Shown piece by piece: positions 1 through 64,000 of a DNA stretch of 64,000 nucleotides. The notes beneath the pieces are model-generated. The model was not told the DNA's origin, ran no database searches, and was given only the letters and a program-made list of their open reading frames with translations. The stretch comes from an uncultured Calditrichaceae bacterium (GTDB taxonomy: Bacteria; Calditrichota; Calditrichia; RBG-13-44-9), in contig CAZUZS010000016.1 of assembly GCA_964624795.1 (NCBI GenBank), positions 6,855-70,854 of the forward strand. The letters are read 5' to 3'. Made by a program: the position numbers and the translations under genes. The first letter of the stretch is position 1; every line of letters begins with the position of its first letter.

Positions 1-542
1 GGATTCACCGCCAGGTGTTTAGCATTGGCGTACGGGCGATCGGTAGAAACGCCGATCCGTTCCAGCACCGGTGAGTTCACCCAGGCGGTGTGCCAGTCTT
101 TGCTGTCCAGCGCAATAAAATGGCGGGTACTGATGCTGTCCAACTGACGGAAAGTGGGATAATCGGACTCCGGCCACAAATTGTTGTTCCAGCCGCCGCC
201 GGTAACCCATTCGCCTTCCGGCGTTTTGTTTACCTTTTTCTCGATGCGGCTTAGCGCTTCCTGCAAGGAAGTGCAGTCGTACAGGCTCACTTCCTGCTGC
301 CTTTTAACGTAGCCGAGAAAATGGGTGTGGGAATCCTGGAAGGCGGGCAGCAGCAACCTGCCGTCGGCATCGATGCTGGTAGTATGCGGCTGGCGCAGGT
401 GCAGAATGTCCTCATCGGAGCCAACCGCCAGAATCCGGTTGCTGAAAACCGCCAGCGCGGTATCCGGCAGAAAACCTTCCACCGGATCGTAAATGCGGGC
501 ATTGAAAAGAATCAGATCAACAAAATTGTATGGCGCACTCAT
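1..542 (-). CDS. Amidohydrolase family protein (YtcJ-like), 5' part; runs off the left edge
   Basis: Not in the ORF track. Manual translation from the ATG at 542 gives MSAPYNFVDLILFNARIY...RILAVGSDEDI...IDADGRLLLPAFQDSHTHF...GEWVTGGGWN...DWHTAWVNS, with the typical N-terminal beta segment and D-x-H-x-H metal motif; no stop before base 1. Confidence 0.85.
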   Translation of the reverse strand, partial: MSAPYNFVDLILFNARIYDPVEGFLPDTALAVFSNRILAVGSDEDILHLRQPHTTSIDADGRLLLPAFQDSHTHFLGYVKRQQEVSLYDCTSLQEALSRIEKKVNKTPEGEWVTGGGWNNNLWPESDYPTFRQLDSISTRHFIALDSKDWHTAWVNSPVLERIGVSTDRPYANAKHLAVN

Positions 543-562
543 ACGGGTTTATAATAAAATGG

Positions 563-1162
563 TTATTTAAAAAACAGGTTCCGGATGCCGTCCAGTGCCA
601 TGTTAATACCGATGGCGCCAGCGATGAAACCGTTGACCCGCAGAAAATACACCATAAATTTATCGAAAGCTATCTTAAAGCGCTCTGATATAATTTTGTA
701 TTTGATGAGCGTTAATGAAATGATGACAATAAAATTTGCCAGCATGGCAATCATGATTAAAAAAATGGAATCGGGCACCGGGTAGCGGTTACCGATCACC
801 ACACAGATGGAAATGCTGCCGGCGCCCACCATGAAGGGCAGAGCGATCTCGGAAGCCAGCTCGTCCAGATTTCCCCGCAGCGTGATAAACGACTTTTTCC
901 CCTGGATGATGAAAATAAGCGCCATTGAAAAAATAACAATCCCGCCAAAAATGCGGAACGACTCGAAATCGATGGAGAGAAAGCGAAAGAGCGTCATGCC
1001 GAATTCGGAGAAAAACATGAAGATCAGAAGAGAAGTCAGGCTGGCTTTCACCAGCACCTTGTTGAAATCCCGCAAAGACAAGTCGTCCATCACCGGCTTC
1101 AGATAGACAAACAGGGCGAACGGATTGATCAAAACCAAAAGGGAAATCAGGGAAGAAAGCAA
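563..1162 (-). CDS. MarC family integral membrane protein
   Basis: 199 aa, hydrophobic; INPF near the N-terminus, FRIFGGIV and IALPFMVGAGSIS motifs. Confidence 0.85.
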   Translation of the reverse strand: MLSSLISLLVLINPFALFVYLKPVMDDLSLRDFNKVLVKASLTSLLIFMFFSEFGMTLFRFLSIDFESFRIFGGIVIFSMALIFIIQGKKSFITLRGNLDELASEIALPFMVGAGSISICVVIGNRYPVPDSIFLIMIAMLANFIVIISLTLIKYKIISERFKIAFDKFMVYFLRVNGFIAGAIGINMALDGIRNLFFK

Positions 1163-1208
1163 AGGCGGCGCCTCGTGTTTATTGATATTATGGTAAATAC
1201 TCGCCTAA

Positions 1209-1302
1209 CTTCCCGGAAGCTCTCTGCCCACACCTTACTTCGGGAAGATGCGGAAAAACCTCTTTAAACACCTGGGTATTTTTTCAAAAAGCTTCCGGGA
1301 AG
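1209..1302. repeat. Cluster of short palindromic repeats, CTTC(C)[C/G]GGAAG
   Basis: cttcccggaagct (1209-1221) is the exact reverse complement of agcttccgggaag (1290-1302); a third variant cttcgggaag lies at 1238-1247. Confidence 0.6.
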
Positions 1303-1356
1303 CTTACCAAATTACTCTGCCGTGCCGGCATTGTCGCACCTACTGCATCCGAAAAT

Positions 1357-2196
1357 TCACGTTAGAAATTTGTACCATACATTCATGCTTTCCAGCCGCC
1401 CCGAAATGTTAGTATTTTTGATCAGCGTGCCGCTGTAGCGGTAATCCATCCGGGCAAATGTAATATTCATGCCGAACGAGAGCGCCCGTGCGATAGTGTA
1501 GGCGGTCTTGAGTCCGCGTCGCCGCATTTCCTTCTCCATCTCATTCAGCAGAAACACCGCCAACCCGTTCCCACGGTAATCCGGCAACGTAGCGAAATCG
1601 GTCATTTCCACATTCTTCGCTTTCACATCCATCTCGGACGAAGACAGCGCTACCAGCCGCCCGCCTTCCCAAATGCCGAAATAGACAATATTTTCATCCA
1701 TGGTTTTAGCCAGGTATTCCGGGTCGTGGATGGGAAACGGGTAAGTGGCGAACACTTCTTTGTAAACCTCTGCCATCGCCGTGGCGTCCGGCCTTTCGCA
1801 CTTCCGGAAAGCAAATCTCTTATCCAACGCAAGCTCCGGCTCCTCCATTGCTTTGGACTTGGCGGTACGCAGGATGGAATTGATCTTCTCCATATTCTTC
1901 GTGTTTTTCCGGTTGGGCGACAAGTATTTGGCCAGGAAGAAAGCATCCCGTTCTCCTCCGAAAAACTGCGGCACCCGGGCTTCCTTCACATAGCCGTTTT
2001 CCAGGAATTCACTGCTCGCATAGGCGGGGATTTTAGCAAATATCTTGGTATATTTCTGTTTTTCCGCTTTGCGATCCAAAACATCGATAATGCCGGGAAA
2101 TTCGCTTTGCGAAAGCTTCATCAGGTAAATCCGGTCATTGAATTTCCCATGCTGAATCAGGGTGTTGCCAATGGTTTCAATTTGATCGTACATCAT
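1357..2196 (-). CDS. ablB: Beta-lysine N-acetyltransferase (GNAT)
   Basis: C-terminal GNAT fold with [17 protein letters not shown] and [17 protein letters not shown]...NTNISG motifs; two genes downstream of a lysine 2,3-aminomutase. Start set at MMYDQ behind GGAG (track start 2250). Confidence 0.85.
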
Positions 2197-3628
2197 ATTC
2201 TCCGGTTTGTTCAAATTCGGATTGAGGAACAACTGCCAGCGACAGCCCAAAAAAGAAAGCAGCCGAAACGATGATCCCGTAGAAGGCAGGGTCCAATCCG
2301 AAAGGTAAATCGATTTGAAATATTTGTAGAAAGATGGTGGTCAGCCCGCCGGATAACATGCTCCAGAATGCCGCCGAGGCGTTCGATTTTTTCCAGAAAT
2401 AAGCGCCCAGGGTGGGAACAAACAATCCCGATACCATGAATCCGTAGGCGTAAAGAATGGCGTTCAGCACATTGGTAAAAGAGGCGGCGATCACGATGGC
2501 GGTTGCCCCGATCAGCAGGGTTGCCACCTGCGAAATCCGCATGATCTGTTTGTCGGTGACCGATTTAAGAAAATATTTTTCAAGAATGTCATTCACAAAA
2601 TTGCCGGACGACGCCATCAGGCAGCTATCGGCAGTGGACATGATTGCCGAGAAGTAGGAAGCCACCACAATTCCGGTAATGCCAACCGGGAGCACGTTTT
2701 TTATCAGGAGCGGCAGCCCCATTTCGGGATCAACCTGCGGAAAGAGCACTCGTCCGCACAATCCTAAAAAAACGCCCAGGAAGGCCATCACCGGGTATTC
2801 GAAAAATCCGGCAATATACCAGGCGCGTTTGGCTTCCCGGGTATCCTTGCAGGCGTACATTCGCTGGTAGAGCGTCATAGCCACCAGCCAGATGGGAATG
2901 ATGGTGACCATCCAGTTCACAAATGTCGCCCACTCGATGTTCGTAAGGCTGAAAAATTCGGGGGGAAGGACATCCGCCAGCGCCGAAAACCCGCCGATGC
3001 GGATGAGCGCCAGGGGCGTTGCTAAACAGATCAATCCGAAAAGAAGGATAATCCACTGCACGGTGTCGGTGTAAATCACTGCCTTCAAGCCACCCAGAAC
3101 CGTGTAGCCGATGATCACAATGGCAATCACATAAAGCGAAAATTGAAGCGGCGAGATCCCGAATGGCGCTTTGTCGATGAGCGTGGCGGAAGCCAGCTTG
3201 GCGCCGGCCAGTACCTGGGCTCCGGTAAATCCCATGTAGCCAATCCCGGAGATGAGCGAAGCCGCAATCGCGACGCGACCGTTGTAACGAAAGCGCAGAA
3301 AATCCGGGTAGGTCATCATGCCGTGTTTGGCATCAATGGCCTTAATTTTGGGAATGATGAAAACCGCCGAGAGCCACGCACCCACCAGTCCGGTGAACAG
3401 CAGCCAGCTTCCGGCCAGCCCGATGGTAAATCCCAGCCCGCCCAACCCGATGGAAAAACCGCCGCCTACATCGGTGGCCACGATTGACAGTCCCACATGA
3501 GTGGACGAAATCGAGCGGCTTCCCACGTAGTAATCTTCCGCATTTTTGTTCCGGCGGAAAAAGTAGTAGCCGATTCCCAGCACCGTCATCATGTAAAGGC
3601 CGAATATGGCGTAATCAATCAAATGCAT
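2177..3628 (-). CDS. Sodium:solute symporter (SSS) family protein
   Basis: 483 aa with about 13 hydrophobic segments; [22 protein letters not shown] and SAIMSTADS motifs. Confidence 0.9.
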
Positions 3629-3642
3629 GAGCGCTAACCGGT

Positions 3643-4977
3643 TTAATTGCCCTTACCATTCCCATTTTTCCTTCTTCTCATGCGGTCGATATTGCGGGGA
3701 ATGAGCGAATAGGTTTTATCGTGGTCGGACATGAGCTGCGCAATGCCCACCGCCCTGTCCTCTTCGGCATCTTCAAGTTTAAGATACAGCCTGCAGTTGT
3801 CACAGTCCCGGTCGCAAAACACCGGCTCATAGGAATCCGGCTCTTTGTAGGTAGTAATCACTCCTTCATAATTTCGCAGGATCACCTTGTTGGTTGACCA
3901 GGAAATGAGGTATTGCGGCATCACCGGGATTTTGCCGCCGCCGCCCGGCGCATCGATCACAAATGTGGGAACCGCGAATCCACTGGTGTGCCCGATCAGG
4001 CTTTCGATGATTTCGATGCCCTTACCAATCGGGGTGCGGAAATGGGAGAGCCCTTCCGACAAGTCGCACTGATAGAGGTAGTAGGGCCGCACCCGATTCT
4101 GCACCAGTTTGTGTACCAGCGATTTCATGATCCGGGGGCAATCGTTCACGCCGGCCAGCAACACCGATTGATTTCCCAGCGGGATTCCGGCATCCGCCAG
4201 CTTGCGCAGCGCCTCGCGGGATGAAGCGGTAATTTCCCGTGGATGGTTGAAGTGTGTATTGATCCACAACGGGTGGTGTTTCTTCAACATTTCAACCAAT
4301 TCATTCGTTATCCGGTAGGGCAGCACCACCGGCATGCGGGTTCCGATGCGAACCACTTCCACGTGCGGTATCTTTTCCAGCTCACTCAGAATCCAGTCCA
4401 GATAATCGTCCGACAGCATGAACGGATCGCCGCCGGAGAGAAGCACATCCCGCACCGCCGGTGTGTTCCGGATATATTCCAGGCCCTTCAGCATATCTGC
4501 CCGGACCGGAATATGGTCCCGGTCGCCCACTTTTCTTTTGCGTGTGCAGTGCCGGCAATACATGGAGCACACGTTACTGATATGAAAAAGCACCCGGTCG
4601 GGATAGCGGTGGGTGATACCCGGAACCGGACTATCGCGGTCCTCCGCCAGCGGATCTTTCATATCGTGCTTTTGAACCATGGTCTCCGCCGGTTGTGGAA
4701 AAGCCTGCTTGAACACCGGGTCGTTCTGGTAATTCTCGGTTTCAATCAGCGACAAGTAGTAGGGCGTTATCGAAAGCGGGAACTTGCTGATCGTCTCATC
4801 CAGCATTTCCCTTTTCTCCTTACTGAAGCGGATGCCCAGTAATTTCTGGAAAGTACCGATGTCCCGAACGCTATTGCGGATCTGCCATTTCCAATCCTTC
4901 CAATTGGCGATCAATGCCGTGGAACTTATTTTTTCAGCGATTTCCTGCTGCTTATCATTAAAAATCATTTCTATCAA
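3643..4977 (-). CDS. ablA: Lysine 2,3-aminomutase (radical SAM, PLP)
   Basis: CSMYCRHC radical SAM motif; [21 protein letters not shown] and [10 protein letters not shown] motifs; linked to ablB. Confidence 0.93.
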
Positions 4978-5540
4978 CTCCGAGTTGTTTTATTAAAAAT
5001 TCGTGTTCGATCAATTATTCAGGCAGAGCACATTTGACCGGCGCGCACACGGGCGGGGCAATTCCTGCAATTAATCACAAGTGACCGGACATCAGGCGCC
5101 CAATGCAAAAGGCTAACCGGCTGTCTGCCCCAAAATTATTTCAGATTATTAAAGTGGGATGAAAGCCCAGATGTGGACAAAACTTTGCGACAAATTGGTG
5201 AAGGATGATAAAGCTCCTTTGGAGCATTTGCTGAAAATCATGAGAAACAAGCCGGTGTCCCGCAACTGGTTATTGCACTTCAGGCGAAATTTCAGAAAAT
5301 TTATTAAAAGTGGGGTTTCGACTCGTTTTATTTTGCTCATCTTTGTTCGCAAATCATTTATCTTCAACACCATCAATAATATAGAGAAGACCAGCAGGAG
5401 CATCAAGGATTAATATATTCTTCCACAATTGCGGCTTGTTGCCGGACGGCGTCCGGCACTAATCTTTGGCGTTTCACCGCCGCCTCGAAATAAATATTTA
5501 CTGACAAAGATGGGGTGCAAAACAAAATCAATAAACAAGA

Positions 5541-5560
5541 AACCCCGCCGCAGCGGGGTT
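5541..5560 (-). terminator. Intrinsic terminator downstream of rpoZ
   Basis: aaccccgc-cgca-gcggggtt 8-bp stem followed on the minus strand by TCTTGTTT. Confidence 0.7.
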
Positions 5561-5568
5561 CGCAAAAT

Positions 5569-5868
5569 CTATCGTTTGGTCGGTTCGTAATGGAAATTCA
5601 ACTGGTCCGTTAAAAACTCCCGCTGGGCGGTGATCATCGGATTTTCCTCAGATTCTATCGGTTCTTCCTCCTCCACCCGCTCTTCTTCGGTGTTCAGGAA
5701 TTCTTCTTCGAATTCTCCTTCCAGTTCCTCCAGAATCTGGCGATCCCTTTTCTTCTGAAAAAGCTCTTCGTTGATCTGCCGTGCCCGGCGGGCCACTACC
5801 ATGGCCGATTCGTATAAATTGACCGAATTTTCCAAGAACTGTTTTATATCTTGCGTCTCTGCCGGCAT
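5569..5868 (-). CDS. rpoZ: DNA-directed RNA polymerase subunit omega (Bacteroidota/Chlorobi-like)
   Basis: NLYESAMVVARRARQIN motif, acidic middle segment and NPMITAQREFL C-terminal motif. Confidence 0.8.
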   Translation of the reverse strand: MPAETQDIKQFLENSVNLYESAMVVARRARQINEELFQKKRDRQILEELEGEFEEEFLNTEEERVEEEEPIESEENPMITAQREFLTDQLNFHYEPTKR

Positions 5869-6182
5869 AAATTCTCTCCTTCTCTTCGTACTAATTTTTT
5901 AGCCTGCAAATATAAAGAAAGAATAGAATTATTCCAAAGGATTTAATTTTTGCAGGGAATGGCATTTGGGGTGAATAGCCGCAGTGTAATTACTGCGAGA
6001 TTGGAACGCCCGAGTAATGGAGTTGCGCATTCCGCAAAGTGGAAACGGCAGATCACCCGACACCCATTCGCTGCAACATATCGCTGCCCACGAGCAAGGC
6101 TTTGCCAAAATCTACGTTCCCCTATTGGAAAGTATATTGCCATCTCGTATATTCTGCAGACATCTATTGGAAAGGAAGAATC

Positions 6183-7973
6183 ATGTTTCAGAGTGTCGTT
6201 CAGATCCTGCTCAACAGCATTGAAAGCTACCCCGACAAGCCCGCCCTGCTCTACAAAGAAAACGGCAAATACCTGGAAATATCCTACCGTGAATTGGGAA
6301 ACCGGATTGAGAAGATCGCCCGCGGATTGCTCGCCTCGGGATTACGGGCCGGAGACCGAATTGCCATTCTTTCTTACAACCGCCCGGAATGGACGATCAG
6401 CGATTTCGCTATTTTTTCGATGGGCGGGGTTGTGGTGCCTATTTACCACACACTGCCGCCAAACCAGATTGCCTACATTTTGAAGGATGCCGGAGTGCGG
6501 GCGATTTTTGTGGAAGACCAAACTCAGTATGAAAAAATCACACAAATCAAATCCACCTGCCCGGAGCTGGAATTTATTTTCCCATTTGGAGAAATCGATT
6601 CTGCACAGGAAGAGTTGGCCTCGTTCACCGAACTGCTGGAACGGGGAGAGGCTCACCGCCAGGCGAACCCCGGCCTGTATCGCCAAACAGTAGATGCAAT
6701 TGATCCCGCAGCCATTTGCAGCCTGGTTTACACATCCGGCACCACCGGTAATCCCAAAGGTGTTATGCTAAACCACGAGGGATTTGTGATCGACATTGTA
6801 GATAGCGAAGCGATTTTTGGAATCTACCCGGAAGATGTGTTTCTTTCGTTCCTGCCGCTCAGCCACCTCTACGAAAGATTGGGCGGGCACTGGTGCCCGC
6901 TTTATCGGGGCGCTACCATCGCTTATGCAACCGATATTACCACCGTTGTCGATAATATCCAGTTGGTGCGGCCGACCGTAATGGTAAGCGTGCCAAGGCT
7001 CTATGAAAAGATCAGCAGCAGCGTGATTGAACAAGTGGAATCCGGTTCCGGGCTGAAGAAGAAACTGTTCTACTGGGCGTTGAAAACCGGGCGGCGCTAT
7101 CACGACAAGAAATTCGAAAATCGTTCGGATGTTTTCACTTCGGCAAAATACCGTCTGGCCGACAAAGTCGTTTTCAGCAAGATCAAGAAGAAACTGGGCG
7201 GCCGTTTCCGCTTTCCCATCTCCGGCGGGGCGCCGCTGCCAACCGAAACCCTGAAATTCTTCGAGGCAATCGGGCTTCAAATCATTGAAGGATACGGAAT
7301 GACCGAAACCCATCTCATTATTGCGCTCACCCCGCCCGGGAAAACAAAATACGGCTCGTGCGGTAAAACGATCCCTCACGTGGAAGTGAAAGTAGATGCA
7401 GATGGTGAAATTTTGGTGCGGGGCAAAACCGTCATGTGCGGATATTACAACAGACCGGAGCTCACCAGTGAGGCAATTGACAAAAACGGATGGCTGCACA
7501 CCGGCGACATCGGCCATCTGGACGAGGACAACTACCTTTTCATCACCGACCGCAAGAAGAACATTCTGGTCACCGCCGGGGGCAAGAACATTGCGCCGGC
7601 GCCCATTGAGAATGTCCTCAAACTAAGCAAATACATAGACGATATCTGCCTGATTGGCGACAAGCGCAAATTCATAAGCGCCATCATCATTCCCAATTTT
7701 GATCATTTGAAAAAATGGGCTGATGAAAACGGGATACCGGACGGCGACAATCAAAAGCTGGCCAGCGATCCGAAGGTTCAACAAATGATGGCGGACAAGA
7801 TCGAAGCGCTTCAGACCGACTTTGCCCGTTACGAAAAAGTGAAGAAATTTTTGTTACTGCCTGAGCCGCTCACCATTGAAAATGGCGAACTGACCCCCAG
7901 CCTGAAAATCAAACGCAACGTGGTGGAGAAGCGTTTTAAATCCGAGATCGACAAGCTGTACGCAGAGTTATAA
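6183..7973 (+). CDS. Long-chain fatty acid--CoA ligase (AMP-binding)
   Basis: YTSGTTGNPKG, EGYGMTE, WLHTGDIG and DRKK motifs. Start moved to MFQSVV behind AGGAAG (track start 6039). Confidence 0.92.
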   Translation: MFQSVVQILLNSIESYPDKPALLYKENGKYLEISYRELGNRIEKIARGLLASGLRAGDRIAILSYNRPEWTISDFAIFSMGGVVVPIYHTLPPNQIAYILKDAGVRAIFVEDQTQYEKITQIKSTCPELEFIFPFGEIDSAQEELASFTELLERGEAHRQANPGLYRQTVDAIDPAAICSLVYTSGTTGNPKGVMLNHEGFVIDIVDSEAIFGIYPEDVFLSFLPLSHLYERLGGHWCPLYRGATIAYATDITTVVDNIQLVRPTVMVSVPRLYEKISSSVIEQVESGSGLKKKLFYWALKTGRRYHDKKFENRSDVFTSAKYRLADKVVFSKIKKKLGGRFRFPISGGAPLPTETLKFFEAIGLQIIEGYGMTETHLIIALTPPGKTKYGSCGKTIPHVEVKVDADGEILVRGKTVMCGYYNRPELTSEAIDKNGWLHTGDIGHLDEDNYLFITDRKKNILVTAGGKNIAPAPIENVLKLSKYIDDICLIGDKRKFISAIIIPNFDHLKKWADENGIPDGDNQKLASDPKVQQMMADKIEALQTDFARYEKVKKFLLLPEPLTIENGELTPSLKIKRNVVEKRFKSEIDKLYAEL

Positions 7974-7998
7974 GTCTCCAAATAGACCTTTCCCGCAA

Positions 7999-8028
7999 CC
8001 TCCTCCCCCAATGCACCAGGGGAGGAGG
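7999..8028. terminator. GC-rich hairpin after the acyl-CoA ligase (terminator or REP-like element)
   Basis: cctcctcccc / ggggaggagg 10-bp stem with a 10-nt loop; no clear U-tract. Confidence 0.4.
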
Positions 8029-8180
8029 AGAGAAGTGCGGTGCAGAATCGTCGCAGATAAACATTTATTCAGCATGAAAAACTTAGCATTGATTTTTTGT
8101 ATTAATTTCTTGGCGCCTTTGCGGCTTGGCGAGAGATTTTTGGCAAATCTTCAGTAAGAATAAAATGAAAGGAAAATAAA

Positions 8181-9368
8181 ATGCCGAAATTATCCAAATG
8201 GGATTTGAACTCCCGCTTTGTCCACAGCGGCAGCGATATAGATTATTCGAAAGTGCGCACGCCCAATCCCCCCATATTCCAGACCAGCAACTTTCTATAC
8301 GAAGATGTGGAAAGCGGCACGGACATCCTGGTGGGGAAAAAACCGGGCTTCATCTACAGCCGTTACAGCAATCCAACCGTGGATGTGCTGAATGCAGTGA
8401 TGGCCGATATGGAGGGCGGCGAGGCGGCACTCAGTTTTGGCACCGGGCTGTCCGCCATCTCCTCGGCGGTAATGGCCTACTGCAAACCGGGCGATCATAT
8501 CGTTTCCTCATCGCTCATTTACGGCGGAACATTCCATCTCTTCCAGGATCACTTTGCCCGGCTGGGCGTGGAGACCACATTTGTCGATCCCACCGATCTG
8601 GAGCAGGTGGAAGCCGGCATTCGTCCCAACACCCGCATTCTCTATACCGAGCCGCTGGCCAATCCCACGCTGGTCAGCTCCGACATTTTCAGTTGGGCAG
8701 TTTTGGCACACCAGCACAAATGCAAACTCCTGGTGGACAATACGTTCACGCCCCCGCCAATCTTCCTGCCGCTGGATGCCGGGGCGGATGTGGTGCTTCA
8801 CAGCGCCACCAAGTACCTGGGCGGGCATTCCGACCTCACTGGCGGGGTGGTCGTGGCCTCAAAGGAGGAGATGGAAAAAATTGAGCCATATTTAAAATAC
8901 CACGGTGGGGTGATCTCGCCCATGATTGCCTGGCTGCTGGTGCGGGGCATTCGCACCATGGGAATTCGCCTGGAGCGGCAGTGCGACAATGCCATGGCAA
9001 TTGCTCAATTCCTGGAAAAACATACCGCGGTAGCGAAGGTAAATTACGCCGGACTGCCGACGAACCCGCAGTATGAATTTAATCAGCGGCATTTCAAGAA
9101 ATTCAGCGGAATGCTCTCTTTCGAGGTGAAAGGTGGATTTGCGGCAGCTAAGAAGGTCATGCAGAGGCTGGAGCTGATTCTTTTCACAGTCAGCCTTGGC
9201 GATGTTGCCAGCCTGGTTTCGCATCCCGCATCCACATCCCATATTTATCTCACCCCGGAAGAGCGGGCCGCTATCGGCGTGACGGAAGGCTTGCTGCGGC
9301 TGTCGGTGGGCATCGAATCTGCAGACGATCTGATCAACGACCTGGACAATGCGCTTAGCGGGCTGTGA
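8181..9368 (+). CDS. PLP-dependent trans-sulfuration enzyme (methionine gamma-lyase / cystathionine gamma-synthase family)
   Basis: YSRYSNPT, VDNTF, HSATKYLGGHSD (PLP lysine), VSLGDVASL and LLRLSVGIE motifs. Confidence 0.9.
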   Translation: MPKLSKWDLNSRFVHSGSDIDYSKVRTPNPPIFQTSNFLYEDVESGTDILVGKKPGFIYSRYSNPTVDVLNAVMADMEGGEAALSFGTGLSAISSAVMAYCKPGDHIVSSSLIYGGTFHLFQDHFARLGVETTFVDPTDLEQVEAGIRPNTRILYTEPLANPTLVSSDIFSWAVLAHQHKCKLLVDNTFTPPPIFLPLDAGADVVLHSATKYLGGHSDLTGGVVVASKEEMEKIEPYLKYHGGVISPMIAWLLVRGIRTMGIRLERQCDNAMAIAQFLEKHTAVAKVNYAGLPTNPQYEFNQRHFKKFSGMLSFEVKGGFAAAKKVMQRLELILFTVSLGDVASLVSHPASTSHIYLTPEERAAIGVTEGLLRLSVGIESADDLINDLDNALSGL

Positions 9369-9500
9369 TTCGATCATAAACAGGTAGGTGGCATTGCCCC
9401 TCTTTGGGTACCAGGCGCTACGCAATCACACAAATCTCTTGATCAACTCGCCTGATTTCCTTAATATCCTTATTAGTCTTGAGAGAAACCTGGATTTCGT

Positions 9501-10301
9501 TTGAATTACGTTCTCATTTTCCTGTTAGCCATTCTTTCCTCCACCGCCAGCGCCATGGTAGGCCTGGGCGGCGGACTGCTGTTGATCCCATTCCTGATTC
9601 TGATCTTTGACCTGCCGGTGAAATATGTAGCGGGCACCATGCTGTTTGCCATGGTGCCGTTTACGTTAGTCGCCACTATCCGCAATTTCCGGCAAGGATT
9701 CGTCAATCTCAAAATCGGAATGATTATGGAAGCCGGTTCCGTCCTGGGGGTGATCTCGGGAGCCAATTTCTCAACAATGATTCCCGATTTTGCTTTGAAA
9801 ATTCTGTTTGTGCTGGTCGTTCTGTACCTCATGTTCACGCTCAAGATTCCGTCCGATTCGCCATACAATTATGTGGCCCGTGTCTTCCGGGTGCTCAATC
9901 ATATCCCGCCTACCATAAAATGCGACCCGTGCCGGGGGAACAACAGGCTCAGCATTCCGGCATTAATATTGGTTGGAATGACCGCCGGACTTTTCAGCGG
10001 AATGCTGGGGATTGGAGGCGGATTTCTAAAAACGCCGGTGCTTATAGTGGGGGTTATGCTGGCGCCAAAGCTGGCAGTCGGAACTGCGCTTTCCATGATC
10101 TTCGTCACCGCCTCCTTTGGCACCATTACACATGCCTTCCTGGGACATATTTTTTACCCGATCGCACTTATCGTTTCCGCCGGTATGATTATCGGTGCCT
10201 ACTGGGGAACGAAAATCATGAAAACCCTTCCCGAAGAACGGATAAAGAAATTCATTTTCTACGCCATGCTTGCCGCGGGAGTGTTGACGTTTTTTAGATA
10301 G
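9501..10301 (+). CDS. TauE/SafE (TSUP) family sulfite exporter
   Basis: Two repeats of the GLGGG/GIGGG motif; hydrophobic throughout; TTG start. Confidence 0.85.
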   Translation: MNYVLIFLLAILSSTASAMVGLGGGLLLIPFLILIFDLPVKYVAGTMLFAMVPFTLVATIRNFRQGFVNLKIGMIMEAGSVLGVISGANFSTMIPDFALKILFVLVVLYLMFTLKIPSDSPYNYVARVFRVLNHIPPTIKCDPCRGNNRLSIPALILVGMTAGLFSGMLGIGGGFLKTPVLIVGVMLAPKLAVGTALSMIFVTASFGTITHAFLGHIFYPIALIVSAGMIIGAYWGTKIMKTLPEERIKKFIFYAMLAAGVLTFFR

Positions 10302-10398
10302 TACAGTGATTAAATTAATTTGGCATTCCCCCTCTCAAAATTCGCTTTTATAAAAATTTCCCTTTTCCTATATTCCAACCGAAATTAAGCTGAAGGAT

Positions 10399-11343
10399 TT
10401 GATGATGGACGAAAATTCCGGCAAACTGACCCGCACACCGGTGGAAGCGCTGGATGAGATTTTGGGTAAGCCATTCAAAGTACTGGACGACGGCTTTGTC
10501 CGGGTCATCGATTACATGGGTTCGGATGAGTCCATCGTGCAGGCGGCGCGTGTTTCCTACGGCAAAGGAACCAAGAAAGTACACCAGGATCGGGGGCTGA
10601 TCCGCTACCTGATGCGGCATCGCCACACCACACCGTTCGAAATGTGCGAGATCAAGCTGCACATTCGGGTACCCATGGATTGCTGGCGGCAGTGGATACG
10701 GCACAGAAGCGCCAATGTCAACGAATATTCCACTCGCTATTCAGTGGCCATCGACGCCGCCCAGGTCACGCTGCCGGGCGAATGGCGTTTGCAGGCTACC
10801 GGCAACCGGCAGGGCAGCGCCGGGCTCCTCGACGAAAAAACAGGCGAAGAATTCAGCCGAAAAGAAAAAGAGCTGCAGCAACTGGCGCGGCAGGTTTACA
10901 ACAAGCGGCTGGAAGCCGGGATCGCCCGTGAACAGGCGCGCAAAGACCTGCCGCTATCCACCTACACCGAAGCTTACTGGAAAATCGACTTGCACAACCT
11001 GCTTCATTTCCTGGGGCTGCGCATGGATATTAACGCCCAGTACGAAATCCGCAGCTACGCCAATATTATCGGCAACGAAATCGTCAGCCGCTGGTGCCCC
11101 ACGGCGTGGGAGGCATTCAATGATTACCACATGAATGCGATCAGTTTTTCACGTCTGGAGCTGGAGATTATTCAGGCGGTTGCCGCCGGGAAAAACAACG
11201 TTGCTGTGGAACGTGCCCGCAGTTTCGGCTGGCTGGAGGAGAAAGAAGGCCGCCTGAAAAGCAACCGGGAAAGAACAGAATTCGAGGAAAAGCTGATCGG
11301 GCTGAAGTTGTCCATTCCATGGCGCGAGCTTCTTTCCATGTGA
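10399..11343 (+). CDS. thyX: FAD-dependent thymidylate synthase
   Basis: RHR-x7-S signature (RHRSANVNEYS); HTTPFE, AREQAR and AQYEIR motifs. Confidence 0.95.
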   Translation: MMMDENSGKLTRTPVEALDEILGKPFKVLDDGFVRVIDYMGSDESIVQAARVSYGKGTKKVHQDRGLIRYLMRHRHTTPFEMCEIKLHIRVPMDCWRQWIRHRSANVNEYSTRYSVAIDAAQVTLPGEWRLQATGNRQGSAGLLDEKTGEEFSRKEKELQQLARQVYNKRLEAGIAREQARKDLPLSTYTEAYWKIDLHNLLHFLGLRMDINAQYEIRSYANIIGNEIVSRWCPTAWEAFNDYHMNAISFSRLELEIIQAVAAGKNNVAVERARSFGWLEEKEGRLKSNRERTEFEEKLIGLKLSIPWRELLSM

Positions 11344-11357
11344 GATTGCATGAAGCT

Positions 11358-11502
11358 TACCACGGAATCTCACAGATCTTTCACAGACGCGCATTTGCTG
11401 CTCAGATATTGGTGGTTTAACAACGATGGAGAATCCGATGTTGAAATTTCATTGTGCGAGCGACCGCACCATTTTTTGTGTCTTTCGTGTATTTCGTGGT
11501 TA
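11358..11502. repeat. Short element bounded by imperfect inverted, internally iterated repeats
   Basis: Left end accacggaatctcacagatctttcacaga; right end tttgtgtctttcgtgtatttcgtggtt; no credible ORF between. Confidence 0.45.
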
Positions 11503-11518
11503 AAAATATTATTCATCA

Positions 11519-12697
11519 ATGTTCTCATCACGTTTAAACTGGAATCAGGAAACCAACCGCCTGGTGCGCATACTGGAAGAAAAGCGACGCGCCGGTGAAA
11601 TAATTCTGGATTTGACCGAATCCAATCCAACCCGTGCCGGATTTAAATATCCCGAACAGGAAATTTTGGGTGCACTGTCGCAGACAGAATCCCTGCGCTA
11701 TGAACCTTCTCCGCGGGGACTGTTGAAAGCAAGAGAAGCAGTTGCCGCCTACTACAGAATGCGCGGGAAAGAAACCGATACCGATTCAATTTTCCTCACT
11801 GCCAGCACCAGCGAGGCCTACGCCGATCTGTTCAAACTGCTTGCCGATCCAGGGGACGAGATCCTGGTTCCCGCCCCCGGTTACCCGCTTTTCGAGATGC
11901 TGAGCGCACTGGAATCGGTAAAACCGATTTTCTATCCGCTGAAATACGATGAAAACCACGGTTGGCGGATCGATCTTGAAATGCTGCAAATGAGTGTCAG
12001 CACTAAAACCCGTGCCGTTGTCGTGGTGAATCCCAACAATCCCACCGGTTCCTATCTGAAAATCGGGGAGCTGGAGATCATAAATGAGATTTGCGCCGAA
12101 CACCAACTGGCGCTGATTGTGGACGAGGTTTTCTCCGATTACCGCTTATCTGCGAACGAACAGATTGTCTTGTCGGCTGCCGGCAACCAGCCGGTGCTTA
12201 CATTTGTGCTGAACGGCTTCTCAAAAATCCTGGGCCTGCCGCAGCTCAAACTGGCCTGGATTCTGGTCAACGAACCGCAGTCGCTTGTTTCAGATGCCAT
12301 TCACCGGCTGGAATTTATCGCAGACACCTTCCTTTCGGTTTCCGCAAGTGTGCAGCACGCCGCCCCGGAACTGTTTCGGTTGCGGGATTCCATTCAAAAA
12401 CAGATCCAATCCCGCACAAACGACAATTATAAATATCTGGAAATTACCGGAAAACAGTCCGGCACTTTCCGTGTTCTGAAACGGGAGGGCGGCTGGTATG
12501 CGGTTGTGCAACTTCGCGGAGCGCAGTCTGCCGAAACAACCAGTTACAGGCTGCTGGAAGAAAAAAATGTCTATCTGCATCCCGGTTATTTCTATAATTT
12601 TAAGAAGGATGAATTTCTGGTAGTCAGTCTGCTCCCACCGGTTGAGAGTCTCCGGGAAGGAACTTCCCGGCTGGCAGCGTTATTGAAAAATAGCTAA
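11519..12697 (+). CDS. Class I/II PLP-dependent aminotransferase
   Basis: NPNNPTG, VDEVF and LNGFSKILGLPQLKLAW motifs. Confidence 0.88.
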   Translation: MFSSRLNWNQETNRLVRILEEKRRAGEIILDLTESNPTRAGFKYPEQEILGALSQTESLRYEPSPRGLLKAREAVAAYYRMRGKETDTDSIFLTASTSEAYADLFKLLADPGDEILVPAPGYPLFEMLSALESVKPIFYPLKYDENHGWRIDLEMLQMSVSTKTRAVVVVNPNNPTGSYLKIGELEIINEICAEHQLALIVDEVFSDYRLSANEQIVLSAAGNQPVLTFVLNGFSKILGLPQLKLAWILVNEPQSLVSDAIHRLEFIADTFLSVSASVQHAAPELFRLRDSIQKQIQSRTNDNYKYLEITGKQSGTFRVLKREGGWYAVVQLRGAQSAETTSYRLLEEKNVYLHPGYFYNFKKDEFLVVSLLPPVESLREGTSRLAALLKNS

Positions 12698-12720
12698 TAC
12701 TTCCTTTCAAGGAGCAAATT

Positions 12721-13734
12721 TTGAACAGCCGTCAACGGATCAAAAAAATCATTGGAGGGGAAGCTGCCGACCGCTGCGGTTTCTGGCTGGGAAATCCCCA
12801 CCGGGACACTCTGCCCATCTGCCATAAATATTTCGGGACATCCACCGAGGAGGAACTTCACCAAAAACTGGGCAGTGATTTCCGTTGGATTTGTCCGCAA
12901 TACATGGATACCACCTACCGCCACCCGGACGGAAAGGGGATTTTCGACCTATGGAAGCACAAGAAATCGCTCGGGGAGGCGGGACCGCTTGCTACCTGCG
13001 AGAATGTAGAGGAGGTTGAGCAGTTCGATTGGCCAAATCCCGATTACCTGGATTTTGGCGAGGTGCGGACGGTTCTGGAAAATGCCGGCGATTACTACCG
13101 GGCGAGCGGCTTCTGGGCGCCATTTTTCCATGACGTCATGGATTTGGTCGGAATGGAAAACTACCTCGTCAAAATGTTCACCAACCCAGTGATCATTCAC
13201 GCCATTACCGCGCGGGTATGCGGTTTTTACCTGGAAGCAAATGAGCGTTTTTACCGCGCCGCCGGCGATCTGGTGGACGGCTATTTTTTCGGAAACGATT
13301 TCGGCACGCAAATCGATCTGCTTCTCACGCCGCAGCAGTTCGATGATTTCATTCTGCCCTGGTTTCGCAAGTTTATCCGGCAGGCACACGATCACGGCTG
13401 CCAGGTGATTCTTCATTCCTGCGGATCGATACATCGCATCATTGGCAAACTAATTGAGGAAGGCGTGAATTGCCTGCACCCCTTGCAGGCCAAAGCCCGG
13501 AATATGGACGCCGACACGCTGGCACGGGATTTCAAGGGGCAGATTGCCTTCATGGGTGGAATAGACACCCAGGATCTGCTGGTACATGCATCGCCGGCTG
13601 AAGTAAAAGAGGCGGTGCGCCGGGTGAGGCAATTGCTCGGGCCCGGCTACATTGTGAGTCCCAGCCACGAGGCACTGCTTCCTGACGTGCCGCCGCAAAA
13701 TATCGCCGCAATGGCGGAGGCGGCGCAGGAGTGA
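12721..13734 (+). CDS. Uroporphyrinogen decarboxylase-like (URO-D/MtaA/CmuA) family protein
   Basis: FGNDFG, LHSCGS, MGGIDTQ and SPSHEALLPDVP motifs of the URO-D/MetE TIM-barrel family. Confidence 0.8.
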   Translation: MNSRQRIKKIIGGEAADRCGFWLGNPHRDTLPICHKYFGTSTEEELHQKLGSDFRWICPQYMDTTYRHPDGKGIFDLWKHKKSLGEAGPLATCENVEEVEQFDWPNPDYLDFGEVRTVLENAGDYYRASGFWAPFFHDVMDLVGMENYLVKMFTNPVIIHAITARVCGFYLEANERFYRAAGDLVDGYFFGNDFGTQIDLLLTPQQFDDFILPWFRKFIRQAHDHGCQVILHSCGSIHRIIGKLIEEGVNCLHPLQAKARNMDADTLARDFKGQIAFMGGIDTQDLLVHASPAEVKEAVRRVRQLLGPGYIVSPSHEALLPDVPPQNIAAMAEAAQE

Positions 13735-13854
13735 GGGGCCGAGACTCTTCTGTACCGGATATTTCTATTTTGAAATGAATTTACTGGATGAGGGGCGATT
13801 CCGGGTCAAGCGCTAATGCTCGTCGTCTCTCATCTAAATCGCAAAAAACAAAAG

Positions 13855-13929
13855 GTCATTTCGAGGAGCTGGCGACAAGGAATCTTTTCCTGCGGTTGTC
13901 TTAAGATTTCTCACTTCATTCGAAATAAC
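13855..13929. repeat. Palindromic intergenic element, GTCATTTCGA...TCGAAAT(G/A)AC type
   Basis: gtcatttcga at 13855 pairs with tcgaaataac ending at 13929 (1 mismatch); inner arms gaatct and agattt. Confidence 0.6.
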
Positions 13930-14052
13930 ACTATCGATTATTTTTTCACTTCCAGGTGAGGCTTAACAATTGTTCTGAGAAAAGACTGTCTTATATTACG
14001 GGGGTTTACTAAATTGCCCTGAATTTAAGTGGGGAAGAACCGGGAGAAGAAC

Positions 14053-14445
14053 GTGGACTGTCCTGTCTGTAAATCGTCGATGGTGATTTTGGAATTCCAA
14101 GGAGTGGAGGTTGACTACTGTCCTTCATGCCACGGCATCTGGCTTGACCAGGGTGAGCTGGAGCTGCTGCTCGATATGAAAGAAAAACCGCTTGATCTTT
14201 CCGATATTCCTTCTGCGCAGAAGGGAGAGCGGCGCTGCCCGCGCTGCCGCAGGAAAATGCAAAAGGGCGATTTCCCGGGCACCAGTGTGGAAGTGGACAT
14301 CTGCCCGCGGGACAACGGTTTATGGCTGGACAAAGGGGAGCTGCTCACCATTGCCCGCTCCCAGGCTTCCGGCGAAGCCGTGGAAAAGGTAAGCAATTTT
14401 TTTTCATCGCTGTTCCGGGAAGAACATCATATAGAGGAGAAATAG
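14053..14445 (+). CDS. Double zf-TFIIB-type zinc-finger protein
   Basis: CPVC...VDYCPSCHGIWLDQGEL and CPRC...VDICPRDNGLWLDKGEL. GTG start behind GGAG (track start 14029). Confidence 0.85.
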   Translation: MDCPVCKSSMVILEFQGVEVDYCPSCHGIWLDQGELELLLDMKEKPLDLSDIPSAQKGERRCPRCRRKMQKGDFPGTSVEVDICPRDNGLWLDKGELLTIARSQASGEAVEKVSNFFSSLFREEHHIEEK

Positions 14446-14446
14446 A

Positions 14447-14998
14447 ATGGCCTATTTGATTGTGCTTGGCGTTATTGTATTGCTCGTGATTTGGATAATC
14501 GGGATGTACAACGGGCTGGTGCGGCTGCGCAACCAGGTGAAGAATGCCTGGTCTCAGATCGATGTGCAGCTTAAACGGCGGCACGACCTGATTCCCAACC
14601 TGGTGGAAACCGCGAAGGGATATATGAAACATGAGCGGGAGACGCTGGAAGAAATCACCAAGGCCCGCAACCTGGCGGTGCAGGCAGGGAGTGTGGCGGA
14701 GCAGGGAAAGGCCGAGGGGCAGCTCAACAGCGCACTCAGCCGTTTTTTGATGGTTGTGGAAAACTACCCGGATTTGAAGGCCAACCAGAATTTTCTGGCG
14801 CTACAGGAGGAATTAACGTCCACTGAAAACAAGGTGGGTTTCGCCCGCCAGTTTTACAATGACCAGGTGCAGCAATTCAATACCCGGATCGAGAGCTTCC
14901 CAACCAATATGATGGCCAATATGTTTGGGTTTAAACAGGCCGATTTCTTTGAGATCGAAACCCCGGCCGAACGCGAGGTGCCAAAAGTGAAATTTTAA
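14447..14998 (+). CDS. lemA: LemA family protein
   Basis: N-terminal TM helix; YNGLV, AWSQIDVQLKRRHDLIPNLV, ENYPDLKAN and RQFYND motifs. Confidence 0.95.
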   Translation: MAYLIVLGVIVLLVIWIIGMYNGLVRLRNQVKNAWSQIDVQLKRRHDLIPNLVETAKGYMKHERETLEEITKARNLAVQAGSVAEQGKAEGQLNSALSRFLMVVENYPDLKANQNFLALQEELTSTENKVGFARQFYNDQVQQFNTRIESFPTNMMANMFGFKQADFFEIETPAEREVPKVKF

Positions 14999-15028
14999 TT
15001 TGCACCGTGAAATGACAGGGACTTAAGC

Positions 15029-16291
15029 ATGTGGGAAGTTATTCGCCAAAATAGAGTAAAATCCGTCTGGCTCATCGTCATCATGACGCTGGTTCTGGCG
15101 GCACTGGGTGGCAGCATCGGGTACTATCTGCAACCGGCTTACCCGGCGGATGGCCTTTTTTGGGGCATTCTGGCCGCAATGGGTGTCTGGATTGTCATGC
15201 TGCTGATCAGCCTGGCTGGCAGCGAAAAAATCCTGTTGGCGACTGCCGGCGCCCGCGAGGTGAGCAAAAAAGACGCACCGCAGCTTTACAACATTGTGGA
15301 GGAAATGAAAATTGCGGCAGGCCTGCCGGCCGTGCCGAAAGTCTATATCATCGATTCCAGCGTCCCCAATGCATTTGCGGTGGGGCTAAAGCCGGAACGC
15401 GCAGCAGTGGCGGTTACCACCGGCCTGATGGCCAAGCTGAACCGGGATGAGCTGCAGGGCGTAATTGGGCACGAAATCGGACACATTACCAACCGCGACA
15501 CGCTGTTTATGACACTTGCCGGGGTCACGGTTGGCGCCATCGTTATTTTGGCTGATCTTTTTATGCGTGGGCTCTGGTTCAGCAGCATCACCGGCTCCCG
15601 CCGGCGCTCGCGGGACAGCGGCGGCGGACAGGCAGCTATTGTCATCCTGATTGTCAGCATTGTCATGGCAATTTTGGCGCCGTTGCTGGCGCAGCTTCTC
15701 TACTTTGCTACTTCCCGCCGCCGGGAATACCTGGCGGATGCCAGCTCCGCGCAATTCACCCGCTACCCGGAAGGTTTGGCATCGGCACTGGAAAAAATCT
15801 CTGCCGGACAGAGCAAGAATTTCTCCAAAAGCCGGACACTGGCGCCGATGTACATTGTGAATCCGATGGCCGCTTCCGGGCGCGCTGCCGGGCTGTTCAG
15901 CACCCATCCGCCCACCGAAGATCGCATCCGCATTCTGCGTGGTATGGCGAAAGGCTCTTCCCTGGCGGCGTATGAACAGGCATTTCGCGCGGAGCACAAT
16001 GCCGGATTAATAGGCTCCGGAGACTTGAAGTCATCGCAAGAAAAAGGAATTCGTCAGCCAACAGCGCCGGCGGAGCACAACCATCAGCAGAGCTTGCGAC
16101 AAGCCAAAGACATCCTGCACAAAACGGCAGGTTATGCAATCATTTCATGTGCCTGCGGTTTGAATCTGAAAATTCCGCCAGATTTCGGCCAAAACAAAGT
16201 GCGCTGTCCCCGTTGTGGAACAACCCACGAAATTCCGGTCGAATTTCTGGCCGCAACGTCTGCAGGCCTGGAACAATTAGGGAAAAAATAA
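15029..16291 (+). CDS. htpX: M48 family zinc metalloprotease (HtpX-like) with C-terminal zinc ribbon
   Basis: PNAFA, HEIGH (HExxH), SRRREYLADA and STHPPTEDRI motifs; extra C-terminal CACG-x-CPRC. Confidence 0.88.
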   Translation: MWEVIRQNRVKSVWLIVIMTLVLAALGGSIGYYLQPAYPADGLFWGILAAMGVWIVMLLISLAGSEKILLATAGAREVSKKDAPQLYNIVEEMKIAAGLPAVPKVYIIDSSVPNAFAVGLKPERAAVAVTTGLMAKLNRDELQGVIGHEIGHITNRDTLFMTLAGVTVGAIVILADLFMRGLWFSSITGSRRRSRDSGGGQAAIVILIVSIVMAILAPLLAQLLYFATSRRREYLADASSAQFTRYPEGLASALEKISAGQSKNFSKSRTLAPMYIVNPMAASGRAAGLFSTHPPTEDRIRILRGMAKGSSLAAYEQAFRAEHNAGLIGSGDLKSSQEKGIRQPTAPAEHNHQQSLRQAKDILHKTAGYAIISCACGLNLKIPPDFGQNKVRCPRCGTTHEIPVEFLAATSAGLEQLGKK

Positions 16292-16501
16292 GTCTCGTAA
16301 ATCATTCAAGAACATACCCTCTTTTCGTGTGTTTCAGTTCTTCTCCGCAGGAGAATAAAGCGGGAAGTTTTTATTTGGAGAGCGAGTCAGTCATATGAAG
16401 GGCGGCGAACAGGCTATGGTCTGAATGCGAAGAAAAGCCCCGCATATATTGCCGATCAGGAAACACAGAACGTTTATGAACCAATTAATACAAAAACGGG
16501 A

Positions 16502-18991
16502 TTGAACATTTTGGAATCAAAAATAAGGAACAAAGCCGGGTTCGCGGCGAAATTATTATTCCTCCTGTCATTGCCGGCGCTGGCGCTCGGATTTACGCCG
16601 CAACCGGACAGCCCGCTCGCCAATCATTCACATCCGAGGCTTCATCTCACACAAAAAAACCTGCCGGCCTTCCGCCAGGAATTGGGAAAGTATTTCAATA
16701 AGGAGTACCAGCAACTTGTAACCTGGGCGGCAAATGAGGATGTGGACAGCAAGGGAAATACGATTTCGGATTCCCGGCACAATCCTTTGCGGGCTTTGCT
16801 GGTTAACCAGGCATTCATCGCGGCAATTGGTAAGGTGGACGGCATTGGGTACCCGATTCCGTTGGAGGCATATGCCGAGAGAGCAATATCGCGGCTCATC
16901 GATCAGTTAAAGGACGGAGAAACGCTTTCCTACGCGGCAGCTTTAACATACGACTGGACATTTAACTTCATGACCGTGGCTCAACGCCAGGAAATAGCGA
17001 ATATGATGCTGGAGCGCAACATTTCAAACAAGGCCATTGATCACTCGATTGCAAATCCCGTCTTTACACCGGACCAGCTTTTCAGTTCCAAGTATTTCGA
17101 GGGCTGTTACGCCTGGTACATCGCCCTGGCATTTTGGGGAGACGGTTTCATCGACAAACAAGCAGACCGTGCAGTGGATACCTTTTATGACATCATGCTG
17201 AATTACGGTTACCTGGATGCACAAAATTTTGTGGCGGACGGCGCCGGCGGCTGGGCGGAATGGATTGGTTATTCAAGCTGGCACCCCCGCACACATCTGC
17301 TGCTGGTGGATGGATGGCGCACCGCCACCGGCGAAGATTTTATCTCAAAGAACACCCTTGATGATGGAAATGCGATAAAAAATTACCCGACTTTCATCTC
17401 CTACGCCGTCGACCCCTTTGAATACGCAAATAAGTTTTACACCTACCTGCGAATGGGCGACGCCGAAACAAGTGAAACATCCCTTGAGCACGGATCGATG
17501 CGCGAGCAGTTTTTCACATTAACCGGCATTTTGTCAAGATCGGGATTGATGGGCCAGGCGGGTCTGGTTAAAAGGGTGATTAAAAAATATAAAGCGGGGT
17601 GGCCAGATAAGGACTTGCCCAGCCTGTGGTTTTTTTTGGGAATGGAAGGTTCGGTTCCCGCAAAATCTCCGGAGGAATTGAATTTTAAAAAGTCGATGTG
17701 GTCCAGGAACCTGGGTGTTTTTATTGCCCGCACCGGTTTTGAAAATCAAGCCGACGGCGTGTTTTTCGTTACCGCCAGCCACTTTCTTTACGACGGACAC
17801 GACGGGCCGGACGACCGAATCGGATTCGGCCTTGTAAAATACGGGGCGCTTGTGAATACCCGCGAGGTCGCCCACCGGGGTTACGGAAACCTGGAAGATT
17901 ATCCTGGTGCTCATAGGGAAAATTCCGTCTTCTTCGAAGGAGATCACCGGCTTCATCACAAAATGCTGAATAATCCTTCCGACCTGAAGCAGGCATCAAA
18001 TGAAAGAAGAAATTTTGACCAGGGAGGAATTGAACAGGTAACCTCTTTGGACAACGCCTTTTTCCATGTGCGGGTAAATTTCGACCGCCAGCTGGACAGC
18101 ACAGTTTCTCACACCCGGGAATACGTCTGGCTGCCGGGGAATAACCCGTCAACAGACTCGGATTTTCTGGTAGTTTACGACCGTTGCAAGGCGCCTTCCC
18201 GCCCCCATTGGATTTATCACGTGCCCTGGAAACCCTCAGTAACCAATTTTAAATCGAGTGAAAACATCACTACCGGAAGAGGCACAAAAGATCGTCTGGG
18301 AGAAGGATTTACGGGAAAAAGCATGGTTATTAAATCCCTCAACGGCACCGGCGGCGAGAAGGACAGCGATGGCGGCAAGCAGGATTTTACCGCCGGACTG
18401 GGCGCGCACGGCGTATGCTTCTCCAGGACACTTCTGCCCGCCACCGCCAGAGTAGAGATTTCGAGGGTGGCTTCGCTGGACAAGCAGGTTCTGAAGCGCC
18501 AACACCATCTCGCCATCAAATCTCATCGCTGGCAGATCGATATTATGCCTGTGGAAAATAGCCGTGAGCAGCGGTTTTTGAACATTTTTCAGACCGCCGA
18601 TGCGAACACAACCTCGTCAATGGCACAATGCTCGGCAATTGATGCCGGCAGCTCACTGCAAGGAGTATGGATTGCCAGCGAGGCGAAAGACCGCCCAAAT
18701 ATTGCAGTTCTATTCAATAAACAGTATGAATTGATACGCGGGGCGATCCGGTATTCTGTGAATGGAATCGGCAAAGTGAGACATGTAATCGTTGGTCTGC
18801 GACCGGAATTTTCTTACGACATCAAAATCGATGGTCCGAGTGGTGCGAAGATACTTCACAAAAAGCCGGAAACGGATGTCCGTTTATGGGACTATAAAGG
18901 AATTCAGGAAAACAAGGAAAGTGGCGTCCTGTATTTCGAATCCGAAATCGGGGGACTGACGACCATTGACATTACACCCGCAGGAAATTAA
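16502..18991 (+). CDS. Secreted heparinase II/III-like (polysaccharide lyase-like) protein, copy 1
   Basis: Signal-peptide-like N-terminus; GGWAEWIGY, GVFIARTGF, FLVVYDR..PHWIYHVP and RWQIDIMP...RFLNIFQ blocks resemble the heparinase II architecture as recalled. Confidence 0.6.
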   Translation: MNILESKIRNKAGFAAKLLFLLSLPALALGFTPQPDSPLANHSHPRLHLTQKNLPAFRQELGKYFNKEYQQLVTWAANEDVDSKGNTISDSRHNPLRALLVNQAFIAAIGKVDGIGYPIPLEAYAERAISRLIDQLKDGETLSYAAALTYDWTFNFMTVAQRQEIANMMLERNISNKAIDHSIANPVFTPDQLFSSKYFEGCYAWYIALAFWGDGFIDKQADRAVDTFYDIMLNYGYLDAQNFVADGAGGWAEWIGYSSWHPRTHLLLVDGWRTATGEDFISKNTLDDGNAIKNYPTFISYAVDPFEYANKFYTYLRMGDAETSETSLEHGSMREQFFTLTGILSRSGLMGQAGLVKRVIKKYKAGWPDKDLPSLWFFLGMEGSVPAKSPEELNFKKSMWSRNLGVFIARTGFENQADGVFFVTASHFLYDGHDGPDDRIGFGLVKYGALVNTREVAHRGYGNLEDYPGAHRENSVFFEGDHRLHHKMLNNPSDLKQASNERRNFDQGGIEQVTSLDNAFFHVRVNFDRQLDSTVSHTREYVWLPGNNPSTDSDFLVVYDRCKAPSRPHWIYHVPWKPSVTNFKSSENITTGRGTKDRLGEGFTGKSMVIKSLNGTGGEKDSDGGKQDFTAGLGAHGVCFSRTLLPATARVEISRVASLDKQVLKRQHHLAIKSHRWQIDIMPVENSREQRFLNIFQTADANTTSSMAQCSAIDAGSSLQGVWIASEAKDRPNIAVLFNKQYELIRGAIRYSVNGIGKVRHVIVGLRPEFSYDIKIDGPSGAKILHKKPETDVRLWDYKGIQENKESGVLYFESEIGGLTTIDITPAGN

Positions 18992-19537
18992 TCGAGCGCT
19001 GACTGACTATTTTGAATCCGCCGAAAATTCTTCTCTAATTTTCTCGCAGCCCGGTTTTGGCCATTAAAATCCATTCGCCTTAACCGGTGATTTGGAATAC
19101 GCTCACCATTACGGAATATCATTAAATCGCTCCTGCCGAACGATGTGAGTGAAAATCGTCCTAAACATGTTCGGCAACTTTGTCGTCTTGTCAGGCGCTT
19201 AGAAATAATCGGCCTCATTCTGCAAAATTGCTGGCACAATAAAATGGTTGGATTAGAAGAATTCGCTCCTTTATTAAGCTCTGAATACCCCGACCGCCGG
19301 CATCTCGAATAATCCTGGCCATGCCATTTGGTATGGAAATTGCGCATTTTAAAACAGGGATTTGATGTTGAAGGGAAATAACATGATGTTTGAATTTGAA
19401 AATGGATTTTCTGTAAAGGGATTGCACATGAATTATGTTACGCCTTTCCCTACCGATCCATTCGAGAAACACTGCGCACAAATGCCAGAGAAGGGATTCA
19501 TTAGTAAGAAATGAAGTTTAACATGGAGGAGCCAAAA

Positions 19538-22060
19538 ATGATAAATGTTTTAAGCATGAAGAGCGTTTTAAAAAACCTGTTCATTCTATTCCTGATTCCG
19601 CTTGCGGCTTTTGCCTACACCCCGCAGCCCGGAAGTCCGCTGGCAAATCACAGCCACCCCAGGCTTCACTTAACCCAGGCAAGCCTGCCGGAAATCCGCA
19701 ATATTCTGTCGAGCGAATATGCCGCAGACTACCAGGCGCACGTAACGTGGGCGGCAAATCAGAGCACGAATAATGAAGATAATATCATCTCGGAAGCGGG
19801 GCACAATCCGCTAAGGGCATTAATGGTGCACCAGGCATTTATTGCAGCGGTTGGAACAGTTCCGGGTATCAACTATCCCATTTCTCTGGATGAATTTGCG
19901 AACCGGGCAATTTCGCGGCTGATCAGCCAGTTGAATTCCGGCGAAGAGCTTTCCTACGTGGCGGCATTGACTTACGATTGGACCTACAATTACATGACAA
20001 GCGCGCAAAGATCGCAAATCGCCAACCTGATGGTGAATCGCCGCGTTACGCACAAAGTATTTAATTTTTCTATTGCCAATCCCAACGCAAATCCGGAGCA
20101 AATGTTCAGCAGCAAATATTTTGAGGGGTGCTACCCGTGGTATATCGCGCTCGCCTTCTGGGGGGACGGTCTGATAGATGCTGCTGCGGACAACGCCGTT
20201 GATACATTTTTCAGCACAATGCTAAATTATGGTTACCTGGATGCGCATAATTTCGCAGCTGGCGATGGCGGCGGCTGGACGGAGTGGATCGGATATTCAA
20301 GCTGGCACCCCCGTACCCACCTGCTGCTCATCGATGGGTGGCGGACCGCCACAAACGAGGATTATGTAACACAGAATACGATGGGCGGGAACGCGATAAA
20401 GAATTACAGCAAATTCATGGCCTATGCTATGGACCCGCATAAATATTTTAACCAATATTATACTTATGTCAGAATGGGCGGCGCGCAAACAACCGATGCT
20501 TCGCTGGAGCATTTGTCCATGCAACAGCAGATGCTGACCCTGCCTCGCATTTATGTCAAATCGGGCATGGCAGATGAGGCTGGATTGTTGCGGCAGTTGA
20601 TCGATCAATATGATGTGGGATGGCCTCACTACCAGCAGGATATTCTATGGATCTATCTGGGACTTGCACGGTCAGTTGCGCCAAAAACTGCGGTGGAGTT
20701 GGGACTCCAGCATTCCCTGTGGTCGAAAAACATGGGCATTTTTTTAGCCCGAACCGGCTTCGACAACGACGCCGAAGGAGTGTTTTCGATAACCGCCAGT
20801 CATTTCACCTATGATGGTCACGAAGGTCCGGATGACTTCAACGGATTTGGGCTCGTCAAATTCGGAACCCTGGTAAACACCCGTTACGTGGCCCATCGCG
20901 GTTACGGCAATTTGAATGACTATCCCGGCGCGACGAAAGACAACACTGTCATTTTCGATGGCGGCCACAGCGTGATGCATCCTTCAATTGATGAGCCGTC
21001 CGAATTGCAGAGCGTATTCAACGGGCAGGGTTCATACGATCAGGGCGGGATCGAGCAGGTGACGGCAAGGGACGGAAGTTTTTATCATGTGCGAATAAAC
21101 CTGGACCGCCAGCTTGCCACCGGCTTCTCGCACACCCGGGAATATCTCTGGATGCCGGGGAGCAATCCCCAGACCGATTCCGATTTCCTGATAGTGTACG
21201 ATCGCACCAGTGGGTCCAGCACACCACATTGGACCTATCATGTTCCGTGGCTGCCCGAAGCCGGTAATTACTCCTCCTCGGAAGATATATCTACCGGTAG
21301 CGGAACAACAGACCGGATAGGCACGGCATATTTAGGTTCGAACATTCTCATAAAAGAACTCAACAGCCTGGGCGGTGAGCAGGACAATGACGGCGGGACG
21401 GCCAGCTACACTGGCGGCGGTGTAGCGCATGGCGTGGCATTCGTCCGGACCATTTTACCGGCGAACAGCCGGGTTGAGGTCACCCGGGTTGCTCGTTTTG
21501 ACAATGATGTGCTGAACAGGCAAGGCCCGCTGGCAATAAAATCCCACCGCTGGCAAGTGGATGTTATTCCCCAACAAACAGCTAACGAGCATGAGTTTCT
21601 CAATGTTTTCCAAACAGCCGATGCAAATTCCCACAGTTCGATGACGGCCACCTCCCTGATCGAGGTTGGAAATGTGATGCAGGGAGTCTGGATTCAAAAA
21701 GAGTCTGCGAACCAGCCGAACTACGTTGCTCTTTTCACGAAACAGAACCAGGTCACCAATAGTGCCGTTACCTATACCGTTAGCGGTACCGGGACAGTGA
21801 AGCATGTTATCGTCGGCCTGAATTCCTACACGAATTACGATATTGTAGATGAAAACAGCGGTAGTTCCACAACATTTTCCAGAACAACCGAACCGGGAAT
21901 CCAGGTTTGGGATTACAAGGGTGTGGCAACCAACTACACCGCGGGCGTTCTCTACTTCGAAACCAGCATTTCCGGCAGCCACACTTACCGGATAACCATT
22001 TCGGGAACACAAAACACAACTCCGCCCCAGACGCCGACCAACTTGCGCGTCACTCCTTAA
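19538..22060 (+). CDS. Secreted heparinase II/III-like protein, copy 2 (paralog of 16502..18991)
   Basis: Shares long identical blocks with copy 1 (PLANHSHPRLHLTQ, FSSKYFEGCY, EWIGYSSWHPRTHLL, AHRGYGNL, DQGGIEQVT, LAIKSHRWQ). Start at the ATG behind GGAGGAG (track start 19511). Confidence 0.6.
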   Translation: MINVLSMKSVLKNLFILFLIPLAAFAYTPQPGSPLANHSHPRLHLTQASLPEIRNILSSEYAADYQAHVTWAANQSTNNEDNIISEAGHNPLRALMVHQAFIAAVGTVPGINYPISLDEFANRAISRLISQLNSGEELSYVAALTYDWTYNYMTSAQRSQIANLMVNRRVTHKVFNFSIANPNANPEQMFSSKYFEGCYPWYIALAFWGDGLIDAAADNAVDTFFSTMLNYGYLDAHNFAAGDGGGWTEWIGYSSWHPRTHLLLIDGWRTATNEDYVTQNTMGGNAIKNYSKFMAYAMDPHKYFNQYYTYVRMGGAQTTDASLEHLSMQQQMLTLPRIYVKSGMADEAGLLRQLIDQYDVGWPHYQQDILWIYLGLARSVAPKTAVELGLQHSLWSKNMGIFLARTGFDNDAEGVFSITASHFTYDGHEGPDDFNGFGLVKFGTLVNTRYVAHRGYGNLNDYPGATKDNTVIFDGGHSVMHPSIDEPSELQSVFNGQGSYDQGGIEQVTARDGSFYHVRINLDRQLATGFSHTREYLWMPGSNPQTDSDFLIVYDRTSGSSTPHWTYHVPWLPEAGNYSSSEDISTGSGTTDRIGTAYLGSNILIKELNSLGGEQDNDGGTASYTGGGVAHGVAFVRTILPANSRVEVTRVARFDNDVLNRQGPLAIKSHRWQVDVIPQQTANEHEFLNVFQTADANSHSSMTATSLIEVGNVMQGVWIQKESANQPNYVALFTKQNQVTNSAVTYTVSGTGTVKHVIVGLNSYTNYDIVDENSGSSTTFSRTTEPGIQVWDYKGVATNYTAGVLYFETSISGSHTYRITISGTQNTTPPQTPTNLRVTP

Positions 22061-22108
22061 ATGATTTAGACTGCAAGGCGCTTTTTTCAAACAACTCTAT
22101 CTTGCATT

Positions 22109-22135
22109 GCCCCGGATATATTTCCGGGGCTTCTT
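22109..22135 (+). terminator. Intrinsic terminator after the second lyase-like gene
   Basis: gccccgga-tatatt-tccggggc followed by ttctt. Confidence 0.65.
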
Positions 22136-22255
22136 ATAATGGTGTCCAAATGCCATCTAAACAAAGGAGCAATTTCTCTCATTCATGCCCAATAGAAAAA
22201 CTTTTTATGATTCTTCCCGTAATTTTATTAATTTTCAATTTTGAGGAAGCAATCG

Positions 22256-22843
22256 ATGATACACACCGACAACCCAAAACCAGATTTTAGATTTGCTCCT
22301 CTTGGCAAAACGAACTGGAAGGATTTCGAGCAACTGTTTGGCGAGAGAGGCGCATGCGGCGGATGCTGGTGCATGTGGTGGCGCCTGACCCGGCCGGAAT
22401 TCGAGCAGCAGAAAGGCGGTGGAAACAAAACTGCCATAAAAAACCTGGTTGAAGCCGGCAAGACACTGGGTATCCTGGCGTACGATAAAAACAATGCCGT
22501 CGGCTGGTGCGCAATTGCTCCGCGGGAAGAATACCCGAGGCTTGACAGATCGAGAATCCTGCAAAAAGTGGACGATAAAGCAGTGTGGTCGGTAACCTGT
22601 TTCTTCATCGATAAGAAACACCGGAAACAGGGACTAACCATCAAACTCTTAAATGCGGCCGGGGAGCATGTAAAAGAACACGGTGGCAGGATCATTGAGG
22701 GGTATCCGGTTGAGCCGAAAAAAGAGAGCGTGCCGGATGTGTTTGTATACACCGGCCTGGCATCCGCATTCAGGAGCGCCGGCTTTAAAGAGGTCCTCAG
22801 GCGTTCCGAAACCAGGCCAATCATGCGATATGAGATAGAATAA
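22256..22843 (+). CDS. GNAT family N-acetyltransferase with CGGCWC motif
   Basis: CGGCWCMWWR, GWCAIAPREEY, WSVTCFFI...RKQG and IEGYP motifs. Confidence 0.8.
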   Translation: MIHTDNPKPDFRFAPLGKTNWKDFEQLFGERGACGGCWCMWWRLTRPEFEQQKGGGNKTAIKNLVEAGKTLGILAYDKNNAVGWCAIAPREEYPRLDRSRILQKVDDKAVWSVTCFFIDKKHRKQGLTIKLLNAAGEHVKEHGGRIIEGYPVEPKKESVPDVFVYTGLASAFRSAGFKEVLRRSETRPIMRYEIE

Positions 22844-22934
22844 TTGGCCGGTCTTTCATTCCCCGGTATCCAGAAAAAATAGTGGGGACACAGATCAGAA
22901 CTGTTCATAATTTTGAAGAAACGGGGGTACTAAA

Positions 22935-23912
22935 ATGCAATATTTCAACGAAAGCACCATCCGCTCCCAACTGACCGAAAGACGCCACAAGCTGAATGAA
23001 GCGCTGGCCAGGAATAAAGAGATGCCCGATCTCCACCGGCTTCTAAATGAAGTAGATCTGGCGTTGGAAAGAATGGATAACGGAACCTACGGCCTTTGCG
23101 AAACATGCCATGATGAAATTGAGCCGGAGCGTTTGGCAGTGGATCCGCTCCTGCGCTTCTGCCTCGACCACCTGAATTTTGATCAGCAACGTGCGCTCGA
23201 ACAGGATTTGGTGCTGGCGTCGCAAATACAGGGCGCGCTGCTGCCCAAAAGAGACATGTCCACCGGGATATGGGATGTTTCATATCACTATAAACCGGCC
23301 GGCCCGGTAAGCGGCGATTATTGCGACCTGGTGAGCAACAATAATGGTGAGCTATTTTTTATCTTGGGAGATGTTTCCGGGAAAGGGGTTTCGGCCTCTA
23401 TGTTGATGACGCATCTTCATGCCATATTCCACAGCCTGGTAACGTTCGATCTCTCTGCAAGCCAGTTGATGGAGAAAGTGAACTCTCTTTTTTGTGAAAG
23501 CACGCTTTCCACCCATTATGCGACTCTGGTATGCGGAAAAACCGGTCCCACCGGGGAGGTAGAAATCTGCAACGCCGGACACCCGCCCATTTTCCAGATC
23601 AGGGATGGAGAAGTTCTTGGCATTGAAGCGACCGGCCTTCCAATCGGGTTGTTTTGCAATGGACAGTACACCGCAAAACACATAAATTTGGCACCCGGTG
23701 AAAAACTCTTCCTTTATACTGACGGACTGTCCGAATCGTGGAACGAAAAAGAAGAATACGGAATAGACCGCATCGCAAGGCTGGCAGGTACGCTGTACGA
23801 CAAAAGTCCGGCTTTGCTGATAAGCTCGTATATGAAAGACCTCAGCACATTTATGTCCGGCCTGCCGGGAAAAGATGATTTATCCATGCTGGTTATTCAG
23901 CGGTCAAGATAG
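22935..23912 (+). CDS. PP2C/SpoIIE (RsbU-like) phosphatase with N-terminal DksA/TraR-type zinc finger
   Basis: C-terminal SGDYCD, LGDVSGKG, CNAGH, LYTDGL and DDLS motifs; N-terminal ALERMDNGTYGLCETC...ERL..P..RFCLDH. Confidence 0.88.
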   Translation: MQYFNESTIRSQLTERRHKLNEALARNKEMPDLHRLLNEVDLALERMDNGTYGLCETCHDEIEPERLAVDPLLRFCLDHLNFDQQRALEQDLVLASQIQGALLPKRDMSTGIWDVSYHYKPAGPVSGDYCDLVSNNNGELFFILGDVSGKGVSASMLMTHLHAIFHSLVTFDLSASQLMEKVNSLFCESTLSTHYATLVCGKTGPTGEVEICNAGHPPIFQIRDGEVLGIEATGLPIGLFCNGQYTAKHINLAPGEKLFLYTDGLSESWNEKEEYGIDRIARLAGTLYDKSPALLISSYMKDLSTFMSGLPGKDDLSMLVIQRSR

Positions 23913-24156
23913 AACCCAAATATTGGATTTTGCCGCCATAATCGGATGTTTCCGGATTGGTGGCTGCGACGCGTTCAAAATGCGCCACGGTGCAACCGGA
24001 ACCTTTTTCTTGAAACTGTTTGTAATTCAAAGAACAACTGCGATTGGCTTTTCATTGTACCGACTCTTATGTAAGATTCTTTTTCATTAAAATAGAATTT
24101 GTTTCCCGATCAAAATAAGGAGTGAGAATTAATCATCTAAACAGGAGGGCAATTCA

Positions 24157-25641
24157 ATGAAAAGCATCAAGTTATTTGCGATTCTGTTTCTTCTAATCAT
24201 CTTCATATCCTTTCCGGTTCAAAATGCGGGCGGGCAGGATTACGTATTAATTGGCTGGAACGACCTGGGAATGCACTGCTCCAATAAGAATTTCTCTAAA
24301 ATTGCGGTGCTGCCTCCCTACAACAACATCTATGCGCAATTAATAATGAAAATGCCGGGGCAGCTTCCGCAAGTTGTTACTACCGGATACGAGATATCGT
24401 ATTCAATTCCATATAATACGTATTCTGTTGGAAAAACCGATTTCTGGACCTATGCCCAGCAGCTTTTTGGTCTGGCCAATCCCTTGCCGGACAATATTGG
24501 CTTAACCGGGAAAGGGCTGACCGGAACTCTGGATATTAATGGCAATTACTTCCGGGCAGAGGGCATTCCGTTGACTCCCTACCCCGATACCAGCCTGACC
24601 CACGAAGAGCCGTTCCAGCTCATTCATCTGGAAGCGCGTGAGACCGGCGGAAGCACAATTCTGGCAACCACCGATGCCGTTATACCAGTAAGCAATGAAA
24701 TGGGCTGTGTCCAGTCGGGCTGCCACTCATCCGAGCAGGATATCTTGAACCAACATGAAAATGTTGCCGGATTTAATATCAACGGCCCAAATCTTTGCGC
24801 GAGCTGCCATGCAGACAATGCGCTTGGAACAACCGGAACGAGCGAAGCCGGAATATTTTCTTATCGGATGCACCGCCAACATGCGGAATTGAATCTGCCC
24901 AACACAATCGAAACATGCTACATGTGTCATCCAGGCCCGACAACACAGTGCCTTAGGGGTGTTATGCGAACCGGGATTTCAAATCCCCTAATTTGCCAGG
25001 ATTGCCACGGAAGCCTGAGCCAGGTTGCGCAATCGATCTCTGCCGGACGTGAACCCTGGCTGGAGGAGCCCCGTTGTGGCGATGCCGCCTGCCACGGGAG
25101 CAATTTTGCCGAAGAGCCCGGCCTTCTCTTCCGGCAATCGCAGGGCCACGGCGCATTATTTTGCTCTGCCTGCCACGGAAGTCCGCACGCCATCTTCCCC
25201 ACCCGAGAAGCGAACGACAATCTTCAGAACATAAGATTGCAAGGTTATGCCGGAATCCTGCGGGATTGTATGGTGTGCCACACTTCGGTGCCTTCCTCGC
25301 CGGGGCCTCATGGTGTAATGTTTACAAATATCACTGCAAGCAACAATGCTCTGCCGGGCGATTTCCGCCTGGCCCAAAACTACCCCAATCCTTTTAATCC
25401 GGTGACAAATATTTCCTTTGAAATATCGCAAACCGCTTTCGTAACCATGACGATTTACGACGTTTTGGGAAAAAGGGTGGAAACCATCGTGAACCAGAAA
25501 ATGAAACCGGGCAGATACGAAGTCAAATGGAATGCCGGGGAATCCACGAGCGGTTTGTATTTTTACAGATTGATGGTGGTTCCGGAGAATCCATCAATTG
25601 CTGTCTTTGAAATGATGAAGAAAATGGTTCTTATGAAGTAA
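24157..25641 (+). CDS. Multiheme c-type cytochrome with T9SS C-terminal sorting domain
   Basis: Signal peptide; 5 CxxCH and 2 CX4CH motifs; C-terminal QNYPNPFNPVTNISF...IYDVLGKRV...GLYFYRL...KKMVLMK. Confidence 0.88.
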   Translation: MKSIKLFAILFLLIIFISFPVQNAGGQDYVLIGWNDLGMHCSNKNFSKIAVLPPYNNIYAQLIMKMPGQLPQVVTTGYEISYSIPYNTYSVGKTDFWTYAQQLFGLANPLPDNIGLTGKGLTGTLDINGNYFRAEGIPLTPYPDTSLTHEEPFQLIHLEARETGGSTILATTDAVIPVSNEMGCVQSGCHSSEQDILNQHENVAGFNINGPNLCASCHADNALGTTGTSEAGIFSYRMHRQHAELNLPNTIETCYMCHPGPTTQCLRGVMRTGISNPLICQDCHGSLSQVAQSISAGREPWLEEPRCGDAACHGSNFAEEPGLLFRQSQGHGALFCSACHGSPHAIFPTREANDNLQNIRLQGYAGILRDCMVCHTSVPSSPGPHGVMFTNITASNNALPGDFRLAQNYPNPFNPVTNISFEISQTAFVTMTIYDVLGKRVETIVNQKMKPGRYEVKWNAGESTSGLYFYRLMVVPENPSIAVFEMMKKMVLMK

Positions 25642-25703
25642 GGTTATTGCTTTCAAAAAGGTAAATATCCGAGCGGCTTGATAGAAACTCCACGCTCATC
25701 ATA

Positions 25704-25746
25704 AAAGACCGGTCCGGGATAAATATGAATTCCCGAACCGGTCTTT
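25704..25746. terminator. Probable bidirectional terminator between convergent genes
   Basis: aaagaccggt-c-cggga...tcccg-a-accggtcttt long stem with A and T flanks. Confidence 0.65.
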
Positions 25747-25835
25747 GAAATTGTTACAATTATTGATCCTGATTTCGATCAGCTAAGCAGCGTCCAAGCG
25801 CCGAGTACATCGAATTTACCAGATTGCAGTAGAAA

Positions 25836-26852
25836 TCAGTATTTTGCCAGGTCTTCGCCTGCTTCGCTTCTTAACTTGTCCAGCAGTGCGATGTAAGCTT
25901 CGTGCTGTTTTGTTTGTTCCAACCTCTGCTTAATTTCGTCCCGAACTTCGTCAAGTGGACGTGTTTCCTTTTTTCTGTTAATCACCTTTAAAATATGGTA
26001 ACCATAGCGGGTTTCAATGATTCCGCTGAATTGGCCTACCGGGACGCTGAAAGCAGCATCTTCAAACGGCTTTACCATCTGGCCGCGGGGAAAATTCTCA
26101 TACAAACCGGCATTTTGCTTAACGCCCGGGTCTTCCGAATACTTTTTCACCAGTTGTTCAAAATTCTCGCCTTTTTTCGCACGCGCCAGGAGATCTTCCA
26201 TTTTTTTGTAAATTTCCTGTTTCGCCGAATCACTTTTTCCCTGTGTGCTGAGCAGGAGATGTCTTACCGTTGCGGTTTTGTCTTCGTTATAAGCTTCTTT
26301 GATCTCATCTTCCGTCACTTCGGTATCTTGTGCCAGAGCATTTTTTAGATATTGCTGGATGGTGAGTCCGGTTCGTATTTGTTCTTTGACAAAATCCAGC
26401 TTCACACCATTTTTGGTCAATAACTCCGCAAATTTTTCTTCGCCACCGGCTCGCTTATACTGTTCGTTTAAGGCGCTGTCCAATTCTGCTTGTGGCAGGA
26501 CTATGTTGGTTTTTTCGGCAGCAGTCAGCAATATTTTTTTATCCGCCAGATCTTCAGCAATCTTATTTATGATCTCCTTTATCCGTGTGCTGTCCATATT
26601 CTTCAACTGATTGGCCTGGTTTCCGTAACTCGCCTGAATCTGTTCGAAGACCTCACCGGTTGTGATGTTAAAATCGGTCGCGGACACGATAATGTTGTTT
26701 TTGTCCGGATCATAAAACGGTGTTTTGGTTGAAATATCCTTTGCCAACTGGTATGCTGCTGTCCCTTCTTCCAGTTTTACATTTGACTGTTTCTTTCCGC
26801 AGCCAAATACGAGTATATTCAGCAACACGGCAAAGACGAAAATTTTCTTCAT
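25836..26852 (-). CDS. Parvulin-type peptidyl-prolyl isomerase lipoprotein (PrsA/SurA-like)
   Basis: Lipobox VFGC; SurA-like helical N-terminus; ATVRHLL, YSEDPG, GQMVKPFEDAAF and TRYGYHILKV motifs. Confidence 0.9.
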   Translation of the reverse strand: MKKIFVFAVLLNILVFGCGKKQSNVKLEEGTAAYQLAKDISTKTPFYDPDKNNIIVSATDFNITTGEVFEQIQASYGNQANQLKNMDSTRIKEIINKIAEDLADKKILLTAAEKTNIVLPQAELDSALNEQYKRAGGEEKFAELLTKNGVKLDFVKEQIRTGLTIQQYLKNALAQDTEVTEDEIKEAYNEDKTATVRHLLLSTQGKSDSAKQEIYKKMEDLLARAKKGENFEQLVKKYSEDPGVKQNAGLYENFPRGQMVKPFEDAAFSVPVGQFSGIIETRYGYHILKVINRKKETRPLDEVRDEIKQRLEQTKQHEAYIALLDKLRSEAGEDLAKY

Positions 26853-27219
26853 GCTTATCCCCTTAAATAGTTGTTGTTTTCATTCCGGTTAATCCTAAAG
26901 CTTAACAAAGTAGCAAAATAATTTAATTATTCATAATGTTAAAATAAAACCCCGACTCCCCAAAGAGCAGGTAAAATCGATATCCAATGGCACTTCAAAA
27001 AAATAGCACAGTATTTCGAATTACTGTGCCAATTATAATAAACTCCTCTTAAAACTATCTCAACCCGGTTTCATATATTTATGATAATTACGATAGTTCC
27101 GCAAAAAAATAAATGCTTTTGGGAAGCTCGGGATTATCGGAATTTTCTGGTAGTTGCTTGCTTCAAAGCTTTATTTTTTGGATATTTCAGGTCGATTTTT
27201 TTACAAACGGAGGTTTCAA

Positions 27220-29232
27220 ATGCGTTTTTTGGTTTTTGCAATTCTGCCGTTCTTTCTTCTGCTTTCGTGCAGTTCCTCTAAAGAGGATGCTTATAAAGAA
27301 ATGCGCAAGATGGAGTATGCCAGGAATATTAATCATGGGAAATTTGTTCATTTGTTGAACAGCAAGGATGCCGATATCCGCTTAAGAGCTGTTGAAACGC
27401 TCGGCAGGGTGCAGGATTCCACGACGATAGTGCTTGTGGCAAATCAACTTTCGGATGAAGATTTCAGAATTCGCGAAGCGGCAGCTTTTGCATTAGGGCA
27501 GTTTCCTTCACGAAACATCGAACAATTGATCGAGGACGGCATGCGCTATGAAACAAATGATAGCGTTCGTCTCCAGTCTTTAGAAGCTTTGGGAAAAGTT
27601 GGTACCGACAAATCCTATTTACGTTTCACGGATTACCTCCAGGATACGAAATCGGACTTCGTGAAAGCGGCAGCCGTTGCTTGTGGAATTTCCGCATACC
27701 GGGGCTACCCTCCATTTTCTGCGGTAAACAGCCTTGTCGCCCAGCTTAAAATGTCAACAGAACCCGATGTTAGATGGCGGTGTGCTTATGCACTGTACCG
27801 AATCGGATCGCCTGCAGCATTGGCAGAACTTTACCAGGCTTTGGATAAAGCCGATCCCATGACCCGATTTTTCGATCTCAAGGCCTTGAATGCGATTGTC
27901 GGGCTGATGCAATCTCACCAGTTCGATAAATACAGAAATACCGAATCAGCAAGAAAGATACAGGTTGCCGCCCAATCACCTGAATTTGTTAACGCCCTTG
28001 AAGAAACCATGCAGGATTCCGCATGGTACGTCCGTTACGCCGATTTAAAATTGATGGGAACACTGGCATATCCCACTTTGTGGCACACGGTTGAACAGGG
28101 CTTAAAAGATCGCCAGGCACACGTGAGAGAGGCTGCTTTGGAGGCTGCTGCTAATTATCATAATTCTGCTTCCGAAGTATTGTTGACTGATTTCATCATA
28201 GGAACTGATAATTGGAGAGAGAAAGGAATAGCGCTTGGATCGCTCGCCGAAATCGATTCGATGAAAGTATTAGATATTATAAAAAAATCGATTGACGGCA
28301 GTTCCTGGCCGGAAAATTATTATCTCATAAAAGTGCTGCAGGAGATTGATTCGCCGGCTTCTACAAATTTGTTGATAAAGATGGCGGAAGTCCCCAACAT
28401 GGCGCAGGTGAGTTTGGTGTTTGAAGGTTTGGTTAATCAATCCACCGTTCCATTGGGTTTGCTAATTGAAAAATTACAGCTAAATGATCCCGCGGTAACA
28501 ACTATTATTGCCAGTAAGCTGGCTTTAGTCAAAGATACCACAACCGTGCCGGCACTAATTTCTACATATAAGAAACTACATGCTCCTGTTGATATTGAGC
28601 CGATGCAGCAGATTTTGGTAGCTTTGGACAGCATAAACAGCAGGAAAGCTGTGCCGCTCCTGGAACAAGAATTGGCCAATCCGTTTCCGTTAATTCATAA
28701 TTCGGCTAGAGAAGCACTCAAACACATTACCTCGCAGGACTATCAACTGCCTGCTGTTGCCAATCAGTCGATGACGCGCTGGAATTTTCCATCGGTGGAT
28801 CCAAAATCAAGACCAAAAATTAAATTCACAACTACCAAAGGTGATTTTGTAATTGTTCTATATCCTGATAAAGCTCCGGTAACTGTCGCTAATTTTATTC
28901 AGCTCGTTAATTCAGAATTTTATAACGATATCTATTTTCACCGGGTGATCCCCGGCTTTGTTATTCAGGGAGGAGATCCAAGAGGCGACGGCTGGGGCGG
29001 CCCGGGTTACACCATCCCGTGTGAATACAACGACATATTTTATGACCGCGGTGTTGTTGGCGTCGCACATGCTGGCAAGGATACGGGGGGAAGTCAATTT
29101 TTTATAACACAGACACCTCAACCACATTTGAATGGAAAACATACGGCATTTGGCCGGGTAATTTCCGGAATGAAGGTTGTTGATAAAATACAAATATTCG
29201 ATAAAATTTTAAAGGCGGAACTTATAAAATAA
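27220..29232 (+). CDS. HEAT-repeat lipoprotein with C-terminal cyclophilin PPIase domain
   Basis: Lipobox LLSC after the ATG behind GGAGG; repeated HEAT/PBS units; FHRVIPGFVIQGGDP, GGSQFFIT and HLNGKHTAFGRV motifs. Confidence 0.88.
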   Translation: MRFLVFAILPFFLLLSCSSSKEDAYKEMRKMEYARNINHGKFVHLLNSKDADIRLRAVETLGRVQDSTTIVLVANQLSDEDFRIREAAAFALGQFPSRNIEQLIEDGMRYETNDSVRLQSLEALGKVGTDKSYLRFTDYLQDTKSDFVKAAAVACGISAYRGYPPFSAVNSLVAQLKMSTEPDVRWRCAYALYRIGSPAALAELYQALDKADPMTRFFDLKALNAIVGLMQSHQFDKYRNTESARKIQVAAQSPEFVNALEETMQDSAWYVRYADLKLMGTLAYPTLWHTVEQGLKDRQAHVREAALEAAANYHNSASEVLLTDFIIGTDNWREKGIALGSLAEIDSMKVLDIIKKSIDGSSWPENYYLIKVLQEIDSPASTNLLIKMAEVPNMAQVSLVFEGLVNQSTVPLGLLIEKLQLNDPAVTTIIASKLALVKDTTTVPALISTYKKLHAPVDIEPMQQILVALDSINSRKAVPLLEQELANPFPLIHNSAREALKHITSQDYQLPAVANQSMTRWNFPSVDPKSRPKIKFTTTKGDFVIVLYPDKAPVTVANFIQLVNSEFYNDIYFHRVIPGFVIQGGDPRGDGWGGPGYTIPCEYNDIFYDRGVVGVAHAGKDTGGSQFFITQTPQPHLNGKHTAFGRVISGMKVVDKIQIFDKILKAELIK

Positions 29233-29325
29233 TATTGTAAAAAATTCATAATTTACGGGAGCTTATGAAACTTTTATGTATCAAATGGCATCTAAAATTA
29301 TGTAATATTTTGTGGAGGAATTAAA

Positions 29326-29568
29326 TTGCCAACCTATCATTATCATTGTAAGGAATGTGGTTATGAATTCGAACGGTTCAGTTCGATTACATCATACAGT
29401 AAAGAACTGGAATGTCCTGTTTGCAGGGGGAAAGCATCCCTTTCTATTTCGGGAGGTACGGGAATGATATTCAAAGGGAGTGGTTTTTATATTACAGATT
29501 ATCAACGAAAGAATTCTTATTCTTCCGGAAATGGAAAGGATTCCAAAAAGGAAGATAAAAAGGAATAG
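29326..29568 (+). CDS. FmdB-family zinc-ribbon protein
   Basis: MPTYHYHCKEC...CPVC...FKGSGFYITDY; TTG start behind GGAGG. Confidence 0.85.
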   Translation: MPTYHYHCKECGYEFERFSSITSYSKELECPVCRGKASLSISGGTGMIFKGSGFYITDYQRKNSYSSGNGKDSKKEDKKE

Positions 29569-29857
29569 AACCTGAGTGACATGAATTGAGAAATATTATT
29601 TTATTAAATAAAAGTAATTTATAGAATCTTAAAAAGTAACCATCATTATAATAACAATGTGAACTACTATAAATAAGCTTAAGAAGTCAGCAATAAAAGA
29701 GGTGTCAATGTGAATTTTATATGAAAATGACAAGATGCATCTTTGAGGGATGGTAGTATTTGGAGACATACACCAAGAAAGCATTCATATAAACTCACAT
29801 TTTGTTCACAACGAATCGCAGACACTTCAACAAAAGTTCAAATCAATAATAACAAAT

Positions 29858-30679
29858 TTAAACATTGACATTAAAATCTCTCAGGACCTGGTTTAGGGTC
29901 ACTTTTTTTTCTGTTGATTCCTTCCTTTTCCCAATAATCAATGCACATTGCACCTGATATTCACCTGCGGGGAATCTTTTTGTGTAGGTACCAGGAATAA
30001 CCACCGATCTTTCGGGAACGGTACCTTTATATTCTATCGTTTCAGGTCCCGAAACATCCAGGATACGGGTTGAGGCGGTTAGAATGACGCCAGCGCCTAA
30101 GACCGCTTCTTTACGAACCCAAACACCCTCCATGACGGATACTGCCGAGCCCACAAACACATCATCTTCAACTATAACCGGCCGACCCTGCGGCGGCTCT
30201 AACACGCCACCAATACGGGCAGCTCCCGCCAAATGAACGCGTTTGCCCACCTGTGCGCAGGAACCAACCGTTGCATGGGTGTCTATCATCGTTCCACTGT
30301 CGACATAAGCCCCGATATTGACATAACCGGGCATAAGCACCACCCCCGGCGCCATGAAAGAACCGTATCGTGCGGTCCCGGGAGGCACAACCCTAACCTG
30401 CTGTTCATCAAAGCCCTTTTTCAGTGGTATTTTGTCATAATACTCAAACGGGCCGATTTCAATCCTCGAAAAACCCTGAAAGCGGAAATAGAGAAGAATT
30501 GCCTTTTTTATCCACTCGTTTACAATCCAGGCATTTTCCCTTTTTTCCGCGACACGGACCTTACCGCGGTCCAGCAAGTCTATGGTCGTTTTAACTGCTT
30601 CTACTATTGCTTCATCTTTAATGAAATTTTCCGGGTAACCTTTATTCACGAGCTCAGCAATTTTTTCAATGTTCACCAT
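29858..30679 (-). CDS. dapD: Tetrahydrodipicolinate N-succinyltransferase
   Basis: WIKKAILLYFR, YYDKIPLK, RVVP, VNIGAYVDSGTMID and GGVLEP motifs with hexapeptide repeats. Confidence 0.93.
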   Translation of the reverse strand: MVNIEKIAELVNKGYPENFIKDEAIVEAVKTTIDLLDRGKVRVAEKRENAWIVNEWIKKAILLYFRFQGFSRIEIGPFEYYDKIPLKKGFDEQQVRVVPPGTARYGSFMAPGVVLMPGYVNIGAYVDSGTMIDTHATVGSCAQVGKRVHLAGAARIGGVLEPPQGRPVIVEDDVFVGSAVSVMEGVWVRKEAVLGAGVILTASTRILDVSGPETIEYKGTVPERSVVIPGTYTKRFPAGEYQVQCALIIGKRKESTEKKVTLNQVLRDFNVNV

Positions 30680-30845
30680 ATTCCCCTTTTTTAAGAAATA
30701 TATCGAAAAGAACAGGCGGAAGGAAGTTTTGGAAAGAAAATTTTTTAGGTGTCGTGGGGCAAGGCACCGAGATGGCTAATGCGTTTACCCCGCACGTGAG
30801 ATTCGGTTGACGATTTATAAAAGAAAAGTTGAAAATTCTTGGAAT

Positions 30846-30923
30846 TGGTGGGCGCTACTGGATTCGAACCAGTGACCTCCGCCTTGTAAGGGCGGCGCTC
30901 TGAACCAGCTGAGCTAAGCGCCC
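30846..30923 (-). tRNA. tRNA-Val (anticodon TAC)
   Basis: 78-nt cloverleaf: GGGCGCT/AGCGCCC acceptor stem, CCGCC-CTTACAA-GGCGG anticodon arm, TTCGAAT T-loop, encoded CCA. Confidence 0.97.
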
Positions 30924-30928
30924 CGGTA

Positions 30929-31201
30929 TTACTGTTTTTCTGTTTTTTCCCGGTAGAAAAGACCGATTGGAATGATGATCAAATAAGAAAACACCAGCAG
31001 AATCGGCGACAGGGTTCGGGTCATGAAAGCATCCGGATTATCCGGAATTGCCATTAATATGTATCCCACAATCAAGACGACAACGCCTAAGAGTATTATC
31101 AAGAAATTTGTTCGCGTAAGCGGAAAATGAAAGCGGGATTCCGGCTCGCCCTTCTTCGCCTTCTGTTTTTCTTTTTCCTTAATCTTTGCCATAATGAACA
31201 T
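30929..31201 (-). CDS. DUF3098-like small membrane protein
   Basis: FPLTRTNF..ILLGVVVLIVGYILM...TLSPILLVFSY pattern with two TM helices; the true start may be MAKIKE. Confidence 0.7.
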   Translation of the reverse strand: MFIMAKIKEKEKQKAKKGEPESRFHFPLTRTNFLIILLGVVVLIVGYILMAIPDNPDAFMTRTLSPILLVFSYLIIIPIGLFYREKTEKQ

Positions 31202-31337
31202 AAACCTGTTTTAATGAACGAAAAATTTAACCGAAAGCGATGTGTAATGCAAGAAAATTTAGAAAAGAAAACAGCTCCCTGCAGAGTATGAAATTGTCTA
31301 CTAACCGAGCTTTCCAAGACACGTTACTTTTATATCG

Positions 31338-31850
31338 TTATTTGATTTGATTCAACAGTTTTTCAGCAATCAGTGGAATTCGTTCTTCATTCTCTTCTCC
31401 TGCCAGTGCCCTTGAGAGCGCTTCGATATCATCTCTGTTTCGGCCTTCCTTAAAATAATGCAGCACGTGGTGGGCACCATCCCGCAACAACTTCGAAGTG
31501 GATTGATTGACCAGCGCTTCCAATAATGGTTTCAGGGAATCCGATCCCAGCCGGATGAGACCTTCCGCAGCAATCCAGCGAACGTCCGCATCATCGTCCT
31601 CCAGGGCATTCAGAAAAAGCGGGACTGAAATCGGATCTGCAATTTGCTCCATTGCCTTTATCGCTTCCCAGCGCAGGACATTTTTTGGGGATTCCATTAG
31701 CTCGGCCAGGTAATCTATCGCCGGCCGGCCCATTCCGACAAATTTGCGGCGGGCTTCCTGGCGGACCAGCCCATCGCCGTTTCCCATTTCTTCGACCAGA
31801 GATTTTATGGACTCCGATGCATTTTCAATTTTCGAATTATTTTGTTTCAT
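31338..31850 (-). CDS. HEAT/PBS-lyase repeat protein
   Basis: Repeated VR..A..AL helical units (VRQEARR, LRWEAIKAM, DVRWIAAEGL). Start at MKQNN behind GGGAG (track start 31892). Confidence 0.8.
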   Translation of the reverse strand: MKQNNSKIENASESIKSLVEEMGNGDGLVRQEARRKFVGMGRPAIDYLAELMESPKNVLRWEAIKAMEQIADPISVPLFLNALEDDDADVRWIAAEGLIRLGSDSLKPLLEALVNQSTSKLLRDGAHHVLHYFKEGRNRDDIEALSRALAGEENEERIPLIAEKLLNQIK

Positions 31851-31885
31851 CAGCAACTCCCATTTTTTCCTTTTGTTTATTCCGC

Positions 31886-33193
31886 TTACCACAACTGTGT
31901 TCCGGTTGCCTGTTCGAGCCGGTATTGGCTTGTCACGTAATCGTATTTGGCCCGGAGAAAAACTTGGTTTGCCTGTGCATTAGACGTTTCCGCATCCAAC
32001 AGGTCAAGATTGGTGATCACACCGGCCTGGTAGCGAACCTTGGCCATGGAGAGCGCCTGCTCTGCCTGCCGGACCTGCAGCTCGGCATTCTTCAGTTTTT
32101 CATTACTGGTCCGTACTTCCGAAAAAGCCTGTTTCACCTGGGAAACAACGAGATTGGTCATGTCGTCCTGATGGTGGATTGCGGCGCGAACTCTCGCGTG
32201 TGATTCTTCCTTTCGATAGCGGGTGCGGAATCCCTCAAAAACAGGCACCTGCAGGCGCATCCCGGCAACCCAGTTCGCCTTAAGGGCATTTAAATTCGGG
32301 AAGTAACCATTCTTGAAACCGTAACTCAGGCTCATGTTGATCATTGGCATCTTTCCCATGGAGGCCAATTTGTATTGAATGCGGGCGGCAGATTCAGAAT
32401 CCTTCGACAGTAGGATTTCAGGACGCTGATTAAGAGCCAGCGAAATTAACGGACCGACACTATCCGGCGGTGGATTAATCGTAAATTCGCCTTTCAGGCG
32501 GAGCGGCGCATCATCTGAGACCGCCAGTAATTGGCGAAGACGGATATTCTGTTTTTTCAACATATCAACAATATCCAATTTTGCGCTCTGTGCGGATGCC
32601 ACTCTTACCCGGGTTGTCAAAACATCAAATTCGGTAGCCGATCCGGTCTGAACCCTTTTCTCGGCAATTTTTTGGTGCTGTTCCAAGTCGAATATCTGGT
32701 TTTCAACGACTGCGATATTTTCTTGCAGCAACAGAATTGTATAAAATGTCTGGATCGTCTGGTAGGCAAGGCTCGATTTTACAGCATCCAAATTGTCCCG
32801 GCTGAGTTTCACTCCCGATTTTGCCAATTCAACACCTGCGGATCTTCTGCCAAAATCATAAACATTTTGCTGTAATCCCAGACTTATGTCATAATTGTTT
32901 TCCGGAAAAAGCGAAAAGGAACCCAGGCCGGGGACGGTTAATTCCTGTACCGGACCTATCCGGGAATACGAGGCTGATCCGTTCATGTCCGGGAAATAAG
33001 AACTGCGGCTTTGTTTAACGCCGGCTTCGGTAGCATTAATATCATCAGCCGCTTTCATTATCGCCGGATTGTTTCGGATTGCGATGCGAACGGCTTCTTG
33101 TACGGAAAGAGAGTCCTGAACCGGCGTTTGGGCAATTGCTGCTCCGGCAGTTAGCAAAATGAAGAATGGTGTGTAGATCTGGCGGAATTTCAT
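31886..33193 (-). CDS. TolC-family outer membrane efflux protein
   Basis: Signal peptide, two OEP repeats, ends with YRLEQATG; downstream of EmrAB-like genes. Confidence 0.9.
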   Translation of the reverse strand: MKFRQIYTPFFILLTAGAAIAQTPVQDSLSVQEAVRIAIRNNPAIMKAADDINATEAGVKQSRSSYFPDMNGSASYSRIGPVQELTVPGLGSFSLFPENNYDISLGLQQNVYDFGRRSAGVELAKSGVKLSRDNLDAVKSSLAYQTIQTFYTILLLQENIAVVENQIFDLEQHQKIAEKRVQTGSATEFDVLTTRVRVASAQSAKLDIVDMLKKQNIRLRQLLAVSDDAPLRLKGEFTINPPPDSVGPLISLALNQRPEILLSKDSESAARIQYKLASMGKMPMINMSLSYGFKNGYFPNLNALKANWVAGMRLQVPVFEGFRTRYRKEESHARVRAAIHHQDDMTNLVVSQVKQAFSEVRTSNEKLKNAELQVRQAEQALSMAKVRYQAGVITNLDLLDAETSNAQANQVFLRAKYDYVTSQYRLEQATGTQLW

Positions 33194-33214
33194 AAGAACC
33201 TCTTGTTACAGTAT

Positions 33215-34834
33215 TTATTCAACAGAAAATGAGCCCGAACTACGCGACTTTTTCCGGCCGTGCAGGAAAAATACCGGTATCAGGCTGGCAAGCAAAATGA
33301 ATCCCGCGATCAGGAAAACGTCGTCCACGGCGGAAATAAATGCCTGCTGCTGAATGAAAGATCCCAGCAGAACCTGTGCACGACTTGCGGCCTCGGAAAT
33401 GGTTCCGCCCACGGCATGTTGTGCAAAATGCCGGAGGCCCATAATTGTCGTTTTAAAGGCTTCGGAATATTGATTTACCTGCTCTCCGTAAATGGTCGCA
33501 TGGTAAATTGTCCTTTGCGTGAGTATGGTTCCAAAAATCGCGACCCCAAAACTCCCGCCAATTTGGCGGATTACATTTATCAGCCCGGAAGCTTGCGCCA
33601 TTTTCTGGTTCGATATATCTGCAATTGAAATAGTGGTCAACGGCGAAAATATGAGCCCCATTGCCACGCCTCGAATATATAGCGGCAACATAACCTGGGA
33701 TTTTTCGGAAAACAGCGAAAGAAAACTGAACTGGTAGAATGTAAGTGCCAGTAATCCGAGTCCGATAATTGGGGGAATTTTTGCGCTGACTTTGTCCGAG
33801 AAAATGCCGGCAAGCGGGGAAGTAATACCCAGGATTATTCCCACCGGCAGGAAAACCTGGCCGGCCTGCAACGGCGTGTAGCCCAACGAGTTTTGTAAAT
33901 AGATGGGCAGCAGGAAATTGCTGCCGAACATCCCTAATCCGAAAATAAATAGAACCAGGTTGCTCATTGTAAAATTAAAGTTCTTAAAGAGCTGCAATTC
34001 AATCAGCGGGTGTTTGACGGAAAATTCTGCAATGAAAAAAATAGTAAACCCAACCAACGAAACAGCAAATGAAACCAGTATGAAACTTGATGTCCAGCCA
34101 CCGGTATTCCAGTCGGAATTTCCGTTTGATAAAGCAAGCAGCAGCGCGGTAAGTCCGGCAGCCAGGGAAAGAAAACCAATTATGTCAAATGAGCGCGTGT
34201 CTTCGGATTTGTATTCGCGCAAAATAATAAAGGATGCTATTATTCCGAAAATACCCACCGGGACATTAACGTCAAAAATGGTGTGCCATGAAAAATGGTC
34301 AATGAGATAGCCGCCAATTGTCGGACCCAATGAAACGGATGCCGAGGCCGAAACCGCCCAGAACCCCAGCGCAATCCCCCTCTTTTCGGGAGGAAATTCG
34401 CGGGTAATAATGGCCATGCCCACCGGCATCAACAAGCCGGCTCCGGCGCCCTGAATTACCCGGAAAGCGATGAGAATGTTGAAACTCCACGAGAGGCTGC
34501 ACAAAAAAGAGCCGGCCGTAAACAGGAATAGGGAAGTAAGAAAGATTTTCTTATACCCAATATGGTCTGCGAACCAGCCGGACGAAGGCAGCATTACACC
34601 GAAAATCAGGAGGTACGCGGTCAGAACCCACTCTACGGTGTAAACCGGCACGCCGAAGGCGGCCATAAGTTTGGGCAGTGCCACATTGACAATTGTGGCA
34701 TCCAGCACAGCCATGAAGGTACCTATCATAACCGAAGAAAGAACGAGCCAGCGGTAAACATCAGATTTGGGATTCAACAGAGGAATCTGGGCGGCAAGAC
34801 GTTCATGAAAGTTTGTTAACCGGCTGCCTGCCAT
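33215..34834 (-). CDS. DHA2 family MFS efflux pump (EmrB/QacA-like)
   Basis: FMAVLDATIVNVALP, RVIQGAGAG, LGPTIGG and RQIGGSFG motifs; 14-TM pattern. Confidence 0.92.
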   Translation of the reverse strand: MAGSRLTNFHERLAAQIPLLNPKSDVYRWLVLSSVMIGTFMAVLDATIVNVALPKLMAAFGVPVYTVEWVLTAYLLIFGVMLPSSGWFADHIGYKKIFLTSLFLFTAGSFLCSLSWSFNILIAFRVIQGAGAGLLMPVGMAIITREFPPEKRGIALGFWAVSASASVSLGPTIGGYLIDHFSWHTIFDVNVPVGIFGIIASFIILREYKSEDTRSFDIIGFLSLAAGLTALLLALSNGNSDWNTGGWTSSFILVSFAVSLVGFTIFFIAEFSVKHPLIELQLFKNFNFTMSNLVLFIFGLGMFGSNFLLPIYLQNSLGYTPLQAGQVFLPVGIILGITSPLAGIFSDKVSAKIPPIIGLGLLALTFYQFSFLSLFSEKSQVMLPLYIRGVAMGLIFSPLTTISIADISNQKMAQASGLINVIRQIGGSFGVAIFGTILTQRTIYHATIYGEQVNQYSEAFKTTIMGLRHFAQHAVGGTISEAASRAQVLLGSFIQQQAFISAVDDVFLIAGFILLASLIPVFFLHGRKKSRSSGSFSVE

Positions 34835-34835
34835 C

Positions 34836-35861
34836 TTATTCACCTGCGACCCGGACTTTGACAGTTACCGACATTCCCGGAAGAAGCGAGGACGGGGAAT
34901 CCGATGAACCTGAATTTACCTGTTTTATTGAAATTTTGAATGGTACCCGCTGGGCAACTTTTGTAAAATTTCCCGAAGCGTTATTCGGCGGTATCAACGA
35001 AAATTGTGAAGCAGCCGCGGCGCCAATCTGGTATACATGCCCCTCAAATTTTTGGGCGGAATATGCATCTACCGAGATTTGAACAGGATCGTTTAGGCGA
35101 ATTGAAGAAATTTTTGTCTCATCAAAATTGGCCTCCACCCAGATATTTTTGGTATCATAGACAGTAAATATCGGCTGTGCCGGTTGAACAACATCTCCGG
35201 CCATCACCCACCGCTTTGCGATTATTCCTGAAAACGGTGCTGTTATGTGGGCATTGGCCAAATTGGTTTCGACAATTATGATTTGCGATTTGGCTGTCTT
35301 TATCTGAGCCAGGGCCACGTTGTACTGCGCCCGGGCACGATCCAGCGCTTGCCTGGCATGATCGTACTGTTCCTGCGGAATTATTTTGCTTTTATATTGT
35401 ACCTCCGCACGATTGAAATCCTCTTGTGCCAGGCTCAGGTTCACCTGCATCAGGGTAGAATTTTCCTGGGCGTATTTCAAATTTGATGCTGCCTGCATCC
35501 TTTGCGCATGCAAGTCGCTGGTATCCAATTGGGCCAGAAACTGGTCCTTTCTGACCGTATCACCTTCATCCACAGTCAGCTCGGTTATGCGGCCCAACAT
35601 TTTTGAGCTTATTGCCACCCGGTTCCCCGCAATATACGCGTCATCTGTGGAGACATATCCCCTCAGGTAGGTGTCCCAGTACCAGAAAACCGCCAGACCG
35701 GCAATAATTAAAAGAGCGATCGGAATCAGTACTTTTTTCTGGAAATACCATGCCTTGCGGCGGGGCTCCATTTTGCTATTCTCTGCTTCCTGGGTGGAAA
35801 CGCCGGCGCCTTGTGCGTCCGGTCGGGATGGAGTATTTGATGATTGTCTTTCATTTTCCAT
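34836..35861 (-). CDS. HlyD/EmrA-family membrane fusion protein
   Basis: STDDAY, ITAPFSG, WVEANFDET and PPNNASGNFTKVAQR motifs. Confidence 0.92.
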   Translation of the reverse strand: MENERQSSNTPSRPDAQGAGVSTQEAENSKMEPRRKAWYFQKKVLIPIALLIIAGLAVFWYWDTYLRGYVSTDDAYIAGNRVAISSKMLGRITELTVDEGDTVRKDQFLAQLDTSDLHAQRMQAASNLKYAQENSTLMQVNLSLAQEDFNRAEVQYKSKIIPQEQYDHARQALDRARAQYNVALAQIKTAKSQIIIVETNLANAHITAPFSGIIAKRWVMAGDVVQPAQPIFTVYDTKNIWVEANFDETKISSIRLNDPVQISVDAYSAQKFEGHVYQIGAAAASQFSLIPPNNASGNFTKVAQRVPFKISIKQVNSGSSDSPSSLLPGMSVTVKVRVAGE

Positions 35862-36079
35862 TTATCGCTTTTCCTTTGAGTCGTTTAATCCATCTTTTAA
35901 ATCAGGCACCGTTTTAGGAAAACATTAATCGGGGCTTTAGACAGCTATTGGAAATTGATCCCCAGCGACCATATCAGGTTTTCTATGGCGGAATAATATG
36001 GCAGGGGAATCATAAAGTAAACATGCCGATTTTCTGAAAAGAATTTTCATTGAATTTTCGCATTGCGTGATAATCGGAT

Positions 36080-36754
36080 TCAGTTTGTGCTAATTGTAAG
36101 AACCTCGCCGTTCCCCGCATCCACAATTACCTCATAACTCGTGTTTTCATAGAAATCTGAAATATCGTACACCAAATACCCATGCATATTTTTGAGCGCT
36201 ATTTGGCGGATTTGTCCTCCTACAATTTTACCGGCTGCAGTTTCCGCCTGGTGTTGGTCGATAACAGGCCTGCCTTTGCTCTGGGTAGTAGCATCTACGG
36301 GGAGCGAGCCGATCCAGCCGTGTTCATCCCCAATTTCCACATGTGACGTATATGCGATATCTTTCCTGTTATACTGATACTCTTCAAGCGTCTCTTCTCT
36401 TTGAATCCCCGGTGCGGCAGGTCCCGCAAGTCCGCTTAATTGCGGTCTCCTTCCAACTCCCTGCACGGAAATAATAGTGCCGTCCAGGGCATTTACCATG
36501 ACCTCCATCTGCCGGCCACCAGGTGTTTCTATGAAAAAGGAGTACGCCAAAAGGCCATTCTCCAACTCCAGCCTGCCGTTTAGTACTTTACCCTGAGTTT
36601 GTTTTAGCGCCAAGGTCTGGGCATCGGCTAGATTAATTTTAGCGAGCTTCTCGAAGGGAGACAGCACGGCTTTTGGTTTCTCTTTATTACAGCCATTCAA
36701 TATTGGGAATGAGAAAGCTATGATAAAAATTACGATAAGTGGCAGCGGTTTCAT
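36080..36754 (-). CDS. Lipoprotein with two PepSY-like domains
   Basis: Lipobox LNGC; INLADAQTLAL...EVMVNALDGTII and IDQHQAETAA...EVIVDAGNGEVL units. Confidence 0.75.
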   Translation of the reverse strand: MKPLPLIVIFIIAFSFPILNGCNKEKPKAVLSPFEKLAKINLADAQTLALKQTQGKVLNGRLELENGLLAYSFFIETPGGRQMEVMVNALDGTIISVQGVGRRPQLSGLAGPAAPGIQREETLEEYQYNRKDIAYTSHVEIGDEHGWIGSLPVDATTQSKGRPVIDQHQAETAAGKIVGGQIRQIALKNMHGYLVYDISDFYENTSYEVIVDAGNGEVLTISTN

Positions 36755-36812
36755 TTTTAACTCCGTTAGGGAAATTATGTAATTACACAGTAATTGATTT
36801 TCCTTTTTGAAT

Positions 36813-37475
36813 TCATTTCGAAAAAAGCCCTTCCAGTTCGTCCACTAAATCCAGAATCCGGTTCCCTTCTTCTGCAATCCGTGCGGGCGCCGGATGTTTT
36901 GCCAGAATAGCCATAGTGTCATCTACTTTTAACGACACAGGGGTGCCACCATGCTCGTCAACTACCGGTTTTATTTTCGTCCAGGCATCCTGCAATTGGT
37001 TTATTCTGGTATTTAGCAGTCCGTAATTTTTGGGCAGCTTGCTTAGCAAAACTATCTCGCGCCCATAATAATCCATGAGGGAAATTTCAATCGGGGCAGA
37101 GCGTGCGTAATGAACTTCCAATTCCATCAAAATAGCGGTAACCTGATTTGCGGTTAATGCCGCAAGAAGCGGTTCGGCCTTCTGATTGGTGAGCTCGTTT
37201 AAGCGAAAAATGAAATATTCGAATTCATTCAGCGAAAATTGGGGCATCTGATCCTTTACAAATACTCCTTTTGTATCATTTTCCGCCTGGTTTATTTTAC
37301 CCAGCAGCATGGATGCCCCCACCCAATTGTTTTGCACGTACAGATCAATAATATCCTCGCAGCTTTCGGCAATTGTGTGCACCGAAGCTGGCAGCGTGGC
37401 CTGGCTATCTTGCGCCGATAAACCGGCAAAGAATATTGGAATAAAAAATATAATTAACCCAAAATATTTGTTCAT
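36813..37475 (-). CDS. Hypothetical secreted, probably alpha-helical protein
   Basis: Signal peptide MNKYFGLIIFFIPIFFAGLSAQ behind GAGG; about 220 aa; no motif recognised. Confidence 0.7.
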   Translation of the reverse strand: MNKYFGLIIFFIPIFFAGLSAQDSQATLPASVHTIAESCEDIIDLYVQNNWVGASMLLGKINQAENDTKGVFVKDQMPQFSLNEFEYFIFRLNELTNQKAEPLLAALTANQVTAILMELEVHYARSAPIEISLMDYYGREIVLLSKLPKNYGLLNTRINQLQDAWTKIKPVVDEHGGTPVSLKVDDTMAILAKHPAPARIAEEGNRILDLVDELEGLFSK

Positions 37476-37745
37476 CGTTTCCTCAGTTTTGCTTAAACAA
37501 TAAAATATATCAAAATGAAGGGATAATGAAGGCTGACAAGCGGAAAAGCCTGTTTCAAAAATGTTTGTTGAAAAGATGATTCCCATAGAGATAGCGGGCC
37601 AGGATACCAGCCCCGGAGGATGGTAGCGGAATATCTATGTTGGCCACAGCCAGTGGAGAGAATTGAATAAATTTGTTCATGAAGCCGCACATCCGACTTC
37701 AATGAGGCCGGCGTGTTAGTCCCCGCACAGGTATAAAACCCAAAA

Positions 37746-37768
37746 GCCGGCCCTCAATTCGGGCCGGC
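37746..37768 (-). terminator. Intrinsic terminator downstream of the radical SAM pair
   Basis: GCCGGCCC-GAATTGA-GGGCCGGC followed by TTTTGGGTTTT on the minus strand. Confidence 0.7.
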
Positions 37769-37902
37769 CAGAGCGATGTTCTACATATCGAAAATTTTAT
37801 AGAAAGGCTTTCCTGCCAAACATCGTGAAGCGAAATGATAGACGCCCTCAAGTCCTGATAGTATGAGTATCCCGTTGTTCAACGGGCCGTTTTTTCAGCG
37901 GA

Positions 37903-39354
37903 CTAGTGCTTAACACGATGCGCAAAGCCATCATTCCACATGGGATCCAGAAGCTTGCCGATTTTGTTATCGTAGTCGGTTAATTTTTCAAAATACTCCG
38001 GATCTTCAATTGCCCGAGCCGCATCTGGGTCCATGGGTTTGGCCTCGAAACGCTTGATAGTCTTGTGAGCAAATTTATAATGGTCGCGGATGGGGCACGG
38101 TCGGAACAGATTTTTCACATCATGCCCATTTTTTCTATTAGTATAAGCATCTTGCCAGGAGCGTATGGATTTAAAATATTTTGATTTAATCACGGAAGTG
38201 AGGTTGTCGCCACTTTCATAAAGATCATAAATATTTGCGATATGGTAAGGAAAAAATACGCATGGCGCCACATTGCCATTCCAGTCAATGTAAAAGTAAC
38301 CGCCGGAGCGCGCTGCTCCAATGCAGCCGAGCGACATGGGGCCGCCATTCCAGAAATCGATCAGGAATAAATTTTTATTGTATATCATTTCCAATTCCTG
38401 TTCCAGCATCCATCGCCGCTGCTCGGGGGTTACCATCATATCGATGGTAAAGCTCCGGCCAATGGGCATGTATTGGAAAATCCACCCGTATATGGCCCCC
38501 TTCTGGTTGAAATAGTAGTCCATAAAATCCTCGGAGAGGACCGTTTCGGCATTGTCTTTGGTTGCCGTTACCGATATACCAAATGGCACACCTTCGGCCC
38601 GCAGGTTGTCCATTGCTTCCTGGATTTTGCGATAAACGCCCTTGCCGCGCCTGTAATCCGTTTCTTTTTCCCATCCCTCAACTGATATGGCTGGGGTGAG
38701 ATTGCCAACCTCAGCCATTCTTTTGGCCATATCTCTGTCGATTAGCGTTGAGTTGGTGTACATCATAAAATAGTTGTCATTATTGGTTTTCAGGATGTCA
38801 AACAGGTCTTTTCCATCACTGCTGTACATCAAAGGCTCACCGCCGGAAATGACAGTAAAATGGGATCCCCAAATCTGCCGTTTTTCGTCGATAATTTTTT
38901 GAAAAATATTATAGGACAAGGTGTTATCATTTTTTACAGAACTGGCGGCATAGCAACCCTTGCAAGCCAAATTGCATTTCTTGGTGGGGCTTATTGTCAA
39001 GAAAGAAGGCGGGTTGAATCCGAATTCTTCCCGAAAAGGTTGTTGGCGTTCATGTTCGCCCAAAATTACTTTTCCAATAAAATTCTTAATAATGTTCTTT
39101 CTTACCTGCGGAGAAATCCTGCCATCGGCTAGCGCATTGTTCACTGTGTGAAGCAGGTTCGTTAGCGCCCGGTAGCGCATTTCCTGAACTTTTACCGGGA
39201 GATCCTCCTCATTTTCGACGAGGAAAAAATTGTGGAATCCCCGCTCTCCTTTTTTTAATGCCCACTGCCGAAATGCCTGCGACCGCACAGCAATGTCCAA
39301 AACTCCGGTTGACATCGATTGCCACAAGCTGCTGAAATCCAAGGACTGTTTCAT
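37903..39354 (-). CDS. Radical SAM protein with SPASM/twitch-type C-terminus (possibly Mss-like)
   Basis: CNLACKGC, SGGEPL and YTN motifs; DFWN...CIG...YIDWNGNVAPC...RPCPIRD auxiliary-cluster region. Confidence 0.9.
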   Translation of the reverse strand: MKQSLDFSSLWQSMSTGVLDIAVRSQAFRQWALKKGERGFHNFFLVENEEDLPVKVQEMRYRALTNLLHTVNNALADGRISPQVRKNIIKNFIGKVILGEHERQQPFREEFGFNPPSFLTISPTKKCNLACKGCYAASSVKNDNTLSYNIFQKIIDEKRQIWGSHFTVISGGEPLMYSSDGKDLFDILKTNNDNYFMMYTNSTLIDRDMAKRMAEVGNLTPAISVEGWEKETDYRRGKGVYRKIQEAMDNLRAEGVPFGISVTATKDNAETVLSEDFMDYYFNQKGAIYGWIFQYMPIGRSFTIDMMVTPEQRRWMLEQELEMIYNKNLFLIDFWNGGPMSLGCIGAARSGGYFYIDWNGNVAPCVFFPYHIANIYDLYESGDNLTSVIKSKYFKSIRSWQDAYTNRKNGHDVKNLFRPCPIRDHYKFAHKTIKRFEAKPMDPDAARAIEDPEYFEKLTDYDNKIGKLLDPMWNDGFAHRVKH

Positions 39355-39373
39355 TATAACCTCCCAATTTGGT

Positions 39374-40762
39374 TTATGATTTACTATGATTGATTAGCCT
39401 GGAAATAAAAACAATGGTGCGAATATAATCGACGAGTTTTTTGATCTGGGTCGGCCTGATTACTACCTCCTTAAGCGCTTTTATAATGTTGGAGAGTCTC
39501 ATATAGTATCGCCTATAAGCCGTCCTTACCAACCTTTCCAAATGGTTGACCTGAAAGTTGGGATTTTTAAACACCAGGTGCAGGCCGTCGTACAGATCCC
39601 AGTCCCGGGTTGTTAGTTGTTGAGATTTATCCAGCTGCTGAAAAAGACGAGAGCCAGGGTAAGGAGTGAGCAATGAGAATTGACATGTTTCCGGCTTTAG
39701 TCTTATCGCAAGTCTTATTGTTTTCTTTACCATTTTGGAATTCTCATGCAGCTCCCCAAGTATGAAGCTACCATAAATTCTTATATTGTTTTCTCTTAAT
39801 AATTTGACTGCCTGCTCCTGTTGCTCCAACGTGATCCGCTTTTGATAATTATTGAGGATATCCTGGTCAGCGCTTTCCAGGCCCAGGAAAACCGTGCTGG
39901 CGCCGGCATCGGCCATTTTTTTGACCATTTCCGGATGCCTTACCAGCGTATCGACCCTTGAAAAGCACCACCACCGGATATCCCATTTCCGGGAAATAAC
40001 TTCATCGCAAAAATCAATGGTGCGGCGGTAATTCAGTGTGAAATTATCATCAATAAAAATAAAGGAGGAATGACCATTCCGAAGAAGATAATCCAATTCG
40101 GAGAAAACCGAGTCCAGTGACCGGGTCCTCCATTTCAGGCCCGCCAGTCTGCTGCTAGCGCAAAAATAGCAATCGTAGGGGCAGCCGCGGCTGGTTACTA
40201 TGGTCGCCATTCTTCGGCCTTCGAAAGTGGACAGGTAATGATCTGCTTCAAACAATTCTCTCTTGGGAATGGGGAGCTCATCAAGATTTTTGATGAGTTC
40301 TGCTGGTTCGTTACGATGCAGTAATCCGTTAGGTTTATACGCAAGTCCTTTTATTCTGCTCAAGTCGCCCCCATGTTCCAGCATGTCGACTAGATTGACC
40401 AGAGTATGCTCTCCTTCGCCTTTGATAACAAAATCGGCCGCTCCTTTTGTAAAGGGCTCCTCGTCCAAGAACGACGTATGGTAACCTCCGAAAACTACTT
40501 TGGCGCCTTCGGACCTCGCTTTCTGACCGATTTGAACTGCAGAATTAAAACGAGGCGTATCGCTAGAAATACCGACCAGATCAAAATCCTTGAATTTGAT
40601 TTTCTTTTCATCAATTGATTCTGTTTGATAATCTGTGACAGATACCGAGTGTCCGGCTTGTTCAAGCATGGCTGCCAGATATCCGATACCAAGTGGCATC
40701 AGATTCAGGCCGACCTCGCTATAATAATTTTTAGTGGGTGGATCGATTAAAAGTACGCGCAT
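39374..40762 (-). CDS. Cobalamin-binding radical SAM protein (class B methyltransferase-like)
   Basis: N-terminal B12 domain (PLGIGYLAA...GGYHTS...GEGE); TSRGCPYDCYFC, DDNF, GLES and TPYPGS motifs. Confidence 0.9.
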   Translation of the reverse strand: MRVLLIDPPTKNYYSEVGLNLMPLGIGYLAAMLEQAGHSVSVTDYQTESIDEKKIKFKDFDLVGISSDTPRFNSAVQIGQKARSEGAKVVFGGYHTSFLDEEPFTKGAADFVIKGEGEHTLVNLVDMLEHGGDLSRIKGLAYKPNGLLHRNEPAELIKNLDELPIPKRELFEADHYLSTFEGRRMATIVTSRGCPYDCYFCASSRLAGLKWRTRSLDSVFSELDYLLRNGHSSFIFIDDNFTLNYRRTIDFCDEVISRKWDIRWWCFSRVDTLVRHPEMVKKMADAGASTVFLGLESADQDILNNYQKRITLEQQEQAVKLLRENNIRIYGSFILGELHENSKMVKKTIRLAIRLKPETCQFSLLTPYPGSRLFQQLDKSQQLTTRDWDLYDGLHLVFKNPNFQVNHLERLVRTAYRRYYMRLSNIIKALKEVVIRPTQIKKLVDYIRTIVFISRLINHSKS

Positions 40763-41225
40763 TTGGGCCTCCCGTATTTTACTTCTACCCCAAGCTCCTG
40801 ATTAATGGAATTCTATCTGACCAGTGGTTTTTCTCCTCATTTTAATCCGAACTGAAATATGCGAACTTAACATGGCCGCTGCAAATCTGCTTAAAGCGGG
40901 ATTCCAATCAGACATTTAAGCAATAAATTCCGGTCATGACAGTACGGAAATCGCCAAGCGATTAATATCCGAAAAACTAATTCTCGCTTTCGGTTTTAAG
41001 AATTACCTCCGGCGCCCTCACCGGTACAAGAAAATCTATAACGGATCTATAGGAATAAATAGTATTTACGGGAAGGTTACTGATTGTAGAATCGTATTCA
41101 TTGAAATATTGGGTAATTAAATGTTTTTCTTTTCTTTTTGAATAACACATTGGTCAAATCTCTATTATGCTACTTACCGCTATGGGCGGCAAGTGAGGTT
41201 GCAATATTCAAATTCATTTCAACTC

Positions 41226-41750
41226 TTAATATGCAATTCCCGGCGAGCAAATAACCCATCCCTCTTTGAGCGAAGAAATCGGTTTTGATATTTCGCCCGG
41301 TTTAACTTTTAAGCCGGTAGAATCAGCTATAAACTGCCCATTTTGTGTAATGTTGAAAAAATTGCTTTTGGCAACGATATTAGAGTCGTTTACGGTAATT
41401 GTGATCGGTTCAGTTAGTTTCTCTATGGGTTCGTTCGTCCCAAGGTTTGTAGCGCGAAATGCGAAAGCAAGTATGGGCAAATTTCCGGCCGGTGCTTTTG
41501 CCCTGAAATTAGCCGGATCCCCGGTTAAAATCTCAAATTTAACCGGCGAATTGAATTCACCTTCGGGAAACTGAATACGATAGGGTGAAATGTTCAAGGT
41601 GTCGGCTTGCGTTGCAGGTATTTGCCTGGCGGTGAAAAGTGTAGGATAGCCGGTTTCTTCCAGGCTTGGAACAGCCCCCTTTTTTGAACTACAGGAATAA
41701 TTTAGTATGAAAAAAGAAATGACGGAAATAATGAGGACCGCTTTTCCCAT
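41226..41750 (-). CDS. Hypothetical lipoprotein
   Basis: Lipobox-like NYSC after a hydrophobic stretch; RBS GGAGGAG; no family recognised. Confidence 0.65.
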   Translation of the reverse strand: MGKAVLIISVISFFILNYSCSSKKGAVPSLEETGYPTLFTARQIPATQADTLNISPYRIQFPEGEFNSPVKFEILTGDPANFRAKAPAGNLPILAFAFRATNLGTNEPIEKLTEPITITVNDSNIVAKSNFFNITQNGQFIADSTGLKVKPGEISKPISSLKEGWVICSPGIAY

Positions 41751-42127
41751 CTCCTCCTCCCTTTCTTTGATGGTTAAATGCGCGGTTTCAAAACTACATA
41801 TTTTCTACTAAGCTATATTTAAAAATCAACCAAACATTCTTTCTGTTCCTCAAAAATTGATCTCAAAAAACCTTATCGCTTAAAATTGAGCAAATCATTT
41901 TGATCTCCCCTGAAGCGAAATTGACCTTTAAGCTGCAAAACGTTAATTTCTCAAAATGAAGATTTGATGAAATTTGCTTTCATCTCCAAGCTATTGACCC
42001 CCAAGCATCATCTTCCTTGAATTTAGCAGTTCGAATTCTCTGCCATGATCTTTTCAAAATCGCTATCCTTGAAAATTTGACCAATCTATGATCAATAAAT
42101 CACAGTTCACTTGTTTGTAAACATAAA

Positions 42128-43072
42128 TTAGAAGACACTTATATGCATATACTTTTTGGGATTCTTCTTAATATCTTCCACCAATTCATTCAGTGAATTT
42201 GTAACATTTAAGAGATTCTGGTACAGCTCCTTATTATTGACCAGCTCACCAGCAGTTCCGCGTGTTGTTTCCAATCTTGACAAAAGCGCGTCGGTTCGGG
42301 CCGAAATAGCAAGCAACTTACCATAAAGGGTTGTGTCAGAAATCAACCGACCGAACATACCTTCGCCCCGCCGGATCTTGCTGCTAATTTCATTCATATT
42401 GTAAAAAGTCTGATTAAAGTTATGAAACATTGCTGTATCCTGCAAAAACCTGCCGGCGTTTCCTTCTCCCTGCGATATACGATTGGTAATATATTTCACC
42501 TCCGAAATCACACTCCTAAGATCATCCCCCATTTTCTGATCTCGCAACAACATGCCCAAAGTTCCCTTGCCGTTCATAACATCCCGGGCAATCGTATTCA
42601 GTTGTTCCACGGCCTGTGAGGCTTGCCGGGCAATATCCTCAAGATTTATTGAGCTTCTGGTTGCGACAAATGAATTCGGAACCAAAGTGGTGTCAGTTGC
42701 TCTCCCCAGGGAAATATCGACGTATTTGTTCCCCAAAACTCCCATTGTCTTTATGCTTGCAAAAGAGGTTTTTTTGATTAGGTCCGCATACTTATCTTTA
42801 ATTTTCAATTGGGTCACAATACCCGGTTCTCCCTTCCTTTGTACAATTTTTAGATACCCGACAACGCCGGCTTTCATCCCGGCAATGGTAACGAGAGCAC
42901 CAGGTTCCAATCCCTGCACATTGGGTAAAAAGATATAATAGGTTTCCGTCGGACTAAATAACTCTTGGTAGGTACCAACTGTGTAAAAAATAAAAAGTAT
43001 CAGAAACAGGGCCAAAACAATAAGAGAGACAACACCGACTTTCACCGTTCGGTTTTTATTTGAAATCTCCAT
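42128..43072 (-). CDS. mlaD: MlaD/MCE family protein
   Basis: N-terminal TM helix; VQGLEPGALVTIAG..G.V and GVLGNKYVDISLG MCE motifs; helical tail with GTLGMLL repeats. Confidence 0.88.
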   Translation of the reverse strand: MEISNKNRTVKVGVVSLIVLALFLILFIFYTVGTYQELFSPTETYYIFLPNVQGLEPGALVTIAGMKAGVVGYLKIVQRKGEPGIVTQLKIKDKYADLIKKTSFASIKTMGVLGNKYVDISLGRATDTTLVPNSFVATRSSINLEDIARQASQAVEQLNTIARDVMNGKGTLGMLLRDQKMGDDLRSVISEVKYITNRISQGEGNAGRFLQDTAMFHNFNQTFYNMNEISSKIRRGEGMFGRLISDTTLYGKLLAISARTDALLSRLETTRGTAGELVNNKELYQNLLNVTNSLNELVEDIKKNPKKYMHISVF

Positions 43073-43811
43073 TTGCACCCTCAATTAATTTTTTACTGAT
43101 AACGACCTCATTTTCATCTTCAAATTTGTCAAATATCGCCATATCTACCTTCCCATCGTAAACAATTGTACCGGATTTCAACATCAGCAAGCGATCTCCG
43201 ATTGTATTAAAATGTTGAATGATGTGTGTAACAATAAGGGCAGTGTGATTCAGACTTTTTTGAAGAGCATAAATTAAATCCACCACCCTTTTGGATGTCA
43301 CCGGATCCAGCCCAGCAGTGGGTTCGTCGTAAAGCAAAATTTGAGGATTAGCAGCAATAGCCCGGGCAATGGCTACCCGCTTTTTCATTCCACCGCTCAG
43401 TTCTGCCGGATAATAGTTCAAGAAATTTTCCATTCCCAATAGGCTCATAATTTCCTCCACCCGCTGCTTTACTTTTTTGTCGGAGAGCCTTAGATTCTCT
43501 CTGAGAAAAAAACCGACGTTTTCCCCAATTGTGAGAGAATCGAACAATGCGCCGTCCTGAAAGACCAACCCGCACTTAAACCGGATATTATTCATTTCGT
43601 TTTCAGAAATATCCGAAATATCTTTCTCAAAGACCTTTATTGTGCCGCTTGTTGGCCAGATTAATCGCAAAATCAATTTTAATATGGTGGTCTTACCGGC
43701 TCCGCTGCTGCCCACCAATAAAACAGTTTCATTTTGGTTCAGCTTAAAGGTCAAATCGTCCAGCACCTTACGCTGGTTTAGTATTTTTGTAACATTCCGG
43801 AACTCGATCAA
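43056..43811 (-). CDS. mlaF: MlaF-type ABC ATP-binding protein
   Basis: GSSGAGKT, FQDGALFDSL, LSGGMKKRV and LYDEPTAGLDP motifs. Confidence 0.9.
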   Translation of the reverse strand: MIEFRNVTKILNQRKVLDDLTFKLNQNETVLLVGSSGAGKTTILKLILRLIWPTSGTIKVFEKDISDISENEMNNIRFKCGLVFQDGALFDSLTIGENVGFFLRENLRLSDKKVKQRVEEIMSLLGMENFLNYYPAELSGGMKKRVAIARAIAANPQILLYDEPTAGLDPVTSKRVVDLIYALQKSLNHTALIVTHIIQHFNTIGDRLLMLKSGTIVYDGKVDMAIFDKFEDENEVVISKKLIEGANGDFK

Positions 43812-44614
43812 TGCCTCACCCCTATTACAGAGAGCAGAATTTTGGTTAGGAGGAAATCCAATATCAGGATGCCTATTGAGTTAGTCACCACCGTTTTAGT
43901 TGTGGATTGCCCCAACTCCTCTGCCCCGCCATGAGTTGTATACCCTAAATAGGCGCTATTTATGCCAATGAAAAGGCCATAGAAAATGGGCTTAATAATG
44001 CCCACCAACAAATCCCCAACAAACAAGACATCACGGGCAGCCAACCAGAAAAATTTCGGGTCCACCCCTTGCCACAAAACAACAGCAAACCAGCCGGCGA
44101 TAATTCCCATCACATCGGCAATAATTGTTAAAGGCGACATCACCAGTAGTGAAGCAAAAACACGAGGGACAATCAGACGTTTGATTGGATCGGTGCCGAA
44201 AGCTCGCAATGCATCAATTTGTTCGGTAAGCACCATATTTCCGATTTCCGAAGAAATCCGGGCACCGGTTCTGCCAGCCAGTATAAGCCCGACAACGATA
44301 GGGCCAATTTCCCGGATGATGGCCACTGAGATAATGCTGCCCATGGCAGTTTTAGCGCCGAACGGGGCCAACTCGGTTGCCCATTCCAGGGCTAGCGCCA
44401 TGCTCACAAATACTGAAGAAAAGATAACGAGGGGCAGGGCTTGATTTCCCAAAACATAAATTTGCTTGAAGGTCTCGCCGGGATATTTGAAAATATAATG
44501 AGAATTCAGAATGGATTTTGAAAAGAAATTAATCCAATTATAAAAGCCGAGGCCCCTCCGGAAGAGAAAGCTCTTCCGATATTTCAGGGTGATTTCTTTT
44601 GCAAACTTGGCCAT
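43808..44614 (-). CDS. mlaE: MlaE-type ABC permease
   Basis: REIGP, AGRTG..ISSEIG.M..TEQIDAL, PRV and GGAEELGQSTT..VV motifs. Confidence 0.9.
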   Translation of the reverse strand: MAKFAKEITLKYRKSFLFRRGLGFYNWINFFSKSILNSHYIFKYPGETFKQIYVLGNQALPLVIFSSVFVSMALALEWATELAPFGAKTAMGSIISVAIIREIGPIVVGLILAGRTGARISSEIGNMVLTEQIDALRAFGTDPIKRLIVPRVFASLLVMSPLTIIADVMGIIAGWFAVVLWQGVDPKFFWLAARDVLFVGDLLVGIIKPIFYGLFIGINSAYLGYTTHGGAEELGQSTTKTVVTNSIGILILDFLLTKILLSVIGVRH

Positions 44615-44856
44615 ATCAGCTAAAATCCCCGGATAATTTAGATTTTGCCATCTTTTGTTTCAGTTCATCAAATATTGCCGAACTCCGAAAAGCCCCTTGA
44701 CAAGCGACGCACCTGAATAATTAATGACCCGCGGGGCAAGCTATTCGCTGGATGGCCATCGGAAAATGTCCGCAAACGACAAATATTTGAGCCGGCAAAA
44801 ACAAGAAATTGTTGCCCTACTTTGGGCCGCTTATCGGTCAGAGCAAATTCTCATCT

Positions 44857-45375
44857 TTATTGTTTCTTTCCCAACCAGGGCACATTTGCATAAATTGGAA
44901 TTCCCTTCGAGATCCACTGGTAATATGTCAGAATAGCTAACATCTCCTTGCTGTCTGGAGCCATAGGCTTGCCTTTCAGGGCACCCTTGAGACATGCATT
45001 GGTCTGCATTACCAGATCCACCGTCCCATTCGCTCTCTTTTTAAATTTCGGAAATACCGCCGCTACTCCTACCAGCGGAAGTGCCTGTTCATCCATTCCG
45101 GCGTTTTTATGGCAGGTGCTACAATTCATATCATTTCCCACGTATTCTTTCGCGTACTCCTGGGTATTTTGGACAATATTGTAGCCCATCATCACCATAT
45201 CTTTGATTTCCGCGGGTGCATCCTGCGGCTTTGGTGGACTAAATTTTAGCGTGCTTTCTGTTGCTTGATCCTGTGCTTTCCCGCCTGAAAAAAGGAATAA
45301 AGAAGATAACAGTATTCCCATTATGAGTATGACTCTCGCCGAAAAAGGATTAAAAAACGATAGCAGCTTTTTCAT
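44857..45375 (-). CDS. Monoheme c-type cytochrome resembling the N-terminal (heme 1) domain of TsdA
   Basis: Signal peptide; YVGNDMNCSTCH; downstream Cys in QTNACLKGALKG; DSKEMLAILTYYQWISKG; ends after PWLG. Confidence 0.75.
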   Translation of the reverse strand: MKKLLSFFNPFSARVILIMGILLSSLFLFSGGKAQDQATESTLKFSPPKPQDAPAEIKDMVMMGYNIVQNTQEYAKEYVGNDMNCSTCHKNAGMDEQALPLVGVAAVFPKFKKRANGTVDLVMQTNACLKGALKGKPMAPDSKEMLAILTYYQWISKGIPIYANVPWLGKKQ

Positions 45376-45540
45376 GTTGCCTCCTTAGTGATTTGGTTGG
45401 TTCTAAACCTGTAAATCGTTTGTTACCAAAAACAATCGGATTTTCTCAGATTGCACTTAGTGTATGTTAAAAGTGGTTTTACATCCTTCCGCCATTTTTG
45501 CTCGCTCGATGCACGGTATTCAAAAAAAGGGCAATTTTTG

Positions 45541-46086
45541 TCAGTCCGTCATAAGGGCATAGCCCTTTAACTGGAATGTGGGCAATACAACTTGAGCCGA
45601 AAGCGCCACTGTTATATCGGCATTTACCCAATTTTCCTGGTAATTGAAATCGGCAAGCGACTGCCCGCAGACAAAAAGCTGAACTCCGGCCTTTTTCAAC
45701 TGACTGATAATATTCGTATTGGGATTATCCTTGCCGGTTTTTTCTTTGTAAATATCATTATTCAGAACAATTGAAGTGGCATCGGAATGGATTATAACTA
45801 CCAGCTTCATCTGGGCCGGCTGTACTCCGGCCGTTGCGAATACATTGATAAATCTTGCTACATGCCAGAGTGCCGCATTAATGCCATCTGAGTTTTCTGT
45901 CGATTTCTTTACATCAAAAATCACCCTGTATTCAAGATCTTTATCGGGCTGGATTGCTGCTTCAGGCAATGGATGCGCCTTTCCGTAATCCTTAATTACC
46001 GGGTGCACCCATTCCTGGGATGATGAATTACTTGCGCCAGCCGAAAGAAGCAAAACCACTATGAATAAAAGCCACGGATTTCTCAT
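45541..46086 (-). CDS. Periplasmic DsrE/DsrF-like family protein
   Basis: Signal peptide; VIFDV, LVVIIHS and AGVQLFVCGQS with the conserved Cys. Start at MRNPW behind GGAGG (track start 46146). Confidence 0.8.
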   Translation of the reverse strand: MRNPWLLFIVVLLLSAGASNSSSQEWVHPVIKDYGKAHPLPEAAIQPDKDLEYRVIFDVKKSTENSDGINAALWHVARFINVFATAGVQPAQMKLVVIIHSDATSIVLNNDIYKEKTGKDNPNTNIISQLKKAGVQLFVCGQSLADFNYQENWVNADITVALSAQVVLPTFQLKGYALMTD

Positions 46087-46190
46087 AAAAAAGCCTCCTC
46101 CCAATATTGTTTTGCGGGCGGGCAAATTGCGCCACATATAACCCATTCCAGGAGAAATATTGTTGGCAGCAATTACCCGGTCCGGCTTAT

Positions 46191-46688
46191 TTATTTGGTT
46201 TTTTCCTGCGAAGCATACTCCCGCAAGTATTCCAGTATCGCCCTCGCCTGCTCTTCCGATATTCCCAGGCTGGGCATGGGAATGTGATACTGAGAAATCA
46301 TTTTTTTGACATTCTCATCTTTTTGCTCCATTTCCGAAGTGTTTATTATCATGTTCATGATAAACTCCGGAGTTCTCTGGTTCACCACGTCGCCCAGCGG
46401 TGGCCCTACCACTTTGTTGTTCATGCTGTGGCAGGAAGTGCAGGTGCTGTTGAACACGCGTTTCCCTTCTGCTGCGAGCTTGGGATCGATCGGCCCCAAT
46501 TTCAGTTCCTTAACCGGGCCGAATCCCTTGTCCTCGCTTTGCGCACTATCTTTTTGTGGATCCTGAGCTTTCTTTTGGATCGTCTTGCTGGTGTTTTCTG
46601 TGGCAGCCTTTTGATCCTGGTCTGCCTGGCCGAAAACAGTTGCAGAAAACAATCCAATGAGTATGACTACAACAAATGAATATTTCAT
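46191..46688 (-). CDS. Class I monoheme cytochrome c
   Basis: Signal peptide; CTSCH; VGPPL; probable Met ligand in YHIPMP. Confidence 0.88.
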   Translation of the reverse strand: MKYSFVVVILIGLFSATVFGQADQDQKAATENTSKTIQKKAQDPQKDSAQSEDKGFGPVKELKLGPIDPKLAAEGKRVFNSTCTSCHSMNNKVVGPPLGDVVNQRTPEFIMNMIINTSEMEQKDENVKKMISQYHIPMPSLGISEEQARAILEYLREYASQEKTK

Positions 46689-46803
46689 GCTAACCTCCTT
46701 TAAAAATTGTGTTATTAAATTAGAAATTTATTAATTTACCCTTCATCTTTTGCACTACAAACGAAACGCCAATGCCCGAACTACTCCACCGGTTGATTAT
46801 CCC

Positions 46804-47574
46804 TCACTGCGCTACGACCAACTGGTTGTTCACACTTATAGCATCAGTTCCGAATTGCACAAGGTCTGCAGCGTGTCCTCTGGCAAACTCCGAAGTGACC
46901 ACACCTTCCAGAATAACTCTCCCATTGTCCACAATAATATGAATGGGCGGGCTGGTGTTATCTGCATAGTTCTCGAATGCCGGGTCGTTGTAGATCAGGC
47001 GTGCCGCCTGTGCCCGGATCTGGTCGTCGGTGCTGGAAATTGGAAGAACCGTGATGTCGTTGATCACCTTTTTCACTCCGGCAGCTTTTGCCGCCTCCTG
47101 CCCAAATTCCGGTTTGTGCCAGGGAACATAGACCCAGCCTTTCAACGTGACATTTCCCGAATCGGCCTCCACCACAACCCAATCGAAGATGCTGTAAAAA
47201 ATATGTTTTTGAAATTCCTTTATAACGTTATCAGCTACCTGTTGGTTTGTGGCGTTCGGATTCTTAACCACCAAATTATCCACAATCTTATACGATTCCT
47301 CGACCTGGTGGGCATCTTTCTCTGCTTGCTGCTTTTGTTCCAGGGTACCAACAGTACCGTTGAGGGTGATTGTGTTATTGGAAACCGTTACTTGCACATT
47401 GTCATTTTCGAGTATGTGCTGCATCCTTAGTTTGTGTTCGAGAACGATTTGTATTGCTTTGTTTGTTGATTGCTCGTTCTCTTGCGCCGACAACCCGGAT
47501 GGGTATGAGAACAGCCCCAAACCAATTGCTGCCAGAAATAGCGCAAATACGCCGTTCCGAATTTTGCTGGTCAT
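46804..47574 (-). CDS. Periplasmic BON-domain protein (three BON repeats), copy 1
   Basis: Signal peptide; three V.V..G.VTL.G.V repeats. Confidence 0.85.
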   Translation of the reverse strand: MTSKIRNGVFALFLAAIGLGLFSYPSGLSAQENEQSTNKAIQIVLEHKLRMQHILENDNVQVTVSNNTITLNGTVGTLEQKQQAEKDAHQVEESYKIVDNLVVKNPNATNQQVADNVIKEFQKHIFYSIFDWVVVEADSGNVTLKGWVYVPWHKPEFGQEAAKAAGVKKVINDITVLPISSTDDQIRAQAARLIYNDPAFENYADNTSPPIHIIVDNGRVILEGVVTSEFARGHAADLVQFGTDAISVNNQLVVAQ

Positions 47575-47673
47575 GACCTCTTTCCTCCCCTAATATTTCT
47601 TACTCTTCGTCTTGCCATAACGACCCGCACCCGTCAAACCGGTTTCTTGCTGTCGCTATAGCGTCAATAGATT

Positions 47674-48447
47674 TTATTTATTCAATATTTTGAGCTCGTT
47701 GTCCACCGAATATGCGTCGGTGTGCAAGCTGATGAGATTTTCCGCCAGATCACTGTCAGACTGCGACTTAACGACTCCTTCGAGCACCACATTTCCGTCC
47801 CGGACGATTATATGAATGGACGGAACCAGTTCGTAGGCGTAAGGCTCGAACACCGGGTTGTCGTAGATTAATCTCGCCGCATGGATTCTTATTTGATCGT
47901 CGAAGCTCGATTTTGGCAGAACGATGAGACTATCGGCCACGGCTCTCACTCCCGGTACTTTTTGCGCCTGACTGACAAATTCGCTTTTGTGCCAGGGCTC
48001 GTAAACCCACCCGTTCAGGGTCACATTACCGTTGTCTGAAGAAACTGTCACCCAATCGAAGATGCTGTAGAAAACCCTGCGCTGCAAAGCAGCGACAACA
48101 CTATCGGTGAGCTGCTGGTTGGTCATATTCATCGCTTTGATTACGAGCTGATTGTTAACACGGTAACTTTCTTCGGCCGCGGCCGCATCTCTTCCGGCCT
48201 GAATTTTTGCCCCAATCGATTGCACTGTTCCCGACAGCGTGATGATCCTGTCTTTCACGGAAACAGTGATATCGTTATTCTTCAATATGCGCTGCTTGCT
48301 CAGTTTATTTTTCACCACACTGATTATGGTATTTGCCGGAAGCTCATTTTCGCCCTGGCTTCTTCCCGATTCGGGAAATGCGAGAATCACCAGAGCGAAA
48401 AAAGCCAATAAATAGCTGACGATTCTTATTTGATATTCTCTTTTCAT
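47674..48447 (-). CDS. Periplasmic BON-domain protein (three BON repeats), copy 2
   Basis: Same layout as copy 1; shares FYSIFDWV, PWHK.EF, DDQIR..AARLIY and IHIIV..G.V.LEGVV. Confidence 0.85.
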   Translation of the reverse strand: MKREYQIRIVSYLLAFFALVILAFPESGRSQGENELPANTIISVVKNKLSKQRILKNNDITVSVKDRIITLSGTVQSIGAKIQAGRDAAAAEESYRVNNQLVIKAMNMTNQQLTDSVVAALQRRVFYSIFDWVTVSSDNGNVTLNGWVYEPWHKSEFVSQAQKVPGVRAVADSLIVLPKSSFDDQIRIHAARLIYDNPVFEPYAYELVPSIHIIVRDGNVVLEGVVKSQSDSDLAENLISLHTDAYSVDNELKILNK

Positions 48448-48615
48448 GGATGTTCTCTCCCTCTTTTATCCTTTATTTATGTTTGTTTCTGTCTTAAAAT
48501 ATCTATTCCTAATTTGATTTTTCTTTTTTCATTTTAATTTCCAACCCGAAAAATGATGCCGCCAGGAAACGACGCTTTTTGGAGATGCAGTGTTTTGCTG
48601 AACAAATTTCTATCA

Positions 48616-50973
48616 TCAGGCATCCCCCCATTTCCAGTTCTTTATTTCCGGAATATCGTCGTCGTACCGGTCGATATAAGCCTTATGTTCGCTCAATTTT
48701 CGGGTGAACTCATCGATAACAATGCCGGCATGTGAACGCAGCCGCGGCACCCGCTTTAATGCCGCAATGGCCAGGTGGAAGCGGCTGATTTTGTTCAAGA
48801 CCCGCATATCGAACGGGGTCGTCGTCCGGCCTTCCTCTATGTAACCATGAACATGGAAGCGTTGCGGGTTGGCCCGGTGATGCACCAGCTCATGGATGAC
48901 CCTCGGATAACCATGAAATGCAAAAATCACCGGTTTGTCCGTGGTAAAGATCTGTTCGAAGGCGTCCTCATCCAATCCGTGAGGATGGTCCCGATGGGAA
49001 ATAAGTGTAAAAAGATCCACAACATTAATCAGCCGGACTCGCAATTCCGGTAGCTGCTGTCGAAGCAGCCAGGTGGCGGCTACGGATTCTTCAGTTGGTA
49101 CATCGCCAGCGGAAGCCATTATTACATCGGGATTTCCCTCATCATTGCTGCCCCACTCCCACACCGAAACTCCGCGTGCACAGTGTTTTATGGCTTCATT
49201 CATACTCAGATATTGCGGGTTCATCTGTTTTGATGCGACGATGAGGTTCACATAATCCTTGCTTTTCAGGCAGTGATCTGCAACGGAAAGCAGACAGTTC
49301 GCATCCGGTGGCAGGTAAATCCGGGCGACCGAGCTTTTTTTATTCACAATATTGTCGATGAAGCTGGGAACCTGGTGGGTGTAACCGTTGTGATCCTGCC
49401 TCCAAACATGGGAGGTAAGCAGGTAATTCAAAGAAGCAAGCGGATTGCGCCACGGGATTTCCCGGGAAACTTTCAGCCATTTTGCATACTGGTTGAGCAT
49501 GGAATCGATTATGGGGATGAAAGCCTCATAGCAGGCAAACAATCCATGGCGCCCGGTAAGTAAATATCCTTCCAGCCAGCCTTCGCAGGTGTGTTCGCTC
49601 AGGATTTCCATGACCCGTCCATCGCGTGCAAGGAATTCGTCGGTTTCCACCAGCGGCCACATAAATGCTCTCTGTGTCGCTTCAAAAATATGCTCCATAC
49701 GGTTGGATGTGGTTTCATCGGGACAGAAAAAGCGGAAGTTCTTTTCCTCTTCATTGTTTCGAAACACATCACGGATGAACTTGCCCAGCTCCCGTGTGCC
49801 CTCTACGCGTATCGCCGCCGGCCCCCGCACATTCAGTGCGTAATCTTTGAAGTCGGGCAGTTGCAGCGGCTTCAGAATCCGGCCGCCGTTGGCGTGCGGA
49901 TTCATGCCGATGCGCCGCTCACCCTCCGGGCAAACGTCAATAATCTCCTGTGAAGGCTGTCCGTCTGAATCAAATAGTTGATGCGGTTTGTAGCTGCGCA
50001 GCCAGGATTCCAGCGCCTCAAGGTGTTTGGGATTGTGCGCCGGATCAGGGATCGGGATCTGGTGGGAATGAAATGTTCCTTCAACTGGTTTTCCGTCCAG
50101 AGTTTTGGGACCGGTCCATCCTTTGGGGGTGCGGAGAATGATCATCGGCCACATGGGACGATCCGGCATCTTTCCTGAGCGGGCTTTGGTCTGCAGCGCC
50201 CTGATCTCGGAATATGCCCAATCCATGGTTTTCCACATCGCCGGATGAACGGCATCAGGATCTTCGCTGGTAACGATTCGCACCTGGTAGCCGTAGCCGC
50301 TAAACATGTTCTCCAATTCCTCGTCCGTCATCCGGCCCATAAGGGCGGGGCCTGATAGTTTGTAACCGTTTAGATGAAGAATTGGGAGAACGGCGCCGGA
50401 ACTTGCCGGGTTCAGAAATTTCCCCGAATGCCACGCGGCAGCCAGCGGACCGGTTTCCGCTTCCCCGTCTCCCACAATGCAGGCGACAATTAAATCCGGA
50501 TTATCCAGCGCCGCCCCGAAGGCATGGCTCAGGCTGTAGCCCAGCTCTCCGCCCTCATGGATCATACCCGGGGTTCCGGGAAAGAGATGGCTGGGCATGC
50601 CGGTTGGAGTTGAAAATTGCCGGACGAATCGCGTAAGCCCATCCAAACCGAATTTTAAATCCGGGTAAAATTCACCAAGGGTGCCCTCAAGATAGAGGTT
50701 GGACAGTATTCCCGGCGCACCATGCCCGGGACCTACGATCAGCATTACGGAGGCGTCTTCATCCTGAATCAATCGGTTTAAATGGGTGTAAATCAGATTT
50801 AGGCCGGGCTGTGTTCCCCAGTGCCCAAGCAGTCGCGGCTTGATGTGTTCCGGTTTCAGCGGGGCCAGCAGCAACGGATTGTCGGTAAGGTAAAGCTGTG
50901 CCGCGCCTAGGTAATTTGTTGCGTTCCAGTAGCGATGAAGCTTCTGTAAACGCTCTTGTGTAATTTCTTTCAT
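48616..50973 (-). CDS. xfp: Xylulose-5-P/fructose-6-P phosphoketolase
   Basis: LLGHWGT, GPGHG, HEGGELGY, GDGEAETG, PDET.SNR, LSEH and WRQDHNGYTHQ motifs. Start at MKEITQ behind GGAGG; the track extension to 51474 overlaps the ATPase gene and is spurious. Confidence 0.93.
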   Translation of the reverse strand: MKEITQERLQKLHRYWNATNYLGAAQLYLTDNPLLLAPLKPEHIKPRLLGHWGTQPGLNLIYTHLNRLIQDEDASVMLIVGPGHGAPGILSNLYLEGTLGEFYPDLKFGLDGLTRFVRQFSTPTGMPSHLFPGTPGMIHEGGELGYSLSHAFGAALDNPDLIVACIVGDGEAETGPLAAAWHSGKFLNPASSGAVLPILHLNGYKLSGPALMGRMTDEELENMFSGYGYQVRIVTSEDPDAVHPAMWKTMDWAYSEIRALQTKARSGKMPDRPMWPMIILRTPKGWTGPKTLDGKPVEGTFHSHQIPIPDPAHNPKHLEALESWLRSYKPHQLFDSDGQPSQEIIDVCPEGERRIGMNPHANGGRILKPLQLPDFKDYALNVRGPAAIRVEGTRELGKFIRDVFRNNEEEKNFRFFCPDETTSNRMEHIFEATQRAFMWPLVETDEFLARDGRVMEILSEHTCEGWLEGYLLTGRHGLFACYEAFIPIIDSMLNQYAKWLKVSREIPWRNPLASLNYLLTSHVWRQDHNGYTHQVPSFIDNIVNKKSSVARIYLPPDANCLLSVADHCLKSKDYVNLIVASKQMNPQYLSMNEAIKHCARGVSVWEWGSNDEGNPDVIMASAGDVPTEESVAATWLLRQQLPELRVRLINVVDLFTLISHRDHPHGLDEDAFEQIFTTDKPVIFAFHGYPRVIHELVHHRANPQRFHVHGYIEEGRTTTPFDMRVLNKISRFHLAIAALKRVPRLRSHAGIVIDEFTRKLSEHKAYIDRYDDDIPEIKNWKWGDA

Positions 50974-51014
50974 AATTTCCTCCTTCTCCACTAACTCTGA
51001 ATTCCTCTCCCGCT

Positions 51015-53519
51015 TTATGGCGTTGCATGAGAGTGAAGGGATGTTTGCACCCTTCCAAGAAACTTTCGGTGGTGTTTGCCACTCAAGTCGAGGTGCCTGT
51101 AAACATGCAATTTTGCCCAGTCCTCGATGAACGCCCATACAATGCAGTATCCCCAGACAAATGCAATTAATTCCCAGGGGATTTTTGCCATCAAAAAACC
51201 AAAGCCCACAATCAGCGCCGCAACTGTCTGGGTCAGAAAGATGGCGACCAGCAAAATGGTGGCGGGGTAAGGTTTGGTGACGAACGATTTCCGGCTGCGG
51301 ACGACAAAAAGCGTCATGTGTCCGGCTACAGCCAGCTTGAGATAAACCAAAGATTGCAGCGGCGGCCCGTCCATTTTCAGCAGCAACTTGCCGATGAGCA
51401 AGAGTCCGAATGTTTCGGCCACCCCAATCAAACCCAGCACGGTGGCGACCGTGATGACGCGCCGCATATTCCATTTAACAGGTTGCGGATCCAGCCAGGT
51501 GTTGTCGTATGCGATGGTCATAATGGGCAAATCGTTGAGCAGCGCCAGAAGAATAATCATCACGGTGGTGATGGGATAAAAATTGAAAACCACCATAGCC
51601 AGCACCACAAAAAACATGATGCGAATGGTCTCAGTAATTCGGTAAATAGCGTAACTGTTCATTCGTTCAAAAATGCGGCGTGCTTCTTCCACCGCCCGTA
51701 TGATGACCGATAATCCAGGGGCGGTAAGCACCAGGGAGGCTGCTGCCTGTGCGGCATTGGTTGCACCCGATACCGCGATCCCGACATCGGCTTGCTTTAG
51801 GGCCGGCGCATCATTGACGCCATCGCCGGTCATCGCCACCAGGTGCCCGCGGCTTTGCAGCGCTTTAACGATATCGTATTTGTGCTCCGGAAAAACCTGG
51901 GCGAAACCGTCTGCTTTTTCTATTTCAGTAATCGCCCGTCCGGATAAATTGTCAACATCCTCCTCTTCGGAAAAGATTTTATCTGCAGGCTGAATGTCGG
52001 ACTGTAAACCAAGCTGCCTGGAAATTTCCCTGCCGATAGCAACGTTGTCGCCGGTTACCATCTTTACGTGGATACCATGTTCTTCGGCGCGCCGGATGGT
52101 TTCTTTGGAATCTTCACGCGGCGGATCGTAAAGCGGAAGAATGCCCAGGAATTGCCACCGACCCTCCTCCTTCTCTGCCCTTGCAACACCCAATGTACGA
52201 TAACCCTTTGCGGCCAAATCATTTACTGTTTTGTCGGCTTTTGTTTGATCTTTTTCGTTTAGCCGGCAGAGGCCCATAATTACCTGCGGCGCCCCTTTTG
52301 CGACGATAAATGTTCCGCCGCTATTGTCTTTTATTGTTGCTTCGGTGCGCTTGCGATTGGGGTCGAACGGCACAAATTTTAATTGTTGATACGATTTGAG
52401 AATATCAGGAGTAGTAAGTCCGCCGATTACTGCCTGATCGATGGCGTCGCGATCTTCCTCCTTGGAAGCCAGCGCGGCGGCGAGGATTAACTCCCCCTCG
52501 TCTTTTGCACTAAAGGTTACCGGATCTCCCAGGGTCAGCTTATTCTGTGTCAAGGTACCGGTTTTATCGGAGCAGAGAATGTCGATACCTGCAATTTCTT
52601 CGATGGATTGCAGCCGGGAGACGATCGCCTTCATGCGCGAAAGCACCAGCGCCCCCAGGGCCATGGTAACCGACAAAACGGCCGGCATGGCAACAGGAAT
52701 GGCAGCTACGACCAGGATGAGAACAAATTGAAAAATGGTAAGGAAAGCGTCTCCTCGCACCAGTTGGGCCAGCACCAGAAAGATCGCCAGCCCCAGGCTG
52801 ATGTAGATCAAATAATCACCAATTGTCAGCACCGCTTTCTGAAAGTGCGACACCGCTCCGGCACTCTCCACCAATTTTGCAGTGCGGGCAAAGTATGTGT
52901 TCTCTCCCGTTCCGGCCACCAGCGAAACCATTTCTCCCTGTTTGATAGCGGAACCGGAATAGGCAAGATCGTTGATTTTTTTCTCCACAGGGAGCGATTC
53001 GCCGGTAAGGGCGGATTGATCTACCATGAGGTAATCCCCATCGATAAGCTTGACATCGGCGGGCACAATGTCTCCCAGGCGGAGGCGGATCACGTCACCG
53101 GGAACCAGCTCGCCGGCCGCAATCTCCCGCCATTTTCCGTCCCGCAGAACACGCGCTTTAAGGGCAAGCTCATTTTTCAGTGCTTCCAACGCATTGGAAG
53201 CCTGGAATTCCTGCCAGAAACCCACTATTGCATTAAAGACCAGAAGAATTGAGATAATAATGAAATCCGTCCAGTGTTGGACAACAAGGGAGAGGATTGC
53301 CGCAACCTCGATCATCCAGGGAATTGGTCCCCAAAAGTAACCAAGAAATTTAAGTAAAGGATTTTGTTTCTTTTCTACGATAGCGTTCGGCCCGTATTGC
53401 GTCAGCCGCTTTTGTGCTTCTTCGCTGTTCAATCCCTCCGGGCTGGCGGCGAGAGTCTTAAAAAGTGTTTCTTTGCTTTCTTTTTGTGCTTGTTCGCTGG
53501 TAATAATGTTTGTATCCAT
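51015..53519 (-). CDS. P-type H+-exporting ATPase (P3A/PMA1-like)
   Basis: LTGES, AAIPVAMPAVLSVTMALGA, CSDKTGTLT, KGAPQVI, MVTGDN, FAQVFPEHK and TGDGVNDAP motifs. Confidence 0.9.
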   Translation of the reverse strand: MDTNIITSEQAQKESKETLFKTLAASPEGLNSEEAQKRLTQYGPNAIVEKKQNPLLKFLGYFWGPIPWMIEVAAILSLVVQHWTDFIIISILLVFNAIVGFWQEFQASNALEALKNELALKARVLRDGKWREIAAGELVPGDVIRLRLGDIVPADVKLIDGDYLMVDQSALTGESLPVEKKINDLAYSGSAIKQGEMVSLVAGTGENTYFARTAKLVESAGAVSHFQKAVLTIGDYLIYISLGLAIFLVLAQLVRGDAFLTIFQFVLILVVAAIPVAMPAVLSVTMALGALVLSRMKAIVSRLQSIEEIAGIDILCSDKTGTLTQNKLTLGDPVTFSAKDEGELILAAALASKEEDRDAIDQAVIGGLTTPDILKSYQQLKFVPFDPNRKRTEATIKDNSGGTFIVAKGAPQVIMGLCRLNEKDQTKADKTVNDLAAKGYRTLGVARAEKEEGRWQFLGILPLYDPPREDSKETIRRAEEHGIHVKMVTGDNVAIGREISRQLGLQSDIQPADKIFSEEEDVDNLSGRAITEIEKADGFAQVFPEHKYDIVKALQSRGHLVAMTGDGVNDAPALKQADVGIAVSGATNAAQAAASLVLTAPGLSVIIRAVEEARRIFERMNSYAIYRITETIRIMFFVVLAMVVFNFYPITTVMIILLALLNDLPIMTIAYDNTWLDPQPVKWNMRRVITVATVLGLIGVAETFGLLLIGKLLLKMDGPPLQSLVYLKLAVAGHMTLFVVRSRKSFVTKPYPATILLVAIFLTQTVAALIVGFGFLMAKIPWELIAFVWGYCIVWAFIEDWAKLHVYRHLDLSGKHHRKFLGRVQTSLHSHATP

Positions 53520-53626
53520 TATTCTGTCCCGGACCCAAATTGGGTCAAGTTTTTTGATCCGCCGACAGGGAATCGCTGTTGGTCGATAAAGTGTTCATTA
53601 TCTTTTGCGCAAAAGTCGTTTGCGGA

Positions 53627-55054
53627 TCATGTTGTTTCATTTATTTCCTCCAGGGCACCGGATCCTCTGCGGTTTGCATACGATGCCGCCTGCCTTGATT
53701 TCAAACCAAGCGATGCCAACAGACCGATGCCGGCCACGATGGCTACCATCAGGAAGATTTCATGAAATCCGTGCAAGCCGGTGGGATTTGAAGCGAAGAA
53801 TGCCCCGGCCAAAGCGGTACCCGTCATTAATCCGAAACTGCCGGCCAGGCTTACCAGACCTTGTGCGGATGCCCGCTCCAAATCGTTGGTTTGGGAAAGC
53901 ACTACATAGCGAACCGGCGCTCCCAACAGCGCGCTGAGACCAATTCCCAGCACAACCTGGTAGCCGATAAAAGTCCAGATGCTAAATGCTTCTATCAATA
54001 GGAATGCACCGAGAGCGGTAAAAAATGTCCCGATCAGCAATACAATCCGGACGCCGGCCTTGTCGATCAGCATGCCCATCGGCCCGGTAAATAAGAATAG
54101 TGTGAGCGCAATCGCCAACATTAGCGATCCGGCGGAGCCGACCCCGATATTTAATGCTTTCATGGCATAGAATGGCAGGAATACCATGCCGGCTTCGGTA
54201 ATTCCACCTACGAAGCCTAAAAATATTCCGATGTCCAGTTGCTTTTTGGAAAAGAGATTGAGCGAAATTATTGGCGCTTTGGGATGACGTTCCACATTGG
54301 CGAAACCGATAAGAAGAATAATAGCGGCGGCCAGCCAGGGCCAAACTTTCAGACTACTGATGCTGCGCAACAAATCTGAACTCTGCAACTGGTTAAGGCC
54401 GTAGGCAAGGCTTGCCAGACCCGCTCCCAGCAATATCATTCCGGAAATGTCCAGCGGATGTTCATGAACACCGGCATCGAGGGGAAGTGCCCGCCACGCA
54501 AAAATTAAAAGGAACACGGCGATGGGAATATTCAAGAAAAATATTGCCTCCCAGCTGAACCACTGGGTAAGCCAGCCGCCCAGCGGCGGGCCGAAAATAC
54601 CGGCGGCCCCCCATACCAAGCCCACAAAGCCCAGCGCCATCCCCCTCCGTTCTTCCTGAATATTTTCGCCGATTACAGTAGTGGCGATGGGGAAAAGGCC
54701 GCCCGCGCCCATTGCCTGAATCCCCCTTCCTGCCAGCAGAAAACCAAAACTCCCAGAAAATGCTGCCCACAACGAGCCTAATCCGAAGATGGCCACATTT
54801 GCCATGAATATTCTCTTGCGCCCATAACGATCCGACAACGCGCTCATTAGAGGAGTAGAGACCACATAAACCAGGATGTAGAGCGTAATTATCCACGGGA
54901 TTTGCCTTTGGCTCATCGACAGGCTTTTGGCAATAATGGGAATGGCAGGAGCGACAATGGAAATATCCAGGGCGCCCATGAATACGCCCACCATCAGAGA
55001 AATCAAAATGCCCCACTGTTTGCGGGTAATTGTGATTTTTTCCTTTTCCGCCAC
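53627..55054 (-). CDS. MFS transporter (DHA2-like, 14 TM)
   Basis: MGALDISIV, SDRYGRK, GRGIQAMGAGG and GPPLGG motifs. Confidence 0.88.
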   Translation of the reverse strand: MAEKEKITITRKQWGILISLMVGVFMGALDISIVAPAIPIIAKSLSMSQRQIPWIITLYILVYVVSTPLMSALSDRYGRKRIFMANVAIFGLGSLWAAFSGSFGFLLAGRGIQAMGAGGLFPIATTVIGENIQEERRGMALGFVGLVWGAAGIFGPPLGGWLTQWFSWEAIFFLNIPIAVFLLIFAWRALPLDAGVHEHPLDISGMILLGAGLASLAYGLNQLQSSDLLRSISSLKVWPWLAAAIILLIGFANVERHPKAPIISLNLFSKKQLDIGIFLGFVGGITEAGMVFLPFYAMKALNIGVGSAGSLMLAIALTLFLFTGPMGMLIDKAGVRIVLLIGTFFTALGAFLLIEAFSIWTFIGYQVVLGIGLSALLGAPVRYVVLSQTNDLERASAQGLVSLAGSFGLMTGTALAGAFFASNPTGLHGFHEIFLMVAIVAGIGLLASLGLKSRQAASYANRRGSGALEEINETT

Positions 55055-55435
55055 GATTTTCCCCGCCCCGTCAATTCACATTTGCAAAATGATTCATTAT
55101 CCAACCATAAGAATTATGTATTTCAGTATAGGGGGCCAGTGATAAAGGTTTAAAGGAATGGGCCTTTAAAATCCCCCCCAAACTACCTTTAATAATTTAG
55201 GAAGGATTATGAAGATTTTATGAAAACCTGCTGGATGTACTAAGGAATGAAATCGGGATTCTGATTTGCGATAATAAGAAAAATCAGGTCGGAGAGTGTC
55301 CTGCGGTACGACTAAAATCTTTTTTTCATTAAGATCAGTCCTCATGGAGAAGAAATGTTCATGGTAAGCTCGTTTCCCTTGATAAATGAGTGCTGCGAAC
55401 ATTTTTGCATCCCGGGCATTGGCTTATTTCGATCT

Positions 55436-56161
55436 TTAGAAAAACAGAGACGGTTTTGCCTTGAAAATGGGCACCAGGACAATGCCGATGAAATCCTGCA
55501 AAAAGTGCATCACCATCGGCGCCACCAGGCTCCTTCTCCAGAGGTAAACAACGGCGAACACCAATCCCATAAATCCGACGGTAAGCACACCGGCAGTACC
55601 CTCGTAGCCATGACCCAGCGAGAAAATAAAAGCGGAAAGGAATACCGCAGCAGTCATATTGGAGGTAATATTTTCCAGCCGCAGGATCAGGTACCCGCGA
55701 AAAATGGTTTCCTCCGAAAAGGCAACAATTACCACCAGAATGAAGCCCAGAATGGACTCCGGGATACCGCCCGTTGCTTCCAGCGACGGGAGCGGGGTGG
55801 CGGGCGAAGAAAAGCCAACGTTAATCAAAACACTTTCCAAAATGCCTGCGGCGTAAAACATCGGAACAAAGAGGATGATGCCGATGATTGCTTCCTGCCA
55901 GAAATTTTCAAATTGCCAGCCAAGCAATTTGGTGGGTTCACCATTTCGCCACAGAAAAAACAGGATAAGGCTAACCAGGGCCAGGTCCCTTAAAATGGTG
56001 GATACCGCCACCAGGACAAAGCTTAAGGTGCCTTGCTTCACAGCAAAAAATGATAGTGCCATTGATGGAAAAATGAGAAATAAAAAAACCAGAAGTTCAA
56101 TAAGTTGCGCTTTTTGAGAGGGCGATTTCAGTTGTGTGGTGCCGTTTACATTCTCTGACAT
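55436..56161 (-). CDS. CPBP/Abi (CAAX-protease-like) intramembrane metalloprotease
   Basis: SEETIFRGY, FSLGHGY and MVMHFLQD motifs. Confidence 0.88.
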   Translation of the reverse strand: MSENVNGTTQLKSPSQKAQLIELLVFLFLIFPSMALSFFAVKQGTLSFVLVAVSTILRDLALVSLILFFLWRNGEPTKLLGWQFENFWQEAIIGIILFVPMFYAAGILESVLINVGFSSPATPLPSLEATGGIPESILGFILVVIVAFSEETIFRGYLILRLENITSNMTAAVFLSAFIFSLGHGYEGTAGVLTVGFMGLVFAVVYLWRRSLVAPMVMHFLQDFIGIVLVPIFKAKPSLFF

Positions 56162-56186
56162 ATTTGACTCCCTTGGTTGCTATGGA

Positions 56187-57734
56187 TTAATTCTCTAGCG
56201 CCGATTGATAAAAACCGGCGACATCTTTTGTCAATTGCTTCAGCGAAGCCGGGTCATTGTAAATCTGGTGCCCTGAAAAATAAACATGATGGATAAGGTT
56301 TTTTTGCAATTGCGGATTAATTCCAAGATGATCGTAAGAATACATTTGCGAAAGAAACGGCGTGGTAAGATCATAATAACCGGAGCCGGTGAAAACTTTC
56401 AAGTGGTTGTTCTGGGTCATTGCTTCCGCCAGTCTGCCGCCCATACTCAGGTAGCCCTGTCCGCCGATATCCCATTTCCACCCCTCATTAACGCTCATCG
56501 ATAAAAACTCGTAAGGCTTATCGGTGAAGAATTTCAGATCATTTCTTATATATTCATTGAAAGGGGCAACAAAGGGCCCGGTTACCAGGAACATGGCGGG
56601 ATCGAACCGTTCATATTCGGCAGTTGGCGAAATAGAGTAACTTTTTACCCGACTGTCCAGCAAACCCAGCGACTGCCCGTCATTCCGTAGCAGCTCCTTG
56701 ATGAACCGGTAGGTGCTGATGCGCAGATTGCTGTTCCGGATATATGATTCGGAAAGCCCAGTGTACATGGCCAGCTTTTTAGTAATGGCGGTTCTTTCCG
56801 AATCCGCCAATTGATCTCCCCTCCCCAACGCGGCCACATAGCTGTTCGAAGCCCATTTTCGCACTTCGTTTATCGTCTTTTGAAAATCGGCTTGCGGGCC
56901 TGAGGAAAGCTTTTTGTGATAGTAGGCAGCTGCGGAGAGGGATGGCAAAGCCAGCCAGTAGGCAAGGTCGTTGCCATGCCCATATACAAATGCCTGGAAA
57001 TTTAAAGCCGACGAGAGCATCACCAGCCCTTTCAGGTTGATGCCCATCTCAATTTGCAGATATTTGGCCAGTCCCGCGGCGCGGGTGGTTCCGTAACTTT
57101 CTCCGGCAATAAATTTAGGGGACATCCAATTCCGGTATTTGGTAATATAAAGCCGAATAAAGCGGGCATTGGACTGAATATCGCCATCCACATTGTAGAA
57201 TTTGTCGGGATTTACTCCCCGGAATGCGCGGCTGTACCCGGTGCCCACCGGATCGACAAATACCAGATCTGTAAAATCCAGCCAGGTGTACTCGTTGTCA
57301 ATCAGCTTATCCGATTTTGGCAATTCGGTTCCGGCCTCTGCCAGAATCACCCGTTTGGGTCCCAGCGCACCCAGGTGCAGCCAGATGGAGGAAGCGCCCG
57401 GCCCGCCGTTGAAAGCAAATGTGAGGGGGCCGTTCGCCGCCTCGCTCTTACCTTCTTTTTTGTAGGCAACAAAGAATATTTTTGCTTCCATTTTGCCGGA
57501 GTCATCTTGCAGTGGGATAAATCCGGCAGTAGCAGTATAATTTAATGTTTTTCCGTTAATTGAAATTGAGTGATGCGTAACGACCGGTTCCTCTACTGCT
57601 GCCTCTTTTGCTGGTACCTCCGCATTTGTTTTCGCGGAAGCGGCCGACTTGTTTTGAGCGACGAGCTTAGTCGAAAAACTTACGCTTAATAAAATTGTAA
57701 TAATGATAAATCCGTCCAATACCATTCGTCTCAC
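56187..57734 (-). CDS. Peptidase S10 family serine carboxypeptidase, secreted
   Basis: FNGGPGASS, DPVGTGYS, GESYG nucleophile, GYYDL and SGHQIY motifs. Confidence 0.9.
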   Translation of the reverse strand: MRRMVLDGFIIITILLSVSFSTKLVAQNKSAASAKTNAEVPAKEAAVEEPVVTHHSISINGKTLNYTATAGFIPLQDDSGKMEAKIFFVAYKKEGKSEAANGPLTFAFNGGPGASSIWLHLGALGPKRVILAEAGTELPKSDKLIDNEYTWLDFTDLVFVDPVGTGYSRAFRGVNPDKFYNVDGDIQSNARFIRLYITKYRNWMSPKFIAGESYGTTRAAGLAKYLQIEMGINLKGLVMLSSALNFQAFVYGHGNDLAYWLALPSLSAAAYYHKKLSSGPQADFQKTINEVRKWASNSYVAALGRGDQLADSERTAITKKLAMYTGLSESYIRNSNLRISTYRFIKELLRNDGQSLGLLDSRVKSYSISPTAEYERFDPAMFLVTGPFVAPFNEYIRNDLKFFTDKPYEFLSMSVNEGWKWDIGGQGYLSMGGRLAEAMTQNNHLKVFTGSGYYDLTTPFLSQMYSYDHLGINPQLQKNLIHHVYFSGHQIYNDPASLKQLTKDVAGFYQSALEN

Positions 57735-57871
57735 GGGAATCCCCCAATTTTTTGTTAGCTACAAAAAAGTCAAAATGCGAATACGATTAAGAAACGGTTG
57801 TCCACATAACTGCCGTTCAGCAAATTCCTGAAATCCTCGATGGCAAAATATTGGTGAACCGGAAGGTGCTA

Positions 57872-59473
57872 TCATTCTCCGGGCAGCGCAAATGCCGAAA
57901 GTTGGCTATCCCCATCCGTAATATACAGGACGCCATTGGCAACAATCGGGCTTTGCCAGTGTATCGCGCCAATGTCGGAATTGCGCCACAACTCTTTGCC
58001 GTTTTCGGGATCGAGTGCCCGTACTGTGTAATTGAAAGCATAAAATAGAACGCTGTTGGCAATAATGGGCGATGTTCCGCCGGTGGCATCTTGCCAGATT
58101 ATTTGCAGGTTCGGGATGCCGTTCGAATAGACCAGCTTAAAAGCTGAAATGCCATTGGAATTTGCAATGAATATCCAAGTGGTACCATCCTTGGGATTTA
58201 CCCAGACGGCGGGCTGTGTCAAGACCGGGCCGCCCTGCGGAATGCCCATCTCGGCTATCTCACCACCGGCAAGCCCCACCGCATTTTGTCCGCTCATATT
58301 GTCCAGATTAATCAATCGAACCTGACCGTCCTTTCCGCTTTGCAGCGCAAGATGCCTGATTTTATTCTCCGGTGAAACCGGCAGAATGGCTGGGGCTGTG
58401 CTGCCCAGGTCGAGATCAAATTTTTGCAGCTCCATGAAATTGGTTGGCGTGTAACTATCCAGTGGATCGCCGTTTGAACCGGTGCCATCGGGATTAAGAG
58501 AGAAAACCGTATCTCCCCAATTATGGTTTAGCGGATCAAAAGGGCCATTCCCGGTCGCCATATAAATTCTGTTTGTTCCCTTATCATACACTACACCGGC
58601 CCGCGCCCAGATCCCGGAGCGCCGGGCGGGACAGTCCGTCTGCCCCTTGCTGGAGTCAAAATGAACGGCCTGATTGCTACAGTTTGCATTGAAAACATTC
58701 TGGCCATCAGTTGCGAGATTGATTGCCGTAACGTGTCCCTGGTAATCCCCCCGGTCCCCAAGATAGCCGCTGTTTGCGACATATAGATAGGTGCTGTCTT
58801 GTGGCGTGGTGGCTATACTCAACGCTGAAGATCCCTTCTCATCCCACGGTTTCAAAGTGACCGTTTGCGGCCAGCGAGTGTTGATGATTTCATTCCCATC
58901 ATAAACCTTGTGTTTGTGCACATTCCCATCCAGGCCGTAACGATATATGTACTGTCCGTTGGGGCCGATGGCGGGGGAGGAGGTTGTGTAGCACGGCTCG
59001 TTTCCATTGTTGATATAACAGGTATCGGGAGAAATATTGGGCTGTGCCCAAATCAGATTCCCGCTGTGTGCATCGTAAGCGTAGATGTGGCCGGCCTTGG
59101 TGGTGACAAACAGAACATCTTTCTTCCCGGCAATGGTATTTGCTCCGCTCAAATATACCGGTGCCCCATCCGAAACATCATCCAAGGTGATCTGAAAAAT
59201 CCGGTGCAGTTTGCTCACGTTCTCAGCAGAGAGCCTTTTTTCGGCGGTGTTGTTGCCGCTATGCTGCGCATCGAAATTAAACTGCATCCAATCGTAGCTG
59301 CCGGCTGCAGTCTTCATTTGTTGGTTGTAAATCATTTTCGCGGCATCCTGCCCGAATGATGGCAGCGACATGGCAAGAATAATGATCAATGCAAATAAGC
59401 AATAATTACGAAAGCGGCTATATTTAGATTTGTATTTGTTGTAGTTCTGCAAATTCCGGGTACCGTTCTTCAT
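57872..59473 (-). CDS. Secreted PQQ-like beta-propeller repeat protein
   Basis: Signal peptide; YAYDAHSGNLIW, ALDPENGKELW and SPIVANG repeats; paired Cys residues. Confidence 0.75.
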   Translation of the reverse strand: MKNGTRNLQNYNKYKSKYSRFRNYCLFALIIILAMSLPSFGQDAAKMIYNQQMKTAAGSYDWMQFNFDAQHSGNNTAEKRLSAENVSKLHRIFQITLDDVSDGAPVYLSGANTIAGKKDVLFVTTKAGHIYAYDAHSGNLIWAQPNISPDTCYINNGNEPCYTTSSPAIGPNGQYIYRYGLDGNVHKHKVYDGNEIINTRWPQTVTLKPWDEKGSSALSIATTPQDSTYLYVANSGYLGDRGDYQGHVTAINLATDGQNVFNANCSNQAVHFDSSKGQTDCPARRSGIWARAGVVYDKGTNRIYMATGNGPFDPLNHNWGDTVFSLNPDGTGSNGDPLDSYTPTNFMELQKFDLDLGSTAPAILPVSPENKIRHLALQSGKDGQVRLINLDNMSGQNAVGLAGGEIAEMGIPQGGPVLTQPAVWVNPKDGTTWIFIANSNGISAFKLVYSNGIPNLQIIWQDATGGTSPIIANSVLFYAFNYTVRALDPENGKELWRNSDIGAIHWQSPIVANGVLYITDGDSQLSAFALPGE

Positions 59474-59538
59474 GTTGTCCTCACCAATTTGTTTTGGATT
59501 GTTGTCACTGTTTCTTCATTAATCGTGGGTCCGGGGAG

Positions 59539-60384
59539 TCAAACATCTTTGTAGGTAAGGACTCGTCCCCACAGGCTTTTGGTGCCCCATAATCCGGAGC
59601 GAAGACATTCCAATTGTACTATCTGACTGTGATCGACAAAGAGATTGACCTCCGGCCCATAATTTTTTATGTACCACGCGAAAACATCCGGATCAGCGGC
59701 TTCGAACATCGGTTTTTCCAGCCCCAGCGAGTTGATGATTTTTGCTACAACACCAGTGCGCCATTCATTCACATTTTCAGTAATACCTTCCGATTCAATC
59801 ATAATCATGTAGGCCCCTGCGTCGATAAAGCGCTTGGCCTGCAAGATAGCCCATTCCGGATCGCTGGTGCCTTCCGCTTCCAACTCTGCGACGGTGGTTG
59901 CGCCACCCGCACCGAATTGAATACCGACTTCCGGTTTCGCTTTCAGGCCAGCCTTCTGCACTTTCTCTATCAATCGCAGCCAGTCATCTGTCGGGATGGA
60001 AATAAATCCGCTTGAAATTTCAATGATGTCGAAGCCGATTTCCTTGCATTCGCGGATATAATAATCCACGGCTTCTGCACCCTGGGTTAGCACATGTTCA
60101 ATGAATCCGCCGGTGGAAACCAGAACTTCATGCTGATGGCACAATTCAAGTAGCTCTTTCACAGCCTTGCGAGGCATCAGACTAAAAGAGCCGCCGGCAA
60201 ATTTGAGCACGTCTACATAATTGCCCATTGTTTCCAGAACATCCTGCAAATACCGTTTCCCCATAACAGAATAGTATGGTCCCCGAATCTCTGTAACACC
60301 GTTTTTGCGGGGCTTGGAACTGCGTTTATTTATGCTCAATTTGCTAAATGCTCTTTCTTCCAGGTCAGTCTTAACTTGCTCCAT
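59539..60384 (-). CDS. Phosphosulfolactate synthase (ComA) family protein, HSA32-like subgroup
   Basis: KPRKNGVTEIRGPYY, VDVLKFAGGS, GFDIIEIS, KAKPEVG, MIESEG and NLFVD motifs. Confidence 0.85.
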   Translation of the reverse strand: MEQVKTDLEERAFSKLSINKRSSKPRKNGVTEIRGPYYSVMGKRYLQDVLETMGNYVDVLKFAGGSFSLMPRKAVKELLELCHQHEVLVSTGGFIEHVLTQGAEAVDYYIRECKEIGFDIIEISSGFISIPTDDWLRLIEKVQKAGLKAKPEVGIQFGAGGATTVAELEAEGTSDPEWAILQAKRFIDAGAYMIMIESEGITENVNEWRTGVVAKIINSLGLEKPMFEAADPDVFAWYIKNYGPEVNLFVDHSQIVQLECLRSGLWGTKSLWGRVLTYKDV

Positions 60385-60405
60385 TTTTTTATACCTCCAT
60401 AAAAT

Positions 60406-61776
60406 TTAATAATTCCGAACTGCCAACAGCAATCGGGTCAGCTCGGTGATTTGGATGAATTCCAGATTGTCAATCGCGCCGATAATCTCATCCTGCAACG
60501 AACTGGCTATTTGGGATTCACCGAGTCTCCTGAATTTCTCAACCACCCTCCCCCAGGAGACTGGCCTTGTAACAAATCCTTCGTAATCTTTTTTCTCTTT
60601 TTTGAGTACCTCCCCGTTTTTAAAGGAGATAGAAATTCGGCATGGCATCTCCTCTGGAAAGCGTTGGCTGAACTCAGGCGAAGGACTTACCTTGATTTTT
60701 CGAATCAAATCCTGAACATCCGGCCGCCGGATTCGCTCGGGAAGATACTGCGCCGGCATCACCTGCCCGTCCAGCAATGCCACGGCCACCATATAATGCA
60801 GGCTGTGATCGGCCTCTTCTTTGGTTCGGACCACAGTTTTGTCACCTTCCTCCCCCCCGCCGATGATGTTGAAGGCCACGTCGAATGTATCGATTTCGAT
60901 CCGCTCAATTTCGCTGGCCTTTGTTTGGTGTTCCTCTTTTAATTCCAACGCGCCTTCAATTGTGGCCTGAGAATGGATTTCGGCATTGTATTTTTTCACA
61001 ATGGTGCGGGTTACTCTTTCCAGATTTTCCTTTCCCCAGTCTATTTTGAACTGTCCGGCAATGGCGTCCATAAATCCTTTGTTTCCCTCGAACACACCAA
61101 GCGGGCCGGTTATGCCCCGCATAGCCAGGAAAGCCGCATGGGTGGCACCCAAAGCGGTATTTGGGTAAGCCAGCCCCTTCCAATTGGAGAGCATCCCGGT
61201 GCGGGTTACGCGCAAGGAGTTGTAAGATGTACCACTAATTGCGATTGCATTTGCAGTTTGTTCTTTATTCAGCCCAAGTGCCCGGGAAACACCAGCAGCC
61301 ACTGCGTATGCACCTTGAGTCGTATGATCGAAACCTTTTGCCCGGACCGGTGCAACGTCGCTTAAACGGCATTGGATATGATAGGCTGCCGCCAGTGCGG
61401 TCATGAATTCGCGCCCGTTTTGCTTTGCATATTCGCTGGCAGACAGGACAGACGAAATATTATCGCTGGGATGGCATGTTTCGCCCTTTGCAAGATAGCT
61501 GTCGTTGAAATCCAGGTAACGAACCAGAGCGCCGTTAAAAAAGGCAGCCCGGTCGGGAGATGATTTACCACTGCCAATTAATGTGCAATGGTCATTGCCG
61601 CCAAAATCCTTGGTCTGTGCCTCTACGGCCCGAATCGGTTCTGCCCCCAGCGCACCGATGGCGCAGCCCAGCGCATCCAGCGTACGAATCTTTAGATGGC
61701 CCCGAGCGGAAGATGATAAATCGCCATAGGAGGATTCCGCGACAAAATCTGCAAGGGATTCTACCATATACGCCAT
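60406..61776 (-). CDS. MmgE/PrpD family protein (2-methylcitrate dehydratase-like)
   Basis: LVRYLDFNDSYLA..TCHPSDN, GFDH, KYNAEIHSQ and ADHSLHY motifs. Confidence 0.9.
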   Translation of the reverse strand: MAYMVESLADFVAESSYGDLSSSARGHLKIRTLDALGCAIGALGAEPIRAVEAQTKDFGGNDHCTLIGSGKSSPDRAAFFNGALVRYLDFNDSYLAKGETCHPSDNISSVLSASEYAKQNGREFMTALAAAYHIQCRLSDVAPVRAKGFDHTTQGAYAVAAGVSRALGLNKEQTANAIAISGTSYNSLRVTRTGMLSNWKGLAYPNTALGATHAAFLAMRGITGPLGVFEGNKGFMDAIAGQFKIDWGKENLERVTRTIVKKYNAEIHSQATIEGALELKEEHQTKASEIERIEIDTFDVAFNIIGGGEEGDKTVVRTKEEADHSLHYMVAVALLDGQVMPAQYLPERIRRPDVQDLIRKIKVSPSPEFSQRFPEEMPCRISISFKNGEVLKKEKKDYEGFVTRPVSWGRVVEKFRRLGESQIASSLQDEIIGAIDNLEFIQITELTRLLLAVRNY

Positions 61777-62055
61777 ACCCCACACTCCCCTTTAAAATGC
61801 TAAAACTTTATTAATGATAAATTTTCTGTATGAAGGAAGGATGAAGAATTCAGGCCGCTGTTTATGCATGAATCGCAAGGTGTCCGCATCAAAATGGGAC
61901 AAAATCCCGGGAGAGGGGTTGTTGGTTCCCAAAGATAAGATGCCGGAAAATTCAAAAGAAGTTGGCCTTCAAGCTCTTCGGCGGTTCACTGACGAGCGCT
62001 AATCCCAATTTTGGAGGCACGATACAGAAGTGTTGTTTCCTGCAAGAAATATCGA

Positions 62056-62910
62056 TTATGTGGCGGCGGCTTTCCGTGCCTTCATTACTTCCCTTAATGA
62101 GAAAATAAAGGCGGGGACTGCAACCGTAAACATGAAAATTCCCACCAGTACGTAGCCGGTATCTACCGGCAGATGTTGCGTAAGTCCGTATATTGTTGCG
62201 GCTCCGAATAAAAGGAAGATCAGCCCGCCGAAGAATAGCGTTCGTCCGCCGGTTCGGGCACCAATCTGCCGGATCTCCGATTCCGATAAACGATGACCCC
62301 ATCGCAGAGATGCGCCAAACAGTGCGCCGATAATCACCAGCATGATCATGGTGCCGATGCCAAATAGCATACCAGGCAAAAAACCCAACCAGGCGCTTTT
62401 CATGGCTGGCGCTGCAACCGTATTGATATATAATGAAAAGCCGCCAAACCCGAAACCGGCGATAAATCCATGTATCAATGTCCACCTGACCGGCGGGGCT
62501 GCTGCAACCGCATTTTGTGGTTGGTGCTGTTTGCGCAGCAACTGGCTGCTGGTCTCCATCCTCTCAGGTTCCTCATGGTGATGCCCGAAAAGATGAAAAT
62601 GGAGGTAACGGTTTTTGCGCAAAACAATTGTGCCGGCAATGGACATGACCAACCCGACAACGATGTAAACAATACCGTTGATTCCGGGGGACCGCAGAAA
62701 GGGAGCCAACGCAAGGTAAGCCAATTCCGAGACCACCGCCCGCTGAATAGTAAAAGCTCCTGAAAAGTAGAGACCGGCTTTCATTCCCTCTTTCCCGCTT
62801 GCCCCGCCGATGGCGTAGCTGAATGTGATCGGCCAGGTGTGTTCATCGGGAAGGATCCCGTGGAGCAATCCGAATAAAAATGCGTAAATCAGCGCCGCCC
62901 ATGGGTCCAT
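62056..62910 (-). CDS. Putative Ni/Co permease-like membrane protein (NiCoT/UreH/DsbD_2-like)
   Basis: GLLHGILPDEH in TM1, His-rich loop HFHLFGHHH, second HGFIAG motif and GMLFGIGTM. Confidence 0.6.
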   Translation of the reverse strand: MDPWAALIYAFLFGLLHGILPDEHTWPITFSYAIGGASGKEGMKAGLYFSGAFTIQRAVVSELAYLALAPFLRSPGINGIVYIVVGLVMSIAGTIVLRKNRYLHFHLFGHHHEEPERMETSSQLLRKQHQPQNAVAAAPPVRWTLIHGFIAGFGFGGFSLYINTVAAPAMKSAWLGFLPGMLFGIGTMIMLVIIGALFGASLRWGHRLSESEIRQIGARTGGRTLFFGGLIFLLFGAATIYGLTQHLPVDTGYVLVGIFMFTVAVPAFIFSLREVMKARKAAAT

Positions 62911-63058
62911 GTCAAATCCCTCGTCCCGGGGTCAAGATCAAGACAGCAAGATCAAAATCGAAATCCAGACACTTCAATAGAGCCATTTCTCACCTCTCTC
63001 CCGTTTTGGCTTCTTTTTGGCAATCTAACGCCGAAATCCGAATTTAGTTTTGGTTGAG

Positions 63059-63080
63059 GATAGGTGAAATCCCACCTATC
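63059..63080. promoter_or_regulatory. Perfect palindrome in a divergent intergenic region (candidate operator)
   Basis: gataggtg-aaatcc-cacctatc. Confidence 0.35.
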
Positions 63081-63168
63081 TTATATATAATGATCTTGCT
63101 TATTCTGCAATCTGTTCTAAATTACAAAGCATTAGATGGGTGATAATTGATGATGCGAGGAGGTGAAT

Positions 63169-63963
63169 ATGGAGCTTGGTCTGCAAAACAGGGTGGCGAT
63201 GGTTTCTGCGGCTTCAAAGGGGATTGGCAAAGGAATAGCCAAATCGCTGGTGCGGGAAGGTTGCCTTGTGTCAATCTGTGCCCGGAGCCAGGACGCGTTG
63301 CAGGAAGCGCGAGAGGATCTGATTAAAGAAAATCCCGGCGCACGTGTGCTGGCATTTTCTTGCGATGTGAGTAAACCGGACGAGCTTAAGAACTGGCATT
63401 CTGCCACCGTCCGGGAACTTGGCGATGTGGACATCCTGGTGACCAACACCGGTGGGCCGCCGCCAGGCCGGTTTTCGGAGATCACCGAAGAAAAATGGAA
63501 ATTGGGTGTGGAATCGACTCTGATGAATGTGATTCGGCTCTGCAACCTGGTCCTTCCCGGAATGAAGGAGCGTGGCTGGGGACGAATCGTGCACATTACC
63601 TCACTTGCCGCCAAACAGCCAATCGATATTCTTACCATCAGCAACACTTTGCGTGCCGGAATCTCTGCGCTTACAAAAACGATGTCCAATGAATTTGCGG
63701 CGAGCGGCATTTGTGTGAATGCCCTGTTGCCGGGGCATATTCTCACTGACCGCCAAATGGAGCTTAACCAAATTAAAGCAAAGGAGCGGGGGATCACCGT
63801 TGATGAATATGCCAAAAGGTCGCAAAGCCATATTCCTGCCGGCCGCTACGGCACAACACGGGAAATAGGCGACGTTGTCGCATTCCTCTGCAGCGACCGG
63901 GCAAGCTATGTGAGCGGTGTTTCCCTGCAGGTGGACGGCGGGCTGATAAAGAGCACTTTCTAA
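63169..63963 (+). CDS. SDR family oxidoreductase (BKR-like)
   Basis: SAASKGIG dinucleotide motif, [23 protein letters not shown] and VDGG; ATG behind GGAGG. Confidence 0.9.
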
Positions 63964-64000
63964 CGATTGGAAGCCGGAATTGATTGCGGAAAATAGCTCC

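Follow-up and report, generated by a model that had tools for sequence, protein, structure and literature searches.

A PrpD-like gene and an HSA32-type gene of the ComA family form a strongly conserved two-gene unit

Phosphosulfolactate (PSL) synthases of the ComA/XcbB/YitD type (EC 4.4.1.19; 1QWG, 1U83; Xaut_4872) act with pathway partners (ComB/C/DE, YitC or XcbC/D/E), and PSL synthesis is the sole proven chemistry of the ComA fold. All three PSL-synthase-type references, from bacteria and archaea, have kept the Lys of an EVGKK/EVGSK motif as well as a RESGxG loop. We take the Lys of EVGKK to be K137 of M. jannaschii ComA, the general acid, a residue reportedly given a catalytic role in work from 2003. 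Plant HSA32 (Arabidopsis At4g21320, Phoenix dactylifera) is required for long-term heat memory in plants. All that is known of it is that heat induces it, that it is prone to aggregate and that it stabilises HSP101; no enzyme activity has to our knowledge been assigned to it, and what it does biochemically has been an open question since 2006. The MmgE/PrpD superfamily includes PrpD/MmgE (EC 4.2.1.79; 1SZQ, 5MUX), whose partner is an Fe-S aconitase, together with cis-aconitate decarboxylase (CAD/IRG1), iminodisuccinate epimerase and (S)-(R)-methylsuccinate isomerase; we know of none among these last three that pairs with a ComA-fold protein. The superfamily residues hold a C4-dicarboxylate and stabilise an enolate (PMC6789909, PMC12290011), and PrpD, as far as the work of Horswill and Escalante-Semerena (2001) is summarised in PMC12290011, carries out only the dehydration half-reaction and requires a separate hydratase.

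The window analysed here (the whole 64-kb stretch of DNA, from a sediment bacterium) contains two neighbouring genes on the minus strand: a PrpD-like gene of the MmgE/PrpD superfamily (60406..61776; 456 aa; ORF listing and Pfam) and, downstream of it, an HSA32-type ComA-fold gene, here called ComA-like (59539..60384; 281 aa; Pfam ComA). They are separated by a spacer of exactly 21 nt (60385..60405, minus strand). The initial annotation had already placed an MmgE/PrpD gene 21 bp upstream of a ComA-family gene and had reported no methylcitrate synthase, PrpB or ComB/C gene nearby; ORFs, Pfam and sequence inspection bore out the first statement, and a Pfam search found no citrate/methylcitrate synthase, PrpB, ComB or ComC within about 8 kb of the pair. 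In tblastn searches of the whole window, no homologue of citrate synthase, aconitase, fumarase or OGDH was detected, nor of FolE, HPPK, DUF488, Nramp or XcbC/D/E, and the window offers no methylcitrate-cycle context (prpB or prpC). Each gene carries its own ribosome binding site (RBS): GGGGAG (61785..61790, minus strand), 8 nt before the ATG at 61776, for the PrpD-like gene, which ends at a TAA codon (60408-60406), and GGAGG (60394-60398), lying within the spacer 9 nt upstream of the ATG at 60384, for the ComA-like gene. The start of the PrpD-like gene is most likely ATG 61776, the coordinate at which the earlier reader had also ended it. The ORF list opened the frame at GTG 61785, which would give a 3-codon N-terminal extension (61777..61785, minus strand) that is probably untranslated: this GTG is probably unused, since it overlaps the GGGGAG site and the orthologues begin at the methionine of MAY... 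(MAYLV... in locus L003).

Upstream of the pair lies an AT-rich intergenic region of 270 nt (61786..62055, minus strand), its probable promoter region. No sigma-70 consensus match above chance was found there, and a terminator-like hairpin (61908-61896) follows the upstream permease gene. A riboswitch search upstream of the pair in the window gave no Rfam match at E up to 1, and Rfam searches of 21 related loci returned one tRNA and nothing else. Between the PrpD-like and ComA-like genes no promoter-like or terminator-like site was found, and the two genes are inferred to form one operon. The sequence was present in DNA metagenome runs only (salt marsh, marine sediment), with no RNA runs containing it.

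The PrpD-like protein matched both Pfam domains of its superfamily (MmgE_PrpD_N, 242 bits; MmgE_PrpD_C, 162 bits) and did not reach any of the NCBIfam PrpD equivalogs (182.6 vs 950, 148.9 vs 575 and 121.1 vs 458). Its PDB match to PrpD/MmgE, at only about 96 bits, was no closer than that to CAD (92 bits). In common with PrpD/MmgE it has the two-domain fold, the PrpD-type motifs (LDFND, GFDH, AEIHSQ, ADHSLHY) and the Asp/His/Lys set of the superfamily active site (D89, H102, H151, K200 and K261), and 91 of its 456 positions are at least 97% invariant across 71 loci. The C4-dicarboxylate-binding, enolate-supporting residues of CAD/IRG1, iminodisuccinate epimerase and (S)-(R)-methylsuccinate isomerase are also found in it (PMC12290011, PMC6789909), whereas the CAD-specific positions show a PrpD-type arrangement: one His is offset as in PrpD (GFDH) and not in register with CAD His159, and CAD position 277 is occupied by Ile, with the His (CAD His277) one residue later, again as in PrpD (AEIHSQ). 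Judged from sequence alone, the protein belongs to the MmgE/PrpD superfamily without being orthologous to 2-methylcitrate dehydratase. As with PrpD, a dehydratase would depend on another enzyme for the following step, and in the pair the place of the Fe-S aconitase is taken by a ComA-fold protein.

The ComA-like protein scored 295 bits against Pfam ComA (PF02679; cut-off 25) and remained below the TIGR03849 arch_ComA cut-off (98.5 vs 280 bits). Its AF2 model is a TIM barrel (pLDDT 88.8) with 1qwg as the best fold match (Foldseek, E 2e-17), and the fold agrees with that of ComA/XcbB/YitD at TM 0.83-0.86 (target-normalised). Identity to the solved ComA/YitD structures 1qwg, 9cm1 and 1u83 was 22-25% by Foldseek; the 60-chain entry 9cm1 was considered as a natural cage and discarded, being a designed nanoparticle built on ComA. 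Compared with plant HSA32 of P. dactylifera (XP_008813774.1, P0145), the protein showed 48% identity and 235 bits, as against 59 bits with M. jannaschii ComA and 43 bits with B. subtilis YitD and an identity of about 25% (22-28%) to M. jannaschii ComA, YitD and Xanthobacter XcbB. Matches on plasmids were likewise bimodal in identity (55-72% vs 24-28%). In the tree, M. jannaschii ComA, YitD and XcbB formed an outgroup with a split support of 100/99, and plant HSA32 was nested within the bacterial PrpD-linked clade, so that clustering with canonical ComA, which the initial annotation had named as grounds for refuting its proposal, was not seen. That annotation had also likened the N-terminus to HSA32. 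The likeness holds for the overall 48% identity and for the RGPYY segment, which is clade-specific; it does not hold for the KPR motif, which is non-discriminating because it is also found in YitD (NKPRETG) and Xanthobacter XcbB (SRPRKRG).

Tree and alignment thus assign the protein to an HSA32-type clade: its nearer relative is plant HSA32, not canonical ComA, and it has indels in common with the plant protein, namely the RGPYY-type insertion, a long beta5-alpha5 insertion and a 6-residue loop deletion. Unlike the bacterial protein, which looks intact, plant HSA32 is altered at several family-invariant positions (pEvG to pQfA, iEsEG to iDaDD, TGG to TGD), and it lacks both the C-terminal WGxxxxWGR tail and an MmgE/PrpD partner. 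The MmgE/PrpD family is not present in plants (PMC12290011), which indicates that plant HSA32 lost its partner. The bacterial protein is probably the intact, enzymatic counterpart of plant HSA32, its catalysis being inferred.

Comparison of the active site with those of ComA, XcbB and YitD revealed what is kept and what has been rebuilt. The motifs KPR, YxDxxKF, GG, ExS, xEV, ExxE, FEA and LExxR are common to all, and the residues kept are D58, K61, E96, E122, E152, E197, E199, E228 and R262; among 48 sequences D58, K61, E122 and E228 are invariant and E96, E152, E197 and E199 at least 90% conserved. This family-wide acidic and Lys core is presumed to be a Mg2+/enolate site. In contrast, the alignment showed that throughout the clade the Lys of EVGKK/EVGSK is replaced by Gln (Q156, in EVGIQFG) and the RESGxG loop is missing through a 6-residue deletion (IESE------G), and that the protein has a 10-residue insertion and the new WGxxxxWGR tail. 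Across 71 loci, 99 of the 281 positions are at least 97% invariant. On these sequence features, the protein is almost certainly not a coenzyme-M-type PSL synthase, and its gene, instead of being accompanied by the pathway partners of the canonical enzymes, is tied to the PrpD-like gene.

This tie proved to be widespread. In 70 of the 80 best species matches of the ComA-like gene, which span at least nine phyla, the PrpD-like gene lay directly upstream on the same strand (70 of 77 when the count was restricted to loci whose sequence extends at least about 1 kb beyond the ComA-like gene on its upstream side). Overall, at least 528 species-level genomes contain the ComA-like gene, its product is matched by more than 8000 protein clusters (90% identity), and the pair was found in at least 11 bacterial phyla and, on plasmids, in haloarchaea. 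Plasmid-borne pairs were found in Haloferax mediterranei (pHM300), Halopiger, Methylosinus trichosporium OB3b, Methylocystis and Salinibacter. The linkage persists in rearranged form in lineages that are only 35-42% identical: the two genes are convergent in one (L085), and in the other (L096) the ComA-like gene is followed by three PrpD paralogues. A linkage unique to this genome would, according to the initial annotation, have spoken against its proposal, and the 70 loci, the plasmid copies and the rearranged lineages rule this out. The literature search retrieved no published description of such a pair.

The pairwise divergences of the two proteins are correlated (r = 0.91, Mantel p about 0.001; 71 loci). 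Identity of the ComA-like protein across phyla is 76-91% and dN only 0.06-0.18, while synonymous sites have reached saturation, with pS of 0.75 or more even in the comparison with a 91%-identical relative. This high identity despite saturated synonymous sites indicates that the ComA-like protein does something important. Recent horizontal spread was rejected as the cause of the high identity, given that synonymous sites are saturated and GC3 (0.45-0.85 among the compared loci) is host-adapted; the tree shows older transfers. Carriers have kept the pair for a long time, with very strong purifying selection acting on it, and both genes have travelled together as a cassette from one lineage to another. 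A larger conserved island was also rejected: 429 neighbour proteins fell into 286 clusters without a common flank, and even the 91%-identical locus L003 has no flanking gene in common with the window. Nothing except the pair itself is conserved around the locus, which makes "orphan two-gene pathway", the term of the initial annotation, an accurate one. The pair is an ancient, very strongly conserved two-enzyme unit. A protein of Aspergillus fumigatus (P0166; 862 aa) joining a ComA-like part to a fungal transcription-factor domain was examined as a possible Rosetta-stone fusion and rejected as probably a gene-model merger; its locus has no PrpD within 10 kb.

Neighbouring genes in other genomes were then considered for hints of the substrate. 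Genuine citrate synthases directly adjoin the pair in Anaerolineaceae and Brocadiaceae, and AcnA does so in Acidiferrales. Aspartase/fumarase-family genes, OGDH E1/E2, a 2-oxoacid:ferredoxin oxidoreductase operon, sdh genes, TctA/TctB tricarboxylate transporters and GntR/FCD regulators occur near some pairs. Such TCA neighbours are found in only about a tenth of the loci. Further recurrent neighbours are DUF488, ferredoxin-reductase/NDH-2-type flavoproteins and COX1. With TCA, respiratory, pterin and phosphatase genes all recurring near the pair, the neighbourhood does not single out one substrate.

Our best reading, offered tentatively and as somewhat more apt to be wrong than right, is that the pair encodes two consecutive enolate-type enzymes of a short, self-contained pathway acting on one citrate-like poly-anionic acid, and not a route to coenzyme M or sulfolactate. 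A carboxylate or sulfonate substrate, which is untested, fits the PrpD active-site set, the rewiring of the ComA active site and the recurrence of TCA genes and tricarboxylate transporters nearby. In the first step the PrpD-like enzyme, working through the enolate mechanism of its superfamily, would take up a substrate that contains a succinate-like diacid moiety (a citrate-type hydroxy-tricarboxylate being the most likely one) and remove water from it to yield an aconitate-type alpha,beta-unsaturated acid. The HSA32-type enzyme, with the acidic/Lys core of the family kept and its substrate loops rebuilt, might then catalyse a Michael-type addition across the new double bond. Water would be the preferred nucleophile, making the pair an aconitase-like isomerase without an Fe-S cluster, and sulfite the main alternative. 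Substrate class, step order, nucleophile and physiological role are all inferred, no enzyme of the clade having been assayed. Counting against this reading, we know of no ComA-fold enzyme that is a hydratase. The pterin-gene, HAD, DUF488, flavoprotein and COX1 neighbours are left unexplained by a citrate-type substrate.

In its most specific form, which we regard as rather improbable, the best reading would make the pair an Fe-S-independent aconitase-type isomerase, in which the PrpD-like enzyme dehydrates citrate, 2-methylcitrate or homocitrate and the ComA-like enzyme rehydrates the cis-unsaturated acid to the iso-acid by metal-assisted addition of water. If so, the pair would provide an oxygen- and iron-independent back-up for a step otherwise always performed by labile [4Fe-4S] enzymes, and plant HSA32 would descend from the ComA-like enzyme, without a partner and with its catalysis decayed. 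The genuine AcnA that adjoins the pair in locus L071 indicates that there, at least, the pair is no simple aconitase replacement.

The alternative that survives best, unlikely in our judgement and still to be reckoned with, is that the ComA-like enzyme continues to make (2R)-phospho-3-sulfolactate from PEP and sulfite, and that the PrpD-like enzyme acts on phosphosulfolactate or sulfolactate (in an elimination, dehydration or epimerisation), accepting the sulfonate as a carboxylate mimic. A phosphatase, whether its gene lies close by or at a distance, would assist, and the pathway would end in a small sulfonated acid or serve to detoxify sulfite. This would preserve the only chemistry proven for the fold, and it is consistent with the retention of all the family-invariant acidic/Lys residues and of the KPR motif. 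Candidate phosphatases do occur: HAD-type hydrolases lie directly upstream of the pair in six loci, and a gene of the inositol-monophosphatase family adjoins the ComA-like gene in L085. Sulfur genes are also found near the pair (DsrE twice in Salinibacter, cysK in Haloferax), and in Halorussus a sulfurtransferase gene lies between the two genes. Moreover, substrates of the PrpD family have a C4 diacid substructure in common (PMC12290011), and sulfolactate matches its spacing. Against these points stand the loss of the EVGKK/EVGSK Lys and of the RESGxG loop throughout the clade, a TIGR03849 score far under the cut-off, and the lack of ComB, ComC, ComDE or XcbC/D/E with the pair, here or in the examined loci; in the neighbour census, the 25 commonest Pfam families include TCA families but no sulfur-related ones. 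The phosphatase neighbours and the KPR motif in common with true PSL synthases would fit a phosphorylated, PEP-derived substrate, which speaks against the best reading.

The methylcitrate cycle has two enzymes of its own, PrpD and PrpB, and no PrpB is encoded nearby; the ComA-like protein could instead be an analogue of a PrpB/isocitrate-lyase-like C-C lyase, completing a methylcitrate-type cycle with the PrpD-like enzyme and a citrate synthase and aconitase of the host. The citrate synthase and AcnA genes adjoining some pairs would suit this role, and Mg-dependent TIM-barrel lyases (PrpB 1ujq, PEP mutase, PA4872) appear among the weaker fold matches. We consider it very unlikely, since many unrelated TIM barrels match at least as well (TM about 0.5), the two steps would be non-consecutive and thus a poorer fit to the observed co-divergence, and the PrpD-like protein is not a predicted 2-methylcitrate dehydratase orthologue. 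A role in pterin metabolism, for example in supplying or modifying the side-chain acid of a pterin-type cofactor, has even slimmer prospects. It is suggested by the recurrence of GTP cyclohydrolase I, a pteridine-reductase-like SDR (NF006598, 196 bits) and HPPK (TIGR01498, above cut-off) near the pair (26 of the 80 loci, three phyla), often as one string and with GTP cyclohydrolase I immediately 3' of the ComA-like gene in Anaerolineales, Acidobacteriota, Limnocylindria and Calditrichota. This FolE link is missing, however, from the window, from all plasmid-borne copies and from most phyla, it comes down to only two or three independent FolE families after dereplication, no FolB, FolP or known pterin side-chain enzyme accompanies the pair, and it may stem from membership in one stress regulon (MarR, flavoprotein reductase) and not from a common chemistry. 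A mainly non-catalytic stress role for the ComA-like protein, with a functionally unrelated PrpD neighbour, as the action of plant HSA32 through HSP101 stability without known enzyme activity and the Dps, Usp, AhpC and pirin genes near some copies might suggest, is extremely unlikely in view of the catalytic-type residues, every one of them kept in the bacterial proteins and several changed in the partner-less plant protein, the conserved PrpD linkage and the co-divergence of both proteins.

Genome annotations label the ComA-like protein as a coenzyme M biosynthesis enzyme, which is almost certainly wrong. Central or sulfur metabolism would gain a new reaction if the pair proved to catalyse an Fe-S-free aconitase-type conversion or to open a new sulfonate route. 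The function is directly testable, because carriers of the pair include the cultured and tractable Haloferax mediterranei, Methylosinus trichosporium OB3b and Salinibacter ruber, in which the two genes are HFX_RS16230/16225, CQW49_RS23010/23005 and DRG99_RS14990/14995, respectively. In Methylosinus trichosporium OB3b, the copy of the pair has IS elements on its flanks.

Two contiguous genes on the minus strand of the window, one PrpD-like and one ComA-like, form a two-enzyme module that is undescribed, occurs widely and is under exceptional constraint. The two enzymes come from known superfamilies, and their chemistry is undetermined. The ORF listing placed the PrpD-like gene at 60406..61785 (459 aa counted from a GTG codon) and the ComA-like gene at 59539..60384 (281 aa), and Pfam analysis identified MmgE_PrpD_N and MmgE_PrpD_C (242 and 162 bits) in the former product and ComA (PF02679, 295 bits) in the latter. 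Since GGGGAG is located 8 nt 5' of an ATG at 61776 and the orthologue in a Calditrichaceae relative (locus L003) has the N-terminus MAYLV, this ATG is most likely the PrpD-like start, as predicted from these signals. Direct reading of the DNA located the PrpD-like stop codon (TAA) at 60408-60406, followed by a 21-nt spacer with GGAGG and by the ComA-like start ATG at 60384, and a sequence scan between the two genes revealed no site resembling a terminator or promoter. The pair and its coordinates, as proposed in the initial annotation, were thus confirmed by ORF listing, Pfam and DNA reading. Between the pair and the permease gene upstream of it lie 270 nt of AT-rich sequence that include a terminator-like hairpin; the hairpin (window 61896-61908, GGGATTTTGTCCC and then a T-run) lies 3' of this His-rich permease gene, which suggests that the pair is transcribed apart from it. 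No riboswitch was found by Rfam upstream of the pair in the window and 21 related loci, and the sequencing runs that contain this sequence are all of DNA, none of RNA.

Scanning of one genome per species yielded 528 species with a relative of the ComA-like protein. The best 80 of these (76-91% identical to the window protein) belong to Calditrichota, Chloroflexota, Thermodesulfobacteriota, Verrucomicrobiota, Nitrospirota, Planctomycetota, Acidobacteriota, Armatimonadota and Sysuimicrobiota, and in 70 of them a PrpD-like gene (58-74% identical) is located immediately upstream on the same strand; among the other ten, three have no upstream sequence. The same pair occurs in annotated records of Haloferax mediterranei pHM300, Halopiger, Methylocystis and Salinibacter ruber pSR116, so that linkage unique to this genome, which would have refuted the initial annotation, was ruled out. 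In plasmid pOB3b2 of the cultured methanotroph Methylosinus trichosporium OB3b (locus L088, 5349-12502) the pair lies between IS5/IS6 transposases and an IS66 element and resembles a two-gene cassette that has been mobilised; sdhCDB, a few kb off, and a DUF488 gene are located just outside the IS-bracketed segment. The linkage is general and kept in deep branches. A 42%-identical ComA-like homologue (L085, 7001-12456) is convergent with a PrpD-like gene, the gene ends being 4 nt apart, and this PrpD-like gene is the last of a 2-oxoacid:ferredoxin oxidoreductase gamma-alpha-beta operon; three MmgE/PrpD paralogues stand in tandem behind a deep-branching ComA-like gene (L096, 2301-8381; 35% identity); and in Halorussus the two genes are 3.5 kb apart, with a sulfurtransferase gene among those intervening. 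The L085 ComA-like gene belongs to a Nitrososphaeraceae-related branch and has an inositol-monophosphatase-family gene on its other side, and a GntR/FCD regulator and a solute-binding protein follow the L096 paralogues. No adjacent PrpD was found in the loci examined from Nitrososphaeraceae, Manganitrophaceae or a fungus. In a long-read Chloroflexia MAG (L002/L040, ~6627-7767) the gene call splits the PrpD-like gene into parts of 236 aa and 72 aa; this reflects either a frameshift in a pseudogene or a homopolymer error in the assembly.

Across 71 loci, pairwise divergences of both proteins were correlated (r = 0.91, Mantel p ~0.001), and 99/281 positions of the ComA-like and 91/456 of the PrpD-like protein were at least 97% invariant. 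Synonymous differences had reached saturation (pS at least 0.75) even in the comparison with the Calditrichaceae relative of 91% identity, GC3 varied with the host from 0.45 to 0.85, and dN was only 0.06-0.18, which together indicated that very strong purifying selection acts on genes long resident in their hosts. Recent spread as the cause of the high identity was rejected because of the saturated pS and host-following GC3. The cassette has also moved, as deduced from plasmid copies between IS elements and from disagreement between the tree and phyla (e.g. Limnocylindria beside Acidobacteria). No other gene travels with the pair, since 429 neighbour proteins fell into 286 clusters at 60% identity and the window has zero flanking genes in common with L003.

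By sequence comparison, the ComA-like protein is assigned to the HSA32 type and not to the coenzyme M type. It scored 98.5 bits against TIGR03849 (NCBI equivalog for archaeal ComA; cut-off 280), and 59 and 43 bits against M. jannaschii ComA and B. subtilis YitD from the PDB, versus 235 bits and 48% identity for HSA32 from Phoenix dactylifera (XP_008813774.1, P0145). When 1.84 billion cluster representatives were searched exhaustively, 1892 related clusters emerged, with P0145, named HEAT-STRESS-ASSOCIATED 32, among the best full-length ones. Identities of plasmid matches were bimodal: 55-72% for Salinibacter, Methylosinus, Methylocystis and ~22 haloarchaeal megaplasmids, versus 24-28% for the coenzyme M organisms Xanthobacter Py2, Mycolicibacterium NBB4 and Nocardioides JS614. 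In a maximum likelihood tree (LG+C20), M. jannaschii ComA, YitD and XcbB split off as outgroup with branch support 100/99, and two plant HSA32 sequences fell, on a long branch, within the clade of the window protein. The HSA32 likeness noticed in the initial annotation was therefore borne out, and clustering with canonical ComA, which would have refuted it, was not observed; KPR, which it had used as an HSA32 marker, is not diagnostic, since YitD and XcbB carry it too. The alignment core common to all members comprises KPR, YxDxxKF, GG, FxE, ExS, xEV, ExxE, FEA and LExxR. Members of the HSA32-type clade carry an additional RGPYY segment, Q (or a hydrophobic residue) replacing the second Lys of canonical EVGKK/EVGSK, a 10-residue insertion after that strand, a 6-residue deletion in which the RESGxG loop is lost, and a new C-terminal tail, WGxxxxWGRVxTYK. 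The Lys corresponds to M. jannaschii K137, which we take to be the proposed general acid. An AlphaFold model (pLDDT 88.8) folds as a TIM barrel and is most similar in structure to 1qwg, to a designed particle that derives from ComA, and to 1u83.

The PrpD-like protein matched 2-methylcitrate dehydratases and cis-aconitate decarboxylases (CAD) of the PDB about equally (96 and 92 bits), and fell far under all PrpD equivalog cut-offs. Superfamily residues that bind the C4-dicarboxylate substructure and support an enolate intermediate are conserved in all characterised members (PMC6789909, PMC12290011). In the alignment, D89, H102, H151, K200 and K261 correspond to CAD D93, H103, H159, K207 and K272, and the active-site motifs GFDH, AEIHSQ and ADHSLHY show the dehydratase arrangement. 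From these retained residues, we concluded that it is an enzyme with inferred activity on a di- or tricarboxylate-like acid.

By Pfam, the genes that flank the pair in the window are unconnected with any known pathway of ComA or PrpD: a DsbD_2-like permease and an SDR upstream; a secreted PQQ-type beta-propeller, S10 peptidase, CPBP protease, MFS transporter, P-type ATPase and phosphoketolase downstream. By tblastn, citrate synthase, aconitase, fumarase, OGDH, FolE, HPPK, DUF488, Nramp and XcbC/D/E all lacked a homologue in the 64-kb window. After dereplication, the commonest neighbour families across loci were ferredoxin-reductase- or NDH-2-type flavoprotein reductases, MFS transporters, COX1, DUF488, Nramp and TCA-cycle enzymes. 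Directly adjacent on the same strand were genuine citrate synthase (one Anaerolineaceae and one Brocadiaceae genome), genuine AcnA (an Acidiferrales genome), an aspartase/fumarase-family gene (a Terriglobia genome) and OGDH E1/E2 (a Chloroflexia genome); in L002/L040, 2-oxoglutarate dehydrogenase E1/E2 genes follow the ComA-like gene. TctA/TctB tricarboxylate transporters were near the pair in two contexts, and the Methylosinus plasmid has the succinate dehydrogenase genes mentioned above. Such neighbours speak for a substrate of the citrate type, whereas GTP cyclohydrolase I, HAD and stress-gene partners point elsewhere.

PrpD catalyses a dehydration alone, its unsaturated product being hydrated by another enzyme, and ComA performs a metal-assisted Michael addition with an alpha,beta-unsaturated carboxylate as acceptor. 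We tentatively favor, without holding it probable, a two-step conversion in which a citrate-like acid would be dehydrated by the PrpD-like enzyme and water or sulfite would then be added to the double bond by the ComA-like enzyme. This is the simplest model, since it makes use of PrpD and ComA chemistry, of the close co-divergence of the two proteins and of the TCA neighbours. The initial annotation had inferred a carboxylate or sulfonate intermediate as substrate; its interpretation was supported overall, and the finding is real. The chemistry is testable in cultured organisms.

An unlikely possibility is that the ComA-like enzyme retains PEP plus sulfite chemistry and the PrpD-like enzyme processes the sulfonate; phosphatase neighbours and the KPR motif common with canonical enzymes speak for this reading, and the loss of the Lys and the loop speaks against it. 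A HAD hydrolase precedes the pair in six loci, which may hint at a phosphorylated intermediate; these HAD-IA genes (L031, L042, L043, L046, L055 and L066, ~3500-4610) are from Desulfobacterota and one Chloroflexi genome, the hydrolase itself being preceded by a DUF488 gene in the loci from Desulfobacterota. Within the two-step model, the narrower proposal that the pair is an Fe-S-free aconitase-type isomerase is rather improbable, and a PrpB-like lyase role for the ComA-like protein is very doubtful. GTP cyclohydrolase I follows the pair in 26/80 loci of three phyla, often with a pteridine-reductase-like SDR and HPPK. Little credence is given to a pterin-linked role. One such string (L014, 3430-8915: ferredoxin-reductase-like flavoprotein, PrpD-like, ComA-like, GTP cyclohydrolase I, pteridine-reductase-like SDR, HPPK), accompanied by a divergently oriented MarR regulator gene, is typical of ~10 Anaerolineae loci and is also found in L082 and L079. 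Genes linked to stress (Dps, AhpC, Usp, pirin, Nramp) occur at scattered positions near the pair, and a non-catalytic stress role of the ComA-like protein can nearly be discounted.

In plant HSA32, family-invariant acidic residues are changed (pEvG to pQfA, iEsEG to iDaDD, TGG to TGD), whereas bacterial HSA32-type proteins retain them. Judged from the residues alone, these replacements would agree with the lack of any known enzyme activity of HSA32. Plants have no MmgE/PrpD family member (PMC12290011). HSA32-type genes were also observed in fungi and one dinoflagellate (Aspergillus fumigatus, L095 9753-13761; Durinskia, P0222), indicating that HSA32 relatives among eukaryotes are not only in land plants. 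The A. fumigatus copy contains introns and is ~51% identical over the longest aligned exon; its 862-aa gene model, which joins the HSA32-type part to a fungal transcription-factor domain, is probably an annotation error. The Durinskia protein has an N-terminal extension resembling a targeting sequence.
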